Virus record (IMG/VR): IMGVR_UViG_3300045988_128092
Direction: 5' to 3' (one strand)
DNA length: 45,911 nt
Source: a virus
The position numbers were made by a program, and so were the translations under genes. The stretch's first letter is position 1; the number at the start of each line of letters is the position of its first letter. The notes under the pieces are model-generated. The model had not been told where the DNA came from. It saw only the letters and a list, made by a program, of their open reading frames with translations, and did not search any database. Positions 1 through 45,911 of the stretch are shown here, one piece after another.

Positions 1-22
1 TCTACGACAACTTCGGCTCGTA
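1..22. repeat. Left copy of 22-bp terminal direct repeat (putative att core, attL)
   Basis: TCTACGACAACTTCGGCTCGTA is identical to 45890-45911. Confidence 0.8.
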
Positions 23-66
23 AATCAATGCAGCAAACTCACGACAAATACTAATTAACAAATGAC

Positions 67-104
67 AAGTAAAGCCCCTGTTTTATGGGGCTTTACTTAT
101 TTTT
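67..104 (+). terminator. Rho-independent terminator between att core and int
   Basis: Perfect 12-bp stem (67-78 pairs with 87-98), 8-nt loop, then ATTTTTG. Confidence 0.7.
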
Positions 105-143
105 GACAATGTGATTTTTAGTGTATTCTCTATCGTCATATTG

Positions 144-179
144 TTGTTACTTGTCGTCAATTTGTTACTCGTTTGTTAC
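144..179 (+). promoter_or_regulatory. Putative integrase arm-type binding sites (3 x TTGTTAC)
   Basis: TTGTTAC at 144-150, 162-168 and 173-179. The 19-mer at 161-179 is identical to 45816-45834. Confidence 0.5.
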
Positions 180-223
180 TCTAAATTCAAATTATTACTA
201 TCTTCGCGGTAAACTCATTACCC

Positions 224-1348
224 ATGACTACTGCAAAGATTAAAGAGCCAGTCAAATTAAGACGCAAACTATTAAAGAATGGGAATATTTCTTTATATCT
301 TGACATTTACCAGTCTGGCCATCGTGTTTATGATTTTTTACATTTATATCTTATCCCAGAACACTCGAATGCTGATAGGATAAAAAATAAAGAGGCGCTT
401 AGCTTGGCGAATGCTATAAAATCTGAAAAAATCGTTGAAATGCAGAATCGCTCTCATGGTTTTTCTAATTCAAAGGCGCAGGTTAAGTTACGTTTTATTG
501 ATTATCTGCAATCCGAATCGGCACGATACCTGGAAAAGGGAGGGAGGATGTATGCTCAGAGCATCAAGAATTCAATAAATTATCTGGTGGCATACTCTGG
601 CAACAAAATTACATTCAAACAGGTTGACAAGCAATATTTGCAGGGATATATTGAATACCTTAACAAAGTTCGAGGGCGTGGAGGAAAGTTATTAACTGGC
701 GCAACCAAGGCGCTGTATTTTCAAGTATTATCTACAGCTTTGAATAGGGCTGTTAAAGAGGGGATTATCGAAAAAAATCCTGCTGATTTCATATCAACAG
801 AAGATCGCCCAGAAGCCGAAAATAAACCCCGTACGTTTCTTGTGATGGAGGAAATCAAAAAGTTGATTAACACGCCCTGCGAATATGATATGGTTAAAAG
901 GGCATTCCTATTCAGTTGCTTTTGTGGGTTGCGCTTGTCGGACATTCAGAAATTAAGATGGGAAGATATTGAATGGATAGATGACGATAAAAGGCAAGTG
1001 CGCGTAATACAGCAAAAAACAGGCGCGCCAATTTGGGTGCCCCTTTCTGCAAATGCCTTAAATCAGTTGCCTCAAACAGAATGTGAGACCGGGATTATAT
1101 TTTCTCTCCCAATGGTATGGGTGATTGAGAAATATTTAGATAAATGGGCTAAAAAAGCGGGCATAAAAAAACATGTGACTTATCATGTATCTCGTCACAC
1201 TTTTGCAACATTGCTAATAACTTATAAGACAGATATATACACTGTATCTAAGTTGCTCGGTCATACTAATATCCAAACAACTCAGATATACGCAAAAATC
1301 ATTGACGAAAAGAAGCGTGAAGCCGTTGATTTAATCCCGGAAATATAA
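224..1348 (+). CDS. int: Tyrosine site-specific integrase (Bacteroidota phage-integrase type)
   Basis: 374 aa. C-terminal catalytic signature HVSRHTFATLL...LLGHTNIQTTQIYAKI and GLRLSDI box. Terminal position next to the att repeat. Confidence 0.9.
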   Translation: MTTAKIKEPVKLRRKLLKNGNISLYLDIYQSGHRVYDFLHLYLIPEHSNADRIKNKEALSLANAIKSEKIVEMQNRSHGFSNSKAQVKLRFIDYLQSESARYLEKGGRMYAQSIKNSINYLVAYSGNKITFKQVDKQYLQGYIEYLNKVRGRGGKLLTGATKALYFQVLSTALNRAVKEGIIEKNPADFISTEDRPEAENKPRTFLVMEEIKKLINTPCEYDMVKRAFLFSCFCGLRLSDIQKLRWEDIEWIDDDKRQVRVIQQKTGAPIWVPLSANALNQLPQTECETGIIFSLPMVWVIEKYLDKWAKKAGIKKHVTYHVSRHTFATLLITYKTDIYTVSKLLGHTNIQTTQIYAKIIDEKKREAVDLIPEI

Positions 1349-1439
1349 CTACATCGTATTCATCAATTCGCATACGACGGCAGCGAATATGGGTGCGCAG
1401 CATTCGCTCACTTCGAGCATCGCCATCCAGTATTGGGTG

Positions 1440-1859
1440 TCATCTTTTTCCATGTCCATTACATTTACAACAGGTGAATTGGTGCACATCTTCCCATAGC
1501 GCCTGGTTTATTTCGCCGGTAAGGTATGCTACCTCTTCCCCGGCCATCGGCAGGCCGAGAGTAAGGGCTATATCGTCCACGAGGTGCCGCAGTTCGTGCT
1601 CAAAGCTGTTGAGAAATTCCCACGGCGAGGAGTGCATCCCTATTACGATGACACTTTGCCGATGCTCCTTGTTGGAGTAGGTGAATCCCGTATCCATTTC
1701 ACACTTCACCATATTCCCCTGTACGCGATGAAGAACCGTATCGGGGCATCCGATATCGGTAAGGGACTTGAGTGTTTCGCCCGTATAGTAGCACGTCACG
1801 GCATAATATATGCGCAACGTCCAACCATACTTGTGAATACTCAAGTCCCGAATCTTCAT
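1440..1859 (-). CDS. HExxH zinc-metallopeptidase-like protein (possible ImmA/IrrE-like)
   Basis: 139 aa with SFEHELRHLVDD followed by GEE. Start coupled by ATGA to the upstream small ORF. Confidence 0.55.
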   Translation of the reverse strand: MKIRDLSIHKYGWTLRIYYAVTCYYTGETLKSLTDIGCPDTVLHRVQGNMVKCEMDTGFTYSNKEHRQSVIVIGMHSSPWEFLNSFEHELRHLVDDIALTLGLPMAGEEVAYLTGEINQALWEDVHQFTCCKCNGHGKR

Positions 1860-2017
1860 TTTTCCTCCCTTTTTCCGTACTTGCGCCAGTTTCGCGCCAG
1901 CCTTCTGCGTTGTGCCCGGTTGAAGCGCTTGTTCTCGAATACGTCGTTCACCGCCCCGGCCAGTTCCTGGTACTTGTCGGCAGGCAGGTTACGGACGAGC
2001 GTTGCGATATTTTTCAT
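1856..2017 (-). CDS. Small basic protein (53 aa), hypothetical
   Basis: Hand-translated MKNIATLVRNLPADKYQELAGAVNDVFENKRFNRAQRRRLARNWRKYGKREEK. ATGA overlap with 1440-1859. Confidence 0.4.
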   Translation of the reverse strand: MKNIATLVRNLPADKYQELAGAVNDVFENKRFNRAQRRRLARNWRKYGKREEK

Positions 2018-2071
2018 CGATTTCGTCGTTGTCGTTTGTGAATTCGCTGATCTGGGGGTATTCTTCCATGG

Positions 2072-2503
2072 CTACATCATCTCTTCCCACAGGATGGGTG
2101 TTCCCGAGCCGATGGTATCGGCATAGTAACGTGTAAATGGCAAGCCGTCGTAGCCGTCCTCGTCATTGATATAGTCACGTATGAACATCGCCAGGTATTG
2201 TGGATTGGGTATCGACGACCCGAAATAGTCCGCCAATGCCATGTTGCAGACGTACACGCAGTCATAGCCCTTGTCCTTTTTGAGTTCGATGCCGTACTGT
2301 TTGAGCAGCGCATCCACCTTATCCTTAGAATAGGGCTCGATCTTCTTGCCATTCCTGTCCTTCATGCGGGAAACGGCGAATTCGCACATCTTCTTTGAAA
2401 AGTGCCAACCGTAATTTTCGAGATATTCCCGGAACCCTGCCGGGAAGTTTTCATGTGTATCTAACCTGTCCATATTTTTCGATTTAAAAATAGGAGAGGG
2501 CAC
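2072..2503 (-). CDS. Hypothetical protein (143 aa)
   Basis: Long ORF co-oriented with its neighbours. Alternative start at MDRLDT (2473). No motif recognised. Confidence 0.6.
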   Translation of the reverse strand: MPSPIFKSKNMDRLDTHENFPAGFREYLENYGWHFSKKMCEFAVSRMKDRNGKKIEPYSKDKVDALLKQYGIELKKDKGYDCVYVCNMALADYFGSSIPNPQYLAMFIRDYINDEDGYDGLPFTRYYADTIGSGTPILWEEMM

Positions 2504-2523
2504 TGCGGCCCCCTCCCTCCGGT

Positions 2524-2799
2524 TTACCGCCTGCGAGACCGCGAATAGGGGCCTGTACCCCTTACGCCACGGCGCTCTCCGTATCCGCCGTCTCCGCCGT
2601 ATCGTTCACCATAGCCACCGCCATAGCTGCCTCCGGAATATCCTCCGCGTTCGCCATAGCCTCCCATTTCCTCGCCCATCTCTTCCATGGCTTTCTGGTA
2701 TCCCCTCTCGCATCCTTTGCGATAGGCCCGTTCTACTTCATCTTGTTCGAAGTCGTCTTCCATGAAGCGGCGACCTCTTTCCATTTCGTTCCAACCCAT
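2524..2799 (-). CDS. Gly/Tyr/Arg-rich low-complexity protein (91 aa)
   Basis: Start taken at MGWNEMERG (2799), 4 nt after the stop of the upstream gene. C-terminus is GGYGERGGYSGGSYGGGYGERYGGDGGYGERRG...RSRRR. Confidence 0.55.
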   Translation of the reverse strand: MGWNEMERGRRFMEDDFEQDEVERAYRKGCERGYQKAMEEMGEEMGGYGERGGYSGGSYGGGYGERYGGDGGYGERRGVRGTGPYSRSRRR

Positions 2800-2803
2800 A
2801 ATT

Positions 2804-3322
2804 TTATTCTTTTTTCTTGTTTGTTGTTGCTTGAAGGAGTTGTTGAATCTGGCGCACGGAATCCGCCACCCCGGAAATAGCCTCCTCGATTTTGTCGATT
2901 CGTTCATTCTGGGCTTTGGATTCCGCAAACGCCGGGTTCAACTCCTTGATGATGCTCTCGCACTTAGTTACGACTTCCTTGTGCCGGTCTACACTTGCGA
3001 TGATGTCAGAGCTCGTTTTGTGCATTGCCCGCACTTCGTTAAGTATTGGGTCTTGACTGCATGCGAGCGTCAATGTCGCCATAGATGCGACATTGGCATT
3101 CTCCGGGACGACAAATGTATTTGTTTGTCCGTCGCATTCAACGGTCAAATCAATTACCCGTTCAGCGAACATTGCCGGATTCGGGAGTTGTCCCGGAGAC
3201 ACCTGTCGCGTATCTACGCGAGGTGCAGACACACTTATTACACTTCCTACTTTATAGGTAGGTGTTTTTTGGCTTTTATCAAGTATGGATACCTGGAAGC
3301 CATTTTTTAAGTCTTTGAACAT
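2804..3322 (-). CDS. Hypothetical protein (172 aa), C-terminal coiled coil
   Basis: ORF track. Same strand as and closely packed with its neighbours. Confidence 0.6.
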   Translation of the reverse strand: MFKDLKNGFQVSILDKSQKTPTYKVGSVISVSAPRVDTRQVSPGQLPNPAMFAERVIDLTVECDGQTNTFVVPENANVASMATLTLACSQDPILNEVRAMHKTSSDIIASVDRHKEVVTKCESIIKELNPAFAESKAQNERIDKIEEAISGVADSVRQIQQLLQATTNKKKE

Positions 3323-3340
3323 CTTCTTAGCTTTTTATTG

Positions 3341-3856
3341 TTATTTACTCTTTGCGGCCGATGTCGCATTGTCTGCCGTCGCTGCGGCTGTCGTCTGTGC
3401 CGTATATTCAAGCAGTCGGAAAACCCCGGTTCGCTTGTTGATATACGCCAGTCTTTCCGTACTTGCCGTCAGGTCGGCACCTGTTACCTGTGCACCCTGC
3501 GAATCGACTAATGCCGCCTTCTGAATTGCATTCGTTCCGCTGGTGCTGCGTACTCCGCCTCCGGAATTCACGTTGACCGGCGCCGCATCGCTACCTTCGG
3601 GCAAATTGGTATAAACCTTGAGCAGGACTACGCTTTCGCATGGGAGTGCGTTGTATTGGCACTGGCTGAGTCCTAAGTCAAGCGTGGGGGTAGCAGCGGT
3701 AGACAGCGTAGCGTCCGTAACATTGAGCTCGTATATGCCTCCTATGTCAATGCGGCGGAGAGCCTGTTGCGGAACAATCGGAATTGGCGGCATCCACCAA
3801 TAGGGCATAAAAGGATTTCCAAACATATCGTCCTCCTTTCCTATTAGCATGCGCAC
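3341..3856 (-). CDS. Hypothetical protein (about 161-171 aa), Ala/Thr-rich tail
   Basis: ORF track. Start is ambiguous (3856, 3850 or 3826). Begins MFGNPFMPYWWMPPIPIVP if 3826 is used. Confidence 0.55.
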   Translation of the reverse strand: MRMLIGKEDDMFGNPFMPYWWMPPIPIVPQQALRRIDIGGIYELNVTDATLSTAATPTLDLGLSQCQYNALPCESVVLLKVYTNLPEGSDAAPVNVNSGGGVRSTSGTNAIQKAALVDSQGAQVTGADLTASTERLAYINKRTGVFRLLEYTAQTTAAATADNATSAAKSK

Positions 3857-4788
3857 GCGGCACTTGCTGCGAACGGATTCACGTTAACGCCGTAATTGAC
3901 GGGTACATAACTGCCTGCCGCCGGGACGTAAGGCATCGGGAACGTAGGCGGTTGACGACATTCGATAGCCGCAAGCCGAGTGCTCAAATCGCCGAGTGCT
4001 GCGTTAACCGGTGCGATGCTCTGAGCCTGGAACGCCTGGATAGCTGCGGTTTGATGCTCGTTGGAGAGTTGGGACTGCAGCGCGCTCTTCGCCTCACGCA
4101 GGGCGTCGATCTTGTCGTATAATGCCTGCGTCTGCATGGCATCGAGTTTCCCGAGGATCGCGTTGGTGTTCGCGGTTGCACCGTCTCGCAATGAAAGTGC
4201 GTTCTGGTTCATCGTCGTTGTCAACGAATTCGTCTGGTTGCAGATCGAGAGCTGGTTTTCGTATCCCATCCGTGTAATGTTGCCGTTGATTTCGCAGCAG
4301 CAGTTGCACAATTGGTTGGTGATGCTCATATTGCCAGCCTGAATAGCGTTGATGATCTGCTGGGCGCTCATCCCCTGCTGTCCTGCCAGTGTGCTTATCT
4401 GGGTCGCCAGGGCATTGATACCCGCCGTTACCTGGCCTATTGAGCAGTTGAGCGTTGATGCCAATTGCGATACATCCAGGCCGTTGCGTTGAATTGCGGA
4501 CATGATAAGCTCACGGGATGAATCGTTTGCTAACATGTTGAGCGGGAGGCCTCCGTTGTTGCCGCCTCCAAAGCCGCCGCCCCATCCGTTGCCGTTGAAA
4601 GCTCCCATGAGGATAAAGAGGAGCAGTATGCCGAATAGATCGCCGTCGCCGCCGAACCCACCATTCCGATTACCCATCATGGCCATTACGCTTGCGGGAT
4701 CGAGCCCGCGATTTTGCAGGGCGGAAGCGAGCAGCGCGGAAGTATCCGTACCACCGTTACCCGCCAAATAGATTTTCTGAGATTCCAT
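3844..4788 (-). CDS. Gly-rich membrane-anchored, Q/N-rich coiled-coil, Cys-cluster protein (314 aa)
   Basis: GGFGGDGD-LFGILLLFILMGAF-NGNGWGGGFGGGNNGG, then Q/N/A-rich heptad-like sequence, a CNCCCE cluster, and C-terminal AACAC. Confidence 0.6.
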   Translation of the reverse strand: MESQKIYLAGNGGTDTSALLASALQNRGLDPASVMAMMGNRNGGFGGDGDLFGILLLFILMGAFNGNGWGGGFGGGNNGGLPLNMLANDSSRELIMSAIQRNGLDVSQLASTLNCSIGQVTAGINALATQISTLAGQQGMSAQQIINAIQAGNMSITNQLCNCCCEINGNITRMGYENQLSICNQTNSLTTTMNQNALSLRDGATANTNAILGKLDAMQTQALYDKIDALREAKSALQSQLSNEHQTAAIQAFQAQSIAPVNAALGDLSTRLAAIECRQPPTFPMPYVPAAGSYVPVNYGVNVNPFAASAACAC

Positions 4789-4876
4789 AAATTTGTACCG
4801 TTAAAAGTTGGGCCCGTTATAGGTGGGCCAATGACCTGTTCGAACGATACAAAAGTGGCTGCGGGCGGTGGTTATA

Positions 4877-5188
4877 TCAATTCATTGGGGCGCAGATGGG
4901 AGGCAGCTTTTTCGCAATAAGTTCGCACTGCATTTCGAATATGGGGTGGCTGTATTGCCTGCGTTCATCGAACCCGGAGACCATCTTCTCTATGGCCCGG
5001 CGGGAGAAGCGCATCATCCGGGCGATGTCGGTGATGTACATGCCGTTTTTATGGCAGAAGTGCACGAGCATGTAACGCGCATCGACTACATCTTGAAATT
5101 TATCCTTCGAAAGGATTTGTTCTTTGGCTATTTCAGTTTCAAATGCAACACATTCGAGTATTTGTGCAAAAAGCTCCGATTTACGCAT
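4877..5188 (-). CDS. DnaA domain-IV-like helix-turn-helix protein
   Basis: SKDKFQDVVDARYMLVHFCHKNGMYITDIARMMRFSRRAIEKMV resembles the DnaA C-terminal DNA-binding domain pattern. Confidence 0.55.
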   Translation of the reverse strand: MRKSELFAQILECVAFETEIAKEQILSKDKFQDVVDARYMLVHFCHKNGMYITDIARMMRFSRRAIEKMVSGFDERRQYSHPIFEMQCELIAKKLPPICAPMN

Positions 5189-5220
5189 ATGCTTTCCCGA
5201 TTTTTTATTATAAATTTGTT

Positions 5221-5302
5221 ATACCACTATACAAAAAGCCAACACACCGATTCAAGGAATAAGTCCTCAATGTGGTGCGTTGGCACAATCGTATAGTGGT
5301 AT
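5221..5302. repeat. Nested inverted repeat (long hairpin or operator) upstream of the DnaA-like HTH gene
   Basis: Outer arms 5221-5232 (ATACCACTATAC) and 5291-5302 (GTATAGTGGTAT). Inner arms 5238-5248 and 5274-5284, with one position that becomes G-U in the minus-strand RNA. Confidence 0.7.
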
Positions 5303-5394
5303 ATGCGGGAAAGCGTTGGGGACTTTTTTATGCCCGTACCCCAAGGCCCGTTATTCGGTTACAACCGATGGGAAGTCATCCCAGTATATGTAAA

Positions 5395-5715
5395 TCATCT
5401 CTTCCATTGCGCGTAGTGTTTTCGTATTTCAAGGTATTCAGGGTTATCTTCATGGGCATATGCTTCCTGTTCGAAAGTTATCCTTCGGTACTTGAAGCCG
5501 TGAAATACCCAATCCAATAGGTAGACGATGTAGAAGGGCACATATAACAGTTCTCTCATCTGTGCGGTGTGTATCGCTTCGTGGTTTTTATTTTTATCCG
5601 ACAACGGGCGGGCGGACTTGCGGGCAAATACGATCCCGAACAGATTGATAGCCTTGTATCCCTTGAAGGGGATGATGTCGTTATAAATTATCTTCATACC
5701 TGTCAGAATTGCCAT
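5395..5715 (-). CDS. Small HExxH protein, paralogue of 40204-40656
   Basis: IPFKGY...FARK...NHEAIHTAQ...FEQEAYAHEDNPEYL. The same motif order occurs in 40204-40656. Confidence 0.65.
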   Translation of the reverse strand: MAILTGMKIIYNDIIPFKGYKAINLFGIVFARKSARPLSDKNKNHEAIHTAQMRELLYVPFYIVYLLDWVFHGFKYRRITFEQEAYAHEDNPEYLEIRKHYAQWKR

Positions 5716-6209
5716 AAAATAACACCTACTCCTACGCCGACCGTAGGCTGGAACCCTTGCGGCGTGTACGCCGCCCCGATCCCGGCAGTCAGGGCGAAGC
5801 GGCTCCGCCGGGTGACTACCTGCTGTCGGGTGGTAGTGCAGTTGTATGTTTCTATCCAGTCGAGCGTCGGCCGCAGGTTGCCGATCCGGGGCCCGCTGAC
5901 CTGTGCCCGGTAGGTGCTGTCCGAGTAGGGGCGTGTTTCCATTGCCACCTTCATCTGCACGCTGTCTGCCCCGACTTTCACAACGACGGTCTCCGTTACC
6001 GTGTCGGGCGGCGCGAAGAGCAGCACCGGCACCGAGATGTCGGCGAAGCGGTACGTGCCGGGCAGCGGTTCCGGTCTCGGGTAGAACACCGTGTCGATAC
6101 GCGTCGTTTCTTCGACAACCACCGACGCGGCGCCCCGGCGGTATCCCCAGCCGAAGAGCAGCGCCCCGGCCGCAAGGGCGGCGAGCAGGTAGAGGATCAA
6201 GCGTTTCAT
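5703..6209 (-). CDS. Lysis-cassette membrane/secreted protein (spanin-like candidate)
   Basis: Start at MKRLILYLLAALAAGALLF (6209), ATGA-coupled to the endolysin stop. N-terminal signal/TM segment. Confidence 0.5.
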   Translation of the reverse strand: MKRLILYLLAALAAGALLFGWGYRRGAASVVVEETTRIDTVFYPRPEPLPGTYRFADISVPVLLFAPPDTVTETVVVKVGADSVQMKVAMETRPYSDSTYRAQVSGPRIGNLRPTLDWIETYNCTTTRQQVVTRRSRFALTAGIGAAYTPQGFQPTVGVGVGVILWQF

Positions 6210-6616
6210 GCCTTTACGAACAAATCCCACCCGGCCTGTACGTCGAGCATCTTGGCCTCGACGCCGTTCTCTACGAACGACATCGCAGCTACGATGGGAA
6301 CCATCACGTCGCGGTTGGTCGTGGTGATCCGACTGTCGGCGGGCACCCCCGATCTTTCCGCCACGGTGCGGACATAGGCGTCCGTGTGGTTCTCCTCCGA
6401 CGGGGCCCAGCGGCCGATCATCTTGCGGATCGTGTCCAGCCCGTAGTTACGCTGGTAGTTGTTCAACAGCTTGAAGGCAGCCCGATAGCCGTATGCCACC
6501 GTCGTAAATTGCGCGAAACGCTTGTCTTTCGACGGTACGACCTCGCCCTGCCAGGGATTGCCGCCCCGTGTCTTCTCGATGTTGAGCGGGTTGTTGTTTC
6601 TGAGCCCTCGTGTCAT
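6206..6616 (-). CDS. Putative peptidoglycan hydrolase / endolysin (P5-like)
   Basis: N-terminal RNNNPLNIEK...NPWQGE motif. Lies between holin-like genes and a signal-peptide protein. Confidence 0.55.
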   Translation of the reverse strand: MTRGLRNNNPLNIEKTRGGNPWQGEVVPSKDKRFAQFTTVAYGYRAAFKLLNNYQRNYGLDTIRKMIGRWAPSEENHTDAYVRTVAERSGVPADSRITTTNRDVMVPIVAAMSFVENGVEAKMLDVQAGWDLFVKA

Positions 6617-6762
6617 TGCGCGATGTGTTTAGTGTACAGGATATGCCCGACCCATCCGGCCATAGCACAAACAACCCCCACGAGGATGTAACGCGGGAAT
6701 ACGATTCCGAGCACTACGGCCACGGCCGCAACGATGCTCCATACGATCCATTTCTTTTTCAT
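6613..6762 (-). CDS. 49-aa two-TM protein (holin partner or antiholin candidate)
   Basis: Hand-translated MKKKWIVWSIVAAVAVVLGIVFPRYILVGVVCAMAGWVGHILYTKHIAQ. ATGA overlaps at both ends. Confidence 0.5.
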   Translation of the reverse strand: MKKKWIVWSIVAAVAVVLGIVFPRYILVGVVCAMAGWVGHILYTKHIAQ

Positions 6763-7238
6763 TTGTCCTTTTGTTTTTGTTTGTAGTTTTCCAAATAGGG
6801 AATCTTCTTAATCATCTCGAACGAGAGCACATAGTACAGGAAGTCGATGTATCGGTTCTTCGGGAATATGCGGTTCAGGTTCTTGAGGATGTTGACCCCG
6901 TAGAAATATATCAGGGCATATACTGCGAGCGAGATCGCCGACATCGCCCCGTCGTGGTTGTCGATGTTGTCCCCGACGAGCAGTATCATAGCCATCAGTC
7001 CCGATATTACCGCAGCCTCGGATATGCACTTGAAAGCCTTGCGGAATATGAATCCTTCGTGCTGTACGAGCACGCCGGCGAACAGGCCCGTGAAAAAGTT
7101 TGCGGCGAATATAATCATGCAGGCCGTCAGTATGTCGTGTATCGGGGCTATGGCGTTGAACATGTACACCAGGGCACCGATCAACACCTGCCATACTTTT
7201 TCGCAGAGCCTTTCTATAAATCTCCACAATGCTTCCAT
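6759..7238 (-). CDS. Holin-like multi-pass membrane protein
   Basis: 159 aa with about 4 hydrophobic helices, directly upstream of the endolysin. Confidence 0.65.
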   Translation of the reverse strand: MEALWRFIERLCEKVWQVLIGALVYMFNAIAPIHDILTACMIIFAANFFTGLFAGVLVQHEGFIFRKAFKCISEAAVISGLMAMILLVGDNIDNHDGAMSAISLAVYALIYFYGVNILKNLNRIFPKNRYIDFLYYVLSFEMIKKIPYLENYKQKQKDK

Positions 7239-7248
7239 AGGGTGTATT

Positions 7249-7437
7249 CTATTGTTCGGGCAACACGTTTGTCTGCGCCTGGGGCGCCGCTTCCGACTTC
7301 TCCAATTCTGCGATCCTCTGTTCGAGCCGTTGCAGCACCGCGGCTAAAGTTTCTCCTTCGGAAACAAGCACGGCTTCGGCTACGGTTACGGGATAGAACG
7401 GCTCGCCGTTGGGCTTGTTGGTCATATACATCTTCAT
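7249..7437 (-). CDS. Hypothetical small protein (62 aa)
   Basis: ORF track. Overlaps the upstream gene by 4 nt. Confidence 0.5.
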   Translation of the reverse strand: MKMYMTNKPNGEPFYPVTVAEAVLVSEGETLAAVLQRLEQRIAELEKSEAAPQAQTNVLPEQ

Positions 7438-7700
7438 TGCTCAATATTTTGAAAGTTCATAACCGTTTCTTCGGCGGCCAGCTCTTCGGCACGTCGGGCC
7501 CTCAGCTCCGCAAGGGTCTTTTCATTCGCGTTGTACTCCGCGTTGGCCGCTTCGTACTCCTCATAATCCAGGGGATAGGTAGCCCGGAAGTCAAGGCCGG
7601 ACTTACTGCATTTGGCCGCCCTGTCGTCGGACTTGGCCATGACTGCCCGTAATTCGAGCTGCCGCGATTCGAGGATGTTGATTTGCTGTTGTGTTTCCAT
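7434..7700 (-). CDS. Hypothetical coiled-coil protein (88 aa)
   Basis: ORF track. Follows the receptor-binding gene. Confidence 0.55.
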   Translation of the reverse strand: METQQQINILESRQLELRAVMAKSDDRAAKCSKSGLDFRATYPLDYEEYEAANAEYNANEKTLAELRARRAEELAAEETVMNFQNIEQ

Positions 7701-7711
7701 GGTTCAGGTGG

Positions 7712-9061
7712 TTATAAAGCACTGACCGTACGCACGACGCTCGCGTTACACTTGCTGTTGCCGTTCACGCTGCCCGTGTAGCCGTCGCAGACGAACGCGC
7801 TGTTGGAACCGTACTCGCACGATGTCCACGGATAATAACCCGATCCGTAGCAGGTCGTCTTACCGAGGCGCGACAGCGTGCGGTTTACAGGGTCGCTTTC
7901 CCGGTCGGCGGACGTTAGCACGCGGTCGTGCATGAGCAGGTAGACTTCATCGACGGACGGCAGCCACCATGCGCCCGCTTCCAGTCCGGTAGTTGCGCCC
8001 TCGACCGTGACGCCGTAGTCGAGAGCGGCCGCAGCGGCCGGATAACGGGGAACGCTTTCGCCGTGGATGTCGACGAACCGCAGACCGCCGATCAGGTGCG
8101 TGTTGGCCTTGCCATCACGAAGCAGCGCGCCGTAGGCTGCGGGATATTGCAGCAAATGTTCTCCGAACAGATAATCCCGGTAGGTTGGATAGGCGGCGAC
8201 CAGTTCCGGGTTGGCCTCTTCCGTAAAAGCGCTTTCCCGAATTATGGTGCTACTTCCGGGTTTGATTCCTGTGGTATCGGTTCCCTTGGCCGAATAGTAT
8301 TGCAGGAATTTTTCGGGATTACAGCCCGCAAACGACGAATTAACGCCGTTGTTGCGGCGGACATATTCGGTTGACCCCTCGATCAACACCCCCGTCAACG
8401 TTGTTTGGTAGTTAATGTCTTCCGGTGTCCTTGCGATCTGACAACCGCCAACAACGGCAATCGCCGCACGGGAGGCGTTATACGTGTTCGAACCCATCAC
8501 GACGAAATTGTCCGCCGCAGTCGCCGCCCATCCGCCATAATCCGTCGAGGAGTAATTGGGTGTCCCACCTTTGAGTTTCGCGTTGATAGCCGATGCAACA
8601 TCCGCGAGCGTTGCGCCTGCGGTATACGCTATCGACACCTCTGCGGCGGCAGGGGCGGAACCGAGCTTCAACACGATTGTGCCGCCCGCAGCGAGATCGA
8701 AACCCGACAATGCAACCTCATAAGAGTATGCCCATCGCTGGCTGCCGACCGTTGCATTTTCGAGCGATACGATCAGCACCCGCTCGCCCTGCCGGGCATA
8801 GACCACGGCCACCGGGACAAGCTGCGGCGGCAGCTGCTCTGCAACAAGCGTCGCACCCTTGACGAAGCGGATAGTTCCCGTGGTCTTGTCGAAGACCGCA
8901 AGGTCACCAACCCCGGCGGCCGGCTTGTCCACTACGACGTTCACGCCGTCGTAGATGAGCGCCCCGTCGTCCTCGATGTAGGATACCGCCGACTGTGTGT
9001 CCTTGCGATTCTTGTCGGCCGTGTAACCCGCCTTGTTGGCGTATTTGTTGACTTGTGACAT
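7712..9061 (-). CDS. Receptor-binding protein with C-terminal DUF1566/FISUMP-like (C-type-lectin-fold) domain
   Basis: C-terminus AWWLPSVDEVYLL...GYYPWTSCEYGSNSAFVCDGYTGSVNGNSKCNASVVRTV matches the W(R/W)LP(S/T)xxE ... YYWSS ... VRxV pattern. Confidence 0.65.
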   Translation of the reverse strand: MSQVNKYANKAGYTADKNRKDTQSAVSYIEDDGALIYDGVNVVVDKPAAGVGDLAVFDKTTGTIRFVKGATLVAEQLPPQLVPVAVVYARQGERVLIVSLENATVGSQRWAYSYEVALSGFDLAAGGTIVLKLGSAPAAAEVSIAYTAGATLADVASAINAKLKGGTPNYSSTDYGGWAATAADNFVVMGSNTYNASRAAIAVVGGCQIARTPEDINYQTTLTGVLIEGSTEYVRRNNGVNSSFAGCNPEKFLQYYSAKGTDTTGIKPGSSTIIRESAFTEEANPELVAAYPTYRDYLFGEHLLQYPAAYGALLRDGKANTHLIGGLRFVDIHGESVPRYPAAAAALDYGVTVEGATTGLEAGAWWLPSVDEVYLLMHDRVLTSADRESDPVNRTLSRLGKTTCYGSGYYPWTSCEYGSNSAFVCDGYTGSVNGNSKCNASVVRTVSAL

Positions 9062-9073
9062 GTTGTATGTAGT

Positions 9074-12040
9074 TTAAGCGTTCTTCCAGTCCGACACCGC
9101 GCCGTTACCCACGGAGTGGTAGACCGCGTTGTTCTTCGTATCGACATAGAACTGCCCTGCGCGGTCGGGGGCTTTCGCCGGCGCGCCCTCGCCCGTGACG
9201 ACCAGGTTGTTGTCGCCCCAGACGCCCAGCTTCTTCACCTGCAATTCCGGGATCAGCACTTTGCCCGAGAGCACTCCCACGAGTAGCCCTTCGAGGTGCG
9301 TCACGCGCGCTTCGAGCGTGCAGTCCGAGTGCGCGATAACCGAAATTTCGCTGAACGAAGCATCCGACCACGGCGTGAGCTTGTGCCTGGACAAGAAGTC
9401 GGCATCGGTGATCTCCGGCCCCGTCGTGTAGTAGGTGTTGCCCAGCAGCGTGACGTCGACCTGTGTGAAGGGAGCGCCGCCCTCCACGTCGGGCATGTAG
9501 AGCGATTTGGTTCCGTCGAGCGACAGCAGGCGGCAGCCGATGATCTCGACGGCCATATTTTTCGCCGCAGCATCGGTGCTTGCGTGGATGGTGGCCGCGC
9601 CCGTCGAAGTGCCTACGTGCGTGTCGCTGACGCACTCGCAGCCGTCTAACCGAATGGTCTGGTTGTCGGCAAGGCCCGCGCCGACGGGTGAATGGCACGT
9701 ACTGAAGAGTTTGCAGTTCCGTACCGTCGTGAAATATCGCTCAGATGCGGCAAAGACCGAATCGATATGTATGCAGTAGCAGGCTTGGTGACCGCCGGCG
9801 CTGGCGTCCGTATAACTCTCGTCGTTCAGGCAGTTGACGGTCATGTTGGCGATGGTGCATTCGCCGCCCGCCTCGATGATCTTGGCGCGGTTCACGGAGT
9901 TGTTCTCATACGAGACGATGACGCCGTCGCGGCTCTCGCCGATAAGCGATATGCGGTTCGCCCCCTTGTTGATGATCGCATACGGGTAACCCATCGCCAC
10001 ATTCTTCGGGGCCTCGTGATCGTAAAGGCCGTTGCGGATAAACACCGTAACCGCGTTGTTCACGACATCGAAGGCGTCCCTTGCGAAGTCGCACGCCTGC
10101 GCGACCGAGAAGAAATGCCCCGTCCCGCCCTCGTCCACGGTGAAGGAGTCCGTGTCGAAGTTTTTCAGCGTGGCCCGGCTCTCGGCATCGCACCATGCGT
10201 CATAGTTATTGAGCGTGACGATCAAATCCTCGATGGTGACCTTCTGGCCGATATTGGTGGCTGCGGATATGCTGGTGCCCACATTCAGCCCTCCCGCTAC
10301 CGACGCCGCCTTGCCGCGGTAGTAGATTTCGTAGGTGCGGTCTGCCTTGAGGACGAACCAGCGGCCCCGCTGGTCGAGATTGTCCGAATAGGTAATGATC
10401 CGCAAAGAGCACTCTTTGTCCACGCGCAGCTTCATGCGCACGAAAATAAAGTCCGAAGCTGCGACCGGGATGCGGCTGGTCAGGGAGAAGTTCGACGTCA
10501 CGCCTGACTGCGTAGGCGTAACGACCATGCTCCGATCCGTGATGTCCGAGCCCGTATTGTTATAATAGCTCTTCGTAAAGTCCTTGAGGATGTAGGCTAC
10601 GTGGTCTTTGTAGCCTAATTCAGTATTCAATTCTTCCGAAGTCACATATCCGGAATCATTTTCCAGTTCGGACAGTTTCGTGGGAAGCTCCGTGCGGTCG
10701 GCCTTGCCCTGAATCATCTCCTGCAATGCAAGTGTCAACTTGTCCCAGGATACGGTGTTGTTGAGCAGGGAGGCGCGGATTTCGGAGCCTTCGACCGTAA
10801 CCTGTATCTCGGAACCGATAGAGCCGACATATACTTTCACGAAGTCAGAAACCGGGATGGAGGATATGGAGCCGTCGGCATTTACGAACTCGATAGATTG
10901 GGTATCCTCGTTGTAATGCAGCCCCATCATCTCGATAGGCAGGTCGATGATGAACTTGGCACCGCCCTTTGTCGTGAAGGTCAGCTCGTAGGTTTTGTCG
11001 TTGAACTCCGGCATTCCTACGCAGGTGTTGAGCAGTTCCCGGATGTCGGGATGCGCCGTGGGGGAGGTGTTGTGCCGCTCGATCTGGCCGCTGACGTCCG
11101 GGGTGGGAATTTCTGAGATCGCCTTGTCTGTATAGTTTTTGGCTTCGGTCAGTGTCTGCGCATCCCCGCCGGATATGTTGCTATTGAGCTCCTCGGACAT
11201 AGCGTCAAACGTATCGCCGACATTATTCCATAGCTCCGCCGCCTTGGTGTCCGTGTACGACTTTGCCTCAGCCAGCGTGCCCGCTGCAGCCTCCGTCAGC
11301 TCCTTCTTGGATGCCTTGTCGGACAACTCCTTCCTTATCTCCGTGTCGTCGTAGTTGGAGAGCCCGGCCAGCTTCTCCTTCTCCTGGTCGGTGTAGTCGT
11401 TCGTCGAAAGCCCTTTCCCTTCTTCCTTGTCGACCTTTGCGGCAAGGGCTTTTGTTGTAGCATCCTGCGACATGGCAATATACTGGCTGTCGCCAGTACT
11501 TTGCGCCAAATTCAGCGAAGCCCGCAGGTTCGGGGTGAGATATGACCCGGTTTCGTTTGTTATCCGGAGAATATAACTGTCCTCACTATCCTCCTCGACT
11601 TCGATAGAGGGGGAAAACCCTTTGAGCATCTGCAACAGTGCCACAATAATTTCTGCGGGGAGTTCCGTTTCATCGCTTTTCCCCGGCCATAATTCTATAG
11701 TCTCGACACCCGGGATTTCAATATCCATTTTCCCGTCAGGAAATTCGTCATCGGGAATATCCATGTCGAGAATGTAGCCCAATGTTCCGCACCCGAGCCT
11801 GTGATGATCGAAAAACACTATTGCCGCACCCGGGAGCGTGTCGACGGGCTTGCAATTGATGTAATTTTCTCCATCGAATGACGCTACGTATTTGTCGACT
11901 GTATGTGTCGACGGGGTGCTGAATGTAATACGCCACGGATAATCGGGCAGTTTATCCGAGTTGAAGCGGATAATAAGCCTGAAATCACTATGGTAATTTA
12001 TGTGTGTAACATTCTCCACGTTACAGGTGTTTGGCGTCAT
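9074..12040 (-). CDS. Tail fibre / tailspike with beta-helix (pectate-lyase-like) depolymerase region
   Basis: Start at MTPNTCNV (12040, TAATG overlap). Fibre-type repeats AEAKSYTD and TEAKNYTD. Beta-helix-like ISLIGESRDGVIV...TIANMTVNC...CYCIHID. C-terminal GQFYVDTKNNAVYHS...W. Confidence 0.75.
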   Translation of the reverse strand: MTPNTCNVENVTHINYHSDFRLIIRFNSDKLPDYPWRITFSTPSTHTVDKYVASFDGENYINCKPVDTLPGAAIVFFDHHRLGCGTLGYILDMDIPDDEFPDGKMDIEIPGVETIELWPGKSDETELPAEIIVALLQMLKGFSPSIEVEEDSEDSYILRITNETGSYLTPNLRASLNLAQSTGDSQYIAMSQDATTKALAAKVDKEEGKGLSTNDYTDQEKEKLAGLSNYDDTEIRKELSDKASKKELTEAAAGTLAEAKSYTDTKAAELWNNVGDTFDAMSEELNSNISGGDAQTLTEAKNYTDKAISEIPTPDVSGQIERHNTSPTAHPDIRELLNTCVGMPEFNDKTYELTFTTKGGAKFIIDLPIEMMGLHYNEDTQSIEFVNADGSISSIPVSDFVKVYVGSIGSEIQVTVEGSEIRASLLNNTVSWDKLTLALQEMIQGKADRTELPTKLSELENDSGYVTSEELNTELGYKDHVAYILKDFTKSYYNNTGSDITDRSMVVTPTQSGVTSNFSLTSRIPVAASDFIFVRMKLRVDKECSLRIITYSDNLDQRGRWFVLKADRTYEIYYRGKAASVAGGLNVGTSISAATNIGQKVTIEDLIVTLNNYDAWCDAESRATLKNFDTDSFTVDEGGTGHFFSVAQACDFARDAFDVVNNAVTVFIRNGLYDHEAPKNVAMGYPYAIINKGANRISLIGESRDGVIVSYENNSVNRAKIIEAGGECTIANMTVNCLNDESYTDASAGGHQACYCIHIDSVFAASERYFTTVRNCKLFSTCHSPVGAGLADNQTIRLDGCECVSDTHVGTSTGAATIHASTDAAAKNMAVEIIGCRLLSLDGTKSLYMPDVEGGAPFTQVDVTLLGNTYYTTGPEITDADFLSRHKLTPWSDASFSEISVIAHSDCTLEARVTHLEGLLVGVLSGKVLIPELQVKKLGVWGDNNLVVTGEGAPAKAPDRAGQFYVDTKNNAVYHSVGNGAVSDWKNA

Positions 12041-12426
12041 TATTCTTTGGCGGGAATCATTACCGATGTGGTGGCATAGCTGTCGTAATCCTTGCCCAAA
12101 CTCGCAAATTGGTCTCTGTTGTCCAGGTTCTGATGTATCCACCATTCTGCCGCTTCTGCAGTCATGTTCGCATTGGTTATGACCTTACCTTTGTAGCGAA
12201 ATGCTCCTTGTTTGAGGACATATCCGCCATTATCCGTGTTGTCCTGTTTCATCTTGATTAAAATGTGCGTTATCGCGTCTTTGTACTTGTTCGGGCAGTT
12301 TTGGGAAAAACTGCCAGCGAACGATTTCCCGGTTACCATCTCGTAATGGGATTCTATCGTCCGCTTATCCGAAGCGGTGAGAGAGGCGTTTAACCTCTCC
12401 CTGTACCATACTTCGGGATTCATCAC
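12040..12426 (-). CDS. Hypothetical tail-module protein (128 aa)
   Basis: ATGA-coupled to the upstream gene. Confidence 0.55.
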   Translation of the reverse strand: MMNPEVWYRERLNASLTASDKRTIESHYEMVTGKSFAGSFSQNCPNKYKDAITHILIKMKQDNTDNGGYVLKQGAFRYKGKVITNANMTAEAAEWWIHQNLDNRDQFASLGKDYDSYATTSVMIPAKE

Positions 12427-13013
12427 GAGGCGGGCGACAAAAGCGAATCAAGTGCCGCCTTCGTAGTCTCGTAGTCCGTCGAGAAGAAGAATATTTGCGG
12501 GGTTTTGGCGCCTTCTTCGATCATGTCGACAGTCCAGCCTCCCTGCGTGTCGTCACTGTACTTGTCAAGGGTTGCGTTCTGCCCGACGGCGCCCTGCTCC
12601 CAGCCTATGACGGCGAATGCCTGCTCGCCATTCGCTCCCTTGTTGTTGTTCTCGTAGATGATGACGTACTTGTTCTGCTTGAGTGCGGATACATTGAGGG
12701 CGTTCGTCGGAGAATCCGCCAGCATGACGATAGGGATGGTCTTGTTAAAGGACATTCCGATTGTGGCGTTCTGATCCTCGTATGTGAGGCCGCTGAAAGG
12801 TGTGTTTGAGGGAGCCGAAGCAGTGTATGCCTTCTTTCCGGTTCTGAGGACGAGGGTGCTGATTACGTTTCCCGCAATCCTCGATGCCTTACGGTCGATG
12901 TCCTCTTTTTTGATGATGTAAACGATCTTCTCGACACCCTTGCCGTAATCGTCGTTACAGTCATTCAGGATGTTCGCGCCAAGGTTCTCGGCGCATGCGT
13001 TTTGTTCTGCCAT
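12423..13013 (-). CDS. Putative tail tube-like structural protein (196 aa)
   Basis: Called from beta-rich composition and position only. Has its own about 140-nt leader. Confidence 0.35.
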   Translation of the reverse strand: MAEQNACAENLGANILNDCNDDYGKGVEKIVYIIKKEDIDRKASRIAGNVISTLVLRTGKKAYTASAPSNTPFSGLTYEDQNATIGMSFNKTIPIVMLADSPTNALNVSALKQNKYVIIYENNNKGANGEQAFAVIGWEQGAVGQNATLDKYSDDTQGGWTVDMIEEGAKTPQIFFFSTDYETTKAALDSLLSPAS

Positions 13014-13153
13014 TTTTCAGCCTATTTAGTTTTACAAAAAGTCACTAATAGAGCTTTATGGCCGCCGACAGATATGTTGGATGTACGCGTCATTTCGTTT
13101 TGTCGTCTGTTGCTTATCTCACCATAAGCTCTGATGCAAATATGCCTGTGTGC

Positions 13154-13170
13154 ATTTAAATAACAATGGG
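13154..13170 (-). promoter_or_regulatory. Shared 17-mer (minus strand CCCATTGTTATTTAAAT), candidate late promoter/regulatory box
   Basis: Identical to 26327-26343. Both copies sit about 120-140 nt upstream of a minus-strand gene start and follow an A-run. Confidence 0.4.
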
Positions 13171-13175
13171 GCACA

Positions 13176-15731
13176 CTATTTTTTTCTACCCAATTTTGCA
13201 AGGTTGGCTGCTACCTTCACCCGTCTCTGTCCGTTGTCAATGTCTTTTACGAGGACGATAGGAGACGGGAGGTTGAGCAACACCCGTTCCATCATTTGTT
13301 CCACGCCCCTCATTCCGTCTCCGCGTTGGGGTAAATTGGATACCTGGATGGCATTACCCCCACTGGAAACATTCATAGCCGACAATACGGCACCCCAATC
13401 ATTCACGGCTTGGGCGGTCATAATGGCCTCGCCATTCGATACCCGGGCAACAATGCTATCGGAGGTGCCAGTACCGGGCCCTGTAATAAGACCGCCGGAT
13501 GCGTATTTAGGGCTCTGCGTGGAATCAAGTTGCTGCGTAGCTTGGGCAATGGCTGCGATAACAGCAGCAACGCTTGAGGCAATCGTAATAGGCAGTAAAA
13601 ACCAGGGTGCACCATTTGCTCCGGCAGCCACTGCATTTGCAATAGCGGACGCTTGAGCTAAAGCTACTTGAAATACAGCGAATGTTTTTGCAAATGCAGC
13701 ATATCGTTCTCCTTCACCACCGAGAGCATCGAACATTGAAGAAAAGGATCCGGCAGCACCGGAAATTGCCGATACGAGTTGTTGGGTGTCGGTGATCCGT
13801 TGCATATTGATTTGCTTTTCCGTCTCTCCTGTTTTGTTTATGGCATTTTGCAGCTCAATTTCAGCTTGTAATCGCGCATTCTGGTACTGTAACCCGTTTT
13901 CATATAGCTCTTTTTGCTGTTCCTCAGTAAGATTTGAAATCCATACTAATTTATCTTTGGCTATTTTTAATTCGCTTTCTGCCACAAATTTTGCAGCACT
14001 TAATCGTTCCTTATCGTTTTGCGGATTCATTTTAGCCACTGCCAACTGGAATGCGAGTTCTTGTTGGCGGACTTGCTCGTCGAGGTTTTGCCGACTGTAT
14101 TTTACGATAATCCCCTGCCTATCTTTCTGATATTTTTCCTCCATTGCTAAAAGCATCTGATAGGCAGTATCAGTGTCTATATTTTCCTCGGAAAGTTTCT
14201 TCCAATATGCCTCTATGTCTTTATCGTAATTCTCTTGTAGTGATTTTAGCTCGTTTTCCTGTGTCTTTTCGCGCAATGACTGCACAGCGGATAATAAATC
14301 TTGTTCTGCCTTGAGCTGTTGCCCCAGGTTTTTCTGGAATTGAATTGTTGCACGTTTTGCGGCAGCTTCAGCTGTTTTTTGCTGCTTGTCAACCTCTTTG
14401 GACAGGGTTTTAATTTCCGTATTTGTAGAATTTATACGTTCAACTAATTTACGTTGCGAAGCAGCTCTTTGAGCATCAAGGCGTATTAGTTTTACAGCGG
14501 CTTCATTTTGTGCGTCCAGTTCTGCAGTACTGCTGTTTGTGAAAGACACCCTTAAATCAGCTATTGTCTTTTCCTCTTTGGCAATACTTTCCAAATTATC
14601 GTAGTATTTATTATTTAGATCAATAGCTTCTTTTGCGTATTTATTTCTTTCTGTTGCAGAGTATTTTTCCTTATCCATCGCCTTTAAGCGAGCGTCGGCA
14701 ATTTTAGATTCAATTTCTGCATTTTCAAGGTTTATTTCCCTGCGCCGGATTTGAAGGGCTTCCTCTTGTTCTACCAAACTCATACGTTGTTTAGCACCTT
14801 CTTCAATTTCTTTTTTGCTAATGCTTACATTGGGGAATAGTATGGAGCCAAAAGGTAATTGACGGCCAATTAACGCCTTTGTTTCTTGTTTTAACTTTGT
14901 CCAATATGAGGACATTGCGCCTTTAGCTAAAATCCATCCTGCTGCTTGTTTATCAATTTGTCGGGTATAAGCGTCCATATATGCCCGCGCATAAGATTGT
15001 GCCTTTTCGTTTTGATAGAAAAGTGTTTCACTTTCTTTTATCCGATTGTTCATTTCATTGATGCGAGATGAAACAAGATAATATGCCGCTGCCAATCCAG
15101 CTAAAAACATACCTACTGGAGTGGCAATAAATGAGGCTAATTTCTTGGTTATATTCCATAATGCAGCACCAACCGTATTTAAAACAGACGCAAATCCGTT
15201 TCCTTCTGTCGTGGCTTCTAATAGAGAGTTTGTAAATTGATTATTAAGACCAAGCACATTTTTTATTGCATCCTCATAGCTTCCTACCTTTGAGCGATAG
15301 TTGCCGAGTGCTTGTTCTGCGCTATTTATAGCTTCTTGTTGGGATTTGATGTCCTTTGCAAGTCGTTGTCCAAATTTTCCTTCTCGCTCAGTGGCGCTTA
15401 GTTCATTATACTGGGTAGTCAGTTTGGAAACATTCGCTCGCAGCTGATTGATAGAACCTGATGCTCTTGTTTCAATTTTAATATTGTTCTGAATTTCTTT
15501 TTCATATGCTTTTTTTTCTGCCGTAAGAGCTTTTGTCGTGCTTGTAATTTCGAGGATGGCCTTGTTATACTCTGTGGCCGACATCTCCCCGTTCTTATAC
15601 TCCTGCTTCAGCTCTGTGAGGTTTTTCTTGTTTATCTCTATCTCCCTGGTCGCTGCCGCCCATCCCTGCACCAGCTCTCTGTAGTTGAACTGGATGTTAA
15701 TAATTTTGTCTATCGTATCTTGCTGTGCCAT
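13176..15731 (-). CDS. Tape-measure-like protein
   Basis: 851 aa, long coiled coils, central hydrophobic segments, C-terminal GPGTGTSDSIVARVSNGEAIMT motif. Confidence 0.75.
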   Translation of the reverse strand: MAQQDTIDKIINIQFNYRELVQGWAAATREIEINKKNLTELKQEYKNGEMSATEYNKAILEITSTTKALTAEKKAYEKEIQNNIKIETRASGSINQLRANVSKLTTQYNELSATEREGKFGQRLAKDIKSQQEAINSAEQALGNYRSKVGSYEDAIKNVLGLNNQFTNSLLEATTEGNGFASVLNTVGAALWNITKKLASFIATPVGMFLAGLAAAYYLVSSRINEMNNRIKESETLFYQNEKAQSYARAYMDAYTRQIDKQAAGWILAKGAMSSYWTKLKQETKALIGRQLPFGSILFPNVSISKKEIEEGAKQRMSLVEQEEALQIRRREINLENAEIESKIADARLKAMDKEKYSATERNKYAKEAIDLNNKYYDNLESIAKEEKTIADLRVSFTNSSTAELDAQNEAAVKLIRLDAQRAASQRKLVERINSTNTEIKTLSKEVDKQQKTAEAAAKRATIQFQKNLGQQLKAEQDLLSAVQSLREKTQENELKSLQENYDKDIEAYWKKLSEENIDTDTAYQMLLAMEEKYQKDRQGIIVKYSRQNLDEQVRQQELAFQLAVAKMNPQNDKERLSAAKFVAESELKIAKDKLVWISNLTEEQQKELYENGLQYQNARLQAEIELQNAINKTGETEKQINMQRITDTQQLVSAISGAAGSFSSMFDALGGEGERYAAFAKTFAVFQVALAQASAIANAVAAGANGAPWFLLPITIASSVAAVIAAIAQATQQLDSTQSPKYASGGLITGPGTGTSDSIVARVSNGEAIMTAQAVNDWGAVLSAMNVSSGGNAIQVSNLPQRGDGMRGVEQMMERVLLNLPSPIVLVKDIDNGQRRVKVAANLAKLGRKK

Positions 15732-15764
15732 ATGCCTCTATATGGTTAAATGGTTAATGAAATA

Positions 15765-17990
15765 TTATGGTTCCTGCGAGACCTCGACATCGTAGGCCGT
15801 GGTCTCGCTCGCTTCTATGTTGTGCCACTGCATCGAGATCGTCCCCTTGCGCAAGTCACCCGTCTCGTTCTTCGAGACGGCGAAGGCACGTCCCTCGCCC
15901 ACCGCCACCGTGCCCGGGATGTCCCCGGTGATGGTGCTGCTGCCCACAGCCCGACTGATGTCCGAAGCCGAACCGTTGATGGTCAGATAATAGTCCGGGA
16001 CAACAACTTCTTTTATAGCCTGCAACTGGATCAGCTGGCACTCGCATATGCCGTTTTCGCCTGTTTCTACCGAATACAGGCCATATGTCTGCCCGAATTG
16101 ACCTATGTATATGGGCTTTGTATAATCAAGGTTATGCAGATCTATGGCTGTTAACTTGGCCTTCACTGTTATCAGACGCAGTTTGTCCACGGCTTTTTGG
16201 TACCCGTTGTATTTCTTTGCGACGATCCCGTTCTCACCACCAAAGCGCATATTTTCTCCGAAATATCCGAACCAGTATAACCCCGTGCTCGTATCGTCGA
16301 TGATGGCTTGCAGGATTCGCGCCGAGGGTTCGTTGTAGTCCACTGTTTTCCCGTCGTCGGATGTCGTATACATAGGAATGCGGGCACACAGCGCATTGGC
16401 ATCCGATGCAAGTGGGGCATTTTCGGACGCTGAGAATGGAAGCTCCACGAGTTCGTTCTCCTTGTCGATGTTAACATTCTCGATCCGTATTTCCCCGGCG
16501 GTGTCCGTGATCACATCGTCGTCGTTGTCATAATCGAGCGTGTTTTTCTGTGCCAGGTCATCGAGCGAAAATATGGAAGATTCCGGGCGGCTGACATCAT
16601 GCCGATCATTAAGGATGACTTTGCGGCTCCAGTCTATTGTGCCTCCGTTTGTGAGTTTGGCGTAAATGTCATCTACGCTTATGAGTTTGATTGTATCCGG
16701 GGCGTCCTTATCCGGGTATGCGAACAGCCCGGCCATAGACATCAGAGCCGAGAGGAAATCTCCCTGCGAAATGTCCGGAAGATTTACCCCGATAGGATAT
16801 TCGGATGGGAATATCATTTCAATATCCCCCCATAACTTTACAGACCAATTCAAAATAATATCATGCGCTCCATCCGATTGCACATTGTAAAAGTCCTTGA
16901 GTTGAATAGATATGTTGCTTATGCTATCGGTGTTTATTTCGTATTCTTTCGGAAAATCTTTTGTGTAAAATGTATATACCGCAGAGGTCATTCCCGAAGT
17001 TATTGTTATTGGAGCACTTGATATTTTTAAAATATCCTTACCGCCTCCCTTAACTATAACATGTATTTGTTCTTTTAAACGCCAAGAAGCCCCACTCACC
17101 CTGCACGTCACGTTGAAAGTATCTCCTGTCGTATTCGGATTTATACTTAAAAACATATGACTAGCTCCAAGTGTCTGAAATTCTGCCGTCCCATTCATAC
17201 TGGGATTCGATGGGTCGTATGGCATATATATATTTTTCGGATCGTGGACTATATAATTATTTAAGTTTGATTCAAATGATGTCCGATTCCCTCTTCCATC
17301 AGATACGATCCTTGATGCTTCAAAATAATCTACTGCGCCTGAAATGTCGTCGCCGTTTTTTGACACCAAAGGAAGCAATAAAGGATACGTAAGTCCCCCA
17401 TACAGTCTTTCTTTGCCGTCGATGGTGATGCCATTGTACCGCTCAATAGCCGTAAGTACATCTTGTACTTCGATAGACGGATGCATGTATTCGGGGTTGG
17501 CGATACCTTGCCCGAAATCAATGCCGAAGAATCCCATCTGCGGCCTCTCATATCCATACTCCAAGAGTGCCGATGCGCTGTTCCATGGTATCGACCCTAT
17601 GTTCATGGAATAGAGCGTTTGTGCCAGGTCGCGCAAATTTGCATCGAACAGGGGCTGGAAGTTGTCGACATTTCCCCACGTAAGAACCACACTTATTACG
17701 TCCGAAATCTCCGTAATAACGGCGTATCCGGATGTGAACAGCGGTACTCCTTCCTGATACAATCTTGCCGGAAGCTTCACATAGGGTGCATCCGTATAGA
17801 TGTCGGTGCGTTCCGCATAGCCTATGGCCTTGCGGTTCTTCGGCGTCAGCGGTAAGTCTATATTGTACGACCTATTGGACTGTATGATGTCCAGTCCTGA
17901 AAATATCGGGCTTTGATATACCAAGGATATATAGTTGTCGCTGGACAGATCGCACAGGATGTCGTTTATGTATAGTTCGTAGTAGGTCAT
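15765..17990 (-). CDS. Large virion/tail structural protein (741 aa)
   Basis: Size and position in the structural operon. ATGA-coupled. Confidence 0.6.
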   Translation of the reverse strand: MTYYELYINDILCDLSSDNYISLVYQSPIFSGLDIIQSNRSYNIDLPLTPKNRKAIGYAERTDIYTDAPYVKLPARLYQEGVPLFTSGYAVITEISDVISVVLTWGNVDNFQPLFDANLRDLAQTLYSMNIGSIPWNSASALLEYGYERPQMGFFGIDFGQGIANPEYMHPSIEVQDVLTAIERYNGITIDGKERLYGGLTYPLLLPLVSKNGDDISGAVDYFEASRIVSDGRGNRTSFESNLNNYIVHDPKNIYMPYDPSNPSMNGTAEFQTLGASHMFLSINPNTTGDTFNVTCRVSGASWRLKEQIHVIVKGGGKDILKISSAPITITSGMTSAVYTFYTKDFPKEYEINTDSISNISIQLKDFYNVQSDGAHDIILNWSVKLWGDIEMIFPSEYPIGVNLPDISQGDFLSALMSMAGLFAYPDKDAPDTIKLISVDDIYAKLTNGGTIDWSRKVILNDRHDVSRPESSIFSLDDLAQKNTLDYDNDDDVITDTAGEIRIENVNIDKENELVELPFSASENAPLASDANALCARIPMYTTSDDGKTVDYNEPSARILQAIIDDTSTGLYWFGYFGENMRFGGENGIVAKKYNGYQKAVDKLRLITVKAKLTAIDLHNLDYTKPIYIGQFGQTYGLYSVETGENGICECQLIQLQAIKEVVVPDYYLTINGSASDISRAVGSSTITGDIPGTVAVGEGRAFAVSKNETGDLRKGTISMQWHNIEASETTAYDVEVSQEP

Positions 17991-19009
17991 ACGTTATAGG
18001 TCTTATCGGTAATTTCTACGACTAAATCTTTAAAATAAGCGCCGTTATCTTCGGCTTCTCCCTCCTCTATACTACACCGGCGCCATTGCTCCGTTGCGCT
18101 GTCGTAGTAGCTTATGTCGCGCCCGGCGAGGATGGATTTACACAGGTCGTATATATCCTGATCTACAAGGCGACTATGCAGCGTGTATGTCTTTGTGAGT
18201 ATCTTACTTTGGGCTTCATACGGTTGCAGGTTCTCATTCAGTAGTGAATAGGCATCCTGGATAGATATTTCGTCCCTCGCCGTCTCTATACTCCACCGAT
18301 ATATGTAAGGGATGCCGCCTTTATCCGTCCATTTGACAAGCATCCCATCGGTACACCTATCTATCTCGATGGGAAATTGAAAGGTGTTGGCAAGGTTGGG
18401 GTTATAGACGCTTATCTCAACATACGTATCCCCATCCCATCTTACCGTCGATGGATTGAACTCCGCAAACGGTTTCGAGGACATGCCACTGGTGACGATG
18501 ACCCCATTCTCTGTTTCCACCTCTATTTGCTCTGTCGTGAGCTTGGGGATAAAGATGGATTGGGTTATGTTGAACCCGGGGTATACCACGATTTTCCTGG
18601 CGGAAGGGTAGTTGGTTACATCTCCCGCGGCGGCATTCTGTGCCGAGATAGGGATTATTTCTTTTTCACAGGTGCCGATAAGAATAGTATTGAGCGTGTG
18701 AGTGGCTGATCCATCGCCAAACTCAACTATGAGCACCACATTGTTTATGAATGTTGCCGAATAGTCCGCGGCCAGCGATTCCAATATTGCCGTCAAGGGG
18801 AAAACAACGGATTTTCCTACTCCCGAGACATTTCTGGATAGGACTATTGATGTTGCTCCATATGATATTCGCAGCTTCACTTCTGTGCCGTAGTCCGGAT
18901 CTATGGCTGTGGCTGTAAATCGCACGAAGGTGGATTTCTCCCGTGTGAAGCATATATCATTGGGAAAATCTGCGGTGCCTCCTGTACCGGACAATGTATA
19001 TCGGATCAT
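17987..19009 (-). CDS. Virion structural protein (340 aa)
   Basis: ORF track. ATGA-coupled at both ends. Confidence 0.6.
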   Translation of the reverse strand: MIRYTLSGTGGTADFPNDICFTREKSTFVRFTATAIDPDYGTEVKLRISYGATSIVLSRNVSGVGKSVVFPLTAILESLAADYSATFINNVVLIVEFGDGSATHTLNTILIGTCEKEIIPISAQNAAAGDVTNYPSARKIVVYPGFNITQSIFIPKLTTEQIEVETENGVIVTSGMSSKPFAEFNPSTVRWDGDTYVEISVYNPNLANTFQFPIEIDRCTDGMLVKWTDKGGIPYIYRWSIETARDEISIQDAYSLLNENLQPYEAQSKILTKTYTLHSRLVDQDIYDLCKSILAGRDISYYDSATEQWRRCSIEEGEAEDNGAYFKDLVVEITDKTYNV

Positions 19010-19572
19010 AGTTCTATTGTTGTTTCGAGCATTTCGTATATGGATGTGTCGATCACTTCCGTAATTCTTTTGTCGATGTTATCCACGGTTTGCGGCAACA
19101 GGTCTTTGATAATCTCGGTGCCCCCTCCCGAGCGGTACAAGATGCTGCCTTCCTCCCACAGCTTCTTGGCCGCCCAATATGCGTCGATGCTTTTGAATTC
19201 CAATCCATAGCGTGCCTCTTTGTCGCGTGCCCATTGCTTTATGTTCTGATAGAAACTTTCGAAGCTTCCGAATTCTTCTTGTGCATCCTGCGGAGAGTTA
19301 CCCTCGTCTATATTCTTGATGTTATGCCGTCCCACAAACGAGACCGTGAACCCTCTGGCATTGCTTTCCACTTGCGACGCCATACTATCTGCCGTAGCGC
19401 CGGTAGTCTCTTCCGGGACATTCAGGGAGTTCACATTTTTACCGCTGTTTGTGCGTTTTGTTTGCAGATTTATTGTCACCTGCTCTTTAAGGGTGCTGAA
19501 TTCCTCGTTACAGATGGCAACCAGCTTTTCAGGGCTGAAAAAGTTCTCTATCTTCGATATGTCCATCAGCAA
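19006..19572 (-). CDS. Structural-module protein (188 aa)
   Basis: ORF track, operon context. Confidence 0.55.
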   Translation of the reverse strand: MLMDISKIENFFSPEKLVAICNEEFSTLKEQVTINLQTKRTNSGKNVNSLNVPEETTGATADSMASQVESNARGFTVSFVGRHNIKNIDEGNSPQDAQEEFGSFESFYQNIKQWARDKEARYGLEFKSIDAYWAAKKLWEEGSILYRSGGGTEIIKDLLPQTVDNIDKRITEVIDTSIYEMLETTIEL

Positions 19573-19979
19573 ACATTGTATGTAAGGACGAGTTTTGCCT
19601 CTACACCCGCGGCCAGGGCATCCAGTTTTTCAACCACTCCTTGCAGGCTTTCAACCTGCACCTCTATCCCATTTCGACGCAGGTTGTCGATTAATGAAAA
19701 CGCCATTTGCTCCATGCGATCCGCAATGGGGGCTGCTTCAGTCTGTGTATCCGGCTCTGGCTTCCCGAGTGCATCGAGAAAGTAAAGCGTTGTCCTACGA
19801 CGACGCCTGTTTGTCAGGTTAGTTTCGTATATCGGCTCCTGGAACAGCCGCAGCATTACGGGGTACTCTTTGACGTAATCCAGCAGGTAATTCGCCTCTT
19901 TGATCCTGGCATATAGGCATGTGTTGACGCCGCACTCTTTGGCAGCATCTTCGAATATTTTACTGAGGCTCTTTCTCAT
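19566..19979 (-). CDS. Structural-module protein (137 aa)
   Basis: ORF track, operon context. Confidence 0.55.
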   Translation of the reverse strand: MRKSLSKIFEDAAKECGVNTCLYARIKEANYLLDYVKEYPVMLRLFQEPIYETNLTNRRRRRTTLYFLDALGKPEPDTQTEAAPIADRMEQMAFSLIDNLRRNGIEVQVESLQGVVEKLDALAAGVEAKLVLTYNVC

Positions 19980-20641
19980 CGTCTGCGACTTTTGGATGGT
20001 TTGGGCTTGTTCATCTGAGCGAGCTTGCGTTGTGCCATGTTTTTGTCCCTCTCGGCTTCATATGCAAGGTATACGGTCGACCACCTCAGGTGCCATACAT
20101 CGCTTGGCTGAATAGCACCCCCTACAAGCTGGCAGTATCCTAAGCATATTGTACTCATGCCCCGGTTCTTGCGTTGTACTTGTGCGTTTGCTTCTTGTGG
20201 CGTCAGGGGCATTTCGAGCTTTTTCCACGCCTTTGCTACGCCTTTGAGTTCGTTTTGTATTTCAATGAAATAGCGATAAGCGCGAATGAATTGTAGTTCG
20301 AGCACCTTTTCTCGGGCAATATCGTATCCTGCTCCCTCCCAGTCAATGCGTTTTGATCCTTTCCCCTTTGGGCTTATTAAACCCAGCATGACGGCCAGAA
20401 CCTTTACGAAATACTCGTCGGTGGCCTCGATCCTTTCTATGGCGTTCAATTCACCCATCGTTATACCTGCGACGCTTCGGGCCTCGTGCTTCTTCCATCC
20501 GAATATGCGACGTTTTTCCTTAACATAGTCAGGCTTGGGTAATGCCGCAATAGATTCGTATATTCGTTTATTGCCGATACCGAATAAGGTGCCGTTCTTT
20601 ATAATTACTTTCCTGATGGTATCGTTGGGTGATATTTTCAT
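19976..20641 (-). CDS. Structural-module protein (221 aa), basic C-terminus
   Basis: ORF track, operon context. Confidence 0.55.
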   Translation of the reverse strand: MKISPNDTIRKVIIKNGTLFGIGNKRIYESIAALPKPDYVKEKRRIFGWKKHEARSVAGITMGELNAIERIEATDEYFVKVLAVMLGLISPKGKGSKRIDWEGAGYDIAREKVLELQFIRAYRYFIEIQNELKGVAKAWKKLEMPLTPQEANAQVQRKNRGMSTICLGYCQLVGGAIQPSDVWHLRWSTVYLAYEAERDKNMAQRKLAQMNKPKPSKSRRR

Positions 20642-21120
20642 AATCCAAACCTGTTTATCTTTTCAAAAATATCCGACGAATAATCCGGCTTTACGTCTGT
20701 TTCGCCGCATAGCGAGCCTGCCAGTTGATGACACTCGTCGACCATCTCGTTCCATAGGGGCACAAGTCTGTACCACGGGGAGGCGGCACGGCTGTTGTCA
20801 GTCATTTTGATTTTCTCGCCAGCCATCGTATTGAAGGCAACATGTTCTCGCAGGTAATAGAAATAGACATACTTAGCGATGGGAGACTGTTTTGTGTCTG
20901 TATTTGCTATTTTTGCGGCTATTTCAGGATATTTGTCGATATTCTCAGCCACATATATTCCAAGGAGCATCCGAAGGAATTTAGGCTCATACCTGCGTAT
21001 GCAACTCTCGACATTCCGTACAATCTCCTGTGCGGCGCCAGTCGGGGTGCATCCGCTTTTGACGTCTATTCCCGCAATATATGTGGGATCCTGTTCGAAG
21101 TATGTATAGTCTATAAGCAT
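20638..21120 (-). CDS. Head-tail connector-region protein (160 aa)
   Basis: First gene after the capsid terminator. Confidence 0.5.
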   Translation of the reverse strand: MLIDYTYFEQDPTYIAGIDVKSGCTPTGAAQEIVRNVESCIRRYEPKFLRMLLGIYVAENIDKYPEIAAKIANTDTKQSPIAKYVYFYYLREHVAFNTMAGEKIKMTDNSRAASPWYRLVPLWNEMVDECHQLAGSLCGETDVKPDYSSDIFEKINRFGL

Positions 21121-21156
21121 AAGAAAAAAGGGGAGACGCTTTCCGGCGCCTCCCCG
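21121..21156 (-). terminator. Rho-independent terminator after the capsid gene pair
   Basis: On the minus strand: GGGGAG (pairs with CTCCCC), 14-nt loop, then TTTTTTCTT. Confidence 0.65.
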
Positions 21157-21161
21157 CCTTG

Positions 21162-21329
21162 TTAGTTGGCAACTTTGGTCTTGTACGTGGCTTTGCCCGA
21201 TTTCACAAGCGTTTCGGCATGCAAGGGCGACACGTTGTACTCTTTGCCTTTCTCGGGCATATAGATAGACTTGCCTGTGCTTACGATAGTTACCCTCTTG
21301 GTGAGGTCGATCTTCTTCATATCTTCCAT
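21162..21329 (-). CDS. 55-aa protein downstream of the major capsid gene
   Basis: Hand-translated MEDMKKIDLTKRVTIVSTGKSIYMPEKGKEYNVSPLHAETLVKSGKATYKTKVAN. Confidence 0.45.
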   Translation of the reverse strand: MEDMKKIDLTKRVTIVSTGKSIYMPEKGKEYNVSPLHAETLVKSGKATYKTKVAN

Positions 21330-21353
21330 GTTGTTGTTCGTTTAAGTTAATGA

Positions 21354-22559
21354 CTATGCTGCTGCCTCGGCGGTTTTCTCCAGGGCGGCCTGTACGGTTG
21401 CGAAGTCGTCGTAGATGACAGACCCGGCGTCGATGGAGTTCTGGTATGAGTGAAGGCGCATTTCGGCGATCACCGTCACCATGTTGTGGCTGAAATCGTC
21501 GCCGTCACGGCCCCATTCCAGTCGCAGAGCGCGGTAGGGACGAACTTTCCAGCGCGAGGAATCCATCAGCAGGAACTTACCTGCGGGAATGTTGGTGGTT
21601 TCTACAACGGAGATGTTGCCGATGATCTTGCGCATCTCGTCAGTCAGGTAATGCCCGGCGGTATCTTTCGTTACGTCGAAGATCGCCTTGTCGGTCGGAT
21701 GAAGGAAGAGAACGTCGGGAGAGAAATGCAGCAGGCGAAGTTGCAGAACGCCAGCGCGCACAACGTCGGCAATGTTGGGCATGGAGATTTTCCCGTTGAG
21801 CTCCGTAATGGTATAGCCAGGGGCTTTTGTTGTTACGCCGAGGATCTCGTTTCCGGTGCCGGTTCCTGCGATAACCTTCTCTTCCACGGTCTGCATCAAG
21901 TCTTGACGCAGCAGGGTGTTCACCTCCCCGCGGATGAAATCCGCATCTTCGAGGATTTCCGTCGAGAGCTTTGCGCGAACGGCAACCTTCTTTGCCGTAG
22001 ACGTCTCCTCCTCGTATCCCCAGCTCATAAGGGGCTTGAGAGTTCCTTCGGCGATGAATGCCGAGCCGCCGTCGGGGTCTTTACGGTTGATCCACTTGAT
22101 TGTCGGGGAACTTGTCGTGCCTTTCTGCAAGCGGGGCAGGATCGCATTCGGCTCGGTAGCCGCTGCTGCAATGCCCGGCACGACTTCGGTGTTGAATGCC
22201 GCGATGGGGACAGCGGCCGTCGTGGTCGTCATGGCTGCTGCCTCGGCCTTCATCTCGATCTCGATACTTACCGTGCGGCCGCCCTTTACGGCGTCGATGT
22301 TCTCTTTCCCTGAGAAGAATGCCTTGATCTTCTCCTGCGCTTCATTCTCGGATGAAACGGTGGATTTCTGCATGAGGCTGATGGTGCGCCCTTGCTCTTT
22401 GATTATCTCCCGGATCTCGTCGATGGATTTCGTTTGATCGAGAGCGTCTACTTTGTCTTCGATAGCCTTCATTTTGGCCTCGAAGTCTGCTTTGCCGATA
22501 AGCCCCGACTTGTATTCATCGAGTATTCCTTTCAGCTCTTTCTTGATGTCGTCGTTCAT
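21354..22559 (-). CDS. Major capsid protein (HK97-fold type)
   Basis: 401 aa with an N-terminal coiled-coil delta-like region. Immediately follows the prohead protease. Confidence 0.85.
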   Translation of the reverse strand: MNDDIKKELKGILDEYKSGLIGKADFEAKMKAIEDKVDALDQTKSIDEIREIIKEQGRTISLMQKSTVSSENEAQEKIKAFFSGKENIDAVKGGRTVSIEIEMKAEAAAMTTTTAAVPIAAFNTEVVPGIAAAATEPNAILPRLQKGTTSSPTIKWINRKDPDGGSAFIAEGTLKPLMSWGYEEETSTAKKVAVRAKLSTEILEDADFIRGEVNTLLRQDLMQTVEEKVIAGTGTGNEILGVTTKAPGYTITELNGKISMPNIADVVRAGVLQLRLLHFSPDVLFLHPTDKAIFDVTKDTAGHYLTDEMRKIIGNISVVETTNIPAGKFLLMDSSRWKVRPYRALRLEWGRDGDDFSHNMVTVIAEMRLHSYQNSIDAGSVIYDDFATVQAALEKTAEAAA

Positions 22560-22571
22560 GTGTGAATTGGT

Positions 22572-23249
22572 TTAGTTAAACAATGTTTTTCTGACTATTT
22601 CGATGATTTCAGTGTCATCCGAAGATTTGTTGCCCAGGATGTTTAGGGCGCTTTTGAGGCTGTTGCAAAGTGCTTCAATCCTGTTTCCTCCTGCTTCCGA
22701 AAGGTCGCATTTGCGCAGGATGTTGTTGAGCTCTTCTTGATAGGCAATGATGTCCTCTACGCTTTGCAAGCCCTTGACGTCAAGAGCTGGGGTGAAGGGA
22801 TTGCAGCCTGCGAACACGGTGCTGTACTCATACTTGAGCTGCAGCTCCGCGATGTCATCTCCCGCAATAGCATCGTTGTGGTTCTTGTTGAGAACCCGGT
22901 AGCAGTAGGAGTGTTCGACATCTCGTTTCTCGTCTGCGCAATGCTTATAGTATTCGAATATATCATGCCCAGCTGCCTTACCGAGTATAAGTTTGCTCTC
23001 GACGAGGGCATATTCATCTGTTTCCCATGCTTTTCGAGGCGTCCCAACAACATGATCCAAGTCTTGTTTGTGGTCGATGCAGTGTTTGATCCGGGACATA
23101 TCTGCAAACGACTTAGTAAACGCCCCTTTGCGCACAATGTCTTCTGCATGATCCTCTTCGTTGAACTTTGATATGGCAATGACAACAACGCCCTGATCGC
23201 GTTTGATGTCGTCTATACTTCCCTTGAATGATTTTATTCTGTCTTCCAT
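22572..23249 (-). CDS. Prohead maturation protease (HK97 family-like)
   Basis: 225 aa between portal and capsid. FNEEDHAEDIVRKGAF...HCIDH pattern. Confidence 0.7.
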   Translation of the reverse strand: MEDRIKSFKGSIDDIKRDQGVVVIAISKFNEEDHAEDIVRKGAFTKSFADMSRIKHCIDHKQDLDHVVGTPRKAWETDEYALVESKLILGKAAGHDIFEYYKHCADEKRDVEHSYCYRVLNKNHNDAIAGDDIAELQLKYEYSTVFAGCNPFTPALDVKGLQSVEDIIAYQEELNNILRKCDLSEAGGNRIEALCNSLKSALNILGNKSSDDTEIIEIVRKTLFN

Positions 23250-23250
23250 A

Positions 23251-24483
23251 TTAGATTTGATATTTTAATAGTTCGCTTCTACCTTCCTCTGGTGTCATTA
23301 TTCCTAATTGTATGGCAGCTCCGATATAATTTACGGCGCTGTTCATACATTCCGCCTGGTCTTTCTTTGAGGGCTGGAACATTTCCAGATGGTCGAAGAA
23401 CGGCATGAATCCGAATCCTGTGAAGCCGTATATCTTGTTGAGCACGCGCATTATATTTTGTGCAGAAGGAATAATGTCATTCACGTAGAATTCGATCTTG
23501 GCCTCTCCGAAATTGCTGTAGGTGCTACCTTCTACGTCGAGCAGAATGCTGGGCACCTGATATGTATAAGCGATGTCTTTCTTGCAGTTGCGCTGAATGT
23601 CTGTAAGTCCGAGGTCGGAAATAGTGGACGACACAGGGACAAAGGATGCCTTGTATGACGTAATGGCGATCTTGCATTTGTTGCGCATGATCCCGTATTT
23701 GTCCAATTGCTCACGGAGCGCTTCCTTGTCCTCTTTGGTGGCTGGCACGATATTATCGACCATCGGATCATCTGACATGAGGGAGAGAATGCCGAGCATA
23801 CCTCGGTTGACAAGCAATTCGTTTACGGCTTGGTAGGAGGCCAGGAAAGTGTTGACAGGGTACTTGAGGGCGACAAGCCGTGAAGTAGCGCCCCCAATCT
23901 TGTTAAGCGCGTAAGTTACGTCGTTTACAACGAACATCTCCTCTTTGGGGATCGTCAGGTTTATCCCGCCCCCAAGGTTTATGGTGTAATCACGGATATC
24001 GGAGTTGGGTGCAAACGAAGGTATGGAGGATGGTACCTCGTTTTCCGTAACCATGAGGTTAGGTATTACATACAATTCGAAATCACCCTTAATACCTACC
24101 AAAGGCACCTTCACTATGTAAGCCTTGCCGAATATCTGAGAAAAGAACTCGATCATGCAAACGAATTCCGAAAGGGTTTGGTAGGGATTGGGGTGGTTAA
24201 TCCGCTCGAACTCACGCGGCTTTTCAATATCTTCCCCTTTGTCGTCTTTCGCCCAATACCGGGCGTCCGATATGGCAGATACTTTCTTCGTGATGATAGA
24301 AGCTAAAATAGAGCATGACGCGAATGCGCGCGCCTGCCCGTCCGGTGTGGAGGTGTCGATAAACTCATCCTTCGTCCCGAGCAGATTTTGCCAGTCCCGC
24401 AGGTCTATGTATAGGCTTTGCTGTGGGTCTCCGGTCTTTTCGGAACATTTAGACATCTTTATTTCGTATCCAAGGAGTTTCAT
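23251..24483 (-). CDS. Portal protein
   Basis: Start at MKLLGYEI (ATGA overlap with the terL stop). 410 aa. NHPNPYQTLSEF...GKAYIV pattern. Confidence 0.8.
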   Translation of the reverse strand: MKLLGYEIKMSKCSEKTGDPQQSLYIDLRDWQNLLGTKDEFIDTSTPDGQARAFASCSILASIITKKVSAISDARYWAKDDKGEDIEKPREFERINHPNPYQTLSEFVCMIEFFSQIFGKAYIVKVPLVGIKGDFELYVIPNLMVTENEVPSSIPSFAPNSDIRDYTINLGGGINLTIPKEEMFVVNDVTYALNKIGGATSRLVALKYPVNTFLASYQAVNELLVNRGMLGILSLMSDDPMVDNIVPATKEDKEALREQLDKYGIMRNKCKIAITSYKASFVPVSSTISDLGLTDIQRNCKKDIAYTYQVPSILLDVEGSTYSNFGEAKIEFYVNDIIPSAQNIMRVLNKIYGFTGFGFMPFFDHLEMFQPSKKDQAECMNSAVNYIGAAIQLGIMTPEEGRSELLKYQI

Positions 24484-25709
24484 GCGGCAATATGATTGCG
24501 GAATGCAGTCATCACGACGTATCGGGCTGCATCCCAAAGGTGATTATTCTTGTCTACGGGTTTATTTATCGCCAGCCCGTTTATAGAATCCCACACATAG
24601 GTATTGGCTTCGTTTTTCATGTTCTTGGTCTTGACGCAGTGGATGCGGAAGTTTTTCATGTAGGATATACCGATGGTTATACTATCCTGGAATTTCTTGG
24701 CCTTGATTACATTCAACCCCCGAAGTTGAAGGGAACGCACCATGCCTTCCGGATTCTTGGCGTATTTATCCGCGCTATCTGCTATGGCATATCCGTGTTT
24801 ACCGAGAATTGGGGCCACGATGTTATACAATACCTCGGGATCGTCTACGGGCGAATAAAAGCGTTCATGCAGATATAAGTCACGCCCTCGCACTCCGACA
24901 TGAATAATAGCCGTCGGATCATTTGTGAAGCCGAAGTCGATGCCATAGGCTGTATATTCCAAATCGTCCGGGAAACTGTCGATCCAGTCTATATTGGGGA
25001 ATATTAATCCTTCCTGCGCCGCGCGCTCCCCGAGACCGTATACCTTCCATCTGAATTCGTCGGCGGTTCCTGCTGCGATATTTTCCGGCGTGGGCTCGTA
25101 ACTTTCGATAGTCCTGCGTACGCTGTCAGGGCAGAAAGGATTGTCCTTGTAGGTTGTTTTGGTGAATATGGTATCCGGCTGCCCTTCAAGCTCAAAAACC
25201 CAGTGTTCCGTATATTTGGGGTTCCAGTCGCCAATAATCATGGTTGTACAACGCATCGTGATATTATTGAACTGCGCCGGCGATATGTCGTCCAACATTT
25301 CGTTGAAGTATATGATGTCGCAGTCGTGCCCCTCCTTCACATCCATCTTATCAAGCCCACGGAACCGGATGATGCTGTCGCCTATGTGGTATTCGGGGAG
25401 TATCTTCTCGCTATACATGCTGTCGGGATCATATATCCCGCGGCATTGTAGTTTCTTCTTGAAGTCTCCCAATGCCTTTTCCTTGCAGTCTTGCAATGTG
25501 GAGCGGTAGACATAGATTTTATATGCACCATCACCCGCAGCACAGATGTCATACAGGAAGTCGAAGGTGTCGAAAGTCTTCCCCGAACGGGAACTCCCCT
25601 CGTTGAATATGCGTAGTACGACGCCTTTATTGCGGTACTTGCGGAAGAAGTACAGCATGATCTTGTAGACCTTGCCCCGATATGTGCGTGCATCAAGCTC
25701 CATTTTCAT
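24480..25709 (-). CDS. terL: Terminase large subunit
   Basis: Walker A GSSRSGKT and a nuclease-domain-sized C-terminus. Start is 25709 or 25703, overlapping terS. Confidence 0.9.
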   Translation of the reverse strand: MKMELDARTYRGKVYKIMLYFFRKYRNKGVVLRIFNEGSSRSGKTFDTFDFLYDICAAGDGAYKIYVYRSTLQDCKEKALGDFKKKLQCRGIYDPDSMYSEKILPEYHIGDSIIRFRGLDKMDVKEGHDCDIIYFNEMLDDISPAQFNNITMRCTTMIIGDWNPKYTEHWVFELEGQPDTIFTKTTYKDNPFCPDSVRRTIESYEPTPENIAAGTADEFRWKVYGLGERAAQEGLIFPNIDWIDSFPDDLEYTAYGIDFGFTNDPTAIIHVGVRGRDLYLHERFYSPVDDPEVLYNIVAPILGKHGYAIADSADKYAKNPEGMVRSLQLRGLNVIKAKKFQDSITIGISYMKNFRIHCVKTKNMKNEANTYVWDSINGLAINKPVDKNNHLWDAARYVVMTAFRNHIAA

Positions 25710-26208
25710 TCGTGCTTTGTTTGCCGATGGACTGGATGATAGATGCAGCTTCCGGATCAAGTATGACTTGTACCGTCTCCCGAGGCTTGTTGATGCTCTC
25801 GCCGTTGGTGGTTATATCCTGTTTGTCGGCGAGTTTGAGAACACGTGTAATGACGCCGGAATCGTATATGCCAGCTATTGCGCCCGACAATTGATCGGCT
25901 TCAATTTCTTCGCGCACGCGCGCAATGATGTGGAAAAACTCCTCCCTTTTGCCGTAATCAAAAAATGTGTCACGGAGTATTCCCGCATATACACAGAACC
26001 CAACAATAGTTTTAGGACGTTGGAGTTCGAGGTCTACAAGGCCATGTTTTGTGGGCACTTGTTTTATGATTGGATTGTTCTTTGTCCAATTGGCATATTC
26101 CTCAAACTTGACTTCGAGAGCTTCAGGTGTATATACGCAAGGACGGCCCACTTTGCGGGTGGGCTTGATGGTGTCGTTCGCCTTTGTGTCTTTTACACTC
26201 TTTGCCAT
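25693..26208 (-). CDS. terS: Terminase small subunit
   Basis: 171 aa with N-terminal GRPCVYTPE HTH-like segment, directly upstream of terL. Confidence 0.7.
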   Translation of the reverse strand: MAKSVKDTKANDTIKPTRKVGRPCVYTPEALEVKFEEYANWTKNNPIIKQVPTKHGLVDLELQRPKTIVGFCVYAGILRDTFFDYGKREEFFHIIARVREEIEADQLSGAIAGIYDSGVITRVLKLADKQDITTNGESINKPRETVQVILDPEAASIIQSIGKQSTNENGA

Positions 26209-26326
26209 AAATGAAGGTCTGCCGACGGATGCGCCAACAGACCTTCTGCTACGATAGCAATGTACTTTCGATGTTCGGCCGTTGCCTGCATCCTCACAGG
26301 CTTACAATGCAAAGATTTCGACGGAT

Positions 26327-26343
26327 ATTTAAATAACAATGGG
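26327..26343 (-). promoter_or_regulatory. Second copy of the shared 17-mer upstream of the packaging/head operon
   Basis: Identical to 13154-13170. Confidence 0.4.
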
Positions 26344-26452
26344 AAATGATGAAATTTTTTGAAAAAAATATTATTGGGCGGATTGTTCTAAAGGTTTGTC
26401 TTTCCCCTATGATGAAACCTTATTTTGGCGGCCTTCATTGTCCTAAAGGTAC

Positions 26453-26483
26453 AAAAAAGCCCCGGTCATACGGCCGGGGCTGA
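26453..26483 (-). terminator. Rho-independent terminator (31-bp repeat copy 1)
   Basis: On the minus strand: GCCCCGG / CCGGGGC stem followed by TTTTTT. Identical to 27183-27213. Confidence 0.75.
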
Positions 26484-26501
26484 TGTTGAACGAACTTCTC
26501 G

Positions 26502-26741
26502 CTATTTATTCATGTAGTCAATCAAAACCTGCGCAGGACATCCCATTGTCCGCAGATTGTTCTTGATAATTCCTATCGGGATGGGATTTATATGCGTCTG
26601 GAATATGACAGGACGAAGCATGCCCTTCTTGCACCATTTTTCATGGCCGCCTTTGATGCCGCCATATTCCCATCCCAAGTGCTTTAGGAACCGACGAAAA
26701 TCCGCAATGTCAATATTCGATAAAGCACCCATTATGCACAA
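26502..26741 (-). CDS. hicA: HicA-family toxin (mRNA interferase)
   Basis: FLKHLGWEYGGIKGGHEKW...VIFQTH pattern. Overlaps the upstream HicB-like gene. Confidence 0.75.
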   Translation of the reverse strand: MCIMGALSNIDIADFRRFLKHLGWEYGGIKGGHEKWCKKGMLRPVIFQTHINPIPIGIIKNNLRTMGCPAQVLIDYMNK

Positions 26742-27097
26742 GGAAGCGTTATATTCTCCCGAATAGTCCTGTATGCTTTGTTATCGACAATATCTGCCAG
26801 CTCGCTGCTTCGGGTGATAAGATCGCTCGTCTTTGGAGGCTGTCGCTTTTTCCATCCATAAGATTCGAGCAGCGCACTAAGAGTTCCCTCAGATATAGCG
26901 TACTTTAAGATTTCTTCAAGCATGATTTCAAAAGACCGTCTTGCCTCCTCCTCGCTATTCCCGTATCCGAGAATATCAAGGGCAGCGCAATAGGCATAGT
27001 AAATCTTGTCCTCCTCATAGAGGATGACGGCCAAACTTACGCTTATGCCAGTACCTTCTTTCATTGGATAGCTTCCATTAAATTGCTGCGCTTTCAT
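26732..27097 (-). CDS. hicB: HicB-family antitoxin
   Basis: YYAYCAALDILGYGNSEEEARRSFEIMLEE is a typical HicB N-domain. Paired with hicA. Confidence 0.7.
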   Translation of the reverse strand: MKAQQFNGSYPMKEGTGISVSLAVILYEEDKIYYAYCAALDILGYGNSEEEARRSFEIMLEEILKYAISEGTLSALLESYGWKKRQPPKTSDLITRSSELADIVDNKAYRTIRENITLPCA

Positions 27098-27182
27098 CGT
27101 TGGGATGGTAGTTGTTATGCAAATATAACATATTTCATGCTAAAAAACGCACAAAGGTAGTGAATAATTATATACTTTGAGT

Positions 27183-27213
27183 AAAAAAGCCCCGGTCATA
27201 CGGCCGGGGCTGA
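27183..27213 (-). terminator. Rho-independent terminator (31-bp repeat copy 2)
   Basis: AAAAAAGCCCCGGTCATACGGCCGGGGCTGA is identical to 26453-26483. Confidence 0.75.
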
Positions 27214-27227
27214 AAGGTAGGGGAGGG

Positions 27228-27854
27228 TTACCAGTCATCAGCGCTTTTACATGTTGGTGCAGTCAACTCTGCCATTATTTTACTTTCAATTAATGTCATC
27301 ATGTCATTACATCCATCTATTATTGCTCGTCTATAAAACCCCTCCCTTGCTGTTTTCATTTTCCCGTTGGGTTTGAAGCAAACTTCATAAGTGAGGGCTT
27401 CTGCTGGCCAATCAGCAGGGTTGAGGTATATGCCGTTTACTACCCCTCCAGGATAATGCCCCTTTATATCGTATATATCAATTTTATAGCGACCATCTTT
27501 TGTTTGGATTTTGAGGGTATACCAAACTTGAGCGGCTTGAACACCACCCATCAGACCGCGAGTAGGTACTTTTGAAAACCCCTTACAAACTAATATATGA
27601 GACTCCTTGTCCTCCATCTGGATGACGTCATTCGCAGAGTTGAATAATTCTGTTATACACAATCTTACTGAGTTGAATATTTTGTCTGCGTTACATTCGT
27701 TCGCTGAAACTATTTTCGAGAATACAACTCTACCATCCTCAGTAAACGGCATTTTGCCTTTGCCATATCTGTTTTGATCAGCCTCTTTGTCACTCTGGGC
27801 CAACATGGGGATTGCAAGAAAGAGTAAAGGAATAATGAGTAAAGTCTTCTTCAT
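27228..27854 (-). CDS. Secreted DUF4468-like protein
   Basis: Signal peptide MKKTLLIIPLLFLAIPMLAQS, then GKMPFTEDGRVVFSKIV... Confidence 0.6.
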   Translation of the reverse strand: MKKTLLIIPLLFLAIPMLAQSDKEADQNRYGKGKMPFTEDGRVVFSKIVSANECNADKIFNSVRLCITELFNSANDVIQMEDKESHILVCKGFSKVPTRGLMGGVQAAQVWYTLKIQTKDGRYKIDIYDIKGHYPGGVVNGIYLNPADWPAEALTYEVCFKPNGKMKTAREGFYRRAIIDGCNDMMTLIESKIMAELTAPTCKSADDW

Positions 27855-27855
27855 A

Positions 27856-28500
27856 TTATCCTATTTTATTCGACTTTTCAACATTGCATTTTTGGCAAAG
27901 CAACTGCATGTTCTCTAATGTAGTTGCCCCGCCTTTTGAAAAAGGTATGATGTGATCGAGTTGTAAGTTTTGTGTGGATCCGCAGTATACGCATCGGCCA
28001 CCATCACGCTTATATACTGCATCTACTATTTCCCTGGGAATTGGTGGCCGCTTTGGCTCATCACCGAATAGTTCTCCGCTGTCGATCAGTTCTTGCCGTA
28101 CGATTTTTTCAAGTTGACGTATACGGTATTTTTCTTTAATACGCGCTGCAATCTCGGCTTTTTCACGCTCTTCCTGTTCTTGTTGAAACAATATTCTCCG
28201 TCGTTCCTGCTCTTCTGCTGACAGGGAAGCTCGATGATAATCACCTGCCGCAAGGTATTTTTCTAACGATGTAATATTATCAAAATATACTTTTCGAGGA
28301 TTGATGCCCTGTTGTTGACCAACGATGCCAGCACTCTCTAATTGCATCATAATGCGCCCAGCCCGATTAAATCCAACTTCAAATTTTCGCTGAATTTCTG
28401 TTGTGGATATGCCTCCATTATTGACTGCATATCTTGCTACTTCCTCGAATAGCAAATCGTATTTTATGGGAGCTGGTTCTTCGAAGTAGTAATCCATCAT
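27856..28500 (-). CDS. FtsK-gamma winged-helix / coiled-coil / HNH nuclease fusion protein
   Basis: TTEIQRKFEVGFNRAGRIMMQLESAGIVG (FtsK gamma pattern). C-terminal CVYCGS...LDHIIPFSKGG...NMQLLCQKCNVEKSNK (HNH). Confidence 0.75.
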   Translation of the reverse strand: MMDYYFEEPAPIKYDLLFEEVARYAVNNGGISTTEIQRKFEVGFNRAGRIMMQLESAGIVGQQQGINPRKVYFDNITSLEKYLAAGDYHRASLSAEEQERRRILFQQEQEEREKAEIAARIKEKYRIRQLEKIVRQELIDSGELFGDEPKRPPIPREIVDAVYKRDGGRCVYCGSTQNLQLDHIIPFSKGGATTLENMQLLCQKCNVEKSNKIG

Positions 28501-28697
28501 GTATAAAATTTGTTTGTGCTATTGAAATAATCCGAAGTTTTTATGTTTTGGTCTGCGGGCGCCCCGGTCATTTTTAAAGGAGACCGTAATCTCCTTTAAA
28601 TGTGTAGCTCGATTATATGGAACTTATTTTGGGTGGTTCTATTTTATCATATTGCTTCCGCTCTAATGAAGATGGCATTAGTCTAATTAGAATACCG

Positions 28698-29084
28698 CTA
28701 TGCCTCTTTTTTTTGGGCAGCAGCTTCTGCCCCAGGTGTGATGCCTTGCATCTTCTCGATGATGGTGATCAGTCTGGATACTTCCCGATCTCGCCGTTCG
28801 AGAGCTTCAAAGAATTTCATTCTCTCCATAGTATCTAAGTTATTTGTTTCAGCTTTCGTTGGCGTGACGTCTTCGCCTCCTTGGCTGATAGGTTGGTCTT
28901 CTATGTTGGATATGCCAAAATATTGGAGTATATATCTGGCATTTGCTCTACTCGGCTTGCCTTCTCCTTTCTTCCATTTGCCGATAATTGTTTGTGACAA
29001 TCCAGTCGCTTTGGCGATCTTATACGGAGTGTCTTGTGTGCTTCGTAGTAATTCTACGGCCTTATCTATCAGTTTATCAGCCAT
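28698..29084 (-). CDS. CI-like HTH repressor (no S24 peptidase domain)
   Basis: YKIAKATGLSQTIIGKWKKGEGKPS HTH. Divergent from the early operon. Confidence 0.7.
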   Translation of the reverse strand: MADKLIDKAVELLRSTQDTPYKIAKATGLSQTIIGKWKKGEGKPSRANARYILQYFGISNIEDQPISQGGEDVTPTKAETNNLDTMERMKFFEALERRDREVSRLITIIEKMQGITPGAEAAAQKKEA

Positions 29085-29175
29085 GAAGGGTTTGTACTTA
29101 TAATATTCTGTAATTATATAATATTATTTGATTGAAAAATACTTCATTATTTTGGTATACACTCAAATAGTTTAG

Positions 29176-29183
29176 TATATTTG
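29176..29183 (+). promoter_or_regulatory. Bacteroidota -7 box (TATATTTG) of the early rightward promoter
   Basis: TAnnTTTG, with TTTG at 29151-29154 (21-nt spacing). Confidence 0.5.
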
Positions 29184-29299
29184 CAATGTGAAACCCACAA
29201 AGCTGATACAAATATACGATTTAAGATGAAAAACGCAAGCGTGGGGACTGAATATTTGACGATTGTACCTTTTTGAAGGTAATAAAAACGGACAACGCG

Positions 29300-29542
29300 A
29301 TGAAAGCAACTTACGACAAATCGAAGATCATGAAGAACGCCTGGTACCTTAAAAAGGTACAGCCGGGCAAGAGTTTCGGGGAGTGCCTGCGCAAGGCTTG
29401 GCGCAACGAGAAGTTGGCGATGCTGACCGCGAAGATCGAGAACCGCCCGACGGAGCAGCCGAAGGCCACGGAGTACCGCCCCGAACTGCTGAAAGTGCCG
29501 ACAGGTTTCTATGGTGTCCGAGGAATGTACTATGGTGACTAA
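29300..29542 (+). CDS. Hypothetical early protein (80 aa)
   Basis: First ATG in the 29273 ORF. Confidence 0.5.
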   Translation: MKATYDKSKIMKNAWYLKKVQPGKSFGECLRKAWRNEKLAMLTAKIENRPTEQPKATEYRPELLKVPTGFYGVRGMYYGD

Positions 29543-29652
29543 AGCACGATGCAATATGAACGAAGTAATTCAATCGACTGACCGCTTGACGGCACTACTC
29601 GAGGAGCAGGCCGCCTGCATTGAGCGGATCATGGCAATACTGGACAAATAAT

Positions 29653-29940
29653 ATGAATATGAATACTGCAAATCAGCGCGCTGTAAAGTCGCCGTTCCAA
29701 GAATATGTTTCTACACTTGGAAAGACTCGCAAAAGTAAGTTGTGGGCAGAAATTCGTCTTGTGACAGGAAAGGACAGGACAACAATATGGCGATGGGCGC
29801 ACGGACACACCCGTCCTGACAAGTCAGACAGGGATAACATAGCATTCTGTGTATATAAATTCTCTGAAAATAGGTTACCCGGCGACGCATTATTCCCAGA
29901 AGATTATCCATACAAAGGTACCCATGCAAAGGTTAAATAA
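29653..29940 (+). CDS. Cro-like / HTH early regulator (95 aa)
   Basis: In-frame ATG MNMNTANQ. KLWAEIRLVTGKDRTTIWRWAHGHTRP HTH. Confidence 0.55.
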   Translation: MNMNTANQRAVKSPFQEYVSTLGKTRKSKLWAEIRLVTGKDRTTIWRWAHGHTRPDKSDRDNIAFCVYKFSENRLPGDALFPEDYPYKGTHAKVK

Positions 29941-30475
29941 CGTAGAGTTTTTTAACTCACCCGAAGGAGAGGTGCAGATCCGCGATGAAAAGGGAGTGCG
30001 CACCTACATGGAAGAAGATAAAGAGCTTACGGATGCTTTGTTCTCGGTTATTGAACTGGATTACCCTAAGGCATTCAAGGCGTTGTCGGAGATTTACAAC
30101 AAGAGCAAAGCGAACGCCCCTTACTTCAAATACAGGTGTGCCCACAGATTCATCCGCTGCAACTTCGGGATGTATGATAAAATACCCGATATGGATGAGT
30201 TCGGCCGGTTCAACTTCGAGAATGTTGCTTGTCCGCTGGTGGGGGAGTGCAAATACTATAAAGTAATCTGTAACCCAGAGTTTAATACTAACCTGACAAT
30301 GCGGGAGAAAGAGATTGTCCGCCTCTATAAAGAGGGGTATAAGACTGAAAAGATTGCCGAAATACTATCACTTTCCCAGTTGACGGTCGAAACACACAAA
30401 CGAAACGCTATGCGTCGCACAGGGTCGACAACGCTTGCCGAACTCGTGATATGGGCTAACAACCACGGACTTTAA
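29924..30475 (+). CDS. LuxR/GerE-type (sigma region-4-like) transcription regulator
   Basis: C-terminal LTMREKEIVRLYKEGYKTEKIAEILSLSQLTVETHKRNAMRR. Confidence 0.7.
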   Translation: MQRLNNVEFFNSPEGEVQIRDEKGVRTYMEEDKELTDALFSVIELDYPKAFKALSEIYNKSKANAPYFKYRCAHRFIRCNFGMYDKIPDMDEFGRFNFENVACPLVGECKYYKVICNPEFNTNLTMREKEIVRLYKEGYKTEKIAEILSLSQLTVETHKRNAMRRTGSTTLAELVIWANNHGL

Positions 30476-30494
30476 ACACAAAATATAACCCACC

Positions 30495-31442
30495 ATGAAA
30501 ACAATTTATCTCTGGGTTTCAGGCAAAGGCTGGACACCCTTTCAGTACAATGAACTTTCTGAATTAGCCGCCGAATTTAAGGCGCGCAATATCAAACTGG
30601 GCAACGAGTGCGAACTGGGCGACGGGTGCAAACTGGGCTACGGGTGCGAACTGGGCGACGGGTGCAAACTGGGCTACGGGTGCGAACTGGGCAACGAGTG
30701 CGAACTGGGCAACGGGTGCAAACTGGGCGACGAGTGCGAACTGGGCGCCGAGTGCGAACTGGGCGACAGGTGCAAACTGGGCGACGGGTGCAAACTGGGC
30801 GCCGAGTGCGAACTGGGCGACAGGTGCAAACTGGGCAACGGGTGCAAACTGGGCTACGAGTGCAAACTGGGCGACGAGTGCGAACTGGGCGCCGAGTGCG
30901 AACTGGGCGACAGGTGCAAACTGGGCGACGGGTGCAAACTGGGCGCCGAGTGCGAACTGGGCGACAGGTGCAAACTGGGCAACGGGTGCAAACTGGGCTA
31001 CGAGTGCAAACTGGGCGACGAGTGCGAACTGGGCGCCGAGTGCGAACTGGGCGACAGGTGCAAACTGGGCGACGAGTGCGAACTGGGCGCCGAGTGCGAA
31101 CTGGGCGACGGGTGCAAACTGGGCTACGGGTGCGAACTGGGCAACGGGTGCAAACTGGGCTACGGGTGCGAACTGGGCAACGGGTGCAAACTGGGCGCCG
31201 GGTGCGATGTTCCGAAATCGCTATTTATCAGCGCATCTCGCCATGCAGTATCCTATTGGGGTGAGGATGTTATTCAAATAGGATGCAAACGCTACACCAT
31301 TTCCGAGTGGCAGAAGCATTTCCGAAAAATTGGCGAGGCCGAAGACTATAGTACCGAGCAGATGGAGGAATACAAAGGGTATATAGACCTGATCGCTACC
31401 ATGCATAAGACGTGGAAGGTTGAGAAGGTAAAGGACAAATAA
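30495..31442 (+). CDS. Hexapeptide-repeat (LG-x-x-C-K/E) x34 protein with unique N- and C-terminal domains
   Basis: 315-aa ORF. Residues 33-236 are 34 consecutive hexads. Confidence 0.7.
   Translation: MKTIYLWVSGKGWTPFQYNELSELAAEFKARNIKLGNECELGDGCKLGYGCELGDGCKLGYGCELGNECELGNGCKLGDECELGAECELGDRCKLGDGCKLGAECELGDRCKLGNGCKLGYECKLGDECELGAECELGDRCKLGDGCKLGAECELGDRCKLGNGCKLGYECKLGDECELGAECELGDRCKLGDECELGAECELGDGCKLGYGCELGNGCKLGYGCELGNGCKLGAGCDVPKSLFISASRHAVSYWGEDVIQIGCKRYTISEWQKHFRKIGEAEDYSTEQMEEYKGYIDLIATMHKTWKVEKVKDK
30591..31202 (+). repeat. 34 x 18-bp tandem repeat, including a perfect 144-bp higher-order duplication
   Basis: Unit TGC-RAA-CTG-GGC-NNC-GRG. 30735-30878 is identical to 30879-31022. 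Confidence 0.95.
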
Positions 31443-31449
31443 CAGCACG

Positions 31450-31562
31450 AGGTGTGTAGCTCAAAGGTAGAGCGGTGCAGGGATGCGAAATAGAAGCACA
31501 GAGGTTGAAAGACCTTGCATTTCCGGGCGCAGGTTGCAGGTTCGAATCCTGCCGCACTTCCA
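31450..31562 (+). tRNA. Aberrant 113-nt tRNA-like gene (acceptor, D and T arms intact; no canonical anticodon arm)
   Basis: Acceptor AGGTGTG/CGCACTT, D arm GCTC-AAAGGTA-GAGC, T arm GCAGG-TTCGAAT-CCTGC, encoded CCA. The central region is about 61 nt. Confidence 0.5.
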
Positions 31563-31920
31563 AGATAGCCACCGCATAGGTGAGGGGTTTGATTGCTGGC
31601 ACTAACCCCGCCGCAAGGCAAAAGCGATCCGTTAGGCCGATAATAGCGTCATCGGCGGGCCGTGGGCAAGGCTCAAAGTGATAGCCCCGCAAAAGCAAAT
31701 AGCCGAATGCGCGAAAGACTGGCATAGGCTTCGAGCTGCGATGATATGAGCGGCGAGAACCACCGGGATAAATCAAGCATTATTATGCCTGGTGTGGCTT
31801 GACCGCCTATCCAGGCTCTATGGCAGGCCTTGCGCACCGTTCTTTCAGCAGTGGGTTATTTCATTTTAGGCGTGAGGTCTGCATCTTGCCCGCGTGCGCT
31901 TTTCGGTGGCGCAGTTTTGA
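31563..31920 (+). ncRNA. Candidate structured non-coding RNA (GC-rich, hairpin-dense, no plus-strand ORF)
   Basis: Hairpins at 31584-31589/31604-31609, 31636-31641/31651-31656, 31761-31767/31788-31794, and 31895-31899/31909-31913 followed by GTTTT. Confidence 0.35.
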
Positions 31921-31981
31921 AATGGAGTTTAAAGTTACAGTGCGCGCGGGCTTATTTGCAACACCTTAAAACAATTATACT

Positions 31982-32278
31982 ATGGAGAAGAACACTTTGA
32001 GGAAGAGGAGATTTCTATGCTTCGACCTGACGCCCAGGTGGAAAATGTGGAAACGGATCGAAGACCTGGAGGTGCGGCTTGCTACATGCCTTTGCGAGCG
32101 CAATGAAGCGGATGGACGCCTTATCGAGCGGGAACACGAGGTATTGGCGCTCACTCAAGCACGTGATACCCTGTACAAGCGCATCGACGAACTGGAAGGC
32201 AGGCTCAGGAAATTCGACCGTACCCGTGGGAAAAGCGGCAAATACATCAAAGGCCATGAAACACGATCCTCAAAATAA
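31982..32278 (+). CDS. Hypothetical coiled-coil protein (98 aa)
   Basis: ATG ORF from the track. Confidence 0.5.
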   Translation: MEKNTLRKRRFLCFDLTPRWKMWKRIEDLEVRLATCLCERNEADGRLIEREHEVLALTQARDTLYKRIDELEGRLRKFDRTRGKSGKYIKGHETRSSK

Positions 32279-32489
32279 AATTCTGGCCTATCTCAAGGCC
32301 GGCGGCAGGCTGACTGTTCGCAAGGCTGAGAGGCTGTACCACACAACGGAGCTGCGCCGGATCATCAGTCGGCTCCGGAAAATGGGATATTCCATTTGCT
32401 CGAACAAACAGAGGGCCGTTACGGAAGACGGACGGCCGACACAGTTTAACGAGTACTATATGCCACAGGTAGCGGATTCCTGCCAATAA
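32256..32489 (+). CDS. Winged-helix DNA-binding protein (77 aa)
   Basis: ILAYLKAGGRLTVRKAERLYHTTELRRIISRLRKMGYSI pattern. In-frame ATG within the 32079 ORF. Confidence 0.55.
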   Translation: MKHDPQNKILAYLKAGGRLTVRKAERLYHTTELRRIISRLRKMGYSICSNKQRAVTEDGRPTQFNEYYMPQVADSCQ

Positions 32490-32505
32490 TCCGCAAATCG
32501 CATTT

Positions 32506-32513
32506 TAAGTTTG
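32506..32513 (+). promoter_or_regulatory. Possible -7 box (TAAGTTTG) upstream of tRNA-Gln
   Basis: Matches TAnnTTTG, but no clear -33 TTTG. Confidence 0.3.
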
Positions 32514-32614
32514 GTATTTGCCATTGGCCTGCTGTGAAGCACGCGGATGGTGTGCCGTCGGCATTAAAGCCCTACGCGGTGGCGTGGGTGAGTGGAGATG
32601 TCGGCGGCATTTAT

Positions 32615-32686
32615 TGAGCTATGGTGTAATGGTTAACACACCGCCCTTTGGAGGCGGTACTCCCGGTTCGAATCCGGGTAGCTCAA
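32615..32686 (+). tRNA. tRNA-Gln (anticodon UUG)
   Basis: Full cloverleaf read by hand: TGAGCTA-TG-GTGT-AATGGTTA-ACAC-A-CCGCC-CTTTGGA-GGCGG-TACT-CCCGG-TTCGAAT-CCGGG-TAGCTCA-A. U1:A72 pair. Confidence 0.85.
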
Positions 32687-33066
32687 CGGGGTTCTAGCCC
32701 TAATGTTGTGAGTTTGATCGGGCGCTTGGGCGTCTGTCACAACGGAAGCTGACAGAGGGTATATCCCTCGACAATCCGAGGCTGCGTGAAGGAAGTAGCA
32801 AGGCCGAAACAAAGGGTATTGAATGCGAATTTTATGCGACAGATATTGAATATACATCTAATATCAAACTAAAGTGTCTTTGCGGAAAGGTATTGATAGA
32901 TCGTAATAGCGCTTGCGACGCTAACGATTCTGATGAATTAGAATGGTTGGAACAAGACTGGGATGACGAGATTATCTTTTGTGCCGATTGTGGTCGTGAA
33001 TACGAGATACAAGGTGGACGCGCCCGGTTAATTTCAAAATAATTTTGCAGATTCGGAATGAATTCC

Positions 33067-33074
33067 TATATTTG
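33067..33074 (+). promoter_or_regulatory. Bacteroidota -7 box (TATATTTG) with -33 TTTG at 33044-33047
   Basis: TAnnTTTG plus TTTG 19 nt upstream. Confidence 0.55.
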
Positions 33075-33078
33075 TAGA

Positions 33079-33216
33079 GCCAAACCGTGCGAGTTCTACC
33101 GACAAGCACAAAAACACATCAGAACCGCTTAAAATAAAGCGGGCTCCTTGAGACAATCGTATCTCGGTATGATTGCACGGTTTGGCGACTTTCGAAAGGG
33201 GCTCGCCTCTTTTGTT
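33079..33216 (+). ncRNA. Structured leader / small RNA closed by a 12-bp long-range stem and ending in a terminator-like hairpin
   Basis: GCCAAACCGTGC (33079-33090) pairs with GCACGGTTTGGC (33175-33186). Internal hairpin CCGCTT/AAGCGG. Hairpin 33095-33112 plus U-run. Confidence 0.45.
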
Positions 33217-33246
33217 ATATATTATTAACTAACTTTTTATCTCACA

Positions 33247-33528
33247 ATGCCAAACCGTGATAAAGTTAGTGGTATCCGGGTAAATAACACCCAGACCACA
33301 CCGCGCGCGAAGAAAAGCCGCACCGCATTCTACCGTTGCCATCTGAAGGCCAACAAACCCCTATTTTCATCTGATAGGGTCGATTACACCAACGTTATCC
33401 GCGCCACGTGCGAGGAGCATGCTTTAGGCTGTTTCCTTGCTCAGTTCCGCGTGCTCTATCCCGCGTATGCTGTCGTTGTCGGCACCATACTCGTAAGCCG
33501 GGTGTTCCCCTCCAAGTCCAACCGTTAA
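33247..33528 (+). CDS. Hypothetical protein (93 aa)
   Basis: ATG ORF. The start codon is embedded in the third GCCAAACCGTG copy. Confidence 0.45.
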   Translation: MPNRDKVSGIRVNNTQTTPRAKKSRTAFYRCHLKANKPLFSSDRVDYTNVIRATCEEHALGCFLAQFRVLYPAYAVVVGTILVSRVFPSKSNR

Positions 33529-33539
33529 AACAGGCCGCT

Positions 33540-33671
33540 ATGGCACATCTTATCACCTTGTTGGCGTTCATCGCGCCGATTGCCGTGGTATTCGGCTGGG
33601 TGCTATCCAATCAGCACCGCGCAAAGGAGATTGGAAAATTGCTAACCTCAATATTCGAAAGCCATGAATGA
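33540..33671 (+). CDS. Small single-TM protein (43 aa)
   Basis: MAHLITLLAFIAPIAVVFGWVL... Confidence 0.4.
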   Translation: MAHLITLLAFIAPIAVVFGWVLSNQHRAKEIGKLLTSIFESHE

Positions 33672-33837
33672 GTTTACGGAAATCACGGTTAAATGCGTGT
33701 GGACGACGATAAAGGGGCGCATTTGGCGAGCCCAATACCGCCTGCGGTCAAAGGCTGTCCGGATACAATCCAAGGCCATCTACCGAGCATTGAAGAACGA
33801 GAACAAGCCCCGTATTTACCGGGTTGAAATACGATAG
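33664..33837 (+). CDS. Small basic protein (57 aa)
   Basis: Hand-translated MNEFTEITVKCVWTTIKGRIWRAQYRLRSKAVRIQSKAIYRALKNENKPRIYRVEIR. Confidence 0.4.
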   Translation: MNEFTEITVKCVWTTIKGRIWRAQYRLRSKAVRIQSKAIYRALKNENKPRIYRVEIR

Positions 33838-33840
33838 CTC

Positions 33841-34263
33841 ATGGACACGCAATATTACACGACTACCACGTCCCCGGTGCTGACGTTCGAAGAGTATTAT
33901 GATATTCCGAGCGAACATATAACGGGTCAGCGGTCGCCATTCTCCCAGAGGGCCAGAACACTGATGGAGGTAGACCTAAAGTTGATTTATCGGGCTATCC
34001 GCGAAGCCATTCAGAAGGATATGCGCGGTGATGAAGACAAGCGGGTCTATACGGTGGCCTACAAAATATACGACATCAAAGCGATCCATCACTACGAAGT
34101 CCACGAAGAACAAGGTGGTGACAGCTATATGGATATTTGCGAGACCTATTTCAAAGTAGACCGCGATACCATCGAAATCATCGAGGTCAAGGATATCGAC
34201 GGTGGCATGCACGCCGGGCAATTGCACCGGCTAAAAGAATACGGAGAACAAAACAACTTATAA
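33841..34263 (+). CDS. Hypothetical protein (140 aa)
   Basis: ORF track. Confidence 0.6.
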   Translation: MDTQYYTTTTSPVLTFEEYYDIPSEHITGQRSPFSQRARTLMEVDLKLIYRAIREAIQKDMRGDEDKRVYTVAYKIYDIKAIHHYEVHEEQGGDSYMDICETYFKVDRDTIEIIEVKDIDGGMHAGQLHRLKEYGEQNNL

Positions 34264-34265
34264 CC

Positions 34266-34913
34266 ATGGGAATCTATAGCAAGCTGCTGGAAATCCAGAG
34301 GAGCGTCAGGGCGTTGCTTCCGAATGCTGATGGAAATAATTACAAGTACATCAGCGGTTCGAAAGTACTTGGCATCGTCCGACCCAAGATGGACGAACTC
34401 GGTGTGATCCTCAAAACGGAGGTTCTCGACATCACAAATATCCGTCAGGATTATACCGTAGGCCGGGATCAGCGACCTAAATCCGAAATCCTATCGAGTG
34501 TAAAGATGCGTTTCACTTGGATTGACGTGGAATCCGGAGAGAAGGATGTATGCGAATGGAGCGCCAACGGTCAGAATGATTGGGACAAAGGTGTAGGCTC
34601 GGCAATGACCTACGGGGAGCGTTATTTCATTCTCAAATACTTTCATATAGCCACTGATGAAGATGACGTAGACCGGCTGCCTCGGCATGAGGATGTCGGC
34701 CCGGCTTCCAAGCCTACGCTTACTGACGAATTGCTGACTTTGGACTTGTTCGAAGAGATAATCAAGGCTAAGGAAAACGCCAAAGGAGCCAATAAGCGAT
34801 TCTCATTAGCCGGGTTCTTGGAGTCCAAGTATATCGTCGATCAAGAAATGCTTCCGAAAGTCAATGTCAAAGTTACCGAATATTACAATTTAACGAGGGA
34901 AAATAAAGCATGA
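34266..34913 (+). CDS. erf: ERF-family single-strand annealing recombinase
   Basis: Start MGIYSKLLEIQ. GSAMTYGERYFILKYFHIATDEDDVD signature. Confidence 0.75.
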   Translation: MGIYSKLLEIQRSVRALLPNADGNNYKYISGSKVLGIVRPKMDELGVILKTEVLDITNIRQDYTVGRDQRPKSEILSSVKMRFTWIDVESGEKDVCEWSANGQNDWDKGVGSAMTYGERYFILKYFHIATDEDDVDRLPRHEDVGPASKPTLTDELLTLDLFEEIIKAKENAKGANKRFSLAGFLESKYIVDQEMLPKVNVKVTEYYNLTRENKA

Positions 34914-35374
34914 ATCAGCAGATAACACTATTCGGAGATACGGCATCCATTGCCGATCTCGCGGGCAGGGCCATCAGCGCCGTCGTAAATGGCGACATCA
35001 GCCCTATCGAGGCGCATATCCAGATCAGCCGCATGGAGAATGCGATCAAGCAATTCAAGGACGATACGCAGGTGCGTGATATCACACTCCGCGAACTGTC
35101 TAAATATGGCAAATCGCACCAGTTCGGGGACTGCCGGCTGGAGGAGGCCGAATCGGGCGTAAAATACGACTATTCTATGTGCGGCGACAGCAAACTGCGA
35201 GATATGTATGAAACGCTTGAAGCTTTAAAAGTGGACATCAAAGAGCGGGAGATGATGCTGCGCAGTATGCCTGCATCGGGCTTGGCGGATCCGGAGACGG
35301 GGGAAGTGTTGTTCCCGCCCGCCAGGTCGAGCAAGACTATTATCAAGACTACTTTTAAAAAACCACTGCAATGA
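34910..35374 (+). CDS. Hypothetical protein (154 aa)
   Basis: ATGA-coupled to erf. Confidence 0.6.
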   Translation: MNQQITLFGDTASIADLAGRAISAVVNGDISPIEAHIQISRMENAIKQFKDDTQVRDITLRELSKYGKSHQFGDCRLEEAESGVKYDYSMCGDSKLRDMYETLEALKVDIKEREMMLRSMPASGLADPETGEVLFPPARSSKTIIKTTFKKPLQ

Positions 35375-35506
35375 ATGTATCCAATTCCGATATGCGCAGG
35401 GTGATTCGGGCGATTGATATGCTTCGTCCGCTCCCTGAACAATCCACGCGCGAGTGGGATGCCATCCGCAGGTTAAAAATATTCGCCAAAAAACAACAAC
35501 GAAAAT

Positions 35507-35902
35507 ATGGTAAACAAGGTCATCATCATCGGGAATGTAGGTTCTGATCCCGAAGTTCGTGTATTGGACGGGGGCGCCAAGGTTGCCAGCCTGAGTGTGG
35601 CGACGACCGACCGTTACACCGACAGGCAAACAAAAACCGTAAAGGAGATAACGGAGTGGCATCATGTGGTGGCGTGGCGCAATACCGCGGATATCGTGGA
35701 TAAATACGTGAAGAAGGGGGCGCAGATTTACGTCGAAGGTCGGTTGCGAACCCGCGACTATACCGACCGAGATAGCATCAAACGATACATCACGGAGATC
35801 ATGGCCGATACGGTCAGGATTTTGGGGCGCAGGGAATCCCAGGCTTCATGCACCTCTACTACCTCCCAAATGCAATCTGACCCCGACGATCTTCCCTTCT
35901 AA
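35507..35902 (+). CDS. ssb: Single-stranded DNA-binding protein
   Basis: OB-fold N-terminus VIIIGNVGSDPEVR...TEWHHVVAW and acidic tail DDLPF. Confidence 0.9.
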   Translation: MVNKVIIIGNVGSDPEVRVLDGGAKVASLSVATTDRYTDRQTKTVKEITEWHHVVAWRNTADIVDKYVKKGAQIYVEGRLRTRDYTDRDSIKRYITEIMADTVRILGRRESQASCTSTTSQMQSDPDDLPF

Positions 35903-35905
35903 GCC

Positions 35906-36277
35906 ATGGATACATCTGAACTTAAAGAGATCGAGGAAATGCAGCTCTTCATTGAAGCAGAACCGCCTACTGAGCCGCAGGCAATTTCACAGCGCATGTC
36001 AGAACTGAGTGTGCGTATGGCGCGTAGCGGCTATCTCCTGTCGAAGGCGAAATACGAACAGGAGTTGGCGATGCTGAAAGCCTCCCGGCTGAAAGACCTG
36101 ATACCTCTGGCGCCGAGTATCCAAAAAGAAATACTTCGGGCGTCCTGTGCCGAGGAGAACAAGGTCGTTAACATGCTCGACAGGATCAACCGCACGTGTG
36201 TCCATCAAGTAGACATACTACGTACGCAACTGAGTTTCGAGAAGGAGCAGATGCGCCAAATAGGCTATAACGCATGA
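35906..36277 (+). CDS. Hypothetical coiled-coil protein (123 aa)
   Basis: ORF track. Confidence 0.55.
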   Translation: MDTSELKEIEEMQLFIEAEPPTEPQAISQRMSELSVRMARSGYLLSKAKYEQELAMLKASRLKDLIPLAPSIQKEILRASCAEENKVVNMLDRINRTCVHQVDILRTQLSFEKEQMRQIGYNA

Positions 36278-36645
36278 CAGATTTAGAACGGGAATACGAC
36301 CGTGTTTTCAGCCTTTTTATACGTCATCGAGACTGTCCGGGTGGGCGAGGTTTCTGCATCACCTGCGGGGCGCCCATAGCGCCTGAAACATGCGATTGCG
36401 GGCACTATATAGACCGAGCTCACAGGTCTACGAGATGGGACGAAAGGAATTGTCACGCCCAATGCAGGGTTTGCAACAGGCATTCTGCTGGTCGCATTGG
36501 AGTTTACCGCCAAGTACTGATCCGAAAATACGGACTTGCAGTCGTTGAAGAACTTGAACGCAGTAAGCACAGCGTATTCAAAATGTCGAGGTCGGAGATG
36601 TCCGATAAGATCAATTATTACAAACGATTAATTCGCAATGTGTAA
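36274..36645 (+). CDS. ninG: NinG/Rap-like recombination endonuclease
   Basis: CITCG...CGHY..R....RWDERNCHAQCRVCN pattern. Confidence 0.75.
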   Translation: MTDLEREYDRVFSLFIRHRDCPGGRGFCITCGAPIAPETCDCGHYIDRAHRSTRWDERNCHAQCRVCNRHSAGRIGVYRQVLIRKYGLAVVEELERSKHSVFKMSRSEMSDKINYYKRLIRNV

Positions 36646-37534
36646 CACTTCAAATAACAGTTGGATTAAGATGTACCGCAGCTTCCTCGATTGGGAGTGG
36701 TATCCGGATACGAACTGCGTACGGCTGGCATTGCATTTCATTTTGAAGGCAAATTACCGGGCCAAGAAGTGGAAGGGTTTAATCATTGACCGCGGACAAT
36801 TGGTAACCAGCAGAGGACAGCTGTCCGAAGAGACAGGACTTTCGGAGATGCAAATACGCACCGCAATAGACAAGCTGGATAATTGCGGGTTTATAACCAA
36901 GTCGGGAACACGCAAATATACTATCATAACTGTCTGTAATTATGACTTATACCAACAAGCACAGGATGGTTTTGATAATGGTTGTCAACCAACAGATAAC
37001 CAACAAACAACCAGCAAACAACCAACAGATAACCAACAAATAACCACAACTAAAGAATATAAGAAAGAAAGAATAGAAGAATATACACACACACTGGTAG
37101 ATACTAAAAAGGGGGTTGTAGGGGGAAAAGAGACGGAGGCCGTGGAACTCATAGAATGGATCGCCACGAACGCGCCATGTATTGCTTCGATGCCCGAGCC
37201 CATAACTGCAGCACAGGCCGTGTGGCTGTTGCAGGACTACAACGTGAAAGATATTCGCCGATTGATAGCTACCATGCAAAGCAAGCAGGCATACCTCAAA
37301 CACACGAATGCCTATACGGCTTTTGTCAGTTACGCAAAACTCGACAAGGCGCTTAAGGATGGCGGGCCGCCAAGTGTGCAATCCGGGGAAAAGTATTACA
37401 CACGGGATGAAGCAATGGCCTACATTCGATTCCGTCGTTTGGGCGGCTCTCTTAAAGATAATTTCACTCTTGAGCGTGTGAATGGGGTGTATTTGTGGCG
37501 CTTGAAAGCCTCAGTCCCCTCAGTTAACCTTTAA
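36638..37534 (+). CDS. Replication initiator / replisome-organiser-like protein
   Basis: N-terminal winged helix WIKMYRSFLDWEWY...GQLVTSRGQLSEETGLSEMQIRTAIDKL. Internal repeat linker. Confidence 0.65.
   Translation: MCNTSNNSWIKMYRSFLDWEWYPDTNCVRLALHFILKANYRAKKWKGLIIDRGQLVTSRGQLSEETGLSEMQIRTAIDKLDNCGFITKSGTRKYTIITVCNYDLYQQAQDGFDNGCQPTDNQQTTSKQPTDNQQITTTKEYKKERIEEYTHTLVDTKKGVVGGKETEAVELIEWIATNAPCIASMPEPITAAQAVWLLQDYNVKDIRRLIATMQSKQAYLKHTNAYTAFVSYAKLDKALKDGGPPSVQSGEKYYTRDEAMAYIRFRRLGGSLKDNFTLERVNGVYLWRLKASVPSVNL
36986..37040 (+). repeat. Two 22-bp direct repeats (putative ori iterons) followed by an A/T-rich tract
   Basis: CAACCAACAGATAACCAACAAA at 36986-37007 and 37019-37040. AT-rich tract at 37050-37085. 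Confidence 0.6.
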
Positions 37535-37544
37535 CGAATAAAAG

Positions 37545-38582
37545 ATGGATAACAATCAAATAATGAGTTGTCAAGAAGAGTATATTTCTCGGATAAAACA
37601 TGAGCTTTTGGGATTTTTTACCACGGATCAAGTATGCCGTATTGTTGAATCCCTCTTACTTGTTTGCTCAGATTATCGTATTGAAAAACATTCAACCTCT
37701 ATAGTTTCGTATCAACCGGAATGTATTTCCGAAGCACAATTTGTCGTTCAGAATTTTTTAGTTGCCAAGTCGGTCGAAGGATTCAGTCCTCGTTCAATAG
37801 CGTATTACCATCAAATTTTAAAGCAGTTTTTCGCCTCGACGACCACCCAGTTTCCGAATCAATCACTTAAATGCATCAGTTCGGATGTTGTGCGGTGGTA
37901 TTTGGCCATGCGTAGTGTTTTGGGCAAAGTCAGTAAAGTGACACTGAATAATGAACGACGTGTATTATCGTCTTTTTTTTCATGGGCATCATCAGAGGGA
38001 TATGTTCAGGTCAATCCGATGCTTAAAATAAAATCTATTCGAGTTGATAAACGAGTAAAGGAACCCTTTACGGATGACGATATGGAAGCTATCCGGGGCT
38101 CTGTCAGAAATAATTTTGAACATGCTCTGGTAGAACTTCTTTATTCAACAGGGATTCGCTGTTCGGAGTTGGTTCAAATACGCATTAGGGATATAGATTT
38201 TCAGAATATGCAAATGAAGGTTTTGGGGAAGGGCGGTAAAGAACGCTATGTGTATTTAAATGCCAAAGCGAAACGGGCCGTTCTGGCACATATGTCACAT
38301 GGTCACGTAGATTGTTACCTTTTTCCTGCATCTCGGTCATCGAATCATATATCCACATCTTATGTTCGGCAGGTTCTGCATGATATAGGGAAGCGGGCCG
38401 GTGTCTCAGACGTACATCCGCATCGTTTCAGGCGGACTACCGCATCCATGGCTTTGAGTCGCGGAATGCCGATAGATCAAGTACAAAAATTATTAGGTCA
38501 TTCGAACATTGAAACAACGACGTTGTATGCTATTACGGATGTTGAAAATGTGAAATCAAGCCATAAAAAGTATTTGAATTGA
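37545..38582 (+). CDS. Second tyrosine recombinase (XerC/D-like)
   Basis: 345 aa. HPHRFRRTTASMAL...LLGHSNIETTTLY. AT-rich relative to its flanks. Confidence 0.85.
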   Translation: MDNNQIMSCQEEYISRIKHELLGFFTTDQVCRIVESLLLVCSDYRIEKHSTSIVSYQPECISEAQFVVQNFLVAKSVEGFSPRSIAYYHQILKQFFASTTTQFPNQSLKCISSDVVRWYLAMRSVLGKVSKVTLNNERRVLSSFFSWASSEGYVQVNPMLKIKSIRVDKRVKEPFTDDDMEAIRGSVRNNFEHALVELLYSTGIRCSELVQIRIRDIDFQNMQMKVLGKGGKERYVYLNAKAKRAVLAHMSHGHVDCYLFPASRSSNHISTSYVRQVLHDIGKRAGVSDVHPHRFRRTTASMALSRGMPIDQVQKLLGHSNIETTTLYAITDVENVKSSHKKYLN

Positions 38583-39181
38583 TGAAACAGCTATGTGACA
38601 TATTGGGAGCCGAAACCGTAGATTCTATTCCATATCGCCTAAATGAAGTTCTTTTTTACGGCGATTCCGACCGGGATCCTATTTACCGGGCTATATGTGA
38701 TATGTATGCGAATGATTTAAGCTATGATTGGTTTTATGATTTTTATCAGAGCTTGTACGCACAACGCAAGGATTTGAAACAGGACTTTACGCCAAAATCT
38801 ATTTCGGATGTCCTGTTGCGTATATCTTCGTCAGATTCAGCCAAAATCACCTATGAGCCCTCTGCCGGCACCGGGTCTCTGTTGATACGTCATTGGTGGA
38901 GATCGCGTAACAATTATTCGCTATTTAATTACAGTCCTATTGATCACATTTACATTTGTTCTGAAAAATCAAGTCGCAGCATTCCTTTTTTATTATTCAA
39001 TCTCAGCGTTCGTGGTATTCAAGGTGTTGTATTTCATGAAGATACTTTAACAGAAGAGTGCTCGTCCATATACTTAGTAGCAAACATATTAAATAATCCC
39101 CTTTGTTTTTCACAAATAATTCGATTGAAAGATGAAAAAAACGAATATAAAATACTCTCCACAAGAGGAGGCGATGCTTAA
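38582..39181 (+). CDS. N6-adenine methyltransferase-like protein, truncated, with degenerate motif IV
   Basis: DFTP, YEPSAGTGSLLI (motif I) and FNLSVRGI are present, but VANILNNPLCF stands in place of NPPF/Y. Ends about 30 aa later. Confidence 0.55.
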   Translation: MKQLCDILGAETVDSIPYRLNEVLFYGDSDRDPIYRAICDMYANDLSYDWFYDFYQSLYAQRKDLKQDFTPKSISDVLLRISSSDSAKITYEPSAGTGSLLIRHWWRSRNNYSLFNYSPIDHIYICSEKSSRSIPFLLFNLSVRGIQGVVFHEDTLTEECSSIYLVANILNNPLCFSQIIRLKDEKNEYKILSTRGGDA

Positions 39182-39785
39182 GGAACTTTATTCTGACATG
39201 CAGAATTCCAATATATCTATTCTGCTCGGTCGTTCTGTGAATTCCATTGCTAACAAAGCATCTCGTTTGGGATTGAACAAGTCTAAATTGCATCTTCATA
39301 AAATAGCTGCTATGCCCAATAAAGGTAAATATAAATCAGGTCATGTGCCTCATAATAAAGGACGTCGCCAGCGGGACTGGATGAGCATGGCGGCTTTGTC
39401 TAAATGCACAGCAGCGCGTGTGCATCGACGTAAAAATACCCAAGGATATTTGGCTAAAGGTGTTCTGATTAAAAGAATAGACGGAAAGCTACGTAATGTG
39501 GCTCGCCATATCTGGGAGATTACTTTCGGGGCAATACCCGATGGTTATGTTGTGCATCATCTCGACGGCAATCTGCGAAATGTGAGCATAGAAAATTTAG
39601 AGTTACGTCGTAGGGGATGGAACTTAGGATACGACAGCGTAGCCGTAAAACAAAGTATTGCTTCTCGTCGTGCAAAGGCTCAACGCTGTAACTACCAAGG
39701 TAAATCAATAACAGAATGCCGATCTTATGATACAGATTGCATGCCTAATCCCATGGAGTTTATTATAAAACAGCAAAAATTATGA
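39132..39785 (+). CDS. HNH (HNH_3-type) endonuclease with N-terminal Myb/SANT-like motif
   Basis: YVVHHLDGNLRNVSIENLEL. Overlaps the 3' end of the methyltransferase-like ORF by 50 nt. Confidence 0.75.
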   Translation: MKKTNIKYSPQEEAMLKELYSDMQNSNISILLGRSVNSIANKASRLGLNKSKLHLHKIAAMPNKGKYKSGHVPHNKGRRQRDWMSMAALSKCTAARVHRRKNTQGYLAKGVLIKRIDGKLRNVARHIWEITFGAIPDGYVVHHLDGNLRNVSIENLELRRRGWNLGYDSVAVKQSIASRRAKAQRCNYQGKSITECRSYDTDCMPNPMEFIIKQQKL

Positions 39786-40207
39786 CAGACCAAGTAACGA
39801 GCATCGAGCAGTCGAAGCGGCTGATCGAGTTGGGAGTGCCCGCAGATAAGGCGAGCATGGTATGGGAATGGGGATGGGTTTGTGGTACAGTGGACGAAGA
39901 AAACTATGAGCTCAAAATTTGGCAGGAGTGTAAGCTGGATAAGATTCTGGCCTATCAAGAATTTCCCGAATCTTTTATCCCCGCCTTTACTGTCGCCGAC
40001 CTGCTGGCGGTGTTGCCGAAAGTCATGGAGGATGATGAGGGTGTTCCGTTCTACCTTAACATCCAATACAACCGCAAAGAATATTCAGAGATCAAATATA
40101 AGGGCGTATATGGCATCCTATGGAGTTGCTTCGGGGCGTCGCTCTTGAATAATCTTGTCGAAGCAGTTGATGGAGTGGTAACTAACGGATATGAATTAAC
40201 CCTATGA
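39782..40207 (+). CDS. Hypothetical protein (141 aa)
   Basis: ORF track. GC content returns to the backbone level here. Confidence 0.6.
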   Translation: MTDQVTSIEQSKRLIELGVPADKASMVWEWGWVCGTVDEENYELKIWQECKLDKILAYQEFPESFIPAFTVADLLAVLPKVMEDDEGVPFYLNIQYNRKEYSEIKYKGVYGILWSCFGASLLNNLVEAVDGVVTNGYELTL

Positions 40208-40656
40208 AACTGCCTATCGAGGTTCACAACAAATTGATCCCGTTCAAGGGATTCAGTTGGGTAACATGGCTTGCATTCGCATTCACCCGCAAGCCGAAAG
40301 ACCGACATTTGGACGAGACTACGCGCCGCCATGAAGGAATCCACTGCGCCCAGCAGATCGAACTGGCCGTGCTGTTCGCTGCAATCCTCCTGCCACTCGC
40401 CATAAGCTGCTCTTTCGCTTGGTGGGGCTGGGCGCTTACGGTGGTCGGCATTCTCTTCGCCGGATGGATTTGCTACGGCATTTCGTGGCTGATCGAAGTG
40501 ATTATCCCGCCTTATCCGGGCGCGTACTACTACACCTGCTTCGAGACAGAGGCATACAACCACGAGGATGATCCGAACTACTTGAAACGGCGCATACCGT
40601 TCTGGGGCTGGATCTCCTGTATACCTAATCGGAAAGTTAAACACAAAAAAAACTAA
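40204..40656 (+). CDS. HExxH membrane protein, paralogue of 5395-5715
   Basis: IPFKGF...FTRK...RHEGIHCAQ...(hydrophobic insert)...FETEAYNHEDDPNYL. Confidence 0.65.
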   Translation: MKLPIEVHNKLIPFKGFSWVTWLAFAFTRKPKDRHLDETTRRHEGIHCAQQIELAVLFAAILLPLAISCSFAWWGWALTVVGILFAGWICYGISWLIEVIIPPYPGAYYYTCFETEAYNHEDDPNYLKRRIPFWGWISCIPNRKVKHKKN

Positions 40657-40659
40657 TTT

Positions 40660-41082
40660 ATGAATACAGAAACGATGTTTTCATCTAAGACCGATTTATG
40701 GGCTACACCACAGGATTTCTATGATAAACTCAATAGTGAATTTAATTTTACACTTGATCCTTGCGCCACCCCGCATAATGCTAAGTGTGTTAAATTCTAC
40801 ACCAAAGAGCAGGACGGGCTCCGACAAGATTGGGGCGGGAATACTGTTTTTTGCAATCCGCCATACGGTCGGGATATATACGCATGGGTTCGTAAATGCT
40901 GCATGGAGGCACAAAAAATTAACACAATAGTTGTAATGTTGATTCCGGCGCGTACAGATACTCGATATTTTCACGAATTTATTTACCACAAAGCACGGGA
41001 AATTAGATTTATAAAGGGGAGGCTAAAATTCGGGGGCCAAAAAAATAGTGCTCCGTTCCCGTCAATGGTGGTTGTATTTTAA
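40660..41082 (+). CDS. Phage Dam-type N6-adenine DNA methyltransferase
   Basis: WATPQDFYD...LDPCATPHNAKC...FCNPPYG. Confidence 0.8.
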   Translation: MNTETMFSSKTDLWATPQDFYDKLNSEFNFTLDPCATPHNAKCVKFYTKEQDGLRQDWGGNTVFCNPPYGRDIYAWVRKCCMEAQKINTIVVMLIPARTDTRYFHEFIYHKAREIRFIKGRLKFGGQKNSAPFPSMVVVF

Positions 41083-41124
41083 TCCATAAACTGTTTTAAA
41101 ATTTAAGCACAAAGATAACCAACC

Positions 41125-41490
41125 ATGAAAACAATTGAGGAAAGAGCAAAAGAATTTTGCGAAAATAACATCTGCGTGGATTGCGAAGACCGAAAGAATT
41201 GTGACCGGGGGTGTGTGGGATGCTCTATTTCTACCTACTCCGCCCTTGAATGGCTTATCCAGTTCGGAAAATCCGAGCACGAGGAACTGATGCGCTGGCA
41301 CGACCCGAAAGAGGAGTTGCCGGAGTATTACAAGGTTGTGGAGGTAAAATGGTATGGTTCCGGGCTGATCCGCATATCGACAGCATGGCTTTCTGCCGGT
41401 GATGCCGGTGGCTATTTGTGGACTATTGAGGGTACGAGCCGCCTTATCAACGTTAAAAATATCCTCGGCTGGCGGGAGATTCACGAATAA
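41125..41490 (+). CDS. DUF551-like protein
   Basis: WHDPKEELPEYYKVVEV...GWREI pattern. Confidence 0.5.
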   Translation: MKTIEERAKEFCENNICVDCEDRKNCDRGCVGCSISTYSALEWLIQFGKSEHEELMRWHDPKEELPEYYKVVEVKWYGSGLIRISTAWLSAGDAGGYLWTIEGTSRLINVKNILGWREIHE

Positions 41491-41499
41491 GACAGAGTT

Positions 41500-41709
41500 A
41501 TGAAAACAGAGAAAACAGCGGCCGAAAGGCGCGAGGAATTGGCGACCCTCTTGTTTTGCCAAAGTTATCTATACTATCACGATATGCTGTCCTTGGCCGA
41601 ATATAACATGATACATAAGAGGACATTGGCCTTTCAGAATGAGCACCGAATCGCTATCACGCGGGAGCAGATCGACAGTGTGGAAATTAAATACCAAGAT
41701 GAACTATGA
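41500..41709 (+). CDS. Hypothetical (69 aa)
   Basis: ORF track, coupled chain. Confidence 0.5.
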   Translation: MKTEKTAAERREELATLLFCQSYLYYHDMLSLAEYNMIHKRTLAFQNEHRIAITREQIDSVEIKYQDEL

Positions 41710-41903
41710 AAGGATACAGAATCAAAGTAGTGGCGCAGATAACCATTAACGTCACCAAAGAGGAGTTCGACAAGGACAATTCCATAGGAATAGGATTCAA
41801 CAAATTTAATGCGGTAATGTATGCGAAAGGATGCCTTGTCGAACGGCTACGGAATGACCCCAATGTGGGGAGTGTGAAGGTTGAGGAATTCGAGCACGAA
41901 TAA
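41706..41903 (+). CDS. Hypothetical (65 aa)
   Basis: ORF track, ATGA-coupled. Confidence 0.5.
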   Translation: MKGYRIKVVAQITINVTKEEFDKDNSIGIGFNKFNAVMYAKGCLVERLRNDPNVGSVKVEEFEHE

Positions 41904-41906
41904 ATT

Positions 41907-42080
41907 ATGACACCTAAGGAACTTTACGACTGGGCGGTCGAGAGCGACTGCGAAAATTTCGACATAAAAATACGTGCGTTCATTGATGGCTGGGGTGATA
42001 TTGCTTCCGATATTGAGGAGCTTGGAATTGTCAAAAAAGAACGACCTAAAATGATTATAATTGACATAAATAACCAATGA
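41907..42080 (+). CDS. Hypothetical (57 aa)
   Basis: Hand-translated MTPKELYDWAVESDCENFD... ATGA overlap with the next gene. Confidence 0.4.
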   Translation: MTPKELYDWAVESDCENFDIKIRAFIDGWGDIASDIEELGIVKKERPKMIIIDINNQ

Positions 42081-42583
42081 AACGAGAACTCACACTGACC
42101 GACATTGTAGGGTACCTTCCGTATAAGTTACAAATTGAATCTCAGTTTGACGGGAAAATATGCACCGCAAATATATGGAACCTACAAGGGGCCATAGTGG
42201 CGAATTTTAAGCCAATCCTTCGGCCTATGTCCGATCTGTGCGTGGAGATCACCGAGCGAGGTTACAACGACGGGAAACCGTTCGTGCCTATTCTTGAGTT
42301 GGCGAATTTATTGGGATCCCCGGCGCGGTATCAATGGATACTGAATTCAGACGGGTGTTGTGCGTTTTCTCCTGAAGCGATGGACTATTTCCGCTGGTTG
42401 GAAGAAGAAAAGTCATTTATCCATAGCTTATCGTATGGGGACTCATCTACGGGCTACGTTATATGCAACCAGCATGAAATATATGACCTGTTACACCGCC
42501 TCCACTTCGACTACCGCGGTCTGATCGACGCCGGACTGGCCGTCAGCGTTCACGATTTACCCACAAATCCCTATGAGACATGA
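42077..42583 (+). CDS. Hypothetical (168 aa)
   Basis: ORF track. Confidence 0.6.
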   Translation: MKRELTLTDIVGYLPYKLQIESQFDGKICTANIWNLQGAIVANFKPILRPMSDLCVEITERGYNDGKPFVPILELANLLGSPARYQWILNSDGCCAFSPEAMDYFRWLEEEKSFIHSLSYGDSSTGYVICNQHEIYDLLHRLHFDYRGLIDAGLAVSVHDLPTNPYET

Positions 42584-42789
42584 AAAAAATAACCGATTAT
42601 GATCGTGGCTATTGGATAGCCGTGCAAAATGCTGCCTCCTTTGATTTACAGGCGGATAGACAAGCAGTGAAGGCATTGATTAGAGATGCTGGATTTGACC
42701 GAGATACTTGCCTAAAACTAATGGAGGAAAATGATTTTAATGCTGAAATAATCCATCCAGTAGTGGATGAAATGTATCCAGAAAAATGA
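42580..42789 (+). CDS. Hypothetical (69 aa)
   Basis: ORF track, coupled. Confidence 0.5.
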   Translation: MKKITDYDRGYWIAVQNAASFDLQADRQAVKALIRDAGFDRDTCLKLMEENDFNAEIIHPVVDEMYPEK

Positions 42790-43016
42790 AAACCAAACTA
42801 CTGCGCCGACTGAGGCGGGAGGGGCGTTGTCAGATAAATATCTATTCAGTTCGTAAGGATATGGATGGGACGGTTGTTGGCATGAGCTATGGGTATAGTT
42901 CGGATGAATATGCGCATCTATGGCATTTTGCAATGTCCCCCGATGATCTTAAAGAAGAGGCTGTGAGGATATACATGAATCTCCGCGTTGCGGCGCTAAA
43001 ACAGAAGAGAAAATGA
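42786..43016 (+). CDS. Hypothetical (76 aa)
   Basis: ORF track, coupled. Confidence 0.5.
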   Translation: MKTKLLRRLRREGRCQINIYSVRKDMDGTVVGMSYGYSSDEYAHLWHFAMSPDDLKEEAVRIYMNLRVAALKQKRK

Positions 43017-43201
43017 AAACAAAAGTGACATTCAAAGATAGTTTTGATAATGGCCAGATGTCAGTAGAAATTACTGGTAGTGGGAATATTAGGCTGGGGA
43101 TGGGCGAGGATGATGTATGGCTGTCGCTCAATGATTTCGAGGAATTTATCCAAGAATGCACCCAGCTCGCTGTGAAACTTAAAGAAAGTAAGAAAAAATG
43201 A
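43013..43201 (+). CDS. Hypothetical (62 aa)
   Basis: ORF track, coupled. Confidence 0.5.
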   Translation: MKTKVTFKDSFDNGQMSVEITGSGNIRLGMGEDDVWLSLNDFEEFIQECTQLAVKLKESKKK

Positions 43202-43324
43202 AGACGCGTTTTTTCTCAAATGCACAATTACAAACATAACAGAATGGTACTATTTGAGATGGTACTACATATGCCGTAAGGCCACGGTTGAGGAGATTAT
43301 TGAACATTTCAAAAAGAGGGAGAA

Positions 43325-43570
43325 ATGATACGAGCAAGATTCTATATCAAATTCAAAGATTGCGGTAACGATTATCGGCCGGTTAAATGGCCAATCAAGC
43401 ATCCGTATTGGTGTACGGGCGAAAGCGTCGACTCTTTCGTTATTGTCGCCTATGCCGAAAATGTCGAGCAAGTGAAGGATCTATGGCCGGAGGCTTATAT
43501 GATCGAATGCGAGGAAGTGAATGAAATAACCTTCACCACAAGATTCCCAAAACCGAAGTGGTACAATTAA
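43325..43570 (+). CDS. Hypothetical (81 aa)
   Basis: ORF track. Confidence 0.5.
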   Translation: MIRARFYIKFKDCGNDYRPVKWPIKHPYWCTGESVDSFVIVAYAENVEQVKDLWPEAYMIECEEVNEITFTTRFPKPKWYN

Positions 43571-43584
43571 TATCAATGTAAGCT

Positions 43585-44214
43585 ATGAAAAAGATCTTGT
43601 TTAACGATCGCTACGGCTTGACGGATGCGGTCATCGAGGGGCGAAAGACCATGACAAGGCGGCCTGTTAGCGAGAGTTTGTGGGAAGAATGGACGGATTA
43701 CGATGACTTTTGTAATTCGGTAATAGGTGGCATTGCGCGTGGTGGCACAAGTGTTTCGCGGGAATACTACCGTGAATGCGACTTTTTCAAAGACAAATGC
43801 CGCTACAAAGTCGGCGAGGTCGTGGCCGTGGCGCAAAGTTACCGTGACATATTTAAGGGTATGAAGCAAGACGACAGCAGGCGCGCCAAGTATGCTGGCG
43901 AGAAATACACTCCGGGATATGGAAATAAAATGTACGTGAGAGCCGATATGATGATTGAGCATATCCGCATCACGGGAATCCGTTGCGAGCGCTTGCAGGA
44001 TATTTCGGACGAGGATTGCGTAAAGGAAGGAGTGCGTGTAGGTTCGCAAGCATTAGAATACCCATACTATTTTATAGACACAAAACAATTTTTGATCTGT
44101 GATTATAAATCACCCAGGCGAGCCTTCGCCGCACTAATCGACAAGGTGTCCGGCCGTGGAACGTGGGATCGGAACCCGTGGGTGGTGGCTTACGAATTTG
44201 AGTTGGTGAAATGA
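43585..44214 (+). CDS. ASCH/PUA-like domain protein
   Basis: N-terminal ILFNDRYGLTDAVIEGRKTMTRR...KYKVGEVVAV pattern. Confidence 0.5.
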   Translation: MKKILFNDRYGLTDAVIEGRKTMTRRPVSESLWEEWTDYDDFCNSVIGGIARGGTSVSREYYRECDFFKDKCRYKVGEVVAVAQSYRDIFKGMKQDDSRRAKYAGEKYTPGYGNKMYVRADMMIEHIRITGIRCERLQDISDEDCVKEGVRVGSQALEYPYYFIDTKQFLICDYKSPRRAFAALIDKVSGRGTWDRNPWVVAYEFELVK

Positions 44215-44450
44215 GCGATTTGATCTGTCAAATAGTCACCCGTAAAATATATGCTTACGTGGCTGAGATATACGGGACGCCCATGTTTTGGGATGGCAAG
44301 TGGTGTCTTATGGTTTATGTACTTTGGCGGGATAATGGATGCCCAATACGCGAAGGAATGGTATTAAAGTTCGACACTAAAGAAGAGGCGGAACGGGTGA
44401 AAATCGGGACGATAGCGAAGGATAAAACACTTTTCGAATTAGTAAAATAG
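44211..44450 (+). CDS. Hypothetical (79 aa)
   Basis: ORF track, ATGA-coupled. Confidence 0.5.
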   Translation: MSDLICQIVTRKIYAYVAEIYGTPMFWDGKWCLMVYVLWRDNGCPIREGMVLKFDTKEEAERVKIGTIAKDKTLFELVK

Positions 44451-44452
44451 CA

Positions 44453-44605
44453 ATGAGTATGAATATATTTAAGATACGCATGGGGAAATGCTGGTGTCAC
44501 AGGCACACCACAGGCCATGGATATTTGGAGGTGTGGCTATTTGGACGCCTCTATGAAGTATTCAGATACAGAGGGGCGTGCAAAAATTGCGACGCTCCGT
44601 TTTGA
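44453..44605 (+). CDS. Small Cys/His-rich protein (50 aa)
   Basis: Hand-translated MSMNIFKIRMGKCWCHRHTTGHGYLEVWLFGRLYEVFRYRGACKNCDAPF. Confidence 0.3.
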   Translation: MSMNIFKIRMGKCWCHRHTTGHGYLEVWLFGRLYEVFRYRGACKNCDAPF

Positions 44606-44650
44606 AAAAATAGCGAGATTCTCGCAAAATCTCGAAAAACTGAAATAACC

Positions 44651-44842
44651 ATGATAACAATGACTTGGTATAATACCGTGGCAGTAGTGGTGTATATCCT
44701 TCTATTGTTTTGGGCGAAAAATATCTACGATCGGCCGTGGCGCGATTACGACGTTGACGGCTTACTTTTATCAATTTCATGGATAAATGTAACGTTGGTG
44801 TTTACCCTTTTGTGGGGAGGTTTATTTTGGTGGGAAATTTAA
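44651..44842 (+). CDS. Small two-TM membrane protein (63 aa)
   Basis: Two hydrophobic helices. Confidence 0.5.
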   Translation: MITMTWYNTVAVVVYILLLFWAKNIYDRPWRDYDVDGLLLSISWINVTLVFTLLWGGLFWWEI

Positions 44843-44856
44843 TAAAACTGAATAGC

Positions 44857-44991
44857 ATGAAGAATTTCGATTTAGCAGCCGCCAAAGCAGGCGCGGCGGT
44901 GTGTACGAGGAGTAAAAAACCAGTAGAAATCATATGCCGTATCATACGCCGACGCCCTCCTTGAAGAGCTGGAGAAAACGGAGAAGAAATT
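44857..44991 (+). pseudogene. Possible frameshifted remnant of a small phage gene
   Basis: MKNFDLAAAKAGAAVCTRSKKPVEII then a premature stop. The +1 frame continues as ...YADALLEELEKTEKKL. Confidence 0.3.
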
Positions 44992-45099
44992 ATGAAAAAA
45001 CAATATAATGAAAGGCCTACAACCATAATAGTTTGGCTGGTCGTAATACTGGCAATAATAGTTATGATCGCCTTTACCGGAATCAAACCGGCAATGTAA
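44992..45099 (+). CDS. 35-aa single-TM peptide
   Basis: MKKQYNERPTTIIVWLVVILAIIVMIAFTGIKPAM. Followed by a terminator. Confidence 0.4.
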   Translation: MKKQYNERPTTIIVWLVVILAIIVMIAFTGIKPAM

Positions 45100-45131
45100 A
45101 GGGCTCCCTGATCCGGAGCCCTTTGTGTTTG
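45098..45131 (+). terminator. Rho-independent terminator ending the early operon
   Basis: AAAGGGCTCC / GGAGCCCTTT stem, then GTGTTTG. Confidence 0.6.
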
Positions 45132-45197
45132 TGGCGCTCTCAAGCCCCACCTTTGACATATCACTCCAAAGGTAGCAACTTATTTCGATAAAAGCAA

Positions 45198-45473
45198 ATG
45201 GGGAGAAGGGCGGAAGGGCGGCCAACTATCGCCGACTATACGGTATGGACAAATGAACTGAGCCGGGAAGAACTGATGATAATTATACATGGCATATGCA
45301 ATCATCGGATCAATCAAGCGAAGAGAAAGCTCCAGTTTTTGCGGGCGCAGCGTGACAGGCGCCGAGCCACGCGGGGTAAATATAGGGAACCGAATCCGCC
45401 TATTTCGTGGCGGAGGTTTAAAACAAAGGAAAGAGATCATATTGACGGACGGCAACAGGAGTTGCCATTTTAA
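45198..45473 (+). CDS. Hypothetical basic protein (91 aa)
   Basis: ATG ORF, Arg/Lys-rich. A competing antisense ORF lowers confidence. Confidence 0.4.
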   Translation: MGRRAEGRPTIADYTVWTNELSREELMIIIHGICNHRINQAKRKLQFLRAQRDRRRATRGKYREPNPPISWRRFKTKERDHIDGRQQELPF

Positions 45474-45487
45474 ATAATTAGGTGGAT

Positions 45488-45766
45488 ATGGAACAAGATA
45501 TTTATGAAGAATTAAAGAGTATAAAGCAGTATCTATTGTTGGGAGCTAAAAGCGCCTTAAATATGGATGATGCAGCTTTACTTACCGGGTTGTCAAAATC
45601 TCGCTTATATTGTCTCGTCAGTAAAAAACAAGTTCCTCATTATAAAAAAGGCAAATCAACCTACTTTAACAAAAAAGAATTAGAAAACTGGATGCTTCAA
45701 ATTAGAGTGTCTACGGATGAGGAGGTAGAGCAACAAGCTGCACAATATGTATATAATAAAAATTGA
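45488..45766 (+). CDS. xis: Excisionase-like HTH (MerR/HTH_17-type) protein
   Basis: LNMDDAALLTGLSKSRLYCLVSKKQVPHYKKGKSTYFNKKELENWM. Adjacent to the right att end. Confidence 0.65.
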   Translation: MEQDIYEELKSIKQYLLLGAKSALNMDDAALLTGLSKSRLYCLVSKKQVPHYKKGKSTYFNKKELENWMLQIRVSTDEEVEQQAAQYVYNKN

Positions 45767-45815
45767 GTATATTTGTTGTGCGAGATTTGTGTAGCAAAGG
45801 GGCTGTTTTATGCTT

Positions 45816-45834
45816 TTTGTTACTCGTTTGTTAC
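45816..45834 (+). promoter_or_regulatory. Putative integrase arm-type sites (2 x TTGTTAC)
   Basis: 19-mer identical to 161-179. Confidence 0.5.
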
Positions 45835-45889
45835 CTGATTTCCCAAGATATAACCTAAGTGTTTGATTTCCATTGTATATAATATATTA

Positions 45890-45911
45890 TCTACGACAAC
45901 TTCGGCTCGTA
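45890..45911. repeat. Right copy of 22-bp terminal direct repeat (putative att core, attR)
   Basis: Identical to 1-22. Confidence 0.8.

What the first reader, a model, noticed from the sequence alone, without database searches (positions are those of the whole stretch)
31450..31562. Aberrant 113-nt tRNA-like gene with intact acceptor, D and T arms and encoded CCA but no canonical anticodon arm
What the sequence shows:
- A 7-bp acceptor stem (AGGTGTG pairs with CGCACTT, including two G-U pairs).
- U8-A9, then a D arm GCTC-AAAGGTA-GAGC with the GG of the D loop.
- A T arm GCAGG-TTCGAAT-CCTGC, followed by CCA.
- About 61 nt lie between the D and T arms, where about 22-40 nt are expected.
- That central region can fold as GTGCA...TGCAT enclosing a GAGGT-TGAAAG-ACCTT hairpin. 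I could not place a 7-nt anticodon loop with U33.

Inference: it is too short for a group I intron and too long for a type II tRNA. Options are an intron-containing or anticodon-arm-replaced tRNA, a tRNA mimic or decoy, or a processing or priming element. A decoy is plausible because phage tRNAs are known to counter anticodon-nuclease defences. It sits 8 nt after the repeat-protein gene stop.
Basis: partly seen in the sequence, partly recalled or inferred. Interest (0 to 1): 0.62.

Follow-up and report, generated by a model that had tools for sequence, protein, structure and literature searches.

The report
Phage tRNA-shaped RNA carrying swappable payload
A common human-gut prophage encodes an RNA that keeps the whole body of a tRNA but has a conserved folded rod instead of an anticodon loop, and near-identical phages carry unrelated inserts in the same tRNA frame, so it looks like a natural "tRNA scaffold" for interchangeable RNA payloads rather than a decoding tRNA.

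Summary
Window 31450-31560 (+) matches the Rfam tRNA model at 43.5 bits (threshold 29), with about 48 nt where the anticodon loop should be.

**Not an intron-bearing tRNA.** ARAGORN's intron mode calls tRNA-Gly(UCC). It also calls a "tRNA with intron" in 200 of 200 versions with a shuffled insert, and one close variant flips to Glu. CCA is not properly encoded: most relatives read N73-CAA.

**The insert is a conserved module.**
- A 4-bp stem, then an A/GR hinge.
- An 8-bp helix with a bulged U.
- A 14-17-nt purine-rich bulge.
- A short hairpin always capped by U-GNRA-N.

It occurs in seven tRNA bodies whose acceptor and T stems differ by compensatory changes.

**The site is a polymorphic slot.** Among 57 related phage loci it holds:

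| Content | Loci |
|---|---|
| This module | 38 |
| Four other, unrelated inserts in a tRNA-shaped frame (three in the same frame) | 14 |
| An ordinary tRNA-Arg | 1 |
| A protein gene | 3 |
| No upstream DNA held | 1 |

Flanks are 93-99% identical across one such swap.

**Best reading (0.55):** a non-decoding, tRNA-framed payload RNA made early in infection. The tRNA frame gives processing and stability. The payload's target is unknown.

I found no Ro60, RT or RtcB gene and no CRISPR-repeat match. The scan has found this class before on other DNA. The tool for finding RNA sequencing runs was closed.

The parts
31450..31456 (+). Acceptor stem, 5' strand (AGGUGUG)
   Evidence: It pairs with 31553-31559. 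5 of the 7 pairs show compensatory double changes across relatives. Rfam tRNA alignment.
31457..31474 (+). U8-A9, D arm (GCUC / AAAGGUA / GAGC) and G26
   Evidence: G18 G19, A14 and A21 are present. Position 15 with position 48 reads A-U in 19, G-U in 5 and G-C in 2 of 26 family sequences, which fits a Levitt pair.
31475..31478 (+). Anticodon-stem remnant, 5' strand (GUGC)
   Evidence: Infernal aligns it to tRNA positions 27-30, paired with 31527-31530. It is invariant in the family.
31479..31479 (+). Hinge, 5' side (A), opposite GG at 31525-31526
   Evidence: A 1x2 internal loop: A/GG in 19 and A/GA in 7 distinct sequences. The same hinge occurs in an unrelated phage tRNA-like RNA, L090.
31480..31487 (+). 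Payload helix P2, 5' strand (GGGAUGCG)
   Evidence: It pairs with 31516-31524, with U31520 or U31521 bulged. G-U alternates with A-U at one pair. The closing pair reads G-C in 10, G-U in 1 and A-U in 1.
31488..31501 (+). Purine-rich bulge (AAAUAGAAGCACAG), 14-17 nt in relatives
   Evidence: The 5' part (AAAnAGA) is conserved; the 3' part varies in sequence and length. No complementary site exists in the phage.
31502..31515 (+). Payload hairpin P3 (AGGU / UGAAAG / ACCU)
   Evidence: The stem covaries (A-U to G-C in 3 sequences). The loop is always U-GNRA-N: GAAA, GGAA, GAGA or GCGA.
31516..31524 (+). P2, 3' strand (UGCAUUUCC)
   Evidence: It contains the UUUCC that ARAGORN -i misreads as an anticodon loop.
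31525..31530 (+). Hinge 3' side (GG) and anticodon-stem remnant 3' strand (GCGC)
31531..31552 (+). Variable loop AGGUU and T arm (GCAGG / UUCGAAU / CCUGC)
   Evidence: 3 of the 5 T-stem pairs show compensatory change. This part, together with the 3' acceptor strand, is shared by alternative inserts 2, 3 and 4 at the slot.
31553..31560 (+). Acceptor stem 3' strand (CGCACUU) and discriminator C73
   Evidence: The discriminator varies in relatives (C, A, U, G).
31561..31563 (+). 3' trailer CAA (not an encoded CCA)
   Evidence: The trailer after the discriminator is CAA in 22 of 26 distinct family sequences.
30495..31442 (+). Left border of the slot: hexapeptide-repeat (beta-helix) protein gene. 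Context only, not part of the RNA
   Evidence: Pfam Hexapep, 1.7e-51. The element starts 7 nt after its stop codon.
31567..31628 (+). Right border of the slot: flank shared by the insert-2, insert-4 and protein-gene alleles checked (begins AGCCACC)
   Evidence: 98% identical in loci whose slot holds a protein gene instead. 99% identical over 300 nt in L316, which carries insert 2, and 87% in L304, which carries insert 4.

Best explanation
This is a gene for a non-decoding, tRNA-framed RNA of about 111 nt. It is transcribed as part of the phage's early rightward operon.

**Frame.** The acceptor stem, D arm, T arm and variable loop form a normal class I tRNA core. This should make the transcript a substrate for RNase P at the 5' end. 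At the 3' end it should be a substrate for RNase Z or exonucleases, followed by the CCA-adding enzyme. It should also give the RNA tRNA-like stability.

**Payload.** The anticodon loop is replaced by a conserved rod about 16-17 bp long. It consists of a 4-bp stem remnant, an A/GR hinge, an 8-bp helix with a bulged U, a 14-17-nt purine-rich bulge, and a 4-5-bp hairpin capped by a GNRA tetraloop. This rod is the working part. It most likely acts as a docking surface for a host or phage macromolecule early in infection.

**Slot.** The site holds different payloads in the same frame in near-identical phages. That pattern is typical of accessory or arms-race loci such as counter-defence or host takeover.

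**Shown:** the tRNA frame, the module's structure and conservation, the absence of a usable anticodon, and the allelic exchange.
**Inferred:** expression, processing, stability, and any binding partner or counter-defence role.
For: - Rfam tRNA scores 43.5 bits, with 48 nt in place of the 9 central model positions.
- Default ARAGORN does not call the element.
- In the window sequence the bases at the standard tertiary positions (U8, A9 with U12-A23, G10-C25 with G45, C13-G22 with G46, G18 G19, U54 U55 C56, G26/A44) are the usual ones. This is my reading against textbook tRNA numbering.
- The structure holds in 97% of pair cells, against 37-57% when partners are slid. 10 pairs have double changes, and 0 of 500 shuffles reach this.
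- The same module sits in 7 different tRNA bodies.
- A search that required only the stem and hinge returned only this module.
- Every hairpin loop is U-GNRA-N, while the stem below it covaries.
- Slot tally in 57 related loci: 38 module A, 7 insert 2, 5 insert 4, 1 insert 3, 1 insert 5, 1 tRNA-Arg(ACG), 3 a 137-aa protein gene, 1 with no upstream DNA held.
- L316 and the window are 93% and 99% identical over 300 nt on either side. Inside the element they share only about the first 10 and the last 26 nt.
- In 8 chromosome-sized contigs, 4 carry module A and 4 carry insert 2.
- Architecture matches the engineered tRNA scaffold, in which an insert replaces the anticodon stem-loop.
Against: - I have no expression data. 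A stable processed RNA is therefore inferred, not shown.
- The fold is not thermodynamically unusual (z = -0.27 against shuffles).
- Most of the module's helix never varies (9 of 11 pairs), so covariation support for it is thin. It rests on one G-U/A-U pair and one closing pair.
- No partner was found. No protein gene is consistently adjacent across the body types, apart from synteny with a small HTH_39 gene.
- Nothing links the module to any known defence system.
- The family comes from closely related gut phages, so part of the conservation may be shared ancestry.
Confidence: 0.55

Rival explanations
1. Body decoy. The active part is the tRNA body (acceptor, elbow, 3' end). It soaks up a host toxin or defence protein that binds or modifies tRNAs. 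The insert only prevents the RNA from entering translation.
For: - The frame (T arm plus acceptor) is the constant part across insert alleles 2, 3 and 4 at this slot.
- The core tertiary positions are kept.
- An ordinary tRNA-Arg can occupy the same slot.
- Phage tRNAs are known to counter tRNA-targeting defences. The preprint 10.1101/2023.03.15.532788, listed, reports this for T5 tRNA-Tyr and a retron.
Against: - A mere plug would not need a conserved sequence, a covarying hairpin and an invariant GNRA cap kept across 7 diverged bodies.
- Inserts of 105-165 nt are hard to explain as plugs.
- The bodies differ in acceptor stem and discriminator, so they do not copy one host tRNA.
- No tRNA in 41 genomes searched (25 of the nearest genus) shares more than the T arm.
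Confidence: 0.17
2. Cis-acting element of the early transcript. The tRNA shape serves as an RNase P/Z cutting site that separates upstream and downstream mRNAs ('tRNA punctuation'). Alternatively, the GNRA-capped hairpin acts on the transcribing polymerase, in the way a nut or put site does.
For: - It lies inside the early operon, 7 nt after a stop codon.
- In one body type it follows the divergent control region by about 360 nt.
- No promoter or terminator of its own was detected, but the scan does not cover Bacteroidota promoters.
- GNRA-like hairpins bind antiterminators in lambdoid phages (my own knowledge).
Against: - Punctuation needs only the acceptor and T arms and would not conserve the payload.
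- The element's position relative to neighbouring genes differs between body types: before or after the repeat-protein gene, before or after the HTH_39 gene.
- A protein gene can replace it.
Confidence: 0.08
3. Decoding tRNA with a new kind of short intron. Removing about 41 nt would leave a tRNA-Gly(UCC) or tRNA-Glu(UUC) that serves phage translation.
For: - ARAGORN in intron mode reports tRNA-Gly(UCC) with a 41-nt intron.
- UUUCC is conserved in the family.
- The phage carries a normal tRNA-Gln 1 kb downstream, and a relative has tRNA-Arg in this slot.
Against: - The ARAGORN call has no weight. 200 of 200 shuffled-insert controls are also called, with random anticodons.
- The solution has only 4 standard stem pairs plus a G.A mismatch, leaves no nucleotide for position 26, and places the intron at the stem/loop junction rather than at 37/38. 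Its loop is UUUCCGG. My own best manual alternative gives a loop with C37.
- A variant in near-identical phages flips the call to Glu.
- UUUCC is explained by pairing with GGRA.
- The phage has no RtcB, and no Rfam intron or ribozyme matches.
- The other inserts in the same frame give other arbitrary 'anticodons'.
Confidence: 0.06
4. Decayed tRNA gene or recombination scar with no function of its own, carried along in a highly recombining accessory region.
For: - The region is mosaic. One relative keeps only the 5' half (L020).
- Some copies have acceptor-stem mismatches (L015, L228).
- 3 of 57 loci have a protein gene instead.
- Folding energy is ordinary.
Against: - Compensatory changes keep the acceptor, T and payload stems paired in diverged copies.
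- The GNRA cap is invariant across 9 different loop sequences.
- The exact window sequence recurs in 40 fetched loci.
- Both main alleles are common in chromosome-sized contigs.
Confidence: 0.05

Closest known systems
Engineered tRNA scaffold for recombinant RNA
   Same: The acceptor, D and T arms are kept. The anticodon stem is extended and the loop is replaced by a foreign structured RNA. In the engineered case the chimera is processed and stabilised like a tRNA.
   Different: This one is natural and phage-encoded. Its payloads are conserved and swapped between phages. Processing and stability are inferred here, not measured.
YrlA-type bacterial and phage Y RNAs (Chen et al. 2014, PMC4201824)
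   Same: A non-decoding RNA with a tRNA-like module joined to a second functional module. These RNAs are modified and cut by tRNA enzymes, and they occur in phages.
   Different: YrlA has its ends in the Ro-binding helix, is encoded next to a TROVE gene, and carries GNCGAAN0-1G. Here the ends lie in the acceptor stem and no TROVE gene is present. No Rfam match other than tRNA carries any weight.
Phage T4 species 1 and species 2 stable RNAs (rnaC, rnaD) in the T4 tRNA cluster (my own knowledge, not checked here)
   Same: Phage-encoded stable RNAs longer than tRNAs. They are made and processed along with tRNAs, and their function has long been unknown.
   Different: T4's RNAs are not known to be allelic cassettes.
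Archaeal pre-tRNA-Trp intron that encodes a box C/D guide RNA (my own knowledge)
   Same: A tRNA gene hosts a separate functional RNA at the anticodon loop.
   Different: There the insert is a true intron at 37/38, flanked by a bulge-helix-bulge motif and removed by the splicing endonuclease, leaving a working tRNA. Here there is no bulge-helix-bulge motif, no splicing machinery and no usable anticodon.
Bacterial tRNA genes with group I introns (for example tRNA-Leu(UAA))
   Same: Extra sequence in the anticodon region of a bacterial-type tRNA gene.
   Different: Group I introns are roughly 200 nt or longer, have P1-P9 and are found by Rfam models. This insert is 41-48 nt and matches none.
tmRNA tRNA-like domain
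   Same: An acceptor and T arm joined to a long helix in place of an anticodon arm.
   Different: tmRNA lacks a D stem and carries a reading frame and pseudoknots. ARAGORN's tmRNA mode finds nothing here.

Membership tests
Canonical elongator tRNA (Rfam RF00005) | Score at or above the curated gathering score | tested here: met
   43.5 bits against 29, E 4.4e-06, full-length match 1-71.
Canonical elongator tRNA (Rfam RF00005) | 7-bp acceptor stem, D arm with G18 G19, T arm with UUCRANY loop, 4-5-nt variable loop | tested here: met
   Stems are kept by compensatory changes.
Canonical elongator tRNA (Rfam RF00005) | 5-bp anticodon stem closing a 7-nt loop with U33, an anticodon, and a purine at position 37 | tested here: not met
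   Only 4 bp of the stem remain, and 48 nt replace the loop. Default ARAGORN makes no call. No 7-nt loop exists in the supported fold.
Intron-containing tRNA (any kind) | Removing one contiguous insert yields a standard anticodon arm with a consistent anticodon | tested here: not met
   The ARAGORN -i solution is non-standard. It is reproduced in 200 of 200 shuffled controls, and it changes from Gly to Glu between close variants.
Group I intron in tRNA | Intron of roughly 200 nt or more with the group I core, detectable by Rfam | tested here: not met
   The insert is 41-48 nt. There is no Rfam match up to E = 10.
Bulge-helix-bulge (archaeal/eukaryal) tRNA intron | Two 3-nt bulges separated by a 4-bp helix, with the intron at 37/38 | tested here: not met
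   In the supported fold the bulges are 1 nt (A31479, one U) plus a 2-nt GG, and there is no 37/38 position. I read this by eye.
YrlA / bacterial Y RNA | Encoded near a Ro60 (TROVE) gene | tested here: not met
   PF05731 is absent from the complete near-identical phage and from 63 genomes of the nearest genus.
YrlA / bacterial Y RNA | GNCGAAN0-1G motif near the 5' end, with the RNA ends forming the Ro-binding helix | tested here: not met
   The module has UGCGAAAUAG, a partial match only. The RNA ends lie in the acceptor stem.
tmRNA | tRNA-like domain plus a tag reading frame | tested here: not met
   ARAGORN with -m reports 0 tmRNA genes.
RNA anti-CRISPR (solitary repeat mimic) | Sequence match to a CRISPR repeat of the host | tested here: not met
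   The only Rfam CRISPR match is E = 7.4, and that family is absent from 63 genomes of the nearest genus. The two module halves give only scattered single hits with 1-2 mismatches and no arrays.
Natural 'tRNA scaffold' class of phage RNAs (named by this scan, not a published family) | Intact acceptor, D and T arms with a structured insert replacing the anticodon loop, and different inserts in the same frame | tested here: met
   Many other phage contigs show long tRNA-like genes of other insert types.
Phage T4 species 1/2 RNA | Sequence or structural similarity to rnaC or rnaD | not tested
   No sequence was at hand. A blastn of the element against 50,697 phage records found nothing.

The most novel reading that the evidence does not exclude
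Gut prophages keep a dedicated slot for interchangeable effector RNAs. Each is packaged in a tRNA frame that serves two purposes: a signal for processing and stability, and short conserved ends across which payloads are swapped by recombination. The payloads would be RNA-based counter-defence or host-takeover agents, each aimed at a different host factor. That would be an RNA counterpart of the anti-defence protein islands of phages.
Probability: 0.3. Interest if true: 0.85.

Novelty: new variant of a known kind. Interest (0 to 1): 0.66.

Why it matters
tRNA look-alikes outside translation are known (Y RNAs, tmRNA, T4's unexplained stable RNAs). A phage locus that exchanges unrelated structured RNAs inside one constant tRNA frame has not, as far as I could find, been described.

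The phage group is very common in human gut metagenomes. Its neighbouring HTH_39 gene is indexed in 4051 blocks of the assembly collection, and the two main alleles split 4 to 4 in long contigs.

If the payloads bind host factors, this would be a new class of phage effector RNA, and a natural precedent for the tRNA scaffold used in RNA engineering. The idea is directly testable, because natural alleles with identical flanks already exist.

For annotation, it shows that intron-mode tRNA scanners will mislabel such genes as intron-bearing tRNAs with arbitrary anticodons.

Tried and rejected
1. **Intron reading.** ARAGORN -i gives Gly(UCC). I rejected it after the shuffle control (200 of 200) and the Gly/Glu flip.
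2. **Known RNA families.** Rfam, at both gathering and permissive thresholds, finds nothing but tRNA for this element and nothing for inserts 3 and 4.
3. **Ro60/Y RNA.** No TROVE gene in the phage or in the nearest genus. The YrlA motif matches only in part.
4. **Splicing, repair or priming enzymes.** The phage has no RtcB and no reverse transcriptase.
5. **RNA anti-CRISPR or a host counterpart.** CRISPR-DR54 is absent from the nearest genus. The module halves give only chance-like hits. The whole-module pattern gave 27 hits in 185,579 species genomes, none in a tRNA context.
6. **Antisense target of the purine-rich bulge.** None in the phage with up to 3 mismatches.
7. **Isolated phages.** No blastn match in 50,697 records.
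8. **Constant protein partner.** Neighbours differ between body types. Only an HTH_39 gene recurs, and it looks like a DNA binder kept by synteny.
9. **Clue from the protein gene that replaces the RNA in 3 loci.** No Pfam or PHROG family. It has 790 unnamed homologues. The AlphaFold model is confident (pLDDT 93.7). There is no PDB sequence match or fold match (best E 0.049, TM below 0.3). Dead end.
10. **His identity (G-1:C73).** Present in some bodies and absent in others.
11. **Literature.** Four searches found no description of this class. One further search failed on a term that was too short.
13. **Resemblances recalled from memory.** Short sequence likenesses to the 23S GTPase-associated centre, SRP RNA, the hairpin ribozyme and the pistol ribozyme were considered. 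I dropped them because they are limited to 6-8 nt and are absent from the other body types.
Full report
**1. What is there**

The window is essentially a complete temperate phage genome. A 45,912-bp IMG/VR record with direct terminal repeats matches the region at 98%. An integrase gene lies at 224-1348.

The finding lies in the rightward early operon. Gene order there:
- an HTH_3 repressor-like gene on the minus strand (28698-29084);
- a GerE/LuxR-type regulator (29849-30475);
- a hexapeptide-repeat protein (30495-31442);
- the element (31450-31560);
- about 420 nt without a plus-strand ORF;
- a coiled-coil ORF;
- a 77-aa HTH_39 protein (32256-32489);
- a normal tRNA-Gln(UUG) (32615-32687);
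- ERF, SSB and NinG.

**2. Checking the observation**

Rfam's tRNA model matches 31450-31560 end to end at 43.5 bits (gathering score 29). 48 nt stand where 9 central model positions are expected. Default ARAGORN does not call it.

By my reading against textbook tRNA numbering, the bases at the usual tertiary positions are all standard.

Two details are wrong.
- The 'CCA' is C73-C-A followed by A. With a discriminator counted, the trailer reads CAA. 22 of 26 distinct family sequences read N-CAA and only 3 read N-CCA.

**3. Is it a tRNA with a short intron?**

ARAGORN -i does so nominally: tRNA-Gly(UCC) with a 41-nt intron. I do not accept this call, for these reasons:
- The solution has only 4 standard stem pairs plus a G.A mismatch, and no nucleotide for position 26.
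- The intron sits at the stem/loop junction.
- The loop is UUUCCGG.
- I shuffled the 48 central bases 200 times, and ARAGORN -i still called a 'tRNA with intron' in all 200, with anticodons scattered over many amino acids. The call therefore carries no information.
- A one-base variant found in seven fetched loci of this phage group flips the call to Glu(UUC).
- The unrelated inserts found in the same frame yield Thr, Phe, Arg and Asp 'anticodons'.
- UUUCC is accounted for by pairing with GGRA.
- No Rfam intron or ribozyme family matches, and the phage has no RtcB.

**4. The family and its structure**

Searches and yields:
- An exact 27-mer from the element occurs in 39 IMG/VR contigs.
- A pattern spanning the insert recovered 39 viral stretches and 103 metagenome stretches, mostly human gut.
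- After requiring a T loop downstream, 26 distinct sequences remained. The window's exact sequence occurs in 40 fetched loci.
- The same pattern in 185,579 species genomes gave 27 hits. None lies in a tRNA context, so all look like chance.

The 26 sequences fall into seven tRNA bodies that differ in most acceptor pairs and in some T-stem pairs.

On a 13-sequence alignment:

| Measure | The structure | Partners slid by 1-3 columns |
|---|---|---|
| Pair cells forming a standard pair | 97.0% | 36.5-56.9% |
| Pairs with changes on both sides | 10 | 1-3 |

In 500 column shuffles, none reached the observed values for cells paired, pairs or cells with a change on both sides, or the covariation score.

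The supported fold of the centre, from the D arm outward:
1. GUGC/GCGC, the first four pairs of a normal anticodon stem. It is invariant.
2. A 1x2 hinge, A opposite GG or GA.
3. P2, GGRAUGCR paired with YGCA(U)UUCC. One pair alternates G-U (8) with A-U (5). The closing pair reads G-C (10), G-U (1) or A-U (1).
4. A 14-17-nt purine-rich bulge on the 5' side only.
5. P3, 4-5 bp with covarying pairs, capped by a hexaloop that is always U-GNRA-N. Nine different loop sequences occur, containing GAAA, GGAA, GAGA or GCGA.

Caveats:
- 9 of the 11 pairs in the stem and P2 never vary, so they say nothing either way.
- The search pattern itself demanded part of that sequence. A second search that demanded only the stem and hinge, and left the interior free, returned the same family and nothing else. 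The module therefore does travel as a unit.
- The fold is not unusually stable (z = -0.27).

**5. The slot**

I fetched 57 related phage loci through the neighbouring HTH_39 protein. I then scanned them with a covariance model of the family and by eye. The site just after the repeat-protein gene holds:

| Content of the slot | Loci | Examples |
|---|---|---|
| Module A (this finding) | 38 | window |
| Insert 2: about 70 nt, RNA of 120 nt | 7 | L316, L283 |
| Insert 4: about 145 nt on a long stalk, RNA of 208 nt | 5 | L304 |
| Insert 3: about 105 nt | 1 | L323 |
| Insert 5: a tRNA-shaped RNA with a different acceptor and T arm | 1 | L325 |
| Ordinary tRNA-Arg(ACG) | 1 | L314 |
| A 137-aa protein gene | 3 | L294, L296, L306 |
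| No upstream DNA held | 1 | L320 |

- Inserts 2, 3 and 4 share with module A the T arm and 3' acceptor strand, GCAGGUUCGAAUCCUGCCGCAC(U/C)(U/C)C, and a matching 5' acceptor strand. Their D arms and centres are unrelated.
- L316 and the window are 93% and 99% identical over 300 nt on the two sides. Inside the element they share only about the first 10 and the last 26 nt.
- In eight contigs of 0.2-3.1 Mb, which represent the prophage state, four carry module A and four carry insert 2.
- The flank starting AGCCACC at 31567 is also shared by the protein-gene allele.

So this is an allelic cassette site, and the tRNA ends are the constant part.

**6. The wider class**

Apart from this family and a few tandem tRNAs, these are other long tRNA-shaped genes with other centres, sometimes several in a row. 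One of them, L090, has the same 4-bp stem and A/GG hinge leading into a different long helix.

Earlier notes of this scan describe the same class in other phages. One of them suggested the 'scaffold with variable cargo' reading, which I then tested here through the allele comparison. I found no paper describing it.

**7. How it most likely works**

- Shown: a canonical tRNA frame without an anticodon; a conserved, structured payload; exchange of payloads in one frame; a location in the early operon.
- Inferred from established tRNA biology: the frame should direct RNase P cleavage at 31450. It should also direct 3' trimming and CCA addition by host enzymes, as for the CCA-less tRNA-Gln of the same phage and for CCA-less T4 tRNAs. 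It should protect the RNA from decay, which is what the engineered tRNA scaffold exploits.
- Inferred from anatomy: a GNRA loop and an exposed purine-rich bulge on a rigid rod are typical docking elements. The near-invariant hinge and P2 suggest sequence-specific recognition.
- Inferred from population pattern: alternative payloads, a protein-gene allele, a neighbouring hypervariable repeat gene and mosaic breakpoints (L020; the near-identical phage record diverges after 31628) fit an accessory, arms-race locus.

I therefore favour a payload RNA that binds a host or phage factor early in infection (0.55). A counter-defence role is the most attractive version but remains unproven.

**8. What I could not link it to**

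- Ro60.
- Reverse transcription.
- RNA ligation.
- CRISPR repeats of the nearest genus.
- Any antisense target in the phage.
- Any isolated phage.
- Any constant neighbouring protein.

The protein that replaces the RNA in three loci folds confidently but resembles nothing solved.

**9. Verdict**

The element is real and conserved. It is not an ordinary or intron-bearing tRNA, and it is not a known RNA family. It is a member of an apparently undescribed class of phage tRNA-framed RNAs. Here it is documented as one allele of a polymorphic payload slot in a very common human-gut prophage group. Its function remains unknown, and the tests that would settle it are simple.

Noticed in passing
L323:5537-5632, L320:2218-2313, L306:6967-7062: Relatives of this phage carry a second, different 96-nt tRNA-shaped gene. 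Its anticodon arm is a long closed rod (z = -3.3 against shuffles). ARAGORN labels it 'tRNA-???'. The window itself lacks it.
   Followed up: partly
L296:2866-3279 (also L294, L306): A 137-aa protein gene sits in the slot in place of the RNA. It has 790 unnamed homologues, a confident beta-rich AlphaFold model (pLDDT 93.7), and no Pfam, PHROG, PDB-sequence or PDB-fold match.
   Followed up: yes
window 31567-31628 and beyond to about 31980: Just after the element lie two hairpins: CACC-loop-GGUG, whose loop varies between alleles, and GGGGUU...AACCCC. The flank carrying them is 87-99% identical in the alleles compared. The near-identical phage record diverges from the window at 31629. This is part of a 420-nt stretch without a plus-strand ORF that another reader flagged.
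   Followed up: no
L296:4361-4446: One relative has an extra tRNA, called tRNA-Ser with anticodon ACU, between the HTH_39 gene and tRNA-Gln. That is an unusual anticodon for Ser.
   Followed up: no
L067:4649-5198; L085:3367-3463; L090:4874-4974: Unrelated phage contigs hold other long tRNA-shaped genes. L067 has three in tandem, each about 117 nt. L085 has an anticodon stem extended to about 17 bp that still ends in a 7-nt loop. L090 has the same A/GG hinge as this element.
   Followed up: partly
window 31300-31415 compared with about 42077-42583: The last 116 nt of the repeat-protein gene recur at 96% identity about 12 kb downstream in the near-identical phage record (its positions 42226-42341). 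This points to a paralogue that shares the conserved C-terminal domain.
   Followed up: no
L132:2178-3308: A 376-aa ORF that looks to me like an IS200/IS605-type TnpB lies 1.2 kb upstream of the element in body type B. I judged this from the N-terminal sequence only and did not test it.
   Followed up: no
window 31982-32278 and 32256-32489: The coiled-coil ORF and the HTH_39 gene overlap by 23 nt. The 136-aa ORF listed from a TTG at 32079 is probably an over-extension of the 77-aa HTH_39 gene, which starts at the ATG at 32256.
   Followed up: partly
L020:905-960: One relative keeps only the 5' half of the element, up to GAAAUAGAAG inside the payload bulge. Unrelated DNA with other genes follows. 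This is a recombination breakpoint inside the RNA gene.
   Followed up: partly

Follow-up and report, generated by a model that had tools for sequence, protein, structure and literature searches.

A candidate noncoding RNA family, bracketed by tRNA-like modules, in the early operon of a temperate phage

The window (the whole 45,911-nt stretch of viral DNA analysed here, IMG/VR record IMGVR_UViG_3300045988_128092) belongs to a temperate phage, encoding an integrase and a small terminase subunit. Within its early operon a structured element, ~260-400 nt in size, lies on the plus strand from 31563 to ~31958 (Table 1). A previous sequence-only reading had placed a gap at 31563-31981, and its limits are right: a tRNA-like gene (31450-31560) precedes it and the ATG at 31982 follows. 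Also correct were its statements that the gap has no plus-strand ORF, the plus-strand frames there coding for just 33-56 aa from GTG or TTG starts, and that antisense ORFs are present at 31346-31621 and 31396-31776; a Pfam search with the antisense ORF returned no match. All genes and tRNAs flanking the element are on the plus strand. The upstream gene ends at 31442 and the tRNA-like gene starts at 31450, so that a promoter cannot fit between them. Downstream lie an ORF for a predicted coiled-coil protein, an HTH_39 winged-helix gene and a tRNA-Gln, and there is a variable cargo slot near the element at 32808-33036.

Table 1. Features of the element and its neighbours, with positions in the window
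Feature	Position	Strand	Sequence or pairing	Evidence or remark
tRNA-like module	31450-31562	+		Rfam tRNA 43.5 bits (gathering score 29); 48-nt insert
Linker and hairpin H1	31563-31582	+	AGAUAG; CACC 31570-31573 with GGTG 31579-31582
H2, H3 and pseudoknot module	31584-31629	+		Comparison with relatives
H2	31584-31609	+	GGGGTT 31584-31589 with AACCCC 31604-31609	Invariant in the 27 sequences having it
H3	31610-31619	+	GCC-GCAA-GGC	97.5% paired; CG, UG and UA types
Pseudoknot	31591-31629	+	H2 loop GATTGCT 31591-31597 with AGCGATC 31623-31629	99.4% paired
Variable middle (H4, H5)	31636-31688	+		Stem swaps between lineages
H4	31636-31656	+	GCCGAT 31636-31641 with ATCGGC 31651-31656
Small hairpin in H5 region	31659-31672	+	GCC-GTGGGCAA-GGC	H5 region also has the conserved loop string AAAGUGAU
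Box	31693-31718	+	GCAAAUAGCCGAAUGCGCGAAAGA	Identical or almost so across 42 distinct sequences
Core hairpin P6	31719-31769	+		RNAalifold, independently on two alignments
H7, tRNA-minihelix-like hairpin	31787-31820	+		8/12 pairs with compensatory changes
Long-range helix P9	31823-31882	+	GCAGGCCUUGCGC 31823-31835 with GCGUGAGGUCUGC 31870-31882	Duplex kept across lineages
Long hairpin P10	31888-31958	+	Base GCCCGCGUGCGC 31888-31899 with GCGCGCGGGC 31942-31951; then UUAUUUG
Box and start codon (31982) of next ORF	31963-31984	+	ACCUUAAAA	Box conserved
98-aa coiled-coil ORF	31982-32278	+		Optional in relatives
HTH_39 winged-helix gene, 77 aa	32256-32489	+		Pfam HTH_39, E = 2.6e-10
tRNA-Gln(UUG)	32615-32687	+		ARAGORN and Rfam

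The upstream tRNA-like module has an intact acceptor stem (AGGTGTG/CGCACTT), D-arm and T-arm (GCAGG-TTCGAAT-CCTGC), and an irregular 48-nt hairpin with a GAAA loop stands in for the anticodon arm, where 9 nt are expected. ARAGORN at default settings made no tRNA call on 31450-31560; with introns allowed it reported a tRNA-Gly(UCC) carrying a 41-nt insert at a non-canonical site, the anticodon emerging only after removal of that insert. Relatives keep the acceptor and T-arm of the module, its inner part being variable or missing, and a tRNA-like or minihelix module always lies 5' of the element.

Homologues were collected by pattern scans, which gave 70 IMG/VR stretches, ~108 gut-metagenome stretches and one Alistipes MAG, with ~90 distinct copies of the element in 24 sequence clusters. 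In GenBank phages (INPHARED), blastn with 31440-33250 as query returned nothing. The carriers are temperate human-gut phages and related integrative elements, probably of Alistipes.

The gap had been described as GC-rich and hairpin-dense, and neither trait stands out in the single sequence. Its GC content (0.52-0.53) is ordinary for that part of the window, and its minimum free energy of -145.4 kcal/mol compares with -143.4 +/- 5.8 kcal/mol for dinucleotide shuffles (z = -0.35; minus strand, z = -0.45). Local stems in one sequence are not significant by themselves. As an observation, the sequence-only reading holds for the coordinates, the ORFs and the positions of its four perfect stems and GCGAAAG string, all of which are found where it put them, but not for stem density, which is no better than chance.

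The compensatory substitutions that it proposed to look for are present among the relatives in at least eight helices, among them the pseudoknot and one long-range helix. First, 94.1% of cells are paired across the full element, with 13 pairs altered on both sides, and the covariation score of 0.127 was matched in 0/500 shuffles (0.071), a control that overstates independence in sequences from one phage lineage group; the fairer control, in which partners were slid by 1-3 columns, scored at most 0.048. Second, the 3' part scores 0.215 against 0.092, with 12 pairs altered on both sides. Lastly, RNAalifold independently recovered H1, H2, H3, P6 and H7. Conserved structure covers essentially all of 31563-31958, and within helices G-U cells (62 and 109) are more frequent than A-C cells (24 and 21), which favours the plus strand as the one transcribed.

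The RNA is modular, comprising an optional 5' domain, a variable middle, a near-invariant box, the core hairpin P6, H7 and a lineage-specific 3' domain. At the 5' end, H1 occurs as CACC/GGTG, AGCCC/GGGTT, CACCC/GGGTG, CGCC/GGCG, GCCGCC/GGCGGC and GCCG/CGGC, its pair 11-24 being CG in 16 sequences and AU in 11. From the comparison of sequences, the four stems quoted earlier divide into two that are supported, one refuted and one ambiguous. The GGGGTT/AACCCC stem stands as H2, with its loop engaged in the pseudoknot, where the L174 type has UA in place of GC and other changes are of the wobble kind; the module of H2, H3 and pseudoknot is missing from the L052, L169, L212 and L306 types. The GCCGAT/ATCGGC stem likewise endures as H4, other lineages swapping in the perfect stems GTCGGA/TCCGAC and GCCTGA/TCAGGC, or GAGAG/CUCUC, and L365 carrying it in triplicate. 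We also considered the L052-type GCCTGA/TCAGGC as a covarying H2, but a wider alignment places it at H4. H5 stems across lineages are GCCGC/GCGGC, GCGGA/TCCGC, GAGCC/GGCTC and GAGAC/GTCTC, with an inner hairpin that differs between the window (GCC/GGC) and L174 (GTC/GAC). The box that follows is retained also in the divergent L365/L379 type and is probably unpaired or making tertiary contacts.

The core hairpin P6 is near-invariant, with helices 97-100% paired. Its outer pairings join CUGG (31719-22) with CCGG (31763-66) and GG (31727-28) with CC (31760-61), its inner ones UUC (31730-32) with GAA (31757-59) and GCUGC (31735-39) with GCGGC (31750-54), closing on the loop GAUGAUAUGA (31740-49); GAUAAAU lies 3' of the hairpin. 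At pair 50-78, 34 sequences have CG and seven UA; at pair 39-85, 24 have UG and 18 CG. In the L365/L379 type the stem is remodelled (outer GCC/GGC versus ACG/CGU) with the loop unchanged. These pairings dispose of the CACCGGG/CCTGGTG stem, of which CCACCGG pairs upstream with GACYGG in P6 and GCCTGG pairs downstream with CCAGGC in H7. The GCGAAAG string, proposed as a GNRA-like loop, is instead a conserved box and forms no hairpin loop; the L174 type has GCGCAACAAAC there.

H7 pairs GCCTGG (31787-92) with CCAGGC (31811-16), with GG(C) and (G)CC inside, around the T-loop-like loop CUUGACCG; nine stem variants occur, and the tail is UCUA in the window and UCCA in most relatives. Its position is occupied by a full tRNA-Gln in the L174, L184 and L303 types and by a tRNA-like element with a true T-arm in L379. 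In the 3' domain, P9 encloses a conserved box, GCAC(A)CGUUCUUUC (31833-46), and its duplex of 12-13 bp is maintained by differing sequences in more than eight lineages, for example GCAGGCTTTGTGC/GCGCAAAGCCTGC, GCGGGCTTACGC/GCGTAAAGTCCGC and GCGGGCTTTGTG/CACAAAACCCGC. P10 folds in RNAfold in every lineage possessing the 3' domain, its base being GCCCGCG/CGCGGGC, GCCCTGATGGCG/CGTCAGGGC or GCCCTGCGGC/GCGACAGGGC according to lineage. The remaining quoted stem, TGCGC/GCGCA, is the ambiguous one, lying inside this longer hairpin, for which only the base is supported.

No conserved protein frame, the outcome named beforehand as telling against an RNA, emerged on either strand. A plus-strand frame is open across the element in 0/24 representatives; antisense frames are open in some members, yet many 1-2-nt indels separate homologues, and substitutions counted by position modulo 3 (14/12/7, 30/19/24 and similar) show no 3-base periodicity. 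The single-base indels and stops among homologues thus exclude a protein. Absence from close relatives, the other ground for doubt raised at the outset, applies in part: 24 of 64 close relatives carry an unrelated cassette in place of the central 150 nt, a segment that contains the most conserved core. We read this as modularity rather than absence, and it implies that these phages can do without the core. We considered whether the alternative cassette (L095/L004 type) is a divergent homologue of the core and rejected this, its global alignment score being no better than that of shuffles.

Searches against known RNA families returned only tRNA, plus chance-level matches to unrelated families. 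With Rfam 15, this held for the whole window at gathering score, for the 2.1 kb from 31300 to 33400 at E <= 10 and for 17 diverse related loci. The suggested membership of the ROOL or GOLLD class is therefore not upheld, there being no covariance-model match in the window or the 17 loci, and HEARO, raiA, OLE and all other Rfam 15 families likewise gave no covariance-model match. The motifs GAAAGACCGG, CCACCGGGAU and GAUGAUAUGA prompted comparison with several further RNAs. A tmRNA in one or two pieces was rejected, with no ARAGORN or Rfam match and with candidate tag frames broken by 1-nt indels; RNase P RNA, T-box, Y RNA/YrlA, K-loop and group II domain V were negative in Rfam and unsuited in motif geometry. 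The other option offered by the sequence-only reading fares better: compensatory changes, the lack of a conserved protein frame and the lack of an Rfam family are what an undescribed class would present, and its interpretation as a large structured RNA of such a class is supported at the level of sequence comparison. A published catalogue of 10,006 candidate phage RNAs includes DNAVirus_6565, a 76-nt RNA highly expressed in Alistipes phages (PMC10690425).

With moderate confidence, we favour the explanation that the element represents a new phage ncRNA family inside a tRNA cluster, released by tRNA-processing enzymes and acting as a stable RNA. A tRNA-Gln lies downstream of the element in 21/24 representatives, the others being L161 (where the contig ends first), L173 (tRNA-Met only) and L303 (an untyped tRNA). 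Excision by tRNA-processing enzymes is probable: the RNA would be transcribed within the early operon, each tRNA-like module would be cut on its 5' side by RNase P, and its 3' side would be matured by trimming or by cleavage of the RNase Z type. We postulate that the host tRNA-processing machinery makes the ends because the core always has such a bracket at both borders: upstream, a tRNA-like or minihelix module; downstream, either of these or a real tRNA-Gln. Once freed, the core (~225 nt) could persist as a stable RNA, by itself or together with a protein, the HTH_39 protein being one candidate, and might be active during early infection or lysogeny. Against processing, the short outer helix that flanks H7 in many members could hinder recognition by RNase P.

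The position of the HTH_39 gene, the ACCUUAAAA box and the terminator-like P10 suit a cis-acting leader equally well. Such a 5' leader (riboswitch, attenuator or protein-binding) would control the downstream 98-aa/HTH_39 operon, the core sensing a ligand, a tRNA or the HTH_39 protein, and P9, P10 and the ACCUUAAAA box serving as expression platform; we regard it as possible, though doubtful. The HTH_39 gene lies 170-310 nt 3' of the element in 20/24 representatives, an order that persists even at 41-45% HTH_39 protein identity, and the box is kept ~10 nt 5' of the following ATG whether the next ORF is the 98-aa ORF or HTH_39. In the window, L044, L064 and L306 types a U-run follows P10, and the two together resemble an intrinsic terminator, but the U-run is missing from the type B and L173 lineages, and P10 is not listed by a simple terminator scan. 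There is also a precedent in the HTH regulators Aca2 and Aca1, which bind a structured RNA within the 5' UTR of their own genes (PMC13551039). The present RNA resembles their motifs in its place ahead of a small phage HTH gene within one operon, with variable cargo nearby, but those are short hairpins less than ~100 nt from the start codon, and it is 4-10 times larger, far bigger than known Aca-type motifs. It is moreover found without the HTH gene: L174, L184 and L303 types run from the core directly into tRNA-Gln, with neither HTH_39 gene nor 3' domain. Elsewhere a tRNA-like element lies between core and ORF, where an RNase P cut would sever the sensor from its mRNA, and no alternative antiterminator pairing was identified.

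We consider it quite improbable that the locus is a functionless, decayed tRNA array whose seeming conservation reflects recent kinship of the phages and module exchange. Most copies, and likewise their flanks, are 97-99% identical, the flanking hairpins resemble eroded tRNAs, and an unrelated cassette can take the place of the core. On the other side, the core remains ~90% identical while the adjacent proteins drop to 41-45% (HTH_39) and 52-56% (98-aa ORF) identity among relatives, pairing is kept by two-sided changes in many lineages, L365/L379 members with a remodelled P6 still have the loop and boxes, and a pseudoknot would not survive decay. Less probable again, and only slightly conceivable, is an element acting as DNA, namely a replication origin, single-strand initiation site or recombination (att) site with ssDNA hairpins. 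Its early location 5' of the ERF recombinase and replication genes, the adjoining tRNA 3' half reminiscent of att sites and the integrase gene nearby in the L174 type would fit. The excess of G-U over A-C in helices, however, indicates one transcribed strand, with the reservation that plus-strand ssDNA would give G-T too; GNRA-type GCAA loops, a pseudoknot and a long-range helix with arms 47 nt apart are typical of RNA; the integrase of the window is ~30 kb away; and no iterons or direct repeats were noticed on inspection of the element by eye. Lastly, it is barely credible that the tRNA-like module is an immunity RNA like P4 CI or P1 C4, which are tRNA-like RNAs processed by RNase P, with an arm that would pair with a downstream leader: the early-operon leader does contain a tRNA-like scaffold of constant form with a variable inner arm, which agrees with this, but the longest complementarity of each insert allele to the following 1.5 kb spans 7-10 nt, no advance on chance (18-100 of 100 shuffles do as well), the L196 module is a bare minihelix with no insert, and insert and core alleles assort independently.

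Beyond a stable RNA released from a tRNA cluster, we raise as a tentative, rather unlikely reading that this is a new ornate phage RNA class with built-in tRNA mimicry, a mechanistically new use of the host tRNA machinery. Its defining trait would be an acceptor/T-arm minihelix at either flank, part of these minihelices bearing the tRNA-His signature G-1:C73. If mimicry were true, the RNA might act as a decoy or sponge that draws off defence nucleases aimed at tRNA, or tRNA-processing enzymes; it might instead be aminoacylatable or CCA-tagged, or form an RNA-only assembly, comparable to the GOLLD and ROOL cages, with tRNA-like arms on display. The central cassette that can be swapped would in that case be the effector or specificity domain, open to exchange.

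The family has clear tRNA-like brackets and a natural variant with a swapped cassette, and it occurs in a phage lineage abundant in the human gut. From the minihelix brackets one would predict RNA ends set by RNase P and 3'-end processing, and the canonical core and the unrelated cassette, in otherwise near-identical phages, form a ready-made genetic experiment. Adding the family to RNA databases would mean that a ~400-nt gap is no longer left "unannotated" or filled with spurious antisense ORFs.

Several known systems invite comparison. The tRNA cluster of phage T4 holds stable RNAs of ~140 nt (species 1 and 2), which resemble the present RNA as non-tRNA RNAs among tRNA genes, releasable by tRNA-processing enzymes in the general manner called 'tRNA punctuation'; the sequences are unrelated, and for the present RNA processing is inferred only. 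In MALAT1, the mascRNA is a tRNA-like structure beside a long RNA and acts as cleavage signal for RNase P and RNase Z. The likeness is that a tRNA-like structure adjoins a long RNA; that system is eukaryotic, whereas here tRNA-like modules, including bare acceptor/T-arm minihelices, stand on both sides. GOLLD and ROOL, the RNAs of phage tRNA islands, are among the largest functional RNAs of unexplained purpose, and a third, unrelated and smaller family would provide an independent comparison on why phages put ornate RNAs beside tRNAs. ROOL resembles the present RNA in being encoded by phages or prophages near tRNA islands, in having pseudoknots and in lacking a known protein partner or function (PMC12286853); the present RNA is smaller, of another architecture, and has no match to its Rfam model. 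GOLLD is larger (>800 nt versus ~260-400 nt here), occurs in other hosts and likewise gave no Rfam model match. It is nevertheless also a structured RNA of phages and prophages whose purpose is not known, and adjacency to tRNAs is common to both, the present element lying between a tRNA-like gene and tRNA-Gln. Both have one conserved and one variable domain, and where the linker of GOLLD sometimes holds tRNAs (PMC12286853), here a minihelix or tRNA-Gln is found between the core and the 3' domain.

Within the window, which is a temperate phage, the flagged interval at 31563-31981 is bounded by a tRNA-like gene and the ATG (31982) of a 98-aa open reading frame (ORF), and holds a conserved, modular plus-strand RNA structure that is non-coding and absent from Rfam. 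A sequence-only reading had proposed a large structured RNA here from dense hairpins, GC richness and the lack of a plus-strand ORF. Its account of the ORFs was borne out, as those on the plus strand are short (33-56 aa, GTG/TTG starts) and the two antisense ORFs it named are present; all four stems it quoted are found in the interval. The MFE of the interval (-145.4 kcal/mol) is at the level of dinucleotide shuffles (z = -0.35; minus strand z = -0.45) and the GC content, at 0.52-0.53, is typical of the region, and therefore hairpin density and GC richness do not on their own go beyond chance.

Comparison with relatives carries the case for an RNA. A first search, anchored on the neighbouring proteins, gave ~100 IMG/VR loci in which the block 31443-32807, spanning the tRNA-like gene, the flagged interval, two small genes and tRNA-Gln and extending 120 nt past it, is conserved as one unit; copies are mostly 97-99% identical, with further groups at ~80% and ~70% that show many single-nucleotide indels within the interval. 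A second search, independent of the neighbours, scanned for an exact pattern taken from the most conserved part and found the element in 70 IMG/VR stretches, one genome of GTDB (MAG of an Alistipes sp.) and 110 metagenome stretches, nearly all from human gut and two of them false positives. The pooled set comprises 90 distinct sequences, which fall into 24 clusters at 96% identity; the divergent loci L365/L371 and L379 came from two additional scans, one using a pattern from the 5' domain and the other a box pattern. One contig (L176 and L201; IMGVR_UViG_3300045988_153547, 71 kb) carries two element copies, which lie in opposite orientation in the stretches retrieved; they could stem from a concatemeric or chimeric assembly, or from a genuine duplication.

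A protein-coding reading was rejected: no representative has an open plus-strand frame across the element, homologues are separated by many 1- and 2-nt indels, their substitutions show no codon periodicity, and the antisense ORF has no match in Pfam. Antisense frames are open in some members, as expected from the purine-rich plus strand. For the full element (MAFFT alignment of 27 sequences, with our own structure of 11 helices including the pseudoknot), pairing is kept in 94.1% of cells, both sides are changed in 13 pairs, and covariation is 0.127 versus 0.071 in shuffles (0/500 as high), and at most 0.048 when partners are slid by 1-3 columns. The corresponding values for the 3' part (42-sequence alignment) are 88.3% of cells paired, 12 double-change pairs and covariation of 0.215 versus 0.092 (0/500 as high), with at most 0.089 after sliding. 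Run unguided on both alignments, RNAalifold recovered H1, H2, H3, P6 and H7. G-U cells exceed A-C cells (62 vs 24, and 109 vs 21), as predicted for a plus-strand transcript. The element is very probably a genuine structured RNA.

Features of the window and anatomy of the element (helices named 5' to 3')
Feature	Coordinates	Strand	Remarks
Integrase	224-1348		
Small terminase subunit	25693-26208		
Early region	from ~29.6 kb	+	LuxR-type regulator, hexapeptide-repeat protein, further on ERF recombinase
tRNA-like gene	31450-31560		Rfam tRNA, 43.5 bits; 48 nt in place of anticodon loop
Linker AGAUAG			after tRNA-like gene
H1	31570-73 with 31579-82		six stem sequences across lineages
H2	31584-89 with 31604-09		
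Pseudoknot	31591-97 with 31623-29		H2 loop GAUUGCU with AGCGAUC; pairing 99% maintained
H3	31610-19		GCC-GCAA-GGC
H4	31636-41 with 31651-56		other perfect stems in other lineages
H5 region			conserved GAGAAGAU-like loop; stem in at least four sequence versions
Near-invariant box GCAAAUAGCCGAAUGCGCGAAAGA	31693-31718		
P6 core hairpin	31719-31766		cap GAUGAUAUGA
H7	31787-31816		7 bp, mismatch, then 3-4 bp
P9 long-range helix	31823-35 with 31870-82		12-13 bp
P10 long hairpin	31888-31951		base covaries
Pre-start box ACCUUAAAA			~10 nt ahead of next start codon

Variation among lineages falls on individual helices. The pseudoknot is changed to GGUGCUCU/AGAGUAUC in the L174 type, H4 is in triplicate in L365, and the P6 stem is rebuilt in L365 and L379 (outer GCC/GGC vs ACG/CGU) with its loop and flanking boxes kept. 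H7 comes in nine stem versions, with a T-loop-like loop (UUGAUCG, UUGAAUG or CUUGACCG) and a tail that is UCCA in most members and UCUA in the window. P9, kept with differing sequences in more than eight lineages, encloses a conserved GCAC(A)CGUUCUUUC box, and a U-run follows P10 in only some lineages. The proposed stems GGGGTT/AACCCC and GCCGAT/ATCGGC are supported as H2 and H4, and TGCGC/GCGCA falls inside P10, of which only the base has comparative support; CACCGGG/CCTGGTG is refuted because each half has another, covarying partner. GAAAGA in the near-invariant box (31713-31718) could form a tertiary or long-range pairing with its complement UCUUUC, which lies in the box enclosed by P9 (31841-31846); the L174 type, without the 3' domain, has AACAAA in place of GAAAGA.

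The centre of the element is swapped in 24 of 64 close relatives, where a cassette of ~145 nt, not detectably similar to the canonical core, replaces 31629-31778 (H4 through P6) with exact boundaries (L004, L005, L095 and similar loci). These relatives keep the 5' domain, H7, P9 and P10, and their pseudoknot partner (AGCAAUU) is still complementary. The swap has two readings: a centre that acts as an exchangeable module, or a canonical core that the phages can do without.

The element is always flanked by tRNA-like elements. Upstream, a tRNA-related module is present in every lineage: in the window type it comprises acceptor, D-arm and T-arm, and a long irregular arm takes the place of the anticodon arm; other alleles share this acceptor and T-arm but carry an insert that differs or is much longer. 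The L196 module consists solely of an acceptor/T-arm minihelix, GGAGUGCG-UG-GCAGGUUCGAAUCCUGC-CGCACUCC-CA. Different minihelix-like hairpins (loops UUGACCG or UUUGAUCG) are found in the L161/L173 and L040 types, and L052 has a normal tRNA-Arg. At the H7 position most lineages carry a minihelix, the L174/L184/L303 types a full tRNA-Gln(UUG), and L379 a tRNA-like element with a true T-arm. The junction 5' of H7 reads ...UUAU/GCC, with U at -1 and G at +1, an arrangement favoured by RNase P. Several upstream alleles (window 31449-31562; modules in L185, L196, L204, L169 and L218) place G at -1 opposite C73 (8-bp acceptor), the acceptor signature of bacterial tRNA-His; those of L174 and L003 have A73 instead.

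An optional 98-aa coiled-coil ORF lies 3' of the element, followed by an HTH_39 winged-helix gene, whose product in relatives is 100% down to 41% identical to that of the window, and by tRNAs including tRNA-Gln. The L174 type differs: its element has an excisionase-like gene upstream and tRNA-Gln directly downstream, after which come methyltransferase-like and integrase-like genes; L174 and L184 (IMGVR_UViG_3300029772_000018 and 3300029560_000265) have a different mobile-element backbone, with a sigma-like gene among the downstream genes. Some relatives carry a ~400-nt insertion right before tRNA-Gln (window ~32607; L001 1897-2305 and similar loci), with a gene called by ARAGORN as tRNA-Ser of unusual anticodon ACU. 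The conserved non-coding stretch 3' of tRNA-Gln (32688-32807) may be a further structured segment, holding the hairpins GAGGG-TATAT-CCCTC and TTGTGA...TCACAA, the latter enclosing a UUUGAUCG motif that resembles the minihelix loops. Similarity to relatives ends at 32807 and resumes at ~33037, and relatives have 0.2-2.5 kb of differing DNA in this cargo slot (32808-33036). Upstream, the hexapeptide-repeat gene (30495-31442; GC 0.65) consists of near-identical 18-nt DNA repeats (CELGD/CKLGD units), and many IMG/VR contigs stop inside it, apparently through assembly breaks.

We propose that the element is co-transcribed with the early operon, since the gap between the upstream stop codon and the tRNA-like gene is only 7 nt, and that RNase P and 3'-processing enzymes would cut at the brackets, releasing a ~225-nt core, or a ~260-400-nt form if H7 is left uncut. 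This release by tRNA processing has, in our estimate, about an even chance of being correct. A role as cis-leader of the downstream ORFs has real support: conserved gene order with HTH_39, the ACCUUAAAA box ahead of the start codon, a P10 that resembles a terminator in some lineages, and the precedent of Aca2/Aca1 (PMC13551039). We nevertheless prefer processing and release because a tRNA-like bracket separates the core from the ORF, and because the core is also found where both ORF and 3' domain are missing and is far better conserved than the 3' domain. An antisense-immunity RNA like P4 CI or P1 C4 is disfavoured, and strand-specific wobble pairs, the pseudoknot and compensatory changes make a DNA-level role or simple decay unlikely.

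Searching the whole window against Rfam 15 at gathering score gave only two tRNA matches, with nothing further of relevance at E <= 10 in 31300-33400 and only tRNAs in 17 diverse related loci. The sole ARAGORN call is tRNA-Gln(UUG) at 32615-32687, with no tmRNA, and no similar sequence was found among GenBank phages. The element therefore falls outside GOLLD, ROOL, HEARO, raiA and any other curated family, and the suggestion that it might belong to a class such as ROOL or GOLLD fails; the other suggestion, an undescribed class, agrees with helices held by compensatory changes, no protein frame and no Rfam family. Part of the element may already be among 10,006 phage candidate RNAs, unnamed (PMC10690425). 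The nearest known systems are GOLLD and ROOL, which share with it a phage origin and a tRNA-island neighbourhood; their function is unknown, and the GOLLD linker sometimes holds tRNAs (PMC12286853). We class the element as a new family of this known kind of phage RNA.
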